64,000 nucleotides of DNA, from contig BDGG01000008.1 of the NCBI GenBank assembly GCA_001949185.1, forward strand, positions 310,001 to 374,000, given 5' to 3'. The position numbers were made by a program, and so were the translations under genes. This document shows, one piece after another, positions 1-64,000 of the stretch (position 1 is the first letter of the stretch; each line of letters opens with the position of its first letter). This stretch comes from Ramazzottius varieornatus (lineage: Eukaryota; Animalia; Tardigrada). The notes under the pieces are model-generated. The model was not told the origin of the DNA. It made no database searches and saw nothing but the letters and a program-made list of their open reading frames with translations.

Positions 1-473
1 GAGACATCGCTGTCCTTATCCATCGTATTGAGAACTGCTTCAATGAGTCCAAAATCTGAAACGGCCTTCTGGCAACAGGGGTTGTTCTGCATGATTTGCG
101 CTAGTACTTCGCAGGATAACGAGCGAAATTCTGGTCGTGAATCTGTCAGGTACTTCTTGACTGAATGCAGGCCTCCAATCTTGCAAAAGTCGTTTGCGTA
201 GTCGATGTTCTCAGTGTAGAGGAGGAGACCGTCGAACGCTGCTTGCTGGTTTTCTTCCGTACAGTCCTCGTCGGTCAGTATTTGAAGACAAGCTTTCATT
301 TCTTGTACAGGATCGACAGACTGGAATGTGGATGCTAGGGCTTGTTGGAGCCATGCTCGGCGCTCCGGATCCATAGTCGACTGACTCGACTCCGCATGAC
401 TATTCGGATTTTGTGCTGTGATGGCGAGGTTCAGAAGGTCCCTCGGATTCTGCTGTCCGCGTCGCGACTCCAT
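1..473 (-). CDS. HSPBP1: Hsp70 nucleotide-exchange factor HSPBP1/Fes1 (5' part; runs off window start)
   Basis: Manual translation from ATG at 473: MESRRGQQNPRDLLNLAI...MDPERRAWLQQAL...LLLYTENIDYANDFCKIGG...LAQIMQNNPCCQKAV, matching the HSPBP1 motifs (MxxERRxWLxxA; ENxDxAxDFCxxxG; QNNPxCQ). Confidence 0.9.
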   Translation of the reverse strand, partial: MESRRGQQNPRDLLNLAITAQNPNSHAESSQSTMDPERRAWLQQALASTFQSVDPVQEMKACLQILTDEDCTEENQQAAFDGLLLYTENIDYANDFCKIGGLHSVKKYLTDSRPEFRSLSCEVLAQIMQNNPCCQKAVSDFGLIEAVLNTMDKDSDV

Positions 474-1358
474 AGTTTCCCCAGTGAAAGTCCGAAATGG
501 TCCTGTACTGCAAATAGATCACCAGGTCAAGGGAAGATAGTCCCTTCTCAAACAGCCATTAACTTACCTGGATCACCGTCTCCCCACCGTGCAGTACTTC
601 TGTTGATCAGTTCTCGGTATCCAGTGTGTACCCGCAGATCCAGCGAAGATGTAAACGGGAGAATCTCCGATAAACAAGAACGCAACAGTGTACTGTACGA
701 GTAGCTTAAACGCGGGCGATCCAACCGGAAGTACTCTAGAATCTAGATTCTGATTTCTGGAAAGATCAAGAATCAAGACGATTTGGCCGGGTTTGCATCC
801 CGATTGCACCAACTGGTAGTCTGGTGGTACCCGGCTAAAGCCCTTCAGTTAACAAAATAACCCTCAGTCCAGTCATCCGTTGCACTCGGCACAGACTTCA
901 CAAGTTAGCTTAACAAGTTTGTGCCATTAACCCGTAGGAGAACTTTCACGTGGTGCCGCCTACAAAGCTCTGTTCTAATTTTCTGGTTCGCATTGGCAAG
1001 TGGATCTGTCATCTGTTCTTCGCGGATTTCGTAGAGAATTTGAACTCTGTCTTTGTCTCGATATACATCTTCAGGATTAGTGTGATATTTTGACAATGAT
1101 CGACTCCGTAGATGCCAGCTTTTCTCATGAGTGGTGTCGGTACGGTTTTGATATACTTGACGTTTTATTCACGATTCAGACGCGATCGAGGCGTCTAGAA
1201 CCTCGCACCCGCGAACGAGACTTGTTTCCCCCTCGTTACCGCTTATATCACGAACAATTTCCATCTCACAAACCATTTTTTCCAGGAACGCACAAGTTCA
1301 GGACAATGAAATTTGACAATTAAATTAGCTACATTTGATACTCGCGCGCATTTTAAGG

Positions 1359-4228
1359 CTACCGATCAATTGCCATCGCCTGAGTGAAGTTTCTTGCAAG
1401 AAGTGCATGTCTTTCCAGTGGACGAGGTCGAACCGCGTTGGCCGACCTGTGAGGAACCTGTGCATCCATCTCTTGATCGTGGGGAGCTCGAGCTCCAGAT
1501 ACGGAAGAGGCCTTAGCTTCCATTTCGTCTCGCTGCAGAACTTCTTTGCAAATAACGATGAATGATATAAGCAGTGTGAAGGTCTGTGAAGCATAGAAGA
1601 TATATGCTTCCAATAACGCACTCGAGATTATACGGTAATTGGCGGATATCAATAGCCCGTGTTTGCCTGAACATCGATCTTTCTGCGTTGAGACTACTGG
1701 ATTTCCCTGTTCTCTTCGGCGTTTCGACGTGGCGAACTTGACATCGGACTGCTTACCGTGAATATGAAGTGCCGAGTGAAGTGAAGTATCTCTGCTCCGC
1801 TAAACATAATCAGCTGGTCCTTACTAACCTGGATGAATGTTTGTAAAATCGAGTGGAAAGCGCGACCCTATAACAAGTCATACCGTGAACGTTAGGCATA
1901 AAATATTCAGGAGCAACAGTCCCGTGCTTATGAAACCAAACCTGGGAACTGTTTAGCGATCCTATGACTTCTGCTTTCTCGATTAGCTGGTGAAGGCTTC
2001 CATTAACCCTCAAAGACTGAAAAGGATAGTCCGATAAGACGTTGACTGATATTCGGAAGGCCGGCAAACGAGGCGTATAGTGCAGCCGGTGCAGGACCTA
2101 AGTGCTAAGTAGCGTCTTCGACACCGACAGCGCCACTTGCGACACCGAACTTCTACGTTTTAATTGTTGGCCGGCTTCCCATCACATTTATGAAATGTAT
2201 TGTAGACTTGGTAATGTCGGTCGAAGTACCTGTTCATTCGCTCGGACCAGTGGCCACAGGAATAGTGTGCAGTGAATCAGGAAGATAATGGTGGTGACGT
2301 AGTAATAAGCTTTGACCAGCATTATCCCGTTGTCGAATCCTTCCACGATCGAAGCAATGACACCGCACATGGTCAGCAAGTCCAGTCCGTACAGGAAGAA
2401 TAAAATGGCGCCGAAATGCTCATTCATGTACTCGCACACGTGGCACAAATTGAGATACCTCTGCTTCAAGATTACCACTCTTTCGGTTGGATCTGGGTAA
2501 AATATTTCTGCTATAATCTTTTGGGTTCTAGAGAAGTACAGGTCGTGCAGCGCGTCCCTTGGTTCTATTACTAAGGTCTTCGTTTCATCCTTCAGTGCAT
2601 GGTTCAGATTCTTACAGCAGTCAGCCAAAATCTGTCCCGTTATGTAGATGCAAATGGCCATTTGCTGTGAGAGATAGAACGGAAGTGTGCTAAACACAGA
2701 AAAATAGTTTCAGGAAAGTTAACTAACTTGCGAAATTAATAAAGTCACCTGCATACGGTCCAGAACGTGTCGTACTGCCAGACAAGCATGTAAAGCGGAA
2801 GCGGATCCAAAACGCCGGTGTCGTAGAGACCTCTGTTCGTCATTAGCCCGTACTGCAGGTCGTTTAGAGTCTCAAAAGTAACGACCATGAACAATGTTAA
2901 CACAGCTCCTCCAAATGAGATAACTTTCCAGACACGAACTGTTTTAGAGACCTTGGACGTGACTACCGGAAACGTTTCGAGCAAGACCCCATCGATGAGT
3001 CGGAGGAACTCGGTCCACTGCTTCCGTTTGAACAGGAGAATGGTCAGAATGATGACACCCCGGAAGTTGTAAGTGGCGAACGGAATTTGCGTCAACGCCT
3101 GAAGATAAAAATTTAGTAAGAATACGGCAGAAGCGATAGAATCAAAAAGTTAACAACTGCCAGTTGATATACAGGGCGCTCGCACCAACTTGCTACCACC
3201 TGTTTCTTCCACGAGGGAAAAATCAGATTTCTTCTTTTCCGCCTGCTCTTTCACATTATCCATACAACTTTTCAAGCTGTGTCGGTTGACCTACGAGCCG
3301 TTTTATGATATTGAACAACAGCTTGAAGAATTTGACTAGTGTAACTTCCGGTGGGGAAGGCCTTTCGTAACGACCAAAACTGTTGTCCACAGGACCCCGT
3401 GTCAGAGTTTCGATCCGACATCTGCTATCAACAGGCAAACAACTGTCTTCGTTGTACGTCAGAAATTGAAAAGATCCACAGGAACATAAAGACGACTCAG
3501 CAAATGAATTTCAAACAGCAAATTCGACCGTTTTGCCGGGTAACCTTGCTCTATGAAAAAAGTTCCCGCTTTTGACCCGATCGGCAGATTTATGATTCTG
3601 ACCACTTTTGTAGTAACCCAGCTCGGGATCAAACTGTTCTAAATCGCACTGCCGCATGACTCGAACGGAAAACTGAAAAACTGGTTTTTGGAAACGACCC
3701 CAAAAACTGCGAAAGTTGATACTTTTGGCTTCTCTCCTCCTCCAGCTTAATGTCGGTTACGACTCCTCCTGATTTCTGGTCGGTAATTTTTCACGAGGTT
3801 GCAGACAGGATGTCGGACCATGAAAAAATAGTTTGAAAGTTGAGTAATGATCCAAGTCGAAAAAGCCGTGCTTTCGTGGGCGGTGGCTAGTTGGTGCGAG
3901 CGCCTTGTACCTGCATGATGGGATTCAGGTGAATGTTCTTGTCGGGACTGAGCAATGTGCCCACTGCGATGCCTGCATTGAACCCGAAGGAAATCCAGCC
4001 TCCGATAACCAGCAAGATCGCAAATACGAAAGCCAGACGTGAAGCGGCCATTGTCCATCTTGGATTAAGACAAGGTAAAGTGAAGGGAAAGTACCCGAGA
4101 CATTGCAAGAGAAAACACTGGAAGCCGGCAGACTGCGCAAAGGTCATCGGGTGCGATGCGGCGAACCGGACTGCCGGTCTGGAGGTTTTATGAAAAGCCG
4201 GGTCTTCCGGCTTCACGAACTCGCCCAT
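1359..4228 (-). CDS. Gustatory receptor-like 7TM chemoreceptor (copy 1), multi-exon
   Basis: Hydrophobic exons at ~4228-3910, ~3100-2749, ~2697-2230, ~1868-1757 and 1584-1359. Motifs LQCLGYFPF, CEYMNEHFGAILFF and FSGAEILHFTRHFIFT|TFTLLISFIVICKE, with the phase-0 intron before TM7 typical of the GR superfamily. Confidence 0.75.
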
Positions 4229-4593
4229 TTTAGAAGCGAAACTTCAAGACTTTCTCTCGTTCTAATACTAATCTCTCGTACTAACTAAAGACGGAGGAAG
4301 AGATTGTTGAAACTCGACCAGAAATTCTGGCGGACATTTTATACTTGTACAAACAGACGCGTATGGATCGACGCTGTGTGGGAGCCCATGGACAGCAGCC
4401 GGAAGAGGATCGGTTACTAATTATATATGAGGATCTTTTGTGAAGCAGATTATCGAGTAATATGGGAAGAAGATGGTTGACGTAAGTGTTGGTGGATACA
4501 AAAACCCTGAAGGAGACGAGTTAAGTTCGATCCGTCCGCCTTGTCGAAGAGCCAAACCCACATCGATTTCCCGTGAAGCTGGAAGTCTTTTGG

Positions 4594-6694
4594 TCAGAAT
4601 TTGTACTTTGAAAACTCTCGAGTGATAAGCAGGAAGGACAGCAGAAGCGTCAGTGTCTGTAACATCAAAGAGGTTCGACTAAGGTAGTACACAATTGATC
4701 CAACTGGGCGATCACAACAGCTTCCCGGTACGTACCGTAACGACGAACCCTCTAGTGATACTCACAGGCCCGCCGGCGACAATCAGCAGAACCTAAAAGT
4801 TCAGTCAATCAACAATGCTCCTTCAAGAAGCAGATTGATGTCAGGTAATGCGTTGCTCTGGTACCTGATCCTTGCTACCGATCAGGAAAGTCAGCAACAG
4901 CGATTTCGTTTCTTCTTGCTGTAATCAAAAATAAATTATAATCACAGTGGAAACAGTAGACGAGTCTCTGCCGTGGAAAACCTGCTAAGGTTACTGTTAC
5001 CTCATTCTCAGCCTCGAGTTGACGATATGGAGCTCGCAGCTCGATTTCGAACATGAGCTGCGCGACCAGGCCGCCCGTTTTCGTGCTCTACAAAGCGAGA
5101 AAGATACGGTAGTTTATATATAATTTATACACTCGAAGAAATAACACGAACAAGTTGAGAAGTACTTGTGCATAGGCAGAAACCATCGGCCACGCGTAGA
5201 TCGTAGTGTACGCCATAAATATGACAATACTGATAATGTCGAAGACGTTAGTAACAACTACTTTCCCTCCGTCGTTTCCAACCAGACAAGCCGTGAAGCC
5301 GAAAGCGACCAACAGATCCAAGATGACAATCAGGAACAGAATATTCCCGAAAGTGTCATTCAACTCCTCGCAATGCAGAAACAATCTCATATAACGCTGT
5401 TTAATCTTTCTGCAGGTGGCGAGTATCGAGTGGCCATGTTTGCTTTTGAAGGCGTACTGAAGTTCGGGCAGACTAGTGGCGGAAAACACTTCGTCCACTT
5501 GGTTTGCCACGCGGTTCAGCCCCACTTCGGCAGGCAAGGAAGTGTTCACAGCACGACAATATTCCTTCAGAATCTTGGCGTGCAGAAGCAAGCAGACAAG
5601 GATCTGTTGAGACAGGATGAAAGGTAAGCTGCCACAGAATCCCCAGAAGATGTAGTATCAGTAAACCTCCATTGGGAGAGGAAGTGGTTTCAGTACCTAA
5701 AATGAAAATCTTTCAGTCGTAGCCGAATGATGTCATCACGAAAATTTCGATCACCGCCTTCTTTGGCAATTATGCCTGGTCGGACGACAAACGCCAGACC
5801 TCGTTGGCCTTGTCTTCCAAGGAAGATTTATGGTGATAGTAGCTAAAGGCGTAATTATAGGGTTTGGGAAGAAAGTTGAGGCGAAACGACAAGAGCTAAA
5901 AGTGGTCACTTGTCATACCAGTTGTGATCGGTGACAAGTTGGACCTCCTCATGCAGCGATTCCACTTCATCACGGAGAACCATTACGGAGGTCCGTAATG
6001 GTTCTCCGTGATTGGCTATGATGGACTGGTCACGGAAACGGTGACTCATTTGGGAGCTCGGTAGATGAGCGCAGCAAGATCGTTTTCCAAGTGGCGCACG
6101 TGCTTGGTGTTATTGCCTGAAAGTATGCGCCACTTGAATAAGCGATCTTGTCTGGTTTTTGCCAAAGTCCGAATCGTTGTACCAGCATACTGTACATTGT
6201 CACTGAATGCTGCTTGGTTGTTCAGGACCGTATACGACCTTCCATCAAGAACTTCCCACGTGACTGACAGTATCAGGAGCGCCACAGTTAGAGCAACCGA
6301 GAAGAGGCGGAAGTTGCACACAGACGACTTGTACCGGTATCCTTGGTACAAGTTCGCGCTGATCAGTTCTTTGGCGGACTGAGCTAGTCTCCTCCATTGT
6401 TTCTCCCTGAAGAAGAAGATGGAGATCACCAGGACCGCACGAAGATTTATGCTGGCATAGGGTGTGAGACAGAGAGACTGGATGATCGAGTTGACCTTCC
6501 AGGACGAATCGGGCGTAGCGATGGCCCACGCTGCGACAAGAGCTTTGAGCAGAACCGACAACCAGCCTCCAATGATCAGCAGAAGCCCGAAGAGACGCTG
6601 CAACTTCGTGATCAGAGAAAGAGAGGGCGGTTTCCGTCGGCAAACCCGCAGATTTCCAAGAGGCCTTCCTGAATTCGAAATGGCATATCGGCTC
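4594..6694 (-). CDS. Gustatory receptor-like 7TM chemoreceptor (copy 2), multi-exon; 5' end uncertain
   Basis: Paralogous to copy 1 (PYASINLRAVLVISIFFF vs PFATYNFRGVIILTILLF; CEELNDTFGNILFL). Terminal exons VLLIVAGGPVSITRGFVVT|TLTLLLSFLLITREFSKYKF*. Confidence 0.75.
5753..5951. repeat. 199-bp dispersed repeat, copy A (in GR2 intron)
   Basis: Identical to 28643-28841 except for one substitution seen. Confidence 0.95.
5969..6012. repeat. Perfect 21-bp inverted repeat with 2-nt loop
   Basis: atcacggagaaccattacgga-gg-tccgtaatggttctccgtgat. Confidence 0.9.
6092..6132. repeat. TGGCGC-N29-GCGCCA dyad element (GR2 intron)
   Basis: aagTGGCGCacgtgcttggtgttattgcctgaaagtatGCGCCActt. Confidence 0.85.
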
Positions 6695-7358
6695 CTGCAA
6701 AACAGAAGTACCGGGCTCGAACAAATTATGGTGCTTTGTCAAAGAAATACGTAACTTCGATGCCCAGTAACGTTTGCTAACCAACTGTTTTCATTAGGGT
6801 CTCCATGTCTTCATTGCGGAAGACGATATCCGTACAACGCCACACTTGGTAACATGACCTGAAAACACACCTGGCTCCCTGTTTACCCAAACGTCCCATC
6901 ATATCAATAGTTTGACGAGTAATATCCTTCCAAGCACGACTTGATCACGCCGGTAAAGGTTATACCACATCCAGCTCAGGTGGCCCACGTCGGGTCCCCA
7001 CTCAGCACGTTCTGGCAAGGGCTAAATCAGTGAAAAATCAGGAGAAGCACTTTGCGATCGGTTTTGTTTCTGTCTCAGGTCCCTGTGTCTTACCTACACT
7101 ATACAGACGACCTACTGATAGGGTACACTACCCACCAACTTTGTTCTTCCTGGTATTTTTCCAGCCCAGTATGCAGACGACGATAACACACAGCAAGCAT
7201 TTGAATTTTGGAACGAAGGAAATCATACCTACAAAGCGGGAGAAACCCAATCCGCGTGCCTTCTAAAAAGTAGCATGAACGATCAAACGAATCTTTTGAA
7301 CACTGAAACTCTAAAACTTCCTCATGCCAATTTGTTCGCTCTTAATTACGTAGAGTCT

Positions 7359-8266
7359 TTAACGGGAGGTGTCGACCGTAGTCTTCGTTGGCTGCTGAGC
7401 TGAGATGGGCTTCACACCTGTGATTGCTCCTAGTCCTTCGTGGGATTGCAGCGGCATGTTGCTCTTCATCGGATCCAACAGGTTCTTGTTACCTTTGAGT
7501 GTCTTTCCTCGAAAATCCTCAGTGACTTTCGACGAAGCCAAATTCGACTTGCTATTTCCACTGCTTCCCTTCTTCGCGCCCTCACCTTCATCGATTATGT
7601 TCCCATTCCTATGCGAAACGTTATCCTCCTCGTCCTCTTTCTTGTTGAAGAACCCGCTGTGGCTTTTCTTCAGACCACTCTCCAGGACGTTCAATGTGGC
7701 TTGATAGGCTGCCAAGGTAGCGAAGGACTCTCGCGGTGTGTTGATCAGGTCCCTCACTCGCTTAACTTTGTTCTTGTCTTCGAACATCAGCCAGATGCCC
7801 GCAGCCAAGAGTAGAATCTCAAAGACACCCAGAAAGACTCCGAAGAATATGTCATAATCGTAATTGTAGTATTTTTGCATGAATCCGTGACTGTCTTGGT
7901 ACCACCCAATGCGAGACCCGACACCACCATGGACGGCTGAAGCGATACCAAGGCCGATACCAATGATGAAGGTCACGAAGTAGGCGATTCGAAAAATCCG
8001 CTTGGTTCTTTGGCTTGGCGTGTAGATGACGTAGAAGATCAGCGACGAGAGGGTACCAATCAATCCATGAAAGACTACCCAGGATGCTAGAGCTATGGTC
8101 GTAGGCGTGCAATCTGCAAAACCAAGCAGAGAATCGACTCTAGTCTAAAATACATTTCAGCTGAACACATTTCCGTTTAAGAAACCGAGAGCTTACTGGC
8201 CATAATCGCCGCGATCAGGACGGGAAGGCCCACTACGATTTCCGACAGCCCCAAGAACAGGATCAT
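7359..8266 (-). CDS. Uncharacterised four-TM membrane protein with long polar C-terminal tail
   Basis: Exon 1 MILFLGLSEIVVGLPVLIAAIMA (gtaagc donor ~8196) splices to the 7359-8113 ORF with three further hydrophobic helices. Topology resembles MS4A/tetraspan proteins, but the family was not recognised. Confidence 0.6.
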
Positions 8267-9004
8267 TTTGAGGGGAAGTCAGCTGAACGTCCGGGAAGAA
8301 AATCTGGAAGTTATAAAGTCGACAATAATTCATATTTTATATTGCAAGCTGGAGAGAGTTGGATCTCATACGTGTACGTTAACAGCGCAGTTGCTCACCT
8401 GATGCTCAAGAGATCGTTGGAGCTGGGTTCTGCTAATTCTTGCAACACCTTGACACTTTACCTACAAAGCATTTTATTCGCAGTAAGCAGTAAAAGGCGA
8501 GAAAATAAATTTTGGTGATAAAAACAAGCTTTCCTTACGAATGTCGGTCGCGACTTGGAAGCTGTATGTAGCACGCTTTCTTGCCGCCCGCAGGCTGTTT
8601 TCTTTTGTCCCTTTTGGATTTCGGTAGTGCTTTGCGCATATACAACAAAGCTTTGCCTCGACGAGCACAGCCCACGACTTCAAAGACAACATCAACTCCT
8701 ACAGGAAACAGAAGCAGGAGTGCAAGCTGCGATGGCCACTGGTCATTGACTCATTGCTGGACTCCACTGCAGCGCAGACCACCAACAGAAAGACTGCTGG
8801 CTCGCTAGAAGTTAATCTGTTCAAACAATCAAGCGAACGTTTATCCAACTTCTAAATCAATACGACAGCAATCAAGCCACGTGCAAGAATGTTACGTCAT
8901 TCCGAAAATCCGAAATGCTCAGCGATGTCGCTGTATATTGCTCCCCATGAGGCCATGACCTGAACTGCTAAATCTTTCTGTATACAGGACATGTTTCAAA
9001 GCTA

Positions 9005-9804
9005 ATGGGAATGGATGTAGACAGCGGCTCGAGCGGAACGCAGCTTTGCGAACCAGGGGACGTCATTATAGTCAGACGGACCAAGGACAAGGACACGCTG
9101 CATCTCCACTACGCTCTGTATGTTGGCTCCTTCGACGGCAGAGAAGTCGTAATCAACTTGGAGAGTGGGAAGCGAGACTGCTGTTGTTACTGTGCAGACT
9201 GCGAAGAGTTGTCCGACGGTGGGAAGTATGTCTGCCGCGTGAAAGAACTCTATGTGGTCCTCCGAAGCAACGATTCTGCTAAGCTGAGCTCGACGATCTC
9301 ATCCAAGTCAACCACGGTGCCGATCTGTTCTTTGAAGACGTACCTTTTGAACTGTGCTCTGAAGAAAGATTGTACTGTGTCTGAACCTAACAAAGCAGAA
9401 AGCCCCTGTAAACAATTCGTGCTGGATTTTCTGGACGAATGCGGTCTAACGCTGAATCCAACGGAACCACTTGAGAAAGACTCAAAGACCGTGGAAAGGG
9501 AACCTGTAGTGCTCGATGACGAGGAAGGGGCACTTGCTGGTGCTGGTTTCAGCACTCAGGTGAGTGAAAATTTACTTCGGATATAAGCCGAGAGTGACGT
9601 GTCACGGAAGCCGCCGTCACGGTACTCTTAAAGCTGTTAATATTTACGAAATTGCCGTCCGGTCTATATGTGTTAGCGAACGCTTTGGCATGATTGCAGG
9701 TGGAACGAGTATTCAGGCTCTTGTACTTGATGTTCCCGGTGGTAACGGTGCTCGGAGGAATGGTCTTCCGTGTATTGAAGCTTGTTGCGAAAGCAAAACG
9801 TTAA
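9005..9804 (+). CDS. LRAT/PLAAT (HRASLS)-like permuted NlpC/P60 acyltransferase/phospholipase
   Basis: EPGDVIIVRR...HYALYVG...VVINL and PCKQFV (cf. NCEHFV). Intron 9560-9699 joins a C-terminal hydrophobic helix VERVFRLLYLMFPVVTVLGGMVFRVLKLVAKAKR*. Confidence 0.7.
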
Positions 9805-9926
9805 CACTCGACTACGACCTCGGCGACCTCGTTCATTCTGAAACGGGAGTCTTTTGATCATATTATTGCCCGGTTTGATACAGTATTTATTTTAGACTAT
9901 ATCGCACTTTATCTTCGTCCCAGTTT

Positions 9927-10633
9927 TTATTTGTCTCTGTCGTGCACGGTGAGGTGCTCTTTGAGCTTTGTCCAAGAGGAGAATGTCTCCGAACAAGTCC
10001 TACACTGTAAAGAAGAATGCCAGTCTGTAGGCTCATTACCAATAATCTCTTGAGGATCGATTTTCCTTCCACTTTCTAAAATTTCTATGGCTTTCTGGGG
10101 AGGAAGAAAAAACCCGGTAGTGAATATACTGTAAACTCCTGCTGATCTCATATAATGGCTGTCAAATTCACTGGAGATCACATGCAGATGTAACCGGATG
10201 AACGAGGGGAATATGTGGAAACCCATCAGGAGGGAGTTGCTGGTTTTCGGTGCTATCTCCTTCTCCCAGAAAATTTCTCCTTGCTCCATCATATGCCGCA
10301 ATAGAGGCACATGTTCGCGACCAAGGTCTTCTACCGTGTCGATGGACTCTTTGGGGAGAACGAGATAATGAAATCGGGCCTTCGGGTACCTTCAATCCCA
10401 TAACATGCTTATGTCAGTCTTTCGGCTCTTTTCGTCAGAATTGCCACTTACTTATCTTTCAAAATAACAACAAGATCGTCAGCATACAACTGAAACCGTG
10501 GCTTCAGTGCATCCTTAAGCAATCCCAAACGCCATGAATCAGCGAGCGGATAACTGTGAAGGGTGTGAGAGGCTTGAAGCCTGCGGAGAGAACGTTCACG
10601 ATTTATTGTAAGAGTTAGTTACGAAAGCTTCAT
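9927..10633 (-). CDS. APTX: Aprataxin-like HIT + C2H2 zinc-finger protein (no FHA domain seen; start uncertain)
   Basis: VVILKDK|YPKARFHYLVLP...GFHIFPSFIRLHLHVIS...CRTCSETFSSWTKLKEHLTVH. Confidence 0.85.
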
Positions 10634-11257
10634 GCGTCAACTTCCCCCATTTGTCCTAGGTCCTCAGTCGATTTCGCGCTATCCGATGTCGATTGTTTTG
10701 ACATCATCCACCGCGCCAGATATCTTAGAACGTATCTTTGCACTTTCAAGTCGAGCAGCAGTCTACAAAACCGGGAAGATCTCAGCGAAAAGTTTTGCGG
10801 ATCCAAAAAAAACGACAACAAATCTACTCTAAATTGACATTTGACAGTCATGAAATTACGAAAGCTCATTGCCAATAGCACAGCAAGTTAACGACGTTAT
10901 CGCAACCTCCCTTTCAAAACACTCACCTTTGAAACGACCGGAAGTACGCATTCTACTTCTATGGCTTTTATCTCTGCCGATCTTCTGATTCTTGTCGGGA
11001 AGCAAAGAACATGTTTGCCGCGGGGCTTTCAAGTATGGATGGATGCTGATCGGAACTTTTGCGGTTGGATAGAGCAGTTCAAAACATTTTGAACTGATTC
11101 GACGGAACTTATACCGAGTTTGCTGGAGCGGTGAGGAACGGTGAGTGAAGCATTTTATCACTGACTACAGTTCACAGAGAGATGAACTTTGCTTTACCTT
11201 TAGTTTAGGTGCACCAAATGTCAGCCGATAACATATAGAATCAGTTGAACCTGAAGG

Positions 11258-12479
11258 ATGCTCAACGTCGGGATAACTTGCGCCTTCGCTCATGGCCGGT
11301 CCCTTGGGCGATGTACAGGCACTTCCGGCCCCCGACTAGCGCGTCTGCTCCCAGCTGTTTACGGAAGAAGTACGTGGTATCTAGCATCCAGGTGAGATGT
11401 TTCTGCGTTATTGCAGTAATCCATTCGTGCTTGGACGAGCGCGCTTCCCAGCTGATCTTGATTTCCATTTTCGTCGCGCTTAACTGATCTTGTTTACAGT
11501 TGTCCTCCTGCAGTGCAAGGTCCCCCTAACACATCATCCATACCAATGTACGTCCCCGTACGATGTGGGAGCAGTAGTGTTCAGGAGGCCGCAGCTTCCA
11601 GTATGAATACCCCGAAAGACACGAATGTGAACCCGACAGACCTGCCACCCGTACGAAGAACCCTCTCTGTTGAGGAACCCACAGTCGTCAAGCCACTGAC
11701 CAGCAGAGAAAAGCTGCGGGCGGCCATTCGCGATTATGGATCAACTGTACTCGTCTTTCACGTTGCCAGCGGATGCACGTTTCTTAGCATGTGGTATCTA
11801 ATTGTGTCCAGGTGAGGAACTAGTTCGAATCACCCTAAACCCGTTCTAAACCATGACTTCCGGTTCAGGTTTTTCTTTTGGTCGAAGCTACGTGCACGGC
11901 CTGCCGCTGCTTATTCTAAGGCTGCGTTTCCTAAGTCAACCCTAGTTCATAACCCGACACGTGATTGATGACGTCACGGCTAAGAACGAACATTGGAAAG
12001 ATGCTTGAAAAAGACGACCTTGAACAATCAAATTGCACTGTGAGTCACGCGTGCTTGATTGAACCGGGTTAACCGTTAACTAGCTTTTTTATGCTAGTTA
12101 AACTTTAACCCAGCACCTACCCCGTTAGTGACGTCATAGTCACCTGTGAAAAAGCTGGTAGTCAACTAGGGTTTTTGACTTACGTAACGCAGCCTAAGAC
12201 AGTGCACCAGGCCGTGCACGTAGAAAAAGCCGTGGCAGGCGTGCACCGAGTTACTACGTTTCGTTCTCTAGCGGGGTGGACCTTAGCTCGCTCATACGAA
12301 CGCTTGGTCTGGAAGGACGTTTGAGCAGTCTAGCGGGAGGAGCGACCACGTTCGTGGTGGCATACGCCATCCACAAAGCCACAGCGCCTTTGCGGATCGG
12401 CTTCACCTTGACCGCTGCGCCACTGATCGTAAATTATCTCAGGAGGAAAGGCGTTATGAAAGTAAAGGCCAAAGTATAA
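11258..12479 (+). CDS. FAM210B: FAM210 (DUF1279) mitochondrial membrane protein
   Basis: Three exons (11258-11391, 11500-11811, ~12273-12479). Motifs REKLRAAIRDYGSTVLVFHV and TFVVAYAIHKATAPLRIGFTL; Arg-rich transit-like N-terminus. Confidence 0.85.
11920..12194. mobile_element. MITE (PIF/Harbinger-Tourist-like) in FAM210 intron, nested in an older inverted repeat (11888-12223)
   Basis: TAA|ggctgcgtttcctaagtcaaccctagtt ... aactagggtttttgacttacgtaacgcagcc|TAA. Outer pair ctacgtgcacggcctg / caggccgtgcacgtag. Confidence 0.75.
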
Positions 12480-13541
12480 CTTCATATTCCAGGAAAGCTT
12501 TTCTGATTCTGTCGCGGTACTCTGTGTGGCTCATACAATTATCTTTCGGATTCCCAATGCATTTTTAAAGGTAAAATATGGCTTTCAATTTACAGATAGA
12601 CAAGATTTCTGTAAAGGAACCGTGGCCTCTGTTTTTATTGACTCTTAATTTCGCTTTTCAGTTTTTTGTTGGTTTATATGCTTCTGCAATGCTGGAGTTT
12701 ATGCTGCGCAAGGCGAAGCGGAAATGGATGGATGAAGTAAACGTCAGGGAGCGAATACCGGTCGCGTCGGTAAACAAGCAACGAAGAGAGATATAAGGGT
12801 CCTCTGCGAAACTCAGCACTTCATGCAGCGACTAACTTTCAGATTAGGTACAAGTGTCGTAGGTTGATAGTAGATTCTTTTTTTCGAGGCGAACAAGGCT
12901 CGGCCATCTTTGTAGTCGCTGCGTTTGGCCCAGGTACCATAGTGCCAGTGATCCGCGAGGAGCCATTGCATCTGGGCTCCTGAAACTTGAGCAGAACATA
13001 ATGTCGTGTTCCCTTATCTACTTTATGGTGTACGTCCAGCACTTTTAGTGCAGATAGGAATGCCGAAATGTTTGGTACTTCTCGCGAAAGCTCATAACAC
13101 AACAATAAGGTAGATATAAAGTTCCAGGGATTACAGGAGATAGCAGATCGGAACTTCCGTTGCGCTCGACGTAGCTAACACGCCTTTATCAGCAGCCAAT
13201 CGTCAAGTACAACAGTAGTTACAGCACTGCTTGTTTCGCCTGCAGGCCCTCGCAGCAACCACATACGCGCAAGGCCATCATGTTACTGCGCTGAAGGCAA
13301 CTCGCAGCCTCTGATAAGCCTAACGAAGACAGCTGATTTCGGTTTTAACGCTGTGCCTTCTCTTTCCAGGCTTTCATTTTCTACTTTCCATCCTTCGGAG
13401 TTCTCCGGTTTTGTTTCTTTCGCAAGAAGCCAGCGCAGAGGAGTGGGGGCCGATGCACCAGCGGAGAGTCTACCAAGTTATGAGAAGGTCCTTTCCCGCT
13501 CTGAGAAACTCGATAGTCCATATCCGTCCCATAATCATAAA

Positions 13542-16500
13542 ATGAACTCACTGCGAGTATGCCAGTCGACCCTGCGAACGAGCGCCCAGTTTGGACGAGG
13601 TAAGAACTTGCCCGCTTACCGTGTGTTCCTTCCTCATAGCAAAATTGTTCCCTGGTTCCTTGTACATCTGGGTAGGACAGTAGAACCCTGAGTTCTCGTG
13701 CTAATTAAATTTACATTACAGGAACCAAACGAGCCCAACATGCCGCAGCCGCCGCTGCACGATCCACGCGTAGTCAGGCACCATCGCTGGTGGAGGGCGA
13801 GCCTGATCAGCCCGTAGTTCGCACTGAGGTTCCAGGACCCAAGTCGAAGGCCTTGACAGCCGACCTGGGAACCATACAGGTATGCCACCATACTGCGATT
13901 TGAAATTGAAAACCTTTTATTTTGCTTGTGAAACCCGTTGCGGTATTGTTTGGCTATAGCATTGTCATGCGAGGCATTATTTTGTTGTCACAGAGTTGAT
14001 TCGCGCCGTCAGCTTTGCTCAGTGGGCATGTGCTGAGGGTAGAACTTGAGGAAATTCTGATTACTTAAGAGGGTCGTTCAAGTAGGCATGCGAACAGCCC
14101 TAAGCTCGAAGAAACCGTGAAGTGAAAATCGATTGAGCACGCGATAAGTCGGAGACCACAGTGTTGGGATTCAGCACGATTGCTGGGTTTCGAGGCATGC
14201 GTTCTATACACGACAAAGGTGGGAAGAAGGCTCAGCTGTGTGCATTCGATCTTTGTTGTGGAAGAGGATGGCGGAAAGCAAGAATAAATTAAAAATAATC
14301 GACGACTTGCTTGTGGGCGTAAACCCACACTTTCGGCTCTTGGCACCTTTGCTTTCGTAACTTCGTACCTTATTTGACAGAATTCCCTGGCAGTGACGTT
14401 CTTCGCGGACTATGAGAAGAGCGTCGGGAACTACATCGCCGACGTTGATGGAAACGTTATGCTGGACACGTACATGCAAATTTCTTCCATTCCTCTAGGT
14501 AGGTCTCTGCAAATCACCAAGCTGAGTCAACTCGGAGGTCCTGTTGCAAGCCAGTAACTAGCCAGGTCTCGAAAAGTTTACTCTATTCAAGACTGTGGTA
14601 ACATATAGAGTGCGAAAAGCAATGATCAATGTGTCTGCTGGATGACTGGGCGAGACAAAGGAACCCTCTGAGCCTGATGGTAAAGCTAACTGACAAACTT
14701 TCCAGGATACAATCATCCGGACTTGCTGGAAGTTACCCAGAGCCGTGAATATCAGGTACTTGACAATATGGAGTCTCTCTTGAGAAAGCTCAGTTGGCAC
14801 TCTGGATTCTTTACTGCTGAGGACCTGACGCTCGCTAATGAGCTGCCTAACTCCTGGTTTCCTCTTTCAGGCTCTTTCTATCAATCGACCCGCCCTTGGG
14901 AACATGCCACCTAAAAGTTTTGTGGACAAGTTGCACGGCGCACTGATGTCGGTAGGTGGACCCAAGTTGACAAACGTAATTACTTTCTGTGAGTACTATA
15001 ACGTCAGAAGTTTTCTCGTAGGTTGCTCCTAGAGGACTAAAGCATGTGCAGACAATGTAGGTGGGATGTCTGAGTACTTTGACCACAAAACCGAGAACGA
15101 TATTGTCAGGCGTGCCTAATGCTGGCTCTACTTTTAGGGCGTGTGGATCGTGCTCAAACGAGAACGCCTACAAAGTCATGTTCATCTGGTATAACGTAAG
15201 TACCACAAGTTTTTTGGACTGTTCTGTCGATAATCGTTGCCCTATAGGTCTTTTCATCGTCTTTCTTTTCCAGATGAAGAACCGACAAGGCAAAGAATAC
15301 ACCATGGAGGAACTCGACCAATGCTTGGTGAACAAGGGACCTGCGTGTCCCGACCTATCGCTGTTGTCGTTTAAGGGCGGCTTCCATGGAAGAACTCTTG
15401 GTACGATACTTCCTCATCGTCCTACGTTTTAGCAGTCTTGCAAATGGTGTCATATCGTATTGGAACTGCAGGATGTTTGGCTACGACCCACACCAAGCAC
15501 GTCCACAAGCGTGACGTCCCTTCGATGGACTGGCCCATAGCCACCTTTCCCAAGTACAAGTACCCACTTGAGCAAAACATGGACTATAACGCCAAGCAAG
15601 ATATGCAGTGTCTGCAAGAAGTGGAGAAGCTCTTCGAGGAGTACAAGGCTAAAGGCCGTCCAGTCGCGGGTATTGTCGTCGAGCCCATCCAGGCCGAGGG
15701 CGGTGACGTCCATGGGTCGCCCGAGTTCTTCCAACAGCTACAGAGAATCGGCAAAAAGGTGATACCATTCGTATGGGATTTCGGCAAACGGACTTGACCA
15801 GATCACTGTCTCAAGCGGCGCACGTTTTCACTGTTACATAGTATTATCTGGTCTTGTGCGCCACTTGGAATAAACTATCTGGTTCAAATGATCTACCGAA
15901 GTCCCACATTACGTACGCATAAGCTTCGCTGTCAGAATTGATCTTTAACGTTGATATTTTCATCTGTTTAGAACGGAGCTGCCCTGCTGATCGATGAGGT
16001 ACAGACGGGTGGAGGATCGACGGGGACAATGTGGGCGCATGAGCAGTTCAAGCTGGACTCCCCTCCGGACATCGTGACATTCAGCAAGAAAATGATGACT
16101 GGAGGATATTTCTACGCCGATGAGTTCCATCTAGCCGAGGTTAGTTAATCACATGACTATAATCGTTACCTCCAAAACTAAACACATCTTTACTGATATC
16201 TTGTTTCGATTAGCCTTATCGTATCTTCAACACATGGTTGGGCGATCCGACGAAAATCATGCTGCTAGAGAAAGCCCTGGGCGTTATCAAGCGAGATAAC
16301 TTGCTGGAGGTGGTGAAGGACTCGGCGTCCGTCATGGAGAAAGGCTTCTTGCACTTGCAGGACAAGTTCCCTAAACTGGTCTCTAACTCGCGTGGACGCG
16401 GCACATTCCGCGCCTTCGACATGCCGGACATGAAGATGCGTGATAAGTTCCTCGGGGACATGCGCAATGCCGGTGTCCAGATTGGTGGTTCGGGCCCCAA

Positions 16501-16594
16501 CTCGGTACGCTTCCGACCGGCACTCATCTTCCAGCCTCACCACGCCGAAACCCTCATCGATATCACGGCCGACGTTTTGAAATCCAAATTCTAA
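13542..16594 (+). CDS. ABAT: 4-aminobutyrate aminotransferase (GABA-T), mitochondrial, ~10 exons
   Basis: [70 protein letters not shown] and the PLP lysine motif DIVTFSKK. Confidence 0.95.
15816..15863. repeat. Dyad element variant (36-nt spacer; ABAT intron)
   Basis: aagCGGCGCacgttttcactg...cttgtGCGCCActt. Confidence 0.7.
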
Positions 16595-17452
16595 ATTCCA
16601 TTCTTTTGTTCCTTTGGAGTCCACATGATAGTATTATGCAACTACCGCACTTTTTGGTTGTTCATAGATACAATTTTACAACTAGAAACTTATCTGAGAC
16701 TATCTTATCAATGTATGAAGAAAGAATAATCCCGTGGGCAAGAACCTTGCTGAGTGTACGGGATACAATACTGGAGACCTCACTCCAGCCTCAACATGCA
16801 ACTTTACGTCTTCTGCGGGCCTGGTATGTATCGTTGCGTAAGGGATGTCGCAATAAGCGATCATGTACAGTTCCGCCCGCACAATGGGGAAGAGTTGAAG
16901 TATCGGTTTACGTGAATATTTCGGTATGCGGGATGATCGAACCAGCTATCATAATTCCTTTAGATCGCATGCCTGTACATGCGACACAAAATTGGTAGTC
17001 AATGAAGAACTCAAGTATAGGCACATCGAACATCAAGGTCCTGTGCACATCTTGGGATCACGATAACTGTAACGTTGTTGCGTCATGCCGCTACCGACGA
17101 CAGGTGGTCGACATAGCGTCGAACCGAACATTCTTTTTATACCATTCTGCTCATTTCCGCATCCTGAGGGCTCATCTGTTGCTTGTTACATCACGATAAA
17201 CTTGACATTGAAACTATCGAAAATAAAGATGACGAAGTCGTATAAATATCGAAACATGACAGTCCACACTTGACGGACTTCTTCCTGGTACAGCTGTCAG
17301 TCAGCTTCTTGCAATATCACCAGAAAACTCCTTATTCAGCCCATCGTTCTACTCAATTTGTCTGACAGTTAACTTTCAGGATTTTGGTACAAGGAACCTC
17401 GTGTTTGTGAGATCTCGCGAATATTCTCCGAGTGATTCTTGAGAGTCAAATC

Positions 17453-18770
17453 ATGTTACCGTTTCACAAGTTTGGGTTTTTCGGGTACCCAGCGACCTTT
17501 TGCATTGTCTTATCCATATTAGGCCTCACCTACCACGCCCAAGGCGAGTGCATTGCTGGTATAAACGCAGTCAGAGAAAGCATTCTGCTAGTAGCACGTA
17601 TTTTGATAGCTTTTTGTCTTGCTCTAGCAGCCAGGATTGATTTCGGAACCGGAAACGATGAAGATGCGGCAAGTGACGGTATGCAAATGGTTCCTGAAAA
17701 ACGACAGGTCAGCAAATTCTTTTGGCATATCTTCTGTACTGCTGTTGTGCCTGCCCCTCCCTTTTCCACACTCGTACATGTTCTTCTTTTTGCAGAACAA
17801 CATGGTAAAAACCTTCAAGACTAAGTTTCCAACTCCTTTGGCGAAGATTTCCCACTCTGATTTTCTGTTCGGCTTGTTTCAGGGCGAGACGGTACGTAAG
17901 AGGAGACAAATACCAACCGGCAAATACTGTAATGCTTCTTCAACTTCGCAAACACGTCACGATACGCGCGGAACATCCCTCCGGGGGTTGGTAAGGCATA
18001 GTCACTGGACCGGGGTTTAACTCCACGCGTACAATCACGTGATTCGAGAAGTTCAAGAAGCATTACAATATTTCACTTGGGTTCAAACCATGAATATTGT
18101 GTTCACATAAATTTGTGGGTTTCTGGTCGTGGTTCCGCTTGATAATTACGCCAACTGGTCGAATGATGCGTTTCCTAGATGGTAAGGATGTCTTCTCTCC
18201 GCAAAGTACATACATTGTTACTCGCAAAACGCGAAGTGTGTTTTCTTATAGGCGTGCCTGGTAAGTAAGAAATGCAATAATGTCGATCTCCCAGCGATTA
18301 ATGGATTATTTTTACTTCGGCAACGAACAGATTAACATCAAGGTATGAAACAGAACCAAGCCGGCTTCGTTTTTCTGAACCTTCGGAAAATTCCCGCCAA
18401 TGCAAATAAGACATGCACAGTCTGATACGTTATTGTTTGTGCTTATGTACAGAACTGCCGCCCGGTAAGGTTCCTGGTTCTCCGCTGAATCACCCGCCCA
18501 TCTTGTTCTAACCCATCCTTTTATTCAAGTTCGAGCGTTCTGCAAAAAGAGGAGGAAAGGTACACGTGATTCAAGGAATGCTATTTCAATAAGCCAGCTG
18601 AAAAGACAAACAAAGCCCATGTTTCTGCATTCTGTTAGAATCGGCGAGTGGAAGAGGAAGTGGACCACGTTTCGACGACGGGCGTGGGACTAGCCAACAG
18701 CTTGTGGCGGGAATGGCTCTTCACACGTCCAGTCATTCCCGCGTCGAACGACCCAATCTACGACAGATAG
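17453..18770 (+). CDS. Micro-exon gene encoding a predicted 128-aa secreted prohormone/neuropeptide-like precursor
   Basis: Exons 17453-17543, 17628-17707, 17796-17804, 17883-17891, 18179-18181, 18252-18260, 18331-18342, 18453-18464, 18530-18559, 18639-18770. Each internal exon lies between AG and GT (first donor is GC) and they join in frame: signal peptide...VPE-KR-QNNMGETMACLINIKNCRPFERSA-KR-GGKNRR...IYDR*. Confidence 0.75.
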
Positions 18771-19592
18771 AAAAGTTGTCCCGAACATCCACGATCTTTC
18801 TATCGAACTGGAAATCTGATCTGAGTAGCACAGACAGTAGATGGCAAGCAGTTTACTTAGGATAAGGCTTTGTGGTACAGTACAGTACCGTCTTTCTCCC
18901 CTAGCTTGCAGCTTTTACTTCTTTATAATTTTCCGCATGTCATCCTTTTATGTATCGCACCTGTCCATTCGTTTTTCAAAACAAAATTCTTCTGCGAAGT
19001 CGCAAGTTGTGAAGAACCTCTCTTCGATCCTCGGACTCTACAGAGCCCAGTGTCAGAACGACAGAACCTGCAAAACAACCAGCTTCGTTCCGTCAGGAAG
19101 TTGAACGAGCATTTACGTCAGAATGGCAGCTCTTCTAAACAGTCGTAACTTACCAGAGTACCTGCAAGTCCTGCAGATGAATACTAAGCTTCAAAGCGTC
19201 TTCCCTAGTTGCCGTTTCATGACTCGGGTTGAGAGAAAATCCCTCGCGTCACGCGTGAACTTGGAATGAAAATGGAGCAAATGAAAACTGGCTTAAACTG
19301 CATGTTTCGCAGCACATGGGCTCGATTGATTTATCAGTTTGCCTCGCTAGGAAGAAAACTCGCAACCAACCCATGTATAACCGCAAACTCCTGATTGGCT
19401 CTATGACAGATGTTTTTACTTTGTGCGAAAATTTAGAAAAATTGATAAACCTCCCTAAATCATCTCGGACAACTGCCATAGAGCTCTGTTGCCCTCTCTT
19501 TGTTCTCCCCCAGCAGGTATATGAGCGTGTGGTTCTTGACGAATGGACCCATAATGCTGGGGTATCAATGAGTGGAACGACTACTGTTGAGA

Positions 19593-20612
19593 ATGGGGAA
19601 TTGCCTTCGACGGGGAGACGGATCCACAGAAGACTATTCTCTCCTTCACGCGAATCCTGCAGATCAAGAGCATCAGAATGACTTAAGACAGCATCATCCT
19701 TCCTCCACGTACAGCCATTCCGTAGGATCGTCGGATACTGCGTCTTCAGACTTTCCGGACGATTTGCACCCTGTAAGTGTCAACATATTAGATACGACCT
19801 CTGTTCTTCCCGTTATTCCTGGCGTATGAGAAACATGAAAGACTATCTCCTTGGGACAGTGCTCGTCGTTCTTTCAGTGGGAAATGTTGGATGGTTATCG
19901 TAGTCTGTGGTTGACAAAAGCCACATAAAGATAGCCTGATTATGTTGCCTCACGCGATTACGTGAACTTCTCTTATATCCGTCGTTGTTTCACCGTTGCA
20001 GGATGAAGTAACGAGTCGATTTGCTTCGCTGATGGTGGATCGCCAAATAACGGAGGAAGAACAGATGCAGAAAGCGCAACGTTTCGGCCTGATCCAGCAC
20101 CTGCCATCCGGTTTGTATGATGGCGGAAAGAAAGACCGAGAGTGAGTAATGAACATCAGCATAAAGTACGCATAAACCTTGAAAGTCTCGTGACTTGCTT
20201 ATCGTCACTCATGTGTCTTTTCGTATCAGGTGCCCCATTTGTATGGTGGAACTAAATTGTGGTGATCCCGTCAGGTTCTTACCCTGTATGCACGTCTATC
20301 ACAAGGTATGCATAATATGTCCTGCTCGTCCAAGAAAAGATAATGCTGGATGAGATCGTTTCCTCAAGTGGCGCACGCTTTCAGCCAGAGACACTGAAAG
20401 AATCCGCCACCTGGGAGAATAAGCTTGGCGAGTTTGTTAATCCACTTAATCGAGCTTCCCTTTATTTGATAATACGAATTTTTCTTTAGGACTGTATTGA
20501 TGATTGGCTCCTAAAGCATTCACTGACTTGCCCCAACTGTATGGAGCCAGTAGAATGCGCGTTGATGAATTCTTACGAAGTTGGGAATACTCCTTGGAAC
20601 TTCACGTCGTAG
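19593..20612 (+). CDS. RNF11: RING-H2 finger protein RNF11-like
   Basis: MGNCLRR myristoylation-type start; ITEEEQMQKAQRFGLIQHLP; CPICMVELNCGDPVRFLPCMHVYHK|DCIDDWLLKHSLTCPNCMEPV; four exons. Confidence 0.92.
20369..20409. repeat. Dyad element N29 (RNF11 intron)
   Basis: aagTGGCGCacgctttcagccagagacactgaaagaatCCGCCAcct. Confidence 0.8.
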
Positions 20613-21384
20613 TCGCCCTCGCTCGATAGCTGTCCCGGTAATCTCGGACGACGATAGTCTTATGTACTCCGGTTATGTTTTTCCGTTGGTGATATCAGCA
20701 GAGGGTTTCGCTGACTTGGTTCTTCTTCGTGATATGCCCAGGTTTGTCTGGGTTGGTCCGAGTACGCGTAGAATATCATTAACGAGCTGAACTTTTACTT
20801 TTAGTTTTTTTCCCAGCTCTGAAAAACCGATCTCAATCGAACTTGATACGTCATAGAATCTTTTACGGCTTTTATCTCCAACAAACTTTGAATTAACTCA
20901 CTTCTGTATATACAGTCATAAATTCAAACGATGAATCTCGATAAATCACGTTTCACGGAAGGTTCCGTCGTGGAACGGAAGTTCTTCCATTCAGCGGATT
21001 CGCTCAATCTTGTTATCATAATTCACTACGTAAGTTTCAGTGTGTTTCCTTCCAGCTACATGTATGTAATTCCAAGCTTTTTTTTCTGTAGTTTCAGATA
21101 TTGGAAGGACCTAAAAGGTACCTTAGAAGTTCCGGTGCGGCAGAGGCTCAGAGCCTGTGAACCCTTCACTAACTTTGACACCGACGTTTCCGATCGTTCC
21201 CACCGGAAGGCTACGAAACAACCAGAGGTTGGCAGGAGCTTCAGAATGGCAAGCAGAATTTCGCTGTTTTTCCCTCTGAAAAATTCTCAGTTAAAAGTTT
21301 CGCTGATGAAATTGCCATGCTAATGCCGAAGGCGTCATTAGACACAGTGTGTCTACGATTGCCTAATGTGCTCAAAAACAAATA

Positions 21385-23354
21385 CAGTGTACGCCAATAT
21401 GGTCGCCCGGAACTGGGCGGAGTTTTTGGGCGTTAACCACAACGCCGACAACCAATGAACAACAGCCAACTGCTGGATTTATTTATTTTATTTTACAATG
21501 AGCAGAACACTAACAGTAAAACAGAAACGTATACCATAAAACAGGAAATCTCATGAGGTGAAACATGAAAGACAACCGAAAATGAAATTATGAGTTCAGT
21601 AAGGGATGCGAGCACCGGAGTTGTTGATACACTCAGTCATTCTGCTGTACATCGAGCTCACCAGGTTGCTGCAGTACTCGGGAGTAACAATTACCTTCCA
21701 TGCTTCCTGAATTAGAGTGTCAAGCTCCTCAAGATCTTTCGGTCTTCGATCGCAGATATACATATTCATTTTTCCCCAGACATTCTCGATGACGTTGAGG
21801 TCTGGCGATCTAGACGGCCATGTCAACACCTAAAAGAAGTACGAAAAATTTGTGTACTTATGTTTATCCAAAAACAAGATATATTGTGTAACATGGGCGT
21901 ATCAGATAAAAAGCACTATTGTTTTACGAGAAACAAACTTTGAATGAGTCCGCTCATCCGCCTTCGCGCCTAACACCCTTCCGCAACGTTTTCGCTCGAT
22001 TCAACAACCGATTGGTCTGCTCTAGTAAATTTAAAAATTGAAAACAGAAATATTGAAATACTGTTCAATAAAAAGCGTACTTCTATTTCTTCTCGCCAGA
22101 AAAATTGACCCATCCGTCTAGAGGTGTGCACTGGACACTTGTCTTGCTGGAACACCAAATCCCGACCATGCTTCTCAAGATACGGAAGTAGTCGCTCGAA
22201 CAAAACTTCTTCGTAGGCGCCCGAATCTATTCGACCGTCAACTCGAAATAACGCTACAGGTCCACATGCTGTGATGGCGCCCCACAACATTATCCCGCCT
22301 TTAATGCGCGTAGCTACGGCGACTTGCAAGTCTTTATCGTGACGGTTTTCCTCTTTCAAGTACCAGCACTACAACGATAAGTGATAAGTATATCGAATTT
22401 ATCAGATTCATTAAACGCGTTAACGTGTTAAGTTTAACAGGTACCTTGCGTTTTCGACGAAAGCCTTAAACAATTGACCAAGCAATTGAAAAATGGTTCC
22501 GAATGACAAACTTGCTTCTCGAAGATCTTAATATTTCGAGAGCAGAGATTCATGAATTTAGAAGGTTAAACGAACTGATTTTCAGAAGGTTAATATTATT
22601 TACCTCGATCTTACCACCGTGCAAGTTGAAACGAACTTCGTCACTAAAAGCCACATCATGGAACAGGGTGGGGTTTTCCAGGAGTTGTTCACGCTGGAAC
22701 AGGCACCAGAACACCCGGTTGTCTTTGTGCTCCTGGGTTAACTCGTCGAGAACAGCTTTGGATCAACGAGTCTTAAGCTCGCGAAGCCGATTCAGCAACG
22801 TCCGGTGGGCGAGTCCAGCTTCGACGGCGATCTTGGCCGCACTCAGCTCCCGCTTTGCCTGAACGAGCCCAAGCATTTCGGCGTCCTGCTCCCCGCTCGT
22901 GATACGAGGTTATCCCTTAGGTTTCACCACTTTCCGCTTCTTAGTTTCGGGATCATAATTCTCGATGACGTTCTTCACCCACTTGTGGTCTTTTCCCATC
23001 ACACGCCCAACAGCACTGAGATTCTTGTTTTTCTCTGAAAACAACTTGAAAACAACGCTGACAAGGGTTGGGTCCACTGGGATACCACGAACCATCTTGA
23101 ATTCACGAGAAGATATCAGAATTTGCGACCGAAAGGATCTGGAGCTGAAAGGATCGCTCGGTAATACAGCTCAGTATATCGCATTAGCGGCTGTTGCGCA
23201 ACAGGTTCATTAGCAATCAGCTGTGCCTGTTTACGTTTAATCAACCATGTCTAATCAACCAGATCGCTTTTCCTGGTTTTTAACTGGTCGTCTCCGGCTT
23301 GGCTGACGCCCAAAAACTCCGCCCAGTTTCGGGTGACTATATTGGCGTACAGTG
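21385..23354 (-). mobile_element. Tc1/mariner DNA transposon (DD34E), full length but defective
   Basis: TA|cagtgtacgccaatatggtcgcccggaactgggcggagtttttgggcg ... cgcccaaaaactccgcccagtttcgggtgactatattggcgtacagtg|TA: imperfect TIRs of more than 50 bp with TA target duplication. Confidence 0.93.
21596..23095 (-). pseudogene. Tc1-type transposase pseudogene with two introns and two in-frame stops
   Basis: HTH N-terminus, AFSDEVRF, GGIMLWGAIT, FQQDKCPVH..|..WPSRSPDLNVIENVW (D-34-E after splicing). Stops at ~22910 and ~22763. Confidence 0.88.
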
Positions 23355-26300
23355 TAACTGACCCGAAATTTGACGACCGGCTTTGTTTCGCTCTGTTTTG
23401 CAAATCGAAGAAGAATTCATGATCCGATGTTTTTCTCTCTTGCAGGAAGCTCACCCGGTGCGGGTTGAACCGTGTCAGAAACTTCGTCGGAACGACGACA
23501 GGTCTACAAGTCAACATGACGCCATCTGGAGATGTGCTTGATGGATCTGAGAACAATGCGCCAGATGTCATAGCAGATGCACAGCAGCAAGACGACGACA
23601 AGTTCCTCGAAAAATAACTCTTGCAAGTGAAGCGTTCCTTTTTGGTAGCCCTACTCTCGAACAAGCGGAGCCCAGGTAAGCACAAAGGTTCGATGAGAGC
23701 ATCAGAGGCCCGAGGAGCTCGACAGCACACTGCTGTCACAGCTGAGTTGCCTGAGCAGGTACCCTACCCGACTTGATACCCACATGATTTGGATCCTAAG
23801 AACGATTTTGGTGGCCTATTTTCCCAGGAGCATACGGCTGGATACTTCGTGTTTCTCTTCGGTGCACCCAACGCGACGTTCACATACGTGAGAGTTCCCT
23901 GAGACGGTCTGCTGTACGAGGTAATGAGAACAGTTTTCTAATTGTGCGGGAAAGTTCATATCATATTCCCGACGGCACATTGTATACAGGTGCGTTATCA
24001 TGCGTTGGTCAGGGAAGAAGACGTGCCGAAATCGTTGATCATAATGTTTACGAGCTCGTCATAATTCACATCAACTTCGGTTGCCCTCTGACCGCGCGGC
24101 AGACGAGTCTGGTCTGATGTGGTATGCCCGCTTTTTACAGTGATCACTGATGCACGATCCGAATCTTACCATGAATTCCTTAGATGACAGTGACAAATTT
24201 AGAAGAAGCTTACCTGCCGAGGGGCGAGAGACCATATTACCAGCATATTTTCACAGTAATCAGTCTCGCTCCATAGACGATTTTCCTCGCTTGTATAAAC
24301 TATGGCGGCATCACTCATGCCGAACCACAATATCACCGCTTCTCCTGAGCATAACTTACACGCTTGTGTTGCACCAGATGTCCTTTTTCTTATTGAAGAG
24401 CTACACTGCCGTACTGTCCCGTAAAAAAATTGTTGCTCAATATTATTCGACGTCTCAAAATTTCATGAAGGTATTAGATTCTATACTGAGCGTTGGAGGC
24501 TCTCGCACCTTCCAAGTCTGACTGTTGGAAGGTGTGAGAATCTTGACGAATCAAGAGATTTTCAACCGGGAACTCGGAAACGTGGACCAAGATTTGGGCG
24601 GGTGCAGACCAAAGAAGCAGCAAGACATCACATACTAACATTCATGACATACTGATACAATATACACCAGCCTAGTCCTTTTGGTTGATCGAAGATCGTT
24701 GATTCGCTGCACCGGTTGCAGTGTGAAGTTTCTTAGTTTTTTTGTCGAGGTTTCTTTGTCAGATCTGTCCTGTTGCACTCCAATGCGTTTGATACCGCTC
24801 GTTAACGTTCGACTTTGGCATCCGCGGCACCATCCTGGTCGAATCGGCTAATCGGGAAAGCGGAAGGAACTTTGAGGCGGCTGAGGGGCTCCGTGTTCTG
24901 GACATTTCGGGTTATGCCAAGCGACTTACTGGTAAGGCTTCAGAAGAGCTGAGTTCAGATGGAGCGGTGTACTGTCCTGTCCCTAGAGAAGGCAAATCTT
25001 CTACCCAGCAGCATGGTCGGTGAAACTTGACGGATCTACAAGCTTTGATCAGTGTTTGGAAAGTGAAAGCCACTGGACAGCACTTTGCCTTCCGGGCAGA
25101 TCACGATCGTAGACGCGGAATGTCAAAATTTAATTACGCGGTGAGTCTTTGAGAAATTCCGTGCAAGCTCTTATATCGGCTATCTTAAAATGTCAGTCGT
25201 TTTCGTTTCCCGTTTGCAGTGACAGTCAAGAAAACAAGACCGAACCCATCTTATTCCAGCTTAGAACCAGCAGGAAGTCCCCCAAGGACCGTAATTGTAC
25301 TCCGGCTTGCCTTGGATCATGAAGTGACTATTCCTAATGGTAGTCTGATTTTGGTGTGGAATCGATGTGGATAGCTTTGCCGTGACTCGTTGCTGTTCGT
25401 AGGCATTTCTTTGGCGACATTGCCTGTACCCTTGATGCAGGCACCACCTCCGACGTGGCGAAGTAAACCGGATTTGTTGATGAGGCGGCTACAGCCCTAC
25501 CGCCACCACCATCACGAGATGTGCATCTGTGCCTACTACCCAGCAATGTCGTATCTGTATGATCCAGTTTGCCGGCCGGCCTTTCTCTCTCATGCATAAA
25601 ATCAAAACCTGTTGACAAGCATAATACCTGTATAGAGCCATAGACCAGGATGTGTTATTAAAGTTTGAACATCAGTTGGCATATCTTTCTGCTTCTAGCC
25701 ACGACGAACCTTTTCCCCCGAACTTAGGCCGAACAGCCCGAAGACGAAATCTTCTCCTCCAGAAACCCACCCGGATCAACTGACGCATCTTCTTCCGGAA
25801 CAACTTTAAGCCATCCAGAATCGATCCTGTCAAGTGCGGAGAAAACTGAGGTGAGCTTTTCGAGGTGATCATCAATAAAACGAAGAATCATAGTTTTCTG
25901 AGAATCTTCCCTGTTCGATGACGCTAGCTCCAGAGAACTTCCAGTTCGAAAGAGGTCTGAGAAACTTTTTTTCGGAGTACGGTCTGGCTCATGCAAAAGC
26001 GGGAAATAGTTAATTTGGGGTTCTGGAAAGTTTACCCAATCTAAACTTTTTGTCACCTGCCTCTCGAGACTCTTGTATCTCTTCGTAACGCTTCTCCCAC
26101 TTTCCTATGGTGAGTCTGTGGAGCGGAAAAAGAATGCGGGCTATCTCTGTATTGTTCGTTTAGTGGTGTTTGGGACGGTTGTTCTGATTCCCTAGCATCA
26201 GAGAGTGTCGATTGCTCATTGTCATCCCCTGAGGCGGAAAGCAGAGTAGCTCTACTGGCACGATTGTTCTCTTGTTCGATTCCAGGAAGATCCCCTCTAA

Positions 26301-28151
26301 AATTACGAACAATTTCAACACAACGCTACCAAAAGGGCACCTGCCCTCTTTGCACTAGTTGCACGCGAAATGCCCATCAATGCTCAACGGTCCAAAACGA
26401 TGCCGCCATGACTGCGCGACTTGACAAAACATTATACGAATAGGGAATTTTCCTAGATTGTTACTTCAACCTGCGTACGTTTTCGTTGTTTTGGCTCTGA
26501 GAGCGTGCGCCAATTAGAGAGACGATCTGCGTGAATTCATTTGTTTATCTCCCAATTTCGGGAGATAAATTAGCGAGGTTGTATGATTGGTAGACAAGAA
26601 TAACGAAGAAATCAAATTTTTAGATCAGAAAGAACACAAAAGTTGGTCGGATTTTGTTCACAAATTTTCTTGATGTAACCGTGACTAACAACGAACTCGC
26701 GCACTCAAAAAGCGTGCGACAACAGAAATTCAAACTGTGGTGTTCTTGATTTCAACTGAACGTGCCAAAGATCTGCGAACAAGACCTGACTACGACAGAA
26801 AGAAAGTTTGATACTGTGTTCCGTAAGTGAAAGTAACGTTAGAACGATCGCGAAGAAGATACGACACCATGGCCAGCATTCACAGCTTGAGAACGTGAAG
26901 CTAGTCCGCCGCCCTTGGCCATAATCACGCAATGTCAGAACGGTTGAAAAGGACGAAATCATAGTCTAATTATCTAACTATCAACATGCTTTGACAAACT
27001 CCACATGATGAACAAACCGGTTCCGCTCCAAACGAAATAGATCTGGCAGAAGCTTTTCCTTAGTCCGATAGTAAAAATTCGCCTGTTATTTTCCTGGCCC
27101 AAAATCTCATCACGTTCTGGAATTACCTTTATATTATTTTGTGTCTCCCGCAGTAAATTTCCGCATTGAAAAAAGTTTTTCGGATCAAACCAAAAGTATT
27201 CGGAATATTTGAGGGAGTTACCAATGGGAGGATCGAATGGGTTCAGTTTGAAAGCCGCATACGAAGCTCCCACGGTGCCACGCCCATTTCTTGGTGTTGA
27301 TGTTTTGTTTTGTCAAAAGAAGACTTTTGTTGGGGTGGATGACATGACTATTTCCGGGTACGGTACGATGTAGCTGCTTGTCATGGCCTAATCTATATTG
27401 AAATGCAATTGCCGAATGCATTTTGCGCATTGAGTCTCGGCTTCTAAACGAGTTTATCATGCAGCGAGCGAAGATGGTTCGAGGTGAGCGCGAAGACCTT
27501 CAACAAATGGCTCTTCTGTCTTGCTAGCTGACAAATTGGTCAGTCGAGGTTGCTGTTACAGCGCGAAACGGCAGTTCGTGAAGCTAGTCCTTAACCTATT
27601 GGCCGGTCGATGCCTTCTGCGTCGTATGGTTTCACAGAGGAGGTTTTAGTAATTCAAGTTCTTGACAGTGAAGAAGCCAAAAACGGCCATGATGAGCCGC
27701 AGGCCAACTCATCTGATTCTTATGCGATAGTTTACTTGTTGTTATTGCCACGTTGTTTTTCATGGTCGTTCTCAACGACTACGCTTCTTTTTTGAACTTT
27801 AACCAAGGTTGAAGTACCCTCTTTCGCGCACCGTAAAACCATTTTTCAACTTTTCCACTTCATGACCTTTCCTCACCCACCATTGTTTGTTTGATCCGAA
27901 ATGCTTGTCCAACAGGTCAAGGTTTCTCTTATCGATAATCGTAGCCAAATTCATCGATGAATTTCATGCATCTAAATTGTAGGCTTCTTGAAATTTCAGG
28001 TTGCTTCGGAGCTCCAACAAATCTTCCCGGACGGTGGCAGCAAAGTCTCCTTGGACCACGAATACACTTCTTTCAAGGTAAGCCCAGTCTGAAAGCCTAG
28101 GGGAACAAGGTGAGACGTCGGCAGAGGACTGACCATGACCGTTTCCCCAAG

Positions 28152-28192
28152 TGGCGCACTCGTTCCGCTTTTAACAATGGAGATGTGCGCCA
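28152..28192. repeat. Dyad element N29 (apparently intergenic)
   Basis: aagTGGCGCactcgttccgcttttaacaatggagatgtGCGCCActg. Confidence 0.8.
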
Positions 28193-28642
28193 CTGGAGAT
28201 AAAGATCGCATTCAGTTCAAGTGCCGCTTTCCCAGGTAGATCCGGGAAGAAAGATACATATTGTGACAGGTGTCATCGAGATAAGGAATGACACCGTAAA
28301 CGAGGGCAAGTTGATGGGGCAATCTAGATCGCTTAATAGAATATAATGGACGGTACGGGAATTCTGGCGGCGCCGTATGCTAATGTGCACTGATACATTT
28401 CTCCGGCAGGGGATTAAGACGGCGCAGCCAGGTAGCTAATGCTCATTTAATTAGTTCTCCTTGAACGACCTTGTCTTCGACGAGGAAGATGGGAGACAAA
28501 GACAGTTACGATGTCGTAAATGAGAATAACTGGAACAACTAGACCAACCGTAATGGGAATTGTATGCAAATTGACGACGTGATTGCTACCATCTGCAAGA
28601 AAAGTCCTTTGTGTTGCGAAAAACACCGTAGAAAGAAATGAT

Positions 28643-28841
28643 ACCGCCTTCTTTGGCAATCATGCCTGGTCGGACGACAAACGCCAGACCTCGTTGGCCT
28701 TGTCTTCCAAGGAAGATTTATGGTGATAGTAGCTAAAGGCGTAATTATAGGGTTTGGGAAGAAAGTTGAGGCGAAACGACAAGAGCTAAAAGTGGTCACT
28801 TGTCATACCAGTTGTGATCGGTGACAAGTTGGACCTCCTCA
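28643..28841. repeat. 199-bp dispersed repeat, copy B
   Basis: Near-identical to 5753-5951, same orientation. Confidence 0.95.
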
Positions 28842-31800
28842 GGCTATGGTCAAGCTATAAGATTGTCATATTCAAAAGTCGGCTATGCCCAGCCGCCGCA
28901 TATTTGATCCACAGGGTCAAGAATTCCACAGTGTCTCTTCCTAATAAAGAGATTCGTCGCATTGTAGTTTGGTTAGACAAGAAAAGCTGCGGGAGTTATC
29001 TCGGGTAAGGTATTCTGCCGGTTCTTCAAGGTAAAAATGACTGGCAGTTGCATCTGGTGCCCAGTTAGGGTTCGTTGCACTTTAGAGAAATTTGACAGCC
29101 TTGGAAAACTGCCGGAAGACTTGCAGCTGTGAGGTCGAACTGCGATTGTGTTGTTCTTGACAAATCATCCTAGGTTCAGGCAAAGTCTCAGACGCAGTGA
29201 GACAGTCACTGTTGCTCGGTTGAAATAGTCAGCGGGCTGAGGAGCCCACAGAGTTCGCCCGCTCGTCGAGCACGAACCAGGATACAGGGTAAACATGTCG
29301 TGGGTTCTCGCAAAGTCCGCCCACGGAACAAGTTTGAATATTCGTAACGTGATAAGAAATGCCATTTGGAAAACTTGGAGCTTAAGCACGAACTTGTTGC
29401 GGACCTAAACTCGGTCTAAATGGTCTGCTAAACGTTACGCAGAGCTTCTGCATGCATAAGCGAGCGATATTTCATACGGTTCATGGTCAGGTGTGTTGTC
29501 TTGTCCGACTTGTCCGAATAGTTACTCTTTGTCGTGTTGACGTGCCTGTGGGCGGCGGAAATGGATTTTGTCAACCGTTATTGACCCTTACCGTTAACCA
29601 TGCGGAATATTCGACCTGTGGAGTACATCGATCGAAGAAAGGTCCCCGAAATTTTCGCTACGAAATTGTTCTTGCGTCAGTAGAGGAAAGTTGAAACGTG
29701 GGGGAACACCGTCATGATACAGTATGACACATTCCATCAAGGTAGAATATTCAGGGTTTAATATACGCTTGTGTGTAGTACCAGTTTTTAATCAGAAGTA
29801 GTTGGAAGAAAGGACCTAAGGAATTTATAAGAAGGATGGAAAGTGACATTAGTCGATAGCCAATCACGTTAGGTTGCTTTGATCTGCATGCCTGAGTGCA
29901 TCATCTGATTTGTGCGCCACGTCGCGCTCCAGCGCCCTTCTTGATCATCTTTTGCTGTTTACTATCCTTGCCGCCCTTAAACCGTCAATTGGCCGCCAGG
30001 CATCATATACCGTCGTCGCGATACATAATAGGCCTGATTGCAACAATAACTTGCCAGATATGATTTTTCAATAGAGCCTTCCTTCAAACCCAAGACATTC
30101 CCAGGCTTTTTAATTCTCTTTTGTATAGGAAGATAGATTCTTCGGCCGGCAGTTCCTTCTTCCTATGCGGGAAAAGATAGATCATTGGGGTATTCAGTGT
30201 CCACACAATTTATCTTATCTCGAGCGTATTGTGGCCTTTGACGGCAGTACAGCCTCTTGACATTTGGGCTGAATAGCTGGAAGAGCATATTTCACATAGT
30301 AGGTCCCATACAATCGTTTCATAAAGGAGGAAGAGATTTGCTTGTTAACAAACGTCCCAGGTAAAGGCAATAATGTGTTTGCAGCCACCATTGTGTATCC
30401 GTCCCCTCTTTGAACCAGTTTCATTTGTACCGGCCATGGTGATGCTCTCGTTCCCAGAATTAAAGATGCCCCCAATGGGGCTATCTTAATTATCACACGA
30501 AATGTCGGGTCAAACACCTCCTTCCCCCAATTGACAAATTCCGGCATGTCTCGTCACGAACCTCTTACTGACACTTATCAAACCATGAAACCATTATTTT
30601 CACAGTATGGTTTCACTGGATCTAGACTAGTACACGTCCCCCAAACTGAAAAAAGCTGGGTATGTGATGGGAAGAACTAGATGCGGCTGAACCATCGTCC
30701 TGCATACACTGACCTGTACACTTACGCTAGTGTGAAAGTATGCAGGTGCATGGAAGGTGCGCCGGTTTCGATGGGTGAACTGGCCTAAAGATCTTTGGGT
30801 TCTCTGTAGTTTTAGAGTTCTTTGCTACTGTTTCATCGATGTCCTTACTCGTTGTTGACATCAACGGGGCAAACGTTGCGTGTTTGCGAGGTAAACTAGA
30901 TTACATATGAGATCAAAGTATCCATTAAAATCAGCGATGAATGTTTTAAGTAGGAAACATGCACAGTCGATAAAAAGATATGGTGAACGTATGTTGGAAC
31001 GGTAAACAACATCTCAGAGAGTATGTGAAGGGTGGAAGGCGATGGCCTTGCGAAGGTTTTTATTTTTTCTCGGGCAAATTACAGATTAGGCCTTTGCCAT
31101 GCATGCAATTACGGTCATAATTTGGAGCGTTTTCCAGCGATATTGTTGGGTAGTGCGGTCCGTGCTTGAGCGACTTTGCCTGCGCATAAGCAACCAAGAG
31201 TGGAGAATTTTCTTAAAGATCCTCTTAGCTAAATTAGTCATGCAGTTCAGCGCACCAGTATCTGCTGCCACGGTGCTTTCAAAATACGTATGCGACAGGT
31301 GTAGTGAACCATTTCACCTTGGCGATCTGGCGCTCGCATATACTCCACGAACGATTTCAACACAAAACCGGCACTGCCATTAAGTTTTTTTACGATACAA
31401 TATTTCTTTCCTCAAGACAGAAGCCTTCGTACTTTGGCCGTAGTCCGAACTTTAACTCGCACAAAGTTATTTTCCGGAAGAACTAAACTTCCTCCTTCCA
31501 TGCTATACGTACTCTATATGAGAGGGCGTATAGTGACCAGTGGTCACTTTGTGTTCCGCCCCCTTTCGTGCAGGGAAATCAGGGAGACTGCCACCGACTG
31601 CGCTAATTGTCCCGTTCACCTTGTCTGCCACCACTAGTAAACCTCCCGAGAAATAATTACTGTTTAGTATGTCTGAGCATACTGTCCGTCGGATGATTGT
31701 TTAATAGCTGCGGAACGCACCTCTTGTCATTTCGAACCATCAGCTCTGACACTACCGATACTCCTGATCTTTACCGAACTGTAAACTTTGGAATCTGTCG

Positions 31801-31904
31801 CAACCCGCTGTTGCTCCTCGATCTGTTAACCTATCAGTTCCTTGCGAGCTACCACGTACTGTGACGACCTTTTCCTCAGTGTGATATATATGAATACTTT
31901 ACAG

Positions 31905-33951
31905 ATGAATCAACTGTGCAAAGTGTGCGGAGAACCGGCAGCGGGCTTTCACTTTGGAGCTTTTACCTGCGAAGGATGCAAGGTACGTCAGCGCCAGGAC
32001 CTTCTGGTCACAAAGACGAATCCTTAAATTTTCCAAATATCGTCTTTTAGTCTCAGTAAGCCAACATGATTCCAAAATGGTTTCAGACTATCTCGAAACA
32101 TCGTTAGACGATCGAAATTTTCCCGGAATATTTTTATGGATTTTCCGAATATTTTAGCTATTTAAAGATGTTTTTCCTTCCTCAATTCGAGGTCTTTTGC
32201 ATCTTCGGTTTTCCATTGAATTTTATCGCGCTTTGCCTGTTGAGTAATATGGAAGTGTACGTAATGTGTGTCTGTGACCGGTGATGAAGTCGCTGAAACG
32301 TTGACGATGAATTCTGGTAGTTCCGTGGACGAACAGCCTAACAACCTCGAGTTTTTTCGCGCTTCAGATGACTTAATGAATTTATTGTTTGCTTTCTGCA
32401 GTCATTTTTCGGTCGGACGTACAGCAATACGTCACAGATGGGAGAGTGCAAAAATGGCGGAAGGTGAGAATTATTACCCACCGTAAACACATCTCCCGGT
32501 ATCAACCATCCAGTGTAACGACATATTTCTTCTTTTCCGTAGTTGCAAGATCAACCGAAAGAACCGCACTTCCTGCAAGGCTTGCCGTTTACGCAAGTGT
32601 CTGATGGTCGGCATGTCAAAGAGCGGTAAGTTCTCGAGCTCGAGTTCTCACTTTTGCATACAAGGAACGTAGACAGACACTTTCTCCCTTAACTCGCGAC
32701 GGTCGTTTTTCAAGTATCTTTGGATCACTGAATTTACTACCGCCATGCATACACTTGGTCCTGGTTCATCGAAACCTCGAGTACCTAACTCACGAATATT
32801 CAAAATCAATTATATAATCAATTCTATTATATATATTATTTCGATAGTTATTCAAAGAACCACAAAATTAAAAGAGAAAATGGAGGCCCGGCAAACAACA
32901 TCGACCAGATATCTTTTTTTTTGATAACACTGACAACGTGCGCACTTTCCCAACCAACAACACTGGGGACGTACACTGCTGGAGAACGATCTTGTCAAGT
33001 GGCGCGCATTATCGGCCAATAACACTGACAACGTGCGCCACTTGGGGAAGAAATTCGACAGAGATTTTTTGCCGAGCTCCCAAATAACAAAATGAGATCC
33101 TGAAAGTTGTAGTCGGAAATCTGAACATCGAAAATCAATGCCAGAGTGTGATATTCGCGTGATTCATGCGAAATTAGCCTGATCTAGCTTTGAAATTTTT
33201 TTTCTTTACAGGTTCGCGGTACGGGCGTCGGTCTAACTGGTTCAAAATTCACTGCCTTCTCCAAAACCAGAAAGACGGTTCCTCAGAGGGTCACGACGGT
33301 GACGAGGAAGAAGGCATGTCTGACCGGACACTGTCCACACCAAACTCTCTCAAGAGCGCCACCGACCACAGTCCCACCATCTGGAACCCTTCGCTCTCTC
33401 CCGCCACTTCGCCTAATCTAAAGTCCGACCGCGATGACGTCAGAAGTGACGCCTCATCACTACACATGCCGTACATAAGCCCGTTCTTCCAGGCTAACCC
33501 CTTCTTCGTCCGACCTCATGCCACCATGCCAGTGAGCCCCCAGACTGGTTTCGACTTCGAGCAGTTACAGATGAGACCGGAAATGTGGCGGTGGTATATG
33601 CCACAGATAGCCAACATGATACAGTCACAACAGAACAACCTTACTAAAATGACATTTGATATGCCGGTCGAAAAGGTACAGTTACCTTCACCCAGTGTTT
33701 CGTCAAAGACGAACTTCTCGTCACCTTCTCCCAGGGTGGAAGACTTTGAGTTTGATGAAGATCAACCGTTAGACCTGTCGGCGAAACGTGGTAGGAACTA
33801 TTCGGGAGAATCGCATAACCATAGCTCTGACAGTCACGGAACGAGTCATACTACACCCGACACGTCGGATAATGAAATGGAAGACTCTGATGACTATCGC
33901 ATGACGGATAACCGACGACCGATGCAAGTTCTTGATTTGTCAATAAAATAA
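31905..33951 (+). CDS. knrl: Knirps-family (NR0A) nuclear receptor lacking a ligand-binding domain
   Basis: [26 protein letters not shown]|SFFGRTY...[27 protein letters not shown]|[18 protein letters not shown] (knirps box). CtBP-type motifs PLDLS and VLDLS. Exact paralogue (kni/knrl/egon) not resolvable. Confidence 0.92.
33000..33040. repeat. Dyad element N29 (knirps intron), preceded by a partial copy at ~32925-32947
   Basis: aagTGGCGCgcattatcggccaataacactgacaacgtGCGCCActt...ttgccgagctc. Confidence 0.85.
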
Positions 33952-34523
33952 AGCCGAATTTTTCTGGTGTGGAGAATAATCTATGTTTTTAGTGTTGGTT
34001 GATCATTGATCAGAATACTTGCCTTAAAAACTTTTAATGGTCGCTTTTTCGCTTTCATGCGCCACATTACGGGGACGCGCTGTACGTAGTTAGTGGCTGG
34101 GTTTGCTGTTGATATTGTTGCTCTACAATTACCTACCAATCGCACCATGTTTTTTGCTTCCTCGCTGTTGCATCTCCTTATTTTGTGTCACGCACCGCAC
34201 CGTCTTGGTCCAGGCTTTTACTTTGTTGGTACCATGCTTCTCTGATGTTAACTAATTTATATTAGCTTTCGGTTTCGCTGTGTGTTCATTCGGTGTTTTA
34301 CCGTGCTGTAAAGGAACCACTGATCTTTCCTCCAAAAAATAACAGGAGCTCGACGAACCAAGAAGTGAGCTAAAACCTTCGAAAAGAAAGGGCGACCGGA
34401 AGTAGGCTTCACCGCGGATCAGGTGATAAACGGATTTCAAAAGAGAAGGGCTTGGTCTGTCGCCACAGCAAAATGAAGCTCAACCGGGATGGAAAGGAAA
34501 ATAAGGGATAAAAAGGTAAATTT

Positions 34524-37500
34524 TCAGCCCTCGAGAGATGTCAGGGACAAATTACTCATATCGATATCGAGACTATTGAAAGAAGATTCACTGCCAACCT
34601 CGTTGGCACCGGTATGGTCTTCGGCAAAGTTAACCCTGTTACTTTCCCTACTACGTGTCGAGACGTTACTGCGAACCCTGGAAACACTTTTGGGATGGGC
34701 AAGATTTCTTTCCGACCAAGTTGACTGGCTCAGCGGCGAAGGACTCGCATTATCGTCCCTGTCATCGAGCCTGAAGTTCGATACAGTTTGCAGCGGTGGT
34801 CTTGGAGGCCTAAATACTGGTGGTCCTCCACCCGGGTCGGTCCCTCTAGGTGGCGGTATGTTGAAGTCACTCCATGGAACTCCGTTCCTCATCATCACTT
34901 TGTACCTGCAAACACAAATTGATAAGAGTTTGTGTGGAAACCCCAAAATGAGTCGCGCACGATTTCAGCCGGTGACAGTGAAACCGTGCGTCACTTGGGA
35001 GAGTGATATGGTCGAATTGGTTTGACAGCCCCAATTATGAAACGATATTCAGTCTTCCATCGGCCATACCAGTTAGCATCTGACACAAGCTCGTGTGCTT
35101 CGAACCGGGACATGATGGTCGGGTCTTCGCGTTCGCATTCTACCATTTCTTCCGCAGACATGTAGGTCCACCTGACAGCTAATAATACTGCCTTCACGTC
35201 ATCCGACCGTTCTTCCGGCCGGTGGTTAAGCCACAACCGCCCGGCTTCGAACACCTCAAGCTCGGTCTACACAAAAATATCAGTGGCATACACAGGAGAA
35301 AAGAAGATAAGTGTAAAGAGTAGGGTACCCTGATAGGGAGGTTTTCGTGGCTCAGGAGGTTCAATACCCATTTCACGTCCCAGTTGAGAAAGTGAGCTCC
35401 GTTGACATGCTCATAAAACATGGCGATGAACAGCTTCCAGGAATATGTGAAAAGGTCTTGTAGCTTTCTGCCTTGAGCAAACTCGATCAGGTTGATCATG
35501 TTCGGGGGAGTGAAGAGTTTGTCATGAAACTCTTGTATAATAGCAGGAAGGTCCGTCACGCCCAGTGCTTGGACCGCCGCTCTTATGCCGAGGATATTGT
35601 AGGCGTTAAGCTTCAGTTCGCCATAGTAGAGGAAGTGAAGGACCGTAGCGACATCGGATGAATCCAGATCCTACAAATTCGAAATCATGAACATATATAT
35701 TCTGGGGAAAAGCTAAAACTATCAGCTCTGGCTTACCGACAAGTTCAACGCGGGAATGTCATGCAAGGTTTCGCCGGGTAGGACAGGAATGTCATAGGTT
35801 GTAAACGCCAGGAGATATTCTTTATGGATTTTGAACTCTCGGTTTTTGCATTGTATGGAGATATCCGTAAAGACCTGCGGCACATAGAGGCAGTGTTATT
35901 CTGTGATATATGAATTACCTTATGAGCTAATGGATGTGCAAGCAGTACAGTCAAATTACCTCACCTGGTCCTTCAAGTCCTCACTCATAAACCTTGCTAG
36001 CCGTTTTGAGTCTTCTTGCTGTTGCTCGTCGTTGATGTCTTCCTCCAATGCCATAAGATCGGAAGCCTGGAGAGGCCCCGAGCGAGGGTTCCTTGATGGC
36101 GGATGGTCGTTCATTTTGATGACCGATGGATCGCCAAAGACTTTGTGAACCGTTGACGATTTCCCGGCTGACGAGCGGGAGGCAAATACTTGGTTGGTCT
36201 TGATCATTTCTTGTGCGAATACCGTAGAGTTGTAGGCATGTGGTGTTCTTGGGCCAGCATCATCACCGTGCTGGATAAGTCGCATACGACTCCTGTTCGT
36301 CTTCGGCCTCGGTAAACGTACAGAATGCCTTGATCGAGACTTCGCACTAACGTTCTTGGACTGGTGGGATTGTATGGATGTGGAGGAGTCAGCTGGTCGA
36401 GGGATGCGAGCCTGCCTTGAGTCCGCGACTTTTCTACGAGAATAAGCTTCTGGTTCCCCACTGGCAAATGTCCTTTTCGGTCTTTCTGGAGGCTCTGAAA
36501 TCAGAACAACGTCAAACACAAATTGCTGCAAAGCTGAAAAACATAATCACAGTACGATCAATGAAGGGAACGGCTACAAGAGTAACAGAACTCGAGTCGT
36601 TCTTTTCAAGTGGCGCCCACTCTCAGCCAAAAGCACCGAAAGCGTGCGCCAGTTGAAAAAGTAATTTTGTCAAAACTTCTTGCCGAGCTTCTGACCGAAA
36701 ACGGGCTAAGTTAGAGGCAAGCTCGAATAATTTCGGTTGAAGAGCCGAACGTACCGTCTCTGCAGTCGTCAGTATCATAGGTGAGATTCTTCGGCTTCCC
36801 CGCGAGCTGACCAAGATGAGCTATGGGAGGTAACTGGGTGGTATTCTGACTAGCAGCATGGCCTCTCGACTGGGCAGTCCTCTGTAGTCTGGCCCGCTCT
36901 TTCCATTTGTGCGCTTCCGCTCTCGTCCACCAGTTCTGCTGTTCTGCATTAGCAGGCGGAAGTTCGGATTGATAAGTTGGCGGACAGGGAACATTCGCTG
37001 TGGAGTGTGGCTTCTCTGGTCCTTCGTCGGCAGCTGCCACGGGCTTATTCCATCTTTTCTCCAACCGATCAAGAGGCGATAATCCAACAGGGCTGGGTTT
37101 CTTTTGCACAACACGCAGAAAGCTGGTTTTCCTGCAATTTGAATGTAGAGGCTCAAATACGGATTCAGACGAACTCCTGGTAGAAGAAATCTTGGCGGAC
37201 TGTCCACAACGGATTCCTTCCGGTCCTTCATTCTCCGACTCTTCCAGCATTGCAAGTAACTTCTGGGTATCAGTGGTGATCAGCGAGACATTGTCGTTTT
37301 CTCCTCTTCTTTCAAAGATCGTCCCACCTCGAGGACGTCTTTTAGAGGGTTCCTTCGCAAATAACGTTCGAGTATCGGTGGTGATTAGCGAGACATTGTC
37401 ATTCTCCTCACTTCTTTCGAAGATTGTTCCTCCTCGCGGACGTCTTTGTGAAGGTTCTTTCGTTCGCGTGGTAACTGAGGATGTTTTGAAATGGAAAGCA

Positions 37501-37829
37501 GTGATCCTGCCATCCGGATCCTCTTCCTTTTCGCACTTTATCGTCACAGTGGCTTTTCTTTGGCTACATTTTGGCGTTAGCGGAACTCGAGGAGCTTCGA
37601 AATGTGTTTTTACTTTGAAATCAGCCCTAGTGGTCGATTTCCATGGACGGAACTGATCGTTTCTGTTGAGCGGACAGACCTTGCTCTCCTTCCGGGTAGA
37701 TACGATGGATGTGAGCGAACAATCTTGCCGTTGGTCCGTAGGCGGAAGTTCACAAGACTCAACAGTTCCTGGCTTTCTGAGATCTCTAACAAACATCCCG
37801 TAACCCGGTACTGCTTTCGCTGACGACAT
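34524..37829 (-). CDS. BTB-BACK domain protein with long low-complexity N-terminus, no Kelch repeats seen
   Basis: FTDISIQCKNREFKIHKEYL (BTB start); FLNWDVKWVLNLLSHENLPIR|TELEVFEAGRLWLNH...LLAVRWTYMSAEEMVEC (BACK). Joining of the upstream 372-aa ORF is inferred from splice sites. Confidence 0.7.
36611..36651. repeat. Dyad element N29 (BTB-BACK intron)
   Basis: aagTGGCGCccactctcagccaaaagcaccgaaagcgtGCGCCAgtt...ttgccgagctt. Confidence 0.85.
37251..37460 (-). repeat. In-frame tandem duplication (2 x 105 nt / 35 aa)
   Basis: KEPSQRRPRGGTIFERSEENDNVSLITTDTRTLFA / KEPSKRRPRGGTIFERRGENDNVSLITTDTQKLLA. Confidence 0.9.
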
Positions 37830-38535
37830 TTCGAGTCTCTAGCGCTTTTAAATCCCATCAAGTTATGACAGGTCGCAATCAACTGCACCCTTGAAAGAAA
37901 GATTCGCTTCCGCTCAAGTTACGTGTATAAGACTTCCGATCAGAACAGGTGTCAGATGGGGCTCAGAAAGATCCCGAAACACAGTCCATCATGGTCACAT
38001 GCCCCTCGAATCAGAAACCAAGTTAAGTTTCCCAATGAAATTGAAGATACTGCTCGAAAGTACCCCGCGATGAATAAACTTAAACGCCACGCGAGCTGTT
38101 GGAAAAATTCTCGTGCCAACAAATTGAAACTGTGTGCTACAGATTTCACTTATCATCCAATGATTCCAATCAATCGAATTCGAGTTCAGGGTGACACTGA
38201 TCATTTGGAGACGTTCTCAGTGAAAGAGCCCTCTTCCTCATCTTTTCATCCATCAAAAGTGAGATGAGTAACCACGCCAACAAAAAGCAGTATGACATGT
38301 AACGTAAATCAAAGTGTATCTGCACAAGCAGTAAAACAGAGAAAAGAAGCGGAAGATCATCAAGTAGAGCGATGAGGGGTGGAGAAAAGGTGAGCGGAGG
38401 AACGTTAAAAGCTCTAAAACTTTCCAAACATAAAACGAAAGGTTGCCCATTGTGACTAGTCCGAAAACGACAACAGAGTTTGAAACACGAACAAACTCAC
38501 CGACAAATTTTCCAACCGACAAAAGACTGAACACT

Positions 38536-41500
38536 TCACTTCACCTTCTTGACGATGCCAGCTTTCGCCATCAGATCTGCCGCTGAACAGTTGCTCCCTT
38601 CCATCCGTAGTACTCCCAGCATGATCGAGTCGTCTTCATTCAGCAGAACCTTGAAGGTCCCCTGCTGGTTAACCAGAAGCGCCGTTGATTGATCAATCTC
38701 TTCTGGAGTGAAGTACTCGCCATTCAGTGGCTGAATATCTACAAAGAGCCGGACGTAACTAACCTGGAACTCAACCCGGAAGTGATCTGGGCAACGATAT
38801 GGGACATGACCAAACAACCTCGAAAAGATTTTTCGAACTGGCGCAGGCCATTAGCAAATAACACAGAAAACGTGCGCCATTCGGAAAATAAACTCGTCGA
38901 GTTCGTTTGCCGAGCTCCCTCATATTGAAAATAAGATTATGGAGAACTGAAAAACCGTTTATTAAAGCGATCGTTAAAGAGAACTTACTGCCAAGTCCAG
39001 CTTGGAAGACCATTCTGGGGTAGCTCATGAGGAGCGGCGTCATGGAGCGCATGTCTTCCAGCGAGAGTTCTTCTTCGTTGCCGTAGTCGATGTACGTCAC
39101 CTGAGCCTTTCCGGTAGGCGTGAAGCCAGTAACAGCCGCTCGATACCATGCGTTATCTAGAAACCGACAGAAAACTGGTTACTACTGAACAACAACGCTT
39201 TCTCTGCGAGTTAGAATGAACTTGGGGAGTCTTTTTTCGGTTCGTTTTGGGCTTTCTTACCGAGTGAGAAGCGACCAATAACCAGCGCACCTTCCGCAGG
39301 CATGTCCACATGTTTCGGAGCAGTTTGACCAGCAGTCTGCAAGTCGCTCGCCAGCTGTTGAACTCGTTGATCTGAAAAGCGGCGCCGAATAAGGACTAGT
39401 AAGATGAAAGGGAATGTAGACAAACTCCGCAAGATGGATTTTTTCCAGTGGCGCACACGTCCGACCAATCACACTATAACCGTGCGCCACTTAAAAAAAA
39501 TCTTTACAAAGTTGTCTGCCGAGCTCACAGATCTAGAAATTATTCGAGATTATTTGTAGAAATATTTGTTTGGAATTTTCGCGTACCGGACAGGAGGTCT
39601 TTGCCGTACAGCAAGTAGACGAATTCAGGATCACTGACGTACTGGACACCCACCGGTATTTCGTCTCCAGTCTTGAACTCTCGCTCGTACTTGAGTTGGC
39701 TGACGTAGAAGTTGTAGTTTTCATTGATGACAATGGACTTGGGTAGTTCAGGGACAGGAGGCATGTTCACCGGCACCAGCTGACCTTCCGCGTTCCACAG
39801 GTGGATGAAGTTGGCCAGAGGGAAGTTGGTATCTCTTCCGAACTCTTCGTAGACCCAGTACTGGCTCACCATGCGCTTGAGCTGGTCCGTGATGCGAGCA
39901 TCCGTCAGCAACGGGGCCGGAACATTCTTCAAGGCGCTCATGTCCGTCACTGCCGCAATGGCCTGCACTTCTTCCGAAAGACCTTTCAGATTAGCTATAA
40001 AAGTCAAGAACAAAACTTGGAGAACCGCTGACTGCGGGCAAATCTCGCAAAACGGTAAAGTGGCGTAGGAAGAGCTACGTACAACGGTTCTACATTCACT
40101 GCGGTGCGTAGGTTTTGTAGATGGACGAACTTGTAAATCCACAAATAAATTAAAAGATAGTAAGGCATCTCATGCACCTGAATGCACAAATCCCCGTATA
40201 CGCCAGGACGCGCAAGTGGCCCGGTTTAAGAAAGAACGCGCACAATCTATTTTTCAGTCTTGAACACGACATCCGGGGCTAGTTTTCCAAATCGGAATTT
40301 CCAGATTTCATGTTGGTTTCAAAAACGAGCTTTTTGTAGTTGGTGTGTACACTTACCGACAGGAACGGTGAATGAGTCGCCAAAGTCCAGCAAGGTACCC
40401 TGGCAGAAGCTACCCGTGACTTTGTCCACGAGACCTCGGTACCACTCGTCATCGAAGAAAACACCCACTGGAGCATCCCGCGCGACACTTTCTGGGAGAA
40501 GTTGAGAACTGGACAGTGCCTCGTTCACTTTGCGTTGAAGCTGCACCAGTTCGTCCTTCTTACTCACGTCCACGATGAAGACGTTGACGGCATCCGTCAC
40601 GTTCAGCAGGTACCCGATACCGACCTGAAACCCACAACAATAAGCCAGCAATCAGAAGGGTTTGGAATGCTTGCAAATCTACCTCATGGCCATCTTTGCG
40701 AAGTCTTTTTGCCAGCAAGATCGTCTTCAGCGGGATATCTTCAATCGCCAGACGGACTTGGTACTCTGGAGCTCGCATGACTATGGTTGCATCCACAGTC
40801 TCCGAGGAAGCGGAGCCGGCTTTTCCTTGCAGAAGGTTTCTCAGTTCGTCCAAGAGGTTCGGGTGTTGTTCCACCGACGGCAGCTCTATCAGTCCAACGA
40901 CCACGGCGCCTACAGGTTCTTTGCCAAATTGTTCGTCCAGAGGGAAGGTTGTCTCTTGCGTCGCTTCTCGTTCGACACCTTCATCCACAAGGAAGACCAC
41001 CAAGTCAGAGGATGACTTCTCGGCTGTACACTTGGCTCTGTACCAGACGTTGTCGATGCAGACTGACACTGGCTGGTTCGGCTCCACACTGGAAAATCAA
41101 AACCTTTCAGACGTCGGAGCTCGGCAAGATTGTTGTCGCAAATGGCGCAAGTTTCCAGTGATCTTAGCTGAAAGCGTGCGCCACTGGGATAACTTCATAA
41201 GAATGCTTCTCAGAGTGGCGCACTTCTCCGGTACTGTTGATTGAAAGCGTGCGCCACTTGAAAAACGAATCTTGTCAAGTCTGATGGCGAGACCCTGCCA
41301 TTCCTTTTCAACTCCTTCTCACATTTCTAACTATCCACTTTATGAAATCAGAGTTGCGGGTACTTACGGATACGGTCGAGCGTCGAAGCCTTCGTAGAAG
41401 TCCTTCAGTTGACGAGACATGTTGGCCACAAAGGCAAGAGGTTCGCTGTCAGCTATCAGGACTTGTCCCTTCTCGACGGTCCATACGGCGGCTTCGAAGT

Positions 41501-43435
41501 TGGGGAAGATGTGTCGGATGCACACATTGAAGTCCTCACGCTCTTTCACTGTGTTCTTCGTTCCTGGATGCATCAACCTGGAAATAACCACCGTAATTCA
41601 TTTTACTGGGAAACCGATGTCGACGTGGCGTCGTTCCTGGAACTATAAAGTCCTAATCCAGGGATATGGCTGTCCCAATCGACTTGTGTACTTACACGCC
41701 AGGTAAGAAGGCCGGCAGGGATCGAAGAGCAAGCTTCTTCGGGATTCGAACTGAAGGGGATGATACTGCAGGTGGCAAGAAGGTAGAAACTACAGTCGAA
41801 GATGTGGCGACGCCAAACTGGTTCTTCCGCAGACTCCTCACACCGGCAAAGCTGACATCTCCGTCTTTCGGCGGCTCCACCTTCTCCATGACCACTAAAA
41901 GAAAGGCTCGACGTAGATATTCAAGGCAATTTCGATCAAGTTTCTCGACCTACTCGACATGACTTATTCCTTGGCCTCTGAAATGCACACCTTTAGTTTC
42001 GGAATTGCCTGCACTGAAACAATTTTCACCGCTCTGTTCAGGCTCAGTAATCCAAGCACTGGAGAACACGTCTGTCCGAATGATCACGGTGCCATCTACT
42101 TTAGTTTATTTCTTACCTGGAGGTTGTCGCACGATTACTGGGGAGACAGCGGCTGAAGCCACACCGGAATCTGGACGTTGGTTATTCCTTTCTTCGGGAT
42201 CGTGAGCTCCGTCCACTGGTGCGCTGCTTTTCAGTCGGCTAAGCTTATCTTCTACGAGGGCATTCGAACGTACCGTTAGATTCTTCTAACACGGCGGAAC
42301 GAACCAGAAATTTGATGCTCGATTACGTTGAATCTTACCTCGGGGAGGCGTGGCGGCATCGGTTAACGAGGTAGAAGACTTTTCCAGAGCGGAATACAGG
42401 CTCGCCAAGACATAGCCCGCGACGATTTCCTTCCCGCTCGCGGTGAGGCGCAGGGCGACGTATTCGTGGCCTTCGACGCTGATAGCTGCTACAGTTCCAT
42501 TTCTGATAACCGGAACGCTGAAAACAGAAAGCTAAGGTTAGGAACTTTCGAATGGTAACACTTCCGGGTGAATGCAAACGATTCTCACTGCTGCGCTGGC
42601 TGGACATTGAGAGGCGTTGTTCCTTCAGTGAAACCGCGCGTCGTGTTGCCCTTGCTGAAACTAGATATAGCAGATGAGCGAACCCTTTACGCCGTGGTCG
42701 AAGATTTGAGATTTGAAGAGGAAAAGTGGAAAAGACAATTCACATCCACAAAAACTTACCTAAATGAACTGGATCCTCCAAAGCTTCCCCTAAAGCCTCG
42801 TCCTCCGTAACGACCAGTGTTGAATCGATCCTGTGGATAAGCGAAGTTATACAACATACCAGTACCAGGAAACACCGCTGCAGAGTTCAAAGAGAACGAA
42901 AACGCGGTTCTCGCGCATGGAAGAGAAAGCAAACAACTTGCTGTCTTTGTTCGGGAAACAAAGCCTTACCAGCGATCGACTGTCCCATGTCAACCGTAAT
43001 CTTTTCACTCCAGAACCCAGCGACGCTCCTTTCAGTTTGTCCATGACTTCTCGAGCTTCTGCTCCAGTGCTCATTGTGATTACTCTACAACAAGAACAAC
43101 CATTAGAAAACGATACTGACAAGTGACAGAGAAGTCGGAAGTAACTTCTTACTGAAAACTGTGTCAAATGTAGTAGCAGAGAACAAGTTGAAAGTTTACC
43201 CCGCTCGAGTGTCTTGGTCATCCTTCTTCGAGAGAAGTCTCACAGAGACAACTTGACCATACTTTCCAAACTCAGTCCGAATGGTTTCCTGCAGAGCAAC
43301 AACATGCTCATGATCGAATAGTAATTCGATTTGAGATACGCAGAGAGCGGAATTCTCTGGGAACTTTACCTCATCGTCTGGTAAGTTTGTCACAAAGATG
43401 GAAGCGAAATCTTCGGGGATTTCCTGGTCCGCCAT
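38536..43435 (-). CDS. RRM + RGG + multiple extended Tudor domain protein (Vreteno/TDRD-like, piRNA-pathway type)
   Basis: N-terminal SIFVTNLP...EFGKYGQVVSVRL (RRM); YGGRGFRG; Tudor motifs DNVWYRAK..VFLVDEG, DDEWYRGLV..LLDFGD and DNAWYRAAV..VTYIDYGNEE. Confidence 0.8.
38839..38879. repeat. Dyad element N29 (Tudor intron)
   Basis: aacTGGCGCaggccattagcaaataacacagaaaacgtGCGCCAttc...ttgccgagctc. Confidence 0.85.
39449..39489. repeat. Dyad element N29 (Tudor intron)
   Basis: cagTGGCGCacacgtccgaccaatcacactataaccgtGCGCCActt...ctgccgagctc. Confidence 0.85.
41143..41256. repeat. Two tandem dyad elements N29 (73-bp period; Tudor intron)
   Basis: 41143-41183 and 41216-41256, preceded by gagctcggcaa. 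Confidence 0.85.
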
Positions 43436-43682
43436 GATCGTTCACAGTATGAACACCCTTCCCTGTTGAATGCTACACTGGAAAATCTTTCGAAGACGCT
43501 ACAGCTTAAACTAGGAGCAGATACCAGGGCCCGTACATATACTTCGAAAGAGATTCTTTCCGCTCAGCTACATTCGATGCCTTCCGGAAACCTGGAAGAA
43601 ACTCAACAAGGAACAGAAAGCAACAACGAAACAAGAACGAAAGAAAATGCCGTCACGAAAAAATGAAAACAAGGCAAAGCTA

Positions 43683-44274
43683 CCATTGCGGTCAGAAACG
43701 TGAGGACATGGCCAATAAATCAATCAGAACCGACCGCATGACGTGACGCCACGGCAATCAAAAGCCTTGATCAACGTTTCCGGTTCAGTCAGCTGTTTTC
43801 AGGCGTAACAGGTGTTCCTTTGTGATGCCGGGAGTCTTACTTCTTAGTTCCTGTAATCTCTTCTGTGATATCCATCGCTACCTCTGTCATTGTGTTCTGT
43901 AATATAGTCTAGAATGAGCCGAGGCCACAGGGTTAGTGACGTGGTGGTGAGAGCAGTCAGAAGAATGAGGAAAGACGACATCAGCTGGAGCCAAATTGGA
44001 CGTTACTTTGGGCATTCTCGAAAGTGGGCATCTGATCTTCTGCGGCATCGACGTCTGAGTGATGACATTGCTAAGCTCTGTAAGAAGTTGTACGGAACGA
44101 TGGAAAGGCGTTTGGAGGATCTTCTTCTCGATAATGGTCTGCGAACCAAGTGGTAATTCAGAGAGCGCATTCAATAAAATTAATCAAAACTTTTGATTGT
44201 CATACCGCCCCGAACTCCGCCTTTGGTTTTGATTGATTGATTTTTCCATGTCCTCACGTTTCTGACCGCAATGG
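43683..44274 (+). mobile_element. 592-bp non-autonomous Tc1/mariner-type element
   Basis: TA|ccattgcggtcagaaacgtgaggacatgg ... ccatgtcctcacgtttctgaccgcaatgg|TA: perfect 29-bp TIRs and TA duplication. Confidence 0.92.
43914..44156 (+). CDS. 80-aa HTH-only protein resembling a Tc1 transposase N-terminus
   Basis: MSRGHRVSDVVVRAV...SWSQIGRYFGHSRKWASDLL aligns by eye with MVRGIPVDPTLVSVV...NLSAVGRVMGKDHKWVKNVI of the Tc1 at 23095. AATAAA follows at ~44173. Confidence 0.6.
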   Translation: MSRGHRVSDVVVRAVRRMRKDDISWSQIGRYFGHSRKWASDLLRHRRLSDDIAKLCKKLYGTMERRLEDLLLDNGLRTKW

Positions 44275-44329
44275 TAGATCTGAAAATAATCGCAGATCCT
44301 GTTTTGATTTTTCGCCAGCCTATACTTTA

Positions 44330-44525
44330 AGGTGCCAATGAAGTGGGACAAGATTGGTCCGGGTCCGCGTAAAGAATCCCCGCGCTACGCGCCGTTTTGA
44401 CTGTTATGTGTCATGTCATAGCGATCAGCTGATCGATACACACGTTGACCAGATATTTCACCCACCATCCGCGCGGTCTTTTTACACGCACCCGGACCCA
44501 AACCTGTCCCGCATCATTGGCGCTC
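44330..44525. mobile_element. Degenerate ~195-bp MITE
   Basis: ggtgccaatgaagtgggacaagattggtccgggtccgcgtaaaga pairs imperfectly with tctttttacacgcacccggacccaaacctgtcccgcatcattggcgct; TTA/TAA flanks. Confidence 0.7.
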
Positions 44526-45152
44526 TAAAGCATTTACAGCCTACACCATTGGTCCAAGAACACTAGTGCCGCCTCCTGGCACTGGCGCGGCTGGAGTCGC
44601 CACTGGTCAGAGCCGCTCACAAGAGTCGACAAGATCCCGGAACGAGCAAATGGATACAATCATATCATCGATCTTGCTCAGAACTCGCTCTGGAAAAGCC
44701 GTTTTCAGCAAGAACCGAAAACAAAAGCCTTCCCACCATTAGTTATCATTGTCATTGACGAAACGAAACCAGTCGTGAAACTTCCCATCTTTGCTCGTGC
44801 AGTTTGCCGATCTGCTATGCGGAATATTTTGCTCATGCTCTATAAGGAAGTAATAAGAAAGCCTTTGTGTATCTCCGGTAGGAGATCTTGAAGTACAGGC
44901 ACAAGAAAACAGTATGAGATTCAAACAGTGAAGGTGTCAGATCCTTTGAGACACAAGGGGAAGTACGCAATCACATAGAAATCACATGACAACCTCACTT
45001 GAAATTTGAGAGCCTGGAAGAAGGAATGCATTTGCACCCAGAGGTAAACCTAAACTGGAATTAAAGTCTAGAAACCGAAAAAGCCTCAACACTTGAGAAA
45101 CGTATAGCAGACTCAAATGGTCTTGACAGAAAGCACAGAACTGGTCGAACGG

Positions 45153-48100
45153 TTAACCAGTCGACATGTCGTGGAAGCTGGGAGTCGTGCTCCGAGAGGG
45201 ACTTTCCGCCATAGACGCCTTGGATTCCTTCTTTCGCTTCAACTCAGACATCCTCAATCTCTAAAATGGACAAACCAAGCTATAATTATCCGATGGAAAC
45301 AAAAATAATGTCGTCGTATGGACTGTTGTCCACTGGATGAGATGCAGAGGGTTGAGACGGAAGTTCCAACTTACGAAGTCCGTAGCTTCTCCAACATGAA
45401 CGCTTTGCTGTTGTTTGAGCTGGACAGCATGCTGCATCTTCCGCTTGGCAGCTTGACTAAAATTATAATCATTGATGAAGTCAGCAACCGAAAACAAAGC
45501 AAGCGAACTAAGCCGAGAAATTCCTAACGTACTTTTCGCTGATCCTCTTCATCTTGAGGTCTTTCCATATGGCGCTAAAATCCGTCGAGAAAACAATCCA
45601 GATCTGCATGAACTCTTTGATCTGTTCCACTTCGTTCTTTCCTTTCGCCTGCCACTGCAGCAGAACCGTCACCTCGCGGAATCTGGACACGAAACAATAA
45701 ACAATCATGCGTCAGAGATCAACGACAAAGTTTGTTTTGAAGTTCATCCTACTTAAGACTTACTTGTCTTTGCACCCATTCACTTGGCTGATTTTATCCT
45801 CCAGTTTCGTAGTGGCCAATTGAAGAAACTCGGCCATTCGCTGATCGAAACCAGTCGATACGTGCTCCGAGGGTTCCTTCTCTGGCCGGGAGATAACGGC
45901 AGCCATGTCCGAGATCTCTGTCGAAGTAAAAGGTCACTTACATTGTCAATAGTCCTCACAAACTAACTGTCAAGAACCAAAGGCGGACTATCTTCCAAAA
46001 ACAACAAGTACTTTTTAATAAATTCCCAGTCTCTTTGAGTTCCGCCAACGTCGAGTCGGGTTCGGCATTCCCGGCTTCTTTCAACATGGCCGTCTCCGGT
46101 ACCGGAAACGCACAATCAGGGAAAGTGTCCTTTGAACATAAATAACCCGGACTTCACATCTCTTATTCACTAGAAGAAGTGGAAGTCTGCTTTTGACGAC
46201 GTCCAGATAGTTCGCTAAGGTTGAGTCGCTTACCCGTTCAAACTTTTCAATGTAGGTCTGTATCACGAGATGCAGCAGAGTGACTTGCTGATTCTTGCTC
46301 TTGCAGTTCTTGAGAGAAGTTAAGAGGTCAATTTGGAAGCCATCGGCTTGTTCTCGTGTACGATTTCCTGAAAATCAAGCGGAAGTCAGACCAGCACGAA
46401 CTTCGAAAATCGTTCACTCCATACACAGTTCTAGCTGTACCTCCATTCATGTAGTTTCCGTACGACAGTATGATTCCGAAGATCCTCTTGACAGATTCGG
46501 ACGTCGAAAGCCGTTCGAGGACTTCTTGAAGAGCCACAATAGGAGTTGAAAGTATGCTCAGACGTTCTTCGAATGAATGGAGAACCTTCAGACAAGCAAC
46601 TCGCGACTCAAAGTGGGTGATACTAGCCAAATCCAACAGCAACCTATGGCCGAAAGTACAGCATAAGGACTATTGGACTCAGGAGCCAAGTACCCGACGA
46701 AAGCATGGAGGACAACAGTTACCTCTCCGGCGTATCCAGCACGTCATTCGAGTTTTGTCTAATGATATTTCGAATGCTGGTTAACTCTTCTGAAGTGGCT
46801 TTCTGCAACAATGAAAACAGAATCATACCAAAGTTCTCTATTACCATTTCGCTGAGCCAGTTTTCGTTATCATCATCTGTAAATCTTCTGGAGGCGAAGA
46901 GAATAACAGTAGTCCACGCACCATTTCATCAAGCCGGTTCACAATTTCAGCCGTTAGAGTACCAGTGTTTCCATCGTACAGTGCTTGTTTGATGGCTTCG
47001 GCATCCAATCTTTTACCGTCAACTTTCAAGTTCCTCATAATTATCCCAACGCTCTGGCTGCGTTTATTATCCAGAACTCTTGCAACATTGGGCTATAACA
47101 ATAATTACACTGTTACGGATATCTGCTGCTGAAGACAAGAACTCTTCTCGTAATAATCACGTACAAGTACAGTACTTTTTCCTTCGCCTTGTCCTCGGGG
47201 ACTTCCGCCGAAGCTTCGACTTTTACTGTTGATTTCAGCTTCAACCTAACAGGCTCCGCTTTCTTCTTCGAAAATAGTTCCTCAATCAGGTTCTCGTCGA
47301 TCGGGACATCAGGTACTGTCTCCCATAGAGACTTCTTCCTGTACACGAAAATAAAATGAGCTGCATTTCGACTTCGTTCTTGCCGTACTGTGCGTCATCT
47401 ATCCCCGAGAAACCAATGTTCAGTCAACGGAAATCATACTTTGTGAGATTCGGCGGAGCATCTGATTCACTAGTCGAAGGAGTCAAAGGAGGCAGAGAGA
47501 CTACTAATGGTTCCGCAGGTATCACAATCTTGTTCCAAAACAGGGGAATCATTTCCTGCTTGGGCTTCTTGACAGGCTTCCGAGAAGCTGGAACGAAACA
47601 TTCCATTTTGAAACAAGTGCGAATATATGATAAGGAGGCAGAGACTGTTGAATGCTTACCAGGTCTCAAGACGCTCATTCCTCCCGGTGGAGGAGCCGGC
47701 AAAGATGGCGGAGAAAGTGGCTGGCTTCCCGGAGAGGGCGGTGGTTTTGGGCTGGCTAGACCCGGTGACGGAGGAGGTGGTGGAGGTCCTCCGAGACTGG
47801 GCGGAGGTGGCGGCGGTGGCGGAGCAGGAAACCGGGCTACATTTTGAGAAGGAGGTTGCGGAGGACCACTTCCGGCTACGAAAGACGTAACTGCGGAACC
47901 TGGAGGTGGAGGTGGTGGTGGCGGCGGCGGAGGACCGGCTGACCGAGGTGCATTCTCCTTCACCGGTGTCTGTAGAGAAACTGATGGTGGTGGTGGTGGC
48001 GGCGGCGGAAGCGGTGGTGGAACATGTGAAGCAGCTGCTCGGGGCTTATCCTGTTAGACAAAGCCTGACTAAGTATAATTGAACAATGTGATACGGAAAT

Positions 48101-48856
48101 TTGGTGAACCCGATTATGACACGCGAGGTAGTCGGATCTTACGCAACAAACAGAGGCCGAAGGAGGTGCTGCATTCTGACCAGAAGCGGGTATGAAAGGC
48201 GGAGGAGGTGGTGGCGGTGGAGGTTTCGGAACGATGCCCTGGAGATTATTCAGATTAAACACTCGTTAAGTTCCTTTAAATTAGACTGAAAATCCGAGAT
48301 TATTCAACAGTCAACAGTGCAAACGTACGGGAGGGACATTTGGAGACGGCGGTGGAAAGCTCTTGCTGGAGATAAAGGGTGGCGGAGGGGGTGGGGGAGG
48401 AGGAGGACGAGGAGCTGGTACTGAAGCCACTTTAGAGGTAAGTTTGCTTTCGATAGCGCCAGTGTCACCGGAAGTCGACGACTCCTCCGCAGCATTCGTA
48501 GCAGAGTTCGAGAAGGACGGCGGTACGGAATTTTTTATAGAAGGCAACACAGCCTGCACAGAGACAGCATGCACTTTCAGGTCTGCAATGTTTTCTATAG
48601 ATGTAGCAGCTTCGACAAACAACACCGGAAGTAGGGATAGTGATGGTGATGCGCGGCCAGCGAAGCCACATTTCGGACAACGTTCACGACGCCTTCGCTT
48701 GGCTTTCCTGGAGCTGGGTTGCGGAGCTCTCGGCGAACCCATATCCGTGTCTGACTCCTCACACGAAGACGGCGCAGGAGAAGTCTGGATTCCCGTATCG
48801 GAGTAACTAACAACCGTAGCGTACATCTCGTCGATCTTGGACGGCGCAGCTTCCAA
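45153..48856 (-). CDS. capu: Formin (FH1+FH2), FMN/cappuccino type; 5' end unresolved
   Basis: Polyproline tracts at 47690-48410; MIPLFWNKI, SLWETV, VLDNKRSQSVGII, GNYMNGGTAR|EQADGFQIDLL..LKNCKSK..VTLLHLVIQTYI. Confidence 0.85.
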
Positions 48857-49535
48857 TCAGTCTTGTCACTTGTGAGAAGGATCCGTGCAATCGCCCCCGA
48901 ACCTAGTAACAAGATGCACGGTGGCGACCAGCACCGATACTGAAGCCAGCAGAATCAGGAATCCACGTTGACCATCGGAAATATAAGTATGTAGTACTGT
49001 AGTTCCGCGAAAATTTTTGGAATGAATCCAAATAATTCGCACTTTCGATTTTCGAAACTCGAAAGTCATGGAAAAGAACAATCAAACCGATGTCAATCAA
49101 TCAGAGAATAGTAAATCCTGTAGTGACATCACTGAGAAATGTCACGGGCCACGGCTGACGAACTTAATCTTCCATCATCCCGAGTATCCATTGGTTTTCT
49201 GAGCGGTTATCGACGAACGACCAGTTTTACCACACATTTTATTTTGCTAAGCCATGCGTCAACTGTTGTAAAAAATTAAGCATACATCAATGGTCGTTTC
49301 GAGGCATTCTGAACAAGTATGAGACAAAGTGGTTGACTATGGAACCATCAGGAAAAAGAAACGGAAAATAAGCCACTGTGACATGACCAGCCGATCTGTA
49401 CCGCAAGTTATAGTATTCTGATACTCTAGAGTATTTGGTATGATAATATTGCAACAAATTCGTATCCTGTACAAAAGGACAACAACAGCTCGAACAATCC
49501 CGCAACTTCCGGTTGGAGAACCGCGATAGGAGTCT

Positions 49536-51215
49536 TTACGAAATTATGCAGCTACTGGTTGGATTCGGCACAAGCGGTACGAAGAGTTCTACGAAGAAAA
49601 GTCATACATTAGCGCGTTGTCCAAGCACACGAAGCAAAATTTAATTACCGTGGAAGTTCTGTGATAAAGGAAAGACAGGCTGAAGTTGTTTGACAAGAGA
49701 AGCTCGCGCAATGGGCGCAAGGTTCTTCGCTTCGGGAACCACCACGTGATAGATGAAATCATTGTCTCGCTTGGCAGATTCGTAGGCTTTCTGAATTATG
49801 AGCTCTGCGTTCCTGAACGGCCAATGAACATTGTCGAACTGCTTCCGCGAGGCGATGATCTCGTTCATTGCAATCTGGAAAAATCAACGCTCTTAGACAT
49901 TGCGAAATATTCCAGAAACACTTACGTACGTCGTAAGTGGTAACATGACCGTTCAGAAATTACCGTTAGATGTCCAAGCTCTTCCCCAAACTCCTGACTG
50001 GCTTTGTGACTTAAAGACTGGTAATAGTGAGCCATGGCGATGTATCCGTGGTGTTTACTAGCTACTAACGGAATCCATTCCTACAAATCAACAGCGTTTT
50101 CAACAGCAAAAAGATAATGAATTCATCCTCAAGCTTGACCTATACCTTGTCCCAACATGATCTAGCTGTGTCCTTCTGCATGAGCTTGGTGGCGTTCGCG
50201 TAAAAATCCGAGGTTTGTGCGGCCACTTTCGCGATGACGGTCTCTTTCATTTTGTCTAAAAACACAATAATCACATACAGCTTCAAGCTTTCATGTGATG
50301 GTTCTTAAGAGTAAGTAGTAAAATACAACTACCTTTCGCAGCTTTCATGAAGCAGACTTCCTGTGCTTGAGCAAGCATAAGCTGACCAAGGGCCTCTAAG
50401 GTGTTCTGGGAGAAGTCAGGTGTTGGGTCTTGCGGAATGACTGCGTGGACATGGTCTTTTATGTACTGGAACACTCCAGATGATAATTGAAAGTATTTCT
50501 GGGCGATCTTCAACCCGTCGTCCGAGTCGACTTCTTGGACACTGGCCACCTGTGTCATCATGGCGGCAGCGTTGAACAGTACACAAATCCTCTCGAACGC
50601 AAGTGAGGCATGGGCTGAAATAACAGAAATTTCCATCTATGCGAGCGCCTAAGATTCAGCTCGTATCCTTACTAAGATTTCTGGTGCTAGCAAAGATGCC
50701 CGACTTGTCGAAGGCGTTGTTCCACCGAAAAGGAATCTGGTAGCCCACGGACGGTATCTTAGATTCCAGTGAACCCAGCTGATCATAGTATCTGGAACAT
50801 TAACCGTATATGAACCCAGATAGCAACAACCGATCAGTGATCATCAATAGGCAATCAGTGATCATCAGTGATCACCATTATTCTTTCTACCTGTATAAAG
50901 TCTCGATCGAGGTTTCGGTCTTGTCCAACGTTCGTCCGACAGCATTCTTTCTAAGGCCTTCGAGCTCACGGATGCTGTTCAGAGTGTGGTCTGCGAAAAG
51001 AGATACGAAATGGACACGGTACTCAGTAATAGTTTCACGTAAAGGTTGGATTCGTCGAACTCAAAGCTAGAATTCTCACCTGCGCTGGCTTTCGTGTATT
51101 CCTTTGCCAAAGATTTCTTGAGAGGAGCAGCAAGGAATCCACTTTCATCCGTGTACTTGGTGGGACAAGCCAGGAAATGCTTGTCCACAATCTGAAGCAC
51201 AACCAGGTTGGCCAT
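49536..51215 (-). CDS. ALIX-type Bro1-domain-only protein with C-terminal CaaX (CIIS)
   Basis: YYDQL, IPFRWNNAFDK, FERICVLFN, DDGLKIAQKYFQ, MLAQAQE, AKRDNDFIYH. Last exon 49589-49536 gives ELFVPLVPNPTSSCIIS*. Confidence 0.85.
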
Positions 51216-51974
51216 GGCTAATATTCCAAGTCCCAGCTATCCTTTTGACTAGGATGGATCGAATGCCCAAGAAACGGACGTTCAGGATCAACCTCTTTCC
51301 AACTCAGTTGAGTTCCACACCTGCGATCGGGGAACGAAATGAATTCAGGGTTTAGGAGGAAGTTCAGAAGAGTCCACAGAAGAGTAAGAAAATGACCCAA
51401 ACACCCGAACCGAACACAAAATCAAAACTAAACGTCTGCAATCAAATGAATCAATGCGAATCAACCAGCGTGCGTGTGATATCATATGACATGACGTGAC
51501 CGGTTAACTGTGGGTGGGTGGGAACGCTACTGGTGATTCACTTGAGATGTTATGTCCTCATAGCAGTGTAAGAAATGCGTGAGTCGGGTTGGGTTTTGTT
51601 TGGGTGTTTGGGTGTTTGGGTTTTGGGGACTTCCGGTCCTTGGCATTGCCGCTGGAATCGGACAAATCCAAGAATGCAAGAATCACTAGCCTTTGTGCCT
51701 CTTCTTGATCTGTGCTGGTCATTTTGGTTATTATGCGCTGGGGCGGGGTAAGAGAATCAGACGTTGCGGGTAGCCCTTGTCTCATGCACATAATATTATA
51801 CTGAACGCACTGCGGTCGTCGTAAGGTATGGGAATGGGATTTTCAGATTTTGTGTTCTCTAGCTGAATGAAATCCCGGTCTTCACTCTCAACAGACTAGC
51901 TGTTATTATGTGCTATTATCTACCATAATTATACTATTGTCTGTTATTATTGCTGGCAGACGTTCTTGCCACCA

Positions 51975-54372
51975 ATGCGAAAGCAGCTTCCGTCTTCAAC
52001 CAACCACGGAAGCCCCTCTAAGGAAACTCTGGATGGACTGCTGATCGGCAAAGTGCAGGTCGACAATCGCAGGTCGACAAATTTCCTCCGAGCAGTTTTT
52101 CGTCATGACACCAAGCAGGACCGGGACTGCACTGATTTACATTCCGAAAGAGGTATGCAATTAACCCGAGCTCGAGGGTGGTTGAGGCTAAAGTTGCTCA
52201 GATACAAAGTACGTGCTCGTGGGATCACGTCGACTGTACTCTCGCGACGCGCCTAATCATGATCCTTGTAGTAGAAATTAGAATCCCATCAGATGTATTT
52301 TGAAGTGACCTTGTGGAAGACATGCATTGGTGCTCTGGCGGACAATGTCCATCAACAGTAAACGCGGTAATAGCGACACACTAACCATTACTCGCGATGC
52401 ATTGGACGATATTATGCGCACTATGAGAGAGCTCAAGGTATCATTGGACAGAAAGGTGGCTGAAAAGCATCGTACTGATGAACTTCATCGACGGCAGATC
52501 CTGGATTTGTCGTGTCAGCTTGGCTTGGACAAGAAAGCATCGCCGAGAGGTATTTGGTATCAGCCAAAGAAAAATTCACTTCGTTGTATTCTGAACATTT
52601 TGTATGTGGTGTTTTCTTCAGGGGACGTCACTGAACAAACTAGAAGTTTGAAAGAGCAGATTGGGCTGAAGGATGAGGTGCACCAACTTCGGAGGGAGAA
52701 CCAGCAGCTGAAACGCGAAAGGCAGGAAGCGAGTAGTCAAGACCGGCTGACGAGTCTTCTGAAATGCCAGATTGATCAGCTTCGTAGAACCAACAGCGAG
52801 CAACAGAAGCAGATCGAAAAGGCAAACGAGAAAAGTAAGGAAGAAGCTAGGTTACATCGTCTTCGTGTAGCCAGCCTTGAGGGAGCCAACAGTTCGCTCT
52901 TTAGGGAGAACCAAGCTTCACACCAGCGCCTTCGAGAGCAAACTGAACCAACTCAAAACAGTCCACGTTCGTCTGCTCCTCCCGATCCTTTACCTACTCC
53001 GCTCTGCACTTCCACCCCTAAAAGATACCAACATGCGCATACATCACTACTTGGACACAGAAACGAAAACGAATCGTTCAAAAATATTCAGAGAAGTCAG
53101 ACCGGAAATCGCCACAGAAATGACAATGAATCGTTCGAACAGAACAACAGATATCACAATGTAGTTCGTCAGAGGAACGATAATGAAGTATCGGAGGTCC
53201 GTCCTTACTCTGTCCAGACATGCGGCCGTCCATCGCCATGGGCGTCACCACCCCAAAGGTTCCAGACACAAGACACGGTACCTCTGTCCGCCACAGATCT
53301 CGGAGAGGATCTGTATCAAAATAATAACAGCTTTTCCGCACCACAGCCCGTCTATACACAATGCAGGAAAGTTGACGTTTGTCATCAGTCCGGTGGACCC
53401 ACTATCTGCTCAAAAGAGACACAGATGGTCCCTCAGTCCGTGACGGACATGGGCGGAGCGCTTCATAATATCGTCAGTGGACCACACAATGAATTGCCCG
53501 ACGTACGGCGCTGCTTGCCTGAAGAACCTCGACAAGCCGAGTCAGTGAACGAGAGAGCGTCCCAACAGTTCATAACGTCCTGCAGGCAGCCTCCCGCAAA
53601 ACCGTCGCTGAATCAGAATAGCATGGAGTGCGTAGAGGCACCTGTGGCAGAACCACAATGCAACATGCAAGGTGCGGATGGTGAAGCTAGGAAGTCTGTA
53701 CAGCAAAGCGGCAGTTTGGAGCAGATATCGAACGAAAGCAATAAACTGTCGAAGCAAGTCAAATCACTAAAGAAGTCCCTAACGAAACTACAAGAAAACT
53801 TGTCAGCGGACGATCGGTTCAAACGAGAGAACGAGGAACTTCGAGCGCAAGTCAGCCATCTGAATGCATTGATTGATCGGCAAGCGTTGGTCCTAAGGCG
53901 AGATCGCCATGAGTTCTTCGATGAGGAAGACAGTACACTGAGTCTACCTCGGCCCTTTGGGTCGGAAGAGTTTCAGGGTCCTTGTGAAAAAACTTGTGAG
54001 CGAACCTGCCCGGAACCGGTCAACAGCTTCGCTGAACACCACGACAGCTACGGCGACCCGGAAGTGTCCAGCTGTACACAGCCACAAACGGCGATCTGTA
54101 ACGTGCCTGTCAGTTCGTGTAATTCTGCCAAGGATTCGTGGTTTGATTTCCTGGACAGGAAAGAACAGGAGCTGTTGAGTGGTAGAGCACAAAAGAAGTC
54201 GTGGAAGTGCGCTGATCCGGTACAACCTGCGTGTCCTCCACCTGAACCTCCAAGGAGGGAAGAGCCTACCGCGGATAACGCTGGCTGTGCTGTGCCACTT
54301 CCTCGGAAATCATCGCGGTCGACACTTCCACTGCAGCCGGTCTCTTATATACCGCCTCGCCGAACTCAGTAG
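51975..54372 (+). CDS. Uncharacterised coiled-coil/low-complexity protein (start uncertain)
   Basis: 681-codon open frame 52327-54372, probably containing a small intron near 52550-52621, with heptad-like EQ/KR-rich segments. Probable upstream exon 51975-~52152. Confidence 0.65.
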
Positions 54373-54691
54373 TGTCCTTTTTGTCATACATGCAGTACCC
54401 TTTGTTACAGTTTTACGCAAACCTGTTCTTGGCAGCTGTCAGAACTGTTGGAGAAGAATTGTGATGGTAAAAAACCCCCCAAAAGGTGATGGTAAATAGA
54501 TACTCGTTTGACTTGCAAATTTTTGTGTCGAAACTTCCCGGCGTAGTAAATACCAAATTTTGCCAAATAATTGTGAGCACAAAGTATTCCGCTCCTTTAA
54601 GGTAATACTAAGTTTTTATTGAGCGTTTGTCTCGTTTGTGTGTCCGCGCACATTAATATCAGTTACGGCCTTATATATACGAAAGATCAAC

Positions 54692-56614
54692 ATGCCGGCG
54701 TGGGAGCTGTGTTCTCGGGGTTGCGTGCTGGCAGGACTAGTTGCCTTGATGATTTCAGCCTGTTCCGCGCAGGTCCGAAATACCTTCCCACCAGCCAGAA
54801 AATATGACTTTGATGCTCTATCTAACGCTTTCACCGCAGGACCTTGCGGGATGCCAAGAGGTGGGCACTCAACATGATGTTGGAAGGACTGGTCTCCTCA
54901 TTCGTTACAATCTGTCCTGTACTGCATACGGTACAGTACTAAGCTCTGTTTCATCTACCGATGGGTGGTACTTTTAGCCTTCTGGCCAACCCATCCAACA
55001 TTTTTTATGGTTTCTTTTACGGCCATAGTTCTTAGTTCGCGAGGCGAGTCAACTTGGCCGTTTTAGAAAGTTTTGATCAGCTTTCGATCATCCCGCTACG
55101 GGGGAAGATCAACTGATAGGATCTCTGATCCTCAGTATGTACCATCCTCCACACAGTCGTACGCGTGAATCCGTCCCCGGTAGTGAGCACGCGGCAAACC
55201 GGCCAATCAGCGGTCAGCTGTCAATCAGTCAAACATGAATGTGCTGTATCACACACGGTTAGCCCAGCGTGTCATTGATTACCTGATTATGTACTCATGG
55301 CGCAAACCCTACATCGCAAATACCGCGGCCGTCAAGCAATGGGTTCCATCGTAAACAGCATCTTCTCGTGGAGTACCGTGGTCTCGTGTGTAAAAGTCTT
55401 GGACCTTGGACAAGTTACCCATCGGTATGACCATCACAATGTCGCAGCAAGCCATGGGATGGAGTCTTCCTGCAACCAAGTGCAAGCCTTTGTTACCAAG
55501 ATATTCACCGCATCTGGAGGAAACCAGGAACCACAGTAGCTTAGTGCATCATGCGGTCCTCAAGCTTCGTACCGGTTATGAAAGACGAGTTTGGCGAGAA
55601 GTAGTCCAAGACGACATCTAGCGGTTCGCCCTGCACAAGGTTCGTTGTGGTCTCCGGACCAATATTGGGAAACGTCTTGCAGCTCGTGTTCAGACCTTTG
55701 AGATTTTAAACAAGGTTAACTTGGCCAATCAACAAAGAAGACCATCAGGTTTCACTAAAACGGAGGAAATTTTACCTTCGGGTCGCCATCCAATAGCAAT
55801 CCAGTTTTTGCTTTGAGCTTGAAGAATCACTTCAATTTCCTGAGTACTGTTCAAGATACGTCAGTGAAAGGTGAAGTTGGAGGACTTCGACGGTTTCACC
55901 TGGTAGTCTTCCGGTTTGAAGGTGATATTCGCGACCGGTAATTCCTGCATGCAGTTGGGGCCATGATGGCCGGCAAAGCAGTAGCAACGCCGCTTGGGGT
56001 ACGACTGGGCGTCATTGTCGATGCACTGTCCGTGTCCGCGGTCCGAGTTTTGCACAGTCATCTGCGGAAGAAAAGGAGAAAGCTTCACTTCAATTCACTG
56101 TCAGTTCTATCGAAGATACTCTAGAACACATCGTGCGAAAAAGTTATCACAAAATTCCACCTTTGTATTGACAGAGTAGCTTCAGAAGACCCGACCACCG
56201 GCATCATAACAGCAGTGTTTCAGAAACCTTTGATGGGTATATTGAAATATGCGTATCCTGATATCGTGAATACCCGAATGCTGTCTTTTTCCGAATAATT
56301 TTCATCCAGTTTTCTAAAACAATCTTGTTCATCTTCTGCTCGTATTTGCAGCTCGGGAGCCGGCTGATCAGTCGATTACTATTGGAATGATGCATGTCAT
56401 ATGGGCGGTAGGACAAGATCTTTACAATCCGCCATCAGCCAAGGATCCGCCCATCGATCCGATGGGCACCAAAATGGCCGCCAAACCGTCGAACCCAGAT
56501 CTGATCCGTGAGTTCTATCGCAAGGGTGAAGTTTACGAGCATGCACACAAACCGCAGAATTGTTGGTACTGGAGTCTCGACCTATGCATGGGCGACTGTA
56601 CCCATTCTCCATAA
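54692..56614 (+). pseudogene. nahoda-like EGF-DOMON secreted protein pseudogene with internal inversion
   Basis: Plus strand: signal peptide + TFPPARKYDFD..PCGMP (54692-54860) and MMHVIWAVGQ..EFYRKGEVYEH (~56352-56614). Minus strand (~55283-56062): EGF GQCID..YPKRRCYCFAGHHGPNC, DOMON FH*RIL..WIAIGWRP and LHPMACCDIV..VQDFYTRD, with stops at 55861 and 55309. Confidence 0.75.
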
Positions 56615-56859
56615 AGTAGCAGTTGCACTAAGGCGTGTTTTGAGAACAGGATCCCGGAGGTACAAAGTTAACGGCTTCTGTCCCTTTGCATGAAGATAAC
56701 CGTGGCTGCATGCGGATGTTAAGTTTTATTCAGTTGTCAGTAAAACCCATTTTAGAGCAAACGTTGTGTGTACGAGAAAAAATTGTCTTACACCCAACTT
56801 TGCATTCTGTGAGACTTTACGAGTTATATTCTGCTGGCTTAGCGTGCACCACGTACACT

Positions 56860-57513
56860 ATGGCGACATCCATGACCTTGTCGATGGGCTTGATTTCGGT
56901 GATCTTTGCTGCTTGCTTGTTTGTGTACCATGCAGAAGCAAGAAAGTTCAATAGAGTTGAAGTGGAAGACTGGGAGAAGTTGCCGGAAGATATGCAGACT
57001 GACTCTTCCGACGTCGGCTCTTCCCTTGAAGCTCGCCAAGGCCAGTGTCATAGGTCCTGTTCCAAGAGATGCGTGGCGCAAGAAGGGCAACTCACTAGAT
57101 GCCGCACTACCTGTACCAAACGATGTCTGGTCGGAGATGAGGACACGGACGAAGATGTTGCGAATACGACAACAAGAAGTTCCGGTAAGTGACCGTAAGT
57201 TTATTCCCCCCACGTTCGGGGCCATATACAGTTGTGTCACGTATACTTTTGGATCGTTCGGATTTTTAATGGTGAATCCTACGTTGCAGCCTTCAGGTCG
57301 ACAACGGTCCCGTCAGTCCCAGACCATACCACCACCGCCACCTTCAACACCACTACGACCGTCGATACCGCCATCGAAGCTACGACAATTCCGTCAACCC
57401 TCGGTTCTGTAGTTCCAACGAAAACGAGGAGAAACCGAATCACCAATCGGAACAAGAAGCTTTCTCCCGACGGCGAAGTTGTCTGGTTGGCCATTTTTCA
57501 AGAGACGGGGTGA
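56860..57513 (+). CDS. Secreted protein: signal peptide, acidic pro-region, 6-Cys module, Thr-rich mucin-like tail
   Basis: Exons 56860-57184 and 57290-57513 join in phase 1; CHRSCSKRC-x9-CRTTCTKRC. Confidence 0.75.
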
Positions 57514-57744
57514 TCCTCTAGATGCCGATAACGACTAACCCGGAACTGGCTCCACAGTATAGCCTGACCATAGCCTAGTACTGTTTCTCAGTGCGATGTT
57601 CGCGCTTTTTGTGCTCCTGCTGAATTAATAATACCTTCGTTGCTAATCTGTTGCTAATTTTAACAGTACCAGTACCTGACAAGATTATCAAAGCAAATCA
57701 AAAGCAAAATGACAGTTATTGGGAACTGATTAAACCAACAACGT

Positions 57745-60700
57745 TCATCCTTTCTCAGGTTTACCAGCGTTCTTATTCTTGTCTACAGTCCCACCAGTAA
57801 GCCGAAGCTCCGTTCCGTCTGATAGTTTCGTACTAAGGGCTTCTCCCCCGATTGTTATGTACTTTTTGGGGGTCGCAGACAGTTTCAGCGTCGGTGGCTG
57901 TGTATCCCGGAACATGGCCAGCATCCTGTCCAGCTTGGCCACTTCCGTCTTGAAGTCCACACCAAGATACCTGCCTGGTGGCCCTTTAGCGTGCTTTCGT
58001 TTCCCCGCTCCATGCTTACCTTTCACACCTCCATGCGCGCCAGGCCCGGTCGTTTGTTCCGGCACGACGATCTTCCTTAAATTCGGGCTGAGTTTGAATA
58101 TCTGTACAGAGCCCGTTTGGTCACACACGAGAACATACGGCCCCCATGGGTTGAACCTGACAGTTTCCGGTCGGCTCTTGTTCGTCACAGCCACAGTTTG
58201 AGAACATAGAGGAGTATATTTCGACACCGCTAGATCGTAGATTAGCAGTTGACCGTCGGTCAGCAATGCAGCGAACATTGTGGAGTTGTATGGTGCCCAA
58301 GCGACGTCGCGCACTCCCACGTCGAAGCTCCACTTGAAGATGTGACCGTCTTTGAGACGATGGAGGTCGAAAATGTAGATTTTGTAGTCGTAGCCGCAGG
58401 TGATGAAGACGTCTTTGTGGTAGGGGTTCCAGCGGACCGCGGAGACGGGGAGCTCGTGGACTCGCATGGAGTGCTTGACGTGCCGGAAGACGTCAAAGTC
58501 GCAGAAGTGGACGAAGCCGAAGAGTGTGCCGATGAGGAACAGGTTCTTTTGGAGAGGACAGAAGGAGACGCAGTGAGGCTGATCGAGGTGCCAGTTGGGG
58601 TTGTGGAAGAAACCGGGCATGCTTGTCGAAAGAAGCAGCCGCGTCGGTATCAGCGTGTGCTAAAATGATAATTGTGACCCTAAGCTAGCGGGAAAATGGA
58701 AGTCAATTCGAAATAAGGGACCAGGTTAGTTTAATACCTTCTCGATGGTCCATTCCCTGAAGTTTCCTTCCAGACCAACCGAAAAAAATCTAATATCTCC
58801 ATCTGGATTTTCTTGTAGGAACTTGATCTGTAAAAGGGATTGTCACCATAACATGTCTCCACAAATAGACGCAACACTAAAACGGGCTACTCATACCTGG
58901 CAGACGCTTCTCGTGTGGACTTCATCGAAACAGGAAGTTTCGGCCACTGGACCGTCGCTCCTGACACCCAGGTTGATGTAGATGATGTTGCCGTTATTCG
59001 TCCCACCAACCAAGATGAAGCCCTTGGGATGAATGTCGAAAGCCATGACAGGCTTCGCAATGTACTGAAGATACTCAGGATAAACCGGATTTCGTAGCGA
59101 GAACCATGCGACGAAGCCAGTCGTCTGCCCGGGACCGATATGCGGGTCCCATACTGTCAATACAAATAGAAATTTCGTTGCATCACACGTACAATTAGAA
59201 TGTTTTAGTGACTACAGACTTCCAACGAACCTTCGTCTCGTCCTCCACTACACACAAACATATCAGGATACCGCGGATGCCATATGGCGTATTCCATCTT
59301 GACATCTTTCAGCCTTGGATGATGAAGGTTCCAAAGCGGCATCAGGGAACCGGTAGAGCGATTTCCGTCTAGAAGGTCTTCAAAGTACCGATAGTCTTGC
59401 GAGACCGGCAAATGGAAAGGCTGAAGAATCAGCTTCTCCATCAGTTTCAGACCGCGGAAAATATGCTGAATATGCCTTTGTTTTTCCAGAGTAATCAGCT
59501 TTGTCGGAGCGATGTGGGTTGGCCACTCGGCACCATCGGCCACTTTCCTTTTGGTTACATCGATCTTCTTGTGTGTCGGTATCAGATTGAGTACCCACTG
59601 CTTCTCAAAGCCGGCTTTTACTTCCGCCAGAATTTCACTGTCGTGCTTGCGGACTTCGACGACGGAATGTTGGCCTGAAGGGTGAGAATGATCCTCCTTC
59701 ACATCTGCCCGCTTTCTTGCTTGGTCGGCAGCGTATAGATCATCGATGGCGTAGCGACGAATCTTTACCCGGAAGTTCATAATTGGCATTTCATCAGTCT
59801 CACTTGCAATCTCCTTCATAACGAATAAATACAGTATGAAGTGTCTATCCCTGATACGGAATATCTCATTACGGGAATAAATTAAGGACTTACGTACGAC
59901 TGTCGCTGCCATATTTGTTGTGGGCGGAACACCGACTCGATGTAGTTATAGCGCTTCCGCGGACCCGGAAGTTGCTTGCCATCCACGACAGGAAACCGCT
60001 GAGCTCGTTCTTCGAGCACCGCCTTTCCCCTCGCAGAATTCACGTGAAGCTTTGTTCCCACTTGGAGAAAAACAATTTCCGACTGACTGATGTTCTCCTC
60101 TTCCGTGATCATACCTGTCTGAACACAGCGACAACTGACTTTAACTACTTCACTGGCTTACTATCATACTACGGTATTCACTATTGGTACTTCGCGGGAC
60201 TAACCTAACCTTCTGATTATATTTTACGAGGTTCACAGGGGCGTTAGGGTTGTGATCTTCTCGCAAAATATTCAGCGTTTGTTTTAACAAAGCCAGGTCC
60301 TCGGGTACTTCCTGGTCGATGGGGGCCACTTTCTTGCCGCCTTTCGTCAAGTGACCGAAACCGCCGGGGAAGTAAGCCAAGCGAAATTTTTGACCGAGAG
60401 TCTTTCCGGGACCAGCCATTGTAGAATGCCGTCTGGTGTTCGTAACAGCGGAAGGAGGTCCGAAGATGGAAATCCGCGGCCTGGCGGAAACCTTTACACA
60501 CAGCAAGAAACAACTGTAAAAGCACACCGGAAACAACGTTCGATATTACGGTTGTTCCTCGTTCGATGATGTTACCTTCTCGATAGCGAAAGCTTTCGGC
60601 GGCAACAGGGCCAAAGTGCGGGTATAGAACATTTCACAGGAAAGTATGTGTCGCTGATACACACGGATTTGCCGGCAGAGGTCCTCGTACTGATTGGGCG

Positions 60701-60947
60701 TGCAAGTTCGTTTCCGCATGGCAGAACCCCGAGCTGCCAGTCGATCGACAAAGTCCGAACCAAACACTTGTTCCAGGATCCGTGCAGGTAAGGAAGGATT
60801 AGTCTTTTCTCGTCTGTAAAAGAATTCGATAGCTTCCTTCTCCGCGTTGAAGGGCGGGAGACGCAATTGGCTCGCACGCCGCTGATGACGAACAGTGGAA
60901 GCATGGTGGACAAAAGATTCACGGTTCCGCGAGTAGTGAGACTGCAA
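57745..60947 (-). CDS. DNAI1: Axonemal dynein intermediate chain (WD40), DNAI1/IC78-like; 5' end uncertain
   Basis: ILREDHNPNAPVNLVKYN, DYRYFEDLLD..GSLMPLW, FSLRNPVYPEY, VRWNPYHKDVFITCGYD, VRDVAWAPYNSTMFAA, FKLSPNLRK. Confidence 0.85.
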
Positions 60948-61933
60948 CGTTAACGAGAATTTCATTGGGGGAAAAGGTGACAACAAGAACTGTCAAGAAC
61001 AAGGGATAATTCAACATAGAAATTCTGAGGCTCGATGCCGAAATTCCGCAAAATTTAATCTGATTACCGGACGGCTCCTGAACGCTTCCGACATTGTCAC
61101 GCCAAAATTAATAAGCTATTCACAAAGAGTGTTCTTTTCCTTCATGAAACGCAATTCGCATACGCACAGCAAACTAGATTCATCATAAAATTCGATTGAC
61201 AACAGATCCCATATGCATCGTGGTCTAAACAGTCCAAAAGACTTACCGGGAGTTCAAATCACTGCGACGCAGGGACAGCAACTCGTATTCCGGCTGAGAG
61301 GTTGCTAAGTTGTCCGCTGCTGCCTGGACCAGTCGGAAATCTGGAGAGATCGTGAAGACGATGCTGCACCTAAACTAAAAACAAGTACTTTCCCTGGAAA
61401 TGGCTATCGATCGGTAGCCACTGTCCGGCATTGTAACCCGCAAAGCGAAAGCATGTAAACTACTCCCATGCACACTGTCGCTCTCCGCTTCTGCGCCCGT
61501 TTAGCGAATACCAGTCAATGACACAATCAACACCAGTCCAACATGCAGAAACCGCCTGTTCAAAATCTTAGACCGGTTTGTTGTGATTTTTGGTACGTCG
61601 TGCTGTGTCCTGATCGAATAATCAAGATTATCGGATGTATGAGCGATTGTTTGCTTAGATTCGTGAAGCTGAAACCGGTTCGTGCTTCCACTTGCAGAGT
61701 GGCGGCCACGTACATGGCCTCCTTCTACACGATGGAGGTACTTTTTAGCATCGAGGCAGCTACAAAGTTCAGCCCGTACGGCGCATCGTTCAAGGACAAG
61801 TTCCAACGCACTGTCATCCTCTTTCAGCGCAGTCATCGACTCTCCGCTGGTCCAGAAGGACAACGCCACGCAACGTGTGCTACGGCATTTCCTGCTTTCA
61901 CCAAGCGACCTGATCCGCTCCATATGTTCTGGG

Positions 61934-63977
61934 ATGGCAACTGTAACTCATCGCGGAGCGGGTGATTCGCTGCAGGTACGTACAGAAGATCGCTGGTGGC
62001 ATGTGGCAGACCGGAAGTTGCTTCAGTACGCGTGAATGTATGGCTCGCCTACGATACTATTACCTTGCAGGATCGTGACCCAGGAGGAAAGCAAGGAAGT
62101 GAAGCTGCAGATTCGTCAGGATCAAGAGCAAAAGGGACTATCCAACCGCAAACGAAACGGATTTATGGAATAGTATTCGCTATCTTGTTGGTTGATCTCC
62201 TGGCATTTACATGCATCCTGCCACTTCTTCCAGCTTTGTTCGATTACTATGGCCAGAAAGACACGAAGGTTCGTTGTGATGTTCCGAGGAGATTTCACGT
62301 GCAAAACTTGGTGTGCGGAGCGTTGCTAAATTTTGTATTCCTTTCCAGGATAGCACATATCGAGCTCTCCAGGATTTCGTGGAGCGAACTCAAACCTTCT
62401 TGGGAATACCTGTCTCTGAAAAGTTCAATTCCGTTCTATACGGAGGACTACTGGGATCGCTCTTCTCCTTCCTGCAGTTTGTTGCTTCCCCTTTGATCGG
62501 CTCTTTGTCCGACGTATATGGCCGCAAAACTTTGCTACTAATCACCACAGTAAGCTTTAGATGGTCCTGTATAAATCGAAAATGCTTATTGCCTGTCGAC
62601 TACAGTCCGGATTTTTTCCAGGCCGGAATTGCGTTATCTTACATTGTGTGGGCGCTCTCAACGTCTTTCACGTTGTTCGTCCTCGCCAGAATAATCGGAG
62701 GTATTAGCAAAGGAAACATCAGTATAGGTACGGCCATTATCACGGATGTATCTACGCCGGAAACCAGAGGCAAGGGCATGGTGAGAAGATTTTTTCACAG
62801 CATTAACCTGTGTGAGATTTTGATGGTCGACGATTGAGTTTTCTGTTATTGTGGTCGTAGGCGCTGGTCGGGATCGCGTTTTCATTGGGGTTCATAATTG
62901 GACCGATGATCGGAGCACTGTTTTCCGCCTATGCAAAAGCTAACAACGTCTCCAACTTTTTCATCTACCCCGCCGTGTTTTCCCTGGTTTTAGAACTGCT
63001 CGATTTGGCACTGATTTGGCGGTTTCTTCCGGAGACGCTATCGAAAGAAAAGAGAGTACGAAAAATGTTTCGAACCCAGCCCGAATCGCTTTGTCTGAGT
63101 CACGAGCCTTATTTTATTTTAGGCACCATCGGTCCTGAAGAATCTCAAAGAAACCGTGGACTTCATCGACCCTCGTCGTTTGCTAAATTTCTCCGCTGTC
63201 AAGAAACTATCCGCGGAGAACCGGGCTTTACTTCGAAAGATGGGCGTCACCTACCTCCTGTTCTTGTTCTTTTTCTCCGGACTGGAATTTACCCTGACGT
63301 TTCTCATGCATAACCGATTCGACTACAACAGGTTCGTGACAGTTTTACTTCCCGTCTTCCTTCCCTTCTTTTCGTTATCGAAATTGTCGTCATCGAGGTT
63401 TTCTGTTCTCCTAGCGTCCAGCAAGGACGAATGTTTCTCTTCATCGGCATAATCATGATAGCCGTACAAGGCGGATATGTCCGCCGCATTCCCGCTGGCA
63501 AGGAAAAAAAAGTAGCCATTTTGGTAAGGGCGTTTTCTTCGTGTAACTCAACTATAAATTGTTGCACCAAATGGCGCACCTTGTCAGTGATACTGGCTGA
63601 AGGCGTGCGTCACTGGGGAAAACGATTTCGTCGACTCTGTACGCCAAGCTCCAAATGCTTTGCAGGGTCTTTTGATGGTCATACCGGCCTTCGTCATCAT
63701 CGCTTTCGCGACGGCTCAACCGATTGTCTACCTCGGTTTGGCCATGTACTCATTCTCTTCGGCGACGATTGTGCCGTGTCTGACTACCATCGTGTCGAAC
63801 CAAGGAGGTGACGACCAGAAAGGAACTGTGATGGGCATTTTCAGATCTCTGGGCGCTCTAGCACGCACCGTCGGACCACTTTTCTTTTCTACACTCTACT
63901 GGAGTTTAGGACCAACCATATCGTACACTATCGGCGGACTCTTACTGTCTTTGCCTTTGATAACTTTGAGAAGATAG
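61934..63977 (+). CDS. MFSD10: MFS transporter MFSD10/TETRAN
   Basis: LLVDLLAFTCILPLLP, GGLLGSLFSFLQF..GSLSDVYGRK, ARIIGGISKGN, FSGLEFTLTF, QKGTVMGIFRSLGALARTVGP. Confidence 0.92.
63572..63612. repeat. Dyad element N29 (MFSD10 intron)
   Basis: aaaTGGCGCaccttgtcagtgatactggctgaaggcgtGCGTCActg. Confidence 0.8.
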
Positions 63978-64000
63978 AAACAAATTTTACAGGAGCGTAT

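Follow-up and report, generated by a model that had tools for sequence, protein, structure and literature searches.

The micro-exon genes (MEGs) of schistosomes are among the described systems closest to the locus reported here. Their exons are quoted at 3-81 bp (PMC10526429; PMC4350168). MEGs are recognized by the criterion that small symmetric exons form most of the coding region, and they 'appear to be restricted to platyhelminths' (PMC4350168). Very small exons are also described from bilaterian nervous systems, where the neural microexons measure 3-27 nt and depend on SRRM3/4. Exons of this kind pose difficulties for aligners and gene predictors (bioRxiv 10.1101/2020.02.12.945683; PMC8378409). 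We analysed a window of 64,000 nucleotides from the tardigrade Ramazzottius varieornatus (contig BDGG01000008.1, positions 310,001 to 374,000), and all coordinates below are counted from its first letter. It likely contains an expressed, single-copy, protein-coding gene of ten exons with a micro-exon array, coding for a secreted precursor that probably undergoes dibasic cleavage. The ten-exon gene model is strongly supported: as proposed in a preliminary description of this DNA, including the GC donor of intron 1 and an exon of 3 nt, it agrees with both the RNA contigs and the splice-site ranking.

The gene and its parts are located on the plus strand. RNA contigs of four runs start at 17272-17290 and delimit a 5' UTR of 181 nt (17272..17452), in which a sequence scan found no upstream ATG. 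The coding part of exon 1 (17453..17543) carries the start codon and a signal-peptide-like N-terminus and is followed by intron 1 (17544..17630), a GC..AG intron of phase 1 with a tandem TAG/CAG acceptor that is documented by RNA joints. Exon 2 (17631..17707), placed by RNA contigs and translation, encodes an acidic spacer and ends with ..PE-KR-Q. Six of the ten coding exons then follow as a consecutive run of 9, 9, 3, 9, 12 and 12 nt. Micro-exon 1 (17796-17804; 9 nt; AG/AACAACATG/GT) encodes NNM and is indicated by contigs that end 10 letters past 17707, while micro-exon 2 (17883-17891; 9 nt; AG/GGCGAGACG/GT) encodes GET and belongs to the top-ranking 54-nt chain, its use being deduced from a length sum. 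Micro-exon 3 (18179-18181; 3 nt; AG/ATG/GT) consists of a single Met codon with a donor at 18181/18182 that was seen directly in RNA, as was the acceptor of micro-exon 4 (18252-18260; 9 nt; AG/GCGTGCCTG/GT), which encodes ACL and thereby the first Cys. Splice scores together with the length sum place micro-exon 5 (18331-18342; 12 nt; AG/ATTAACATCAAG/GT; INIK) and micro-exon 6 (18453-18464; 12 nt; AG/AACTGCCGCCCG/GT; NCRP, including the second Cys). The 30-nt exon (18530-18559) encodes FERSA-KR-GGK and is bounded by the RNA joints 17707 to 18529 and 18557 to 18637 (+2). According to RNA contigs and translation, the last coding exon (18639-18770; 132 nt) starts with N-RR and comprises 43 amino acids and the stop codon TAG (18768-18770). 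Downstream, no canonical poly(A) signal was found on the plus strand between 18771 and 19300.

Every coordinate and flank in the preliminary description proved exact when checked against the window sequence. Joining the exons bore out the multiples of three and the phase 0 that had been claimed for the small exons: introns 2-9 are all of phase 0, and the seven small exons (9, 9, 3, 9, 12, 12 and 30 nt) are all 3n in length. Joined by coordinates, the exons form a single open frame of 127/128 codons that begins at the first ATG of the transcript. The two lengths correspond to the choice of acceptor in intron 1, and the earlier reading of the exon 1/2 junction as 'HAQA-ARIDF' implies a GC donor (G/GCGAGT) together with the upstream acceptor of the TAG/CAG pair. 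From 5' to 3', the introns measure 84/87, 88, 78, 287, 70, 70, 110, 65 and 79 nt, as anticipated (65-110 nt, with one of 287 nt), and one of the nine is GC-AG and eight are GT-AG. Intron 4 owes its length of 287 nt to the insertion of a MITE-like transposon of ~146 nt (17925..18070, no strand assigned) with terminal inverted repeats. The element ends in inverted repeats of 31 nt, is represented by at least 40 genomic copies with 79-91% identity, and forms a strong hairpin (-61.6 kcal/mol, z -6.5), in which A>G changes might reflect RNA editing. Apart from this repeated intronic MITE, the introns are neither copies of each other nor copies of a genome-wide element, and there is thus no sign of an origin by tandem exon duplication or by 'introners'.

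In twenty R. varieornatus RNA runs, which come from at least five named studies, 25-49% of the words of 17380-18900 are present. The assembled contigs of four of these runs (X1, X2, X3 and X5, from four studies), which carry neither strand nor abundance information, were aligned to 15700-20400. The four runs behave as RNA: their contigs splice both neighbouring genes at GT..AG joints, a loose end after 16744 is poly(A), and nothing covers the intergenic stretch 16956-17269. Spliced contigs from all four studies link 17272 to beyond 18770. For intron 1, a joint from 17541 to 17629 (87 nt skipped) was found in X1, X2 and X5 and one from 17541 to 17626 (84 nt) in X3. As these joints read GC..AG after a permitted shift of 2 nt, intron 1 is real, with a GC donor and a pair of acceptors separated by 3 nt. 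The first base of exon 2 is accordingly 17631 in three runs (X1, X2 and X5); in X3 it is 17628, and one extra Ala is encoded. The joint 18557 to 18637 (+2 = 18559/18639) is present in all four runs. A transcript linking 17707 to 18639, the lack of which had been named beforehand as grounds for giving up the gene model, is found in the contigs (X1 record 2, with the individual joints in four runs).

Within the array, all four runs show a joint from 17707 to 18529 whose two sides are separated by letters that the aligner could not place. In X1 record 2 (915 nt), every letter is accounted for: 2 + 270 (17272-17541) + 79 (17629-17707) + 53 unplaced at the 5' side, and 29 (18529-18557) + 429 (18637-19065) + 53 in the remainder. 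The G of the acceptor AG, at 18529, is identical to the base that ends micro-exon 6. The 53 unplaced letters plus this ambiguous G therefore amount to an insert of 54 nt, precisely the predicted micro-exon sum of 9+9+3+9+12+12. A single exon of at least ~20 nt would have been aligned, given that the aligner placed a piece of 29 nt, and the insert must therefore consist of several tiny pieces.

Contigs that end inside the array point to individual micro-exons. X2 record 7 (341 = 252+79+10), X3 record 12 (362 = 270+82+10) and X5 record 17 (357 = 268+79+10) all stop exactly 10 letters beyond 17707. This overhang corresponds to the 9 nt of micro-exon 1 and a G that is common to the retained intron (Gtaaaa) and to micro-exon 2 (GGCGAG), at which a 31-mer assembly graph would branch. 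In contigs of 288 nt, the alignment begins at 17793 with 17 unplaced letters upstream; exon 2 contributes 20 letters here, of which the final three (CAG) are shared with the end of the intron, and this again fits a joint 17707/17796. The joint 18180 to 18251 (+1 = 18181/18252, GT..AG) was recovered in X2, X3 and X5 from contigs that retain the flanking introns, and the loose end TTCCTAGAT before 18251 in X1 represents the same joint. With the sole AG within 20 nt upstream of 18181 located at 18177-18178, the 3-nt exon is ATG alone. Partly spliced forms were assembled in every one of the four runs, and partly spliced contigs end at 18558, which fits a spliced path that ends with ..CG before 18530, as micro-exon 6 does. 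Of the micro-exon use claimed earlier, the joint 18181/18252 and the insert length of 54 nt are thus seen in RNA. The insert is known by its length, and micro-exons 2, 5 and 6 are deduced from the length sum and the scores.

In order to rank these sites, a generic splice-site matrix, not trained on tardigrades, was applied. Between 17707 and 18530, 14,137 chains of AG..GT units summing to 54 nt were enumerated, and on this generic score the predicted chain of six micro-exons ranks first (29.2 vs 23.5 for the next). Four chains consist of positive sites throughout, and the predicted one alone among them holds the observed joint 18181/18252. Its seven acceptors fall within the nine best of 32 candidates and its six donors among the positive scorers, with the acceptor of micro-exon 1 and the donor of micro-exon 4 (GTAAGT) scoring best in the region. 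Such a series might nevertheless arise by accident, from AG..GT pairs that belong to no gene. Micro-exon-like units occur at ~1.5 per kb per strand, and a scan for AG-(3n)-GT arrays, which had been suggested earlier and was run on 264 kb (the window and 200 kb of the same contig), returned 34 chains of 4-7 units with non-3n lengths and 8 chains of symmetric units; six symmetric units were reached only at this locus. The sequence pattern taken alone is therefore weak evidence, since chains of 4-7 units are common by chance. It is the RNA contigs, not the pattern, that settle that the array exceeds chance. Spliced contigs from four studies, an extra length exactly as predicted, and two micro-exon joints seen directly contradict an accidental origin, to which we assign practically no probability.

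The preliminary description had further proposed that the symmetric micro-exons are skipped in combinations, as suggested for schistosome MEGs, giving up to 64 (2^6) in-frame variants of a splice-diversified ligand or effector. Any skip would indeed keep the frame, because all seven small exons are multiples of three in phase 0, and the locus contains two elements that would suit such a scheme. The first is a 17-nt inverted repeat, of which one arm (17782..17798, plus strand) spans the acceptor of micro-exon 1 from the polypyrimidine tract through the AG into the first 3 nt of the exon, and the other (18537..18553, plus strand) falls within the 30-nt exon. The RNA duplex predicted for the two arms (-27.4 kcal/mol) surpasses all other pairings in the gene as well as 4,201 sampled window sites; it could loop out the whole micro-exon array, although its significance is modest. 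The second is a spliced antisense transcript on the minus strand (18500..19772, approximate ends), which is represented by RNA contigs and has no ORF longer than 76 aa. Its introns were located at 19068-19153 (four runs) and 18758-18856 (X5 only), and it overlaps the 3' end of the gene, namely the last exon, intron 9 and the 30-nt exon.

The contigs speak against combinatorial skipping. The sole joint that leads from 17707 across the array ends at 18529, in four runs from four studies, and the insert of X1 record 2, the only contig whose coordinates can be summed, has the full 54 nt. A skipped form was not found in any contig, which, as contigs drop rare variants, is absence of evidence and not disproof. 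The only alternative event seen in the four runs, besides partly spliced RNAs, is the choice of the 3-nt NAGNAG acceptor of intron 1. Instead of 2^6 splice variants, the contigs thus hold one mature form, next to which rare isoforms could have escaped assembly, and we consider it very improbable that combinations of micro-exons are skipped. It also appears improbable, if less so, that a MEG-type architecture in this free-living tardigrade builds the core of a secreted disulfide peptide and that regulated micro-exon inclusion yields several variants or acts as an on/off switch. Inclusion might in that case be controlled by, for example, the 17-nt RNA bridge or the overlapping antisense RNA.

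With all micro-exons included, the array raises the matter of how such exons are spliced. Transcription starts near 17272, and the nine short introns are then removed. In genomes with short introns, splice sites are paired across introns, and an exon of 3-12 nt is too small to hold both neighbouring splicing complexes simultaneously. As neighbouring splice sites in the array are just 3-12 nt apart, its introns are probably removed one by one. Some introns may be preferred over others, with the fusion of ATG and GCGTGCCTG into a 12-nt exon coming first, which fits the contigs that have intron 5 removed and introns 4, 6, 7 and 8 retained. With a 3-nt exon, six exons of at most 12 nt and assembled intermediates, the locus represents a natural extreme substrate on which ordered splicing under intron definition is directly testable.

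The predicted product of 127/128 aa comprises a signal-peptide-like N-terminus, an acidic spacer, KR, KR and RR sites, and a 24-aa peptide with C-x6-C spacing, so that the layout of signal peptide, acidic spacer and dibasic sites claimed earlier can be read in the translation. Residues 1-31 contain a basic n-region and a hydrophobic core of ~19 aa (residues 9-27), in which windowed hydropathy reaches 2.25, and A-Q-A occupies -3/-1. This N-terminus, judged signal-peptide-like by its hydropathy, is encoded by the conventional first exon; A-Q-A precedes the exon 1/2 joint, and the NAGNAG choice of intron 1 adds or removes one Ala exactly at the predicted cleavage site. Between strains, the coding sequence differs only by one synonymous change and by two in the signal peptide that are non-synonymous. 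The acidic spacer is followed by KR, a segment of 24 residues starting with Gln, KR, GGKN, RR and a tail of 40 residues (KR at 54-55, KR at 80-81 and RR at 86-87 of the 127-aa form). The micro-exons encode NNM-GET-M-ACL-INIK-NCRP, that is 18 of the 24 peptide residues including both cysteines, with the stretch C-LINIKN-C read from micro-exons 4-6. Three dibasic sites in ~97 residues represent a mild enrichment only, and the predicted peptide has no amidation signal.

From general prohormone biology, we infer secretion, convertase cleavage, a pyroglutamate and a disulfide of the 24-mer. The pre-pro-protein would be secreted and then cut at the dibasic sites by enzymes of the prohormone-convertase type, and the cleavage would release a disulfide-looped peptide that begins with Gln. 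Judged from the translated layout, a prohormone function appears plausible.

Database searches returned no relatives of the gene. Exons 1-2, searched as the unspliced ORF, had no match in 5.8 billion protein clusters, and the last exon had no true homologue in 1.84 billion representatives. Two proteins matching the last exon, P0001 (27 near-identical repeats, PKD domains) and P0002, were rejected, because they are tandem-repeat proteins in which each repeat reaches only ~21-33 bits and the addition of many such matches inflates the E-values. Pfam returned nothing on the last exon and Rfam nothing in 16700-19900. In the 55,842,812-bp genome assembly (200 contigs), searches with exon 1, with the last exon and at the DNA level turned up no paralogue. 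A literature search outside the tardigrade neuropeptide catalogue of Koziol (2018) yielded neither a link between micro-exons and tardigrades nor the ring motif.

The protein database includes the annotated proteome of R. varieornatus, as a long exon elsewhere in the window matches the hypothetical protein RvY_12812 with 96% identity. Since it contains nothing that matches exons 1-2, the gene has no annotation, at any rate as a protein in the range of 68-215 aa, in line with the earlier expectation that gene predictors would be likely to miss it. Six of its exons lie below the length that aligners and gene predictors can handle. This reveals an annotation blind spot, in which a transcribed and spliced gene for a predicted secreted peptide has no entry in the proteome published for a model tardigrade. 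Catalogues of peptides and small secreted proteins may be similarly incomplete for tardigrades and probably for other animals with short introns.

The lack of homologues for exons 1-2 and the last exon, and of genome paralogues, would also be expected if the locus produced a real spliced transcript that encodes only a young, lineage-restricted secreted protein or a barely functional ORF, neither cleaved nor signalling. Plentiful partly spliced RNAs, the mild enrichment of dibasic sites and the missing amidation signal could be read in the same way. The frame, however, is held through nine introns and eight successive phase-0 boundaries, and the ORF starts from the first AUG with a good signal-peptide-like N-terminus. 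Expression in runs of at least five studies and the position of both cysteines within the KR-flanked segment further argue against such a protein. We therefore regard it as unlikely, though worth keeping in mind, and favour the reading of the locus as a gene for a cleaved secreted precursor.

The resemblance to neuropeptide precursors of the allatostatin-C and CCAP type extends to the signal peptide, the acidic spacer, a short KR-flanked peptide, one disulfide pair (here predicted) and the N-terminal Gln. Unlike these precursors, the tardigrade product has neither a family motif nor an amidation Gly, and a long C-terminal tail follows the peptide. To our knowledge, a mature peptide interrupted by six introns is unusual for neuropeptide precursors. 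A specific kinship had been suggested with allatostatin-C, and the gene could then be a tardigrade orthologue of the allatostatin-C/somatostatin type. The C-x6-C spacing, the Gln that follows KR at the N-terminus and the Asn at ring position 3 would agree with this. The ring consensus of allatostatin-C is aromatic-Phe-Asn-Pro/Ala-Ile/Val-Ser, and its peptide is located at the C-terminal end of the precursor. By inspection against this consensus, the other ring residues, the aromatic one and Pro-Ile-Ser, are absent from the tardigrade ring, and its peptide lies in mid-precursor with 44 residues after it. What is left of the suggested kinship is the ring spacing and one Asn, and we give orthology a very low probability.

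Bilaterian neural microexons share with the tardigrade exons the size range, including exons of 3 nt, and the frame-preserving lengths. They are usually single, alternatively included and located in conserved proteins, whereas in the tardigrade six micro-exons in a row build a small peptide. The SRRM_C (eMIC) domain (PF15230), which is short and of low complexity, had no match in a six-frame, exon-by-exon search of the genome, which has little power for such a domain, as the control genomes likewise gave no match.

The likeness to schistosome MEGs is one of architecture. In both cases, a conventional signal-peptide exon comes first, an uninterrupted array of symmetric (3n) micro-exons follows, and a conventional exon closes the gene; the product is secreted (here predicted), and the exon sizes in the tardigrade fall within the MEG range. 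Searches with exons 1-2 and the last exon gave no sequence similarity, and the small exons account for 84 of 381/384 coding nt (~22%), short of the majority of the coding region by which MEGs are recognized. The tardigrade introns are 65-287 nt long, compared with up to 5 kb in MEGs, and the gene is single-copy and not a member of a family, with no alternative exon use in the contigs. The host, moreover, is a free-living tardigrade. Symmetric micro-exon arrays in (predicted) secreted proteins extend beyond parasitic flatworms, which weakens the case for explanations tied solely to host-parasite conflict. We conclude that the locus is a real and unusual gene, and a variant of the MEG-like architecture.

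Intron 4 of the peptide gene, the 287-nt intron between micro-exons 2 and 3, harbors a MITE-like element of about 146 nt (17925-18070) with terminal inverted repeats of about 31 nt. A search of the genome recovered at least 40 full copies of this element on many contigs, at 79-91% identity, and TA is its probable target duplication. As RNA, it is predicted to fold into a hairpin of -61.6 kcal/mol (z -6.5). In or adjoining this hairpin, contigs assembled from three R. varieornatus RNA runs (X2, X3 and X5) carry A>G differences at five positions (17964, 17994, 18019, 18068 and 18109) and no differences of any other type, while all five are absent from a fourth run, X1. Over the entire aligned stretch (15700-20400), 14 A>G differences between RNA contigs and genome were counted versus three T>C. 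A-to-I editing of the intronic hairpin could lie behind the A>G differences, or else they could be strain SNPs.

Pairing is also predicted across the micro-exon array, where a 17-nt inverted repeat (16/17 complementary) sets the acceptor of micro-exon 1 (arm 17782-17798) against the 30-nt exon (arm 18537-18553). The predicted duplex of -27.4 kcal/mol is an outlier relative to both the gene and the window, and the two arms may form an RNA bridge spanning the array. According to the RNA joints, intron 1 (17544-17630) has GC-AG ends and a tandem acceptor of the NAGNAG type; depending on which acceptor is used, one Ala is gained or lost precisely where the signal peptide is predicted to be cleaved. 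Acceptor use in the RNA contigs varies by run, with X3 differing from X1, X2 and X5.

At the 3' end of the peptide gene, RNA contigs revealed a spliced antisense transcript on the minus strand (~18500-19772); the overlap between the two takes in the 30-nt exon of the gene, its intron 9 and its last exon. The antisense intron 19068-19153 (GTAAGT..TTTTGCAG) was found in all four runs and a further minus-strand intron, 18758-18856, in X5. The longest ORF of this transcript comprises 76 aa, and an AATAAA is present on the minus strand at 18525. One assembled contig joins the antisense transcript and the peptide gene.

Both neighboring genes lie on the plus strand. The upstream gene (15061-16744; RNA-confirmed introns 15757-15969 and 16138-16211) encodes a class-III aminotransferase that, on inspection of its sequence, looks GABA-transaminase-like; in X1 it is polyadenylated at 16744, and other runs show a 3' UTR that reaches further, to ~16862. 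An 18-nt length polymorphism near 19432-19452 was observed in other strains. The downstream gene (19593-20400+), with RNA-confirmed introns 19773-20001 and 20142-20229, looks RNF11-like: its product begins with MGNCL.., contains the segment ..TEEEQ..GLIQHLP.. and carries a RING-H2 domain.
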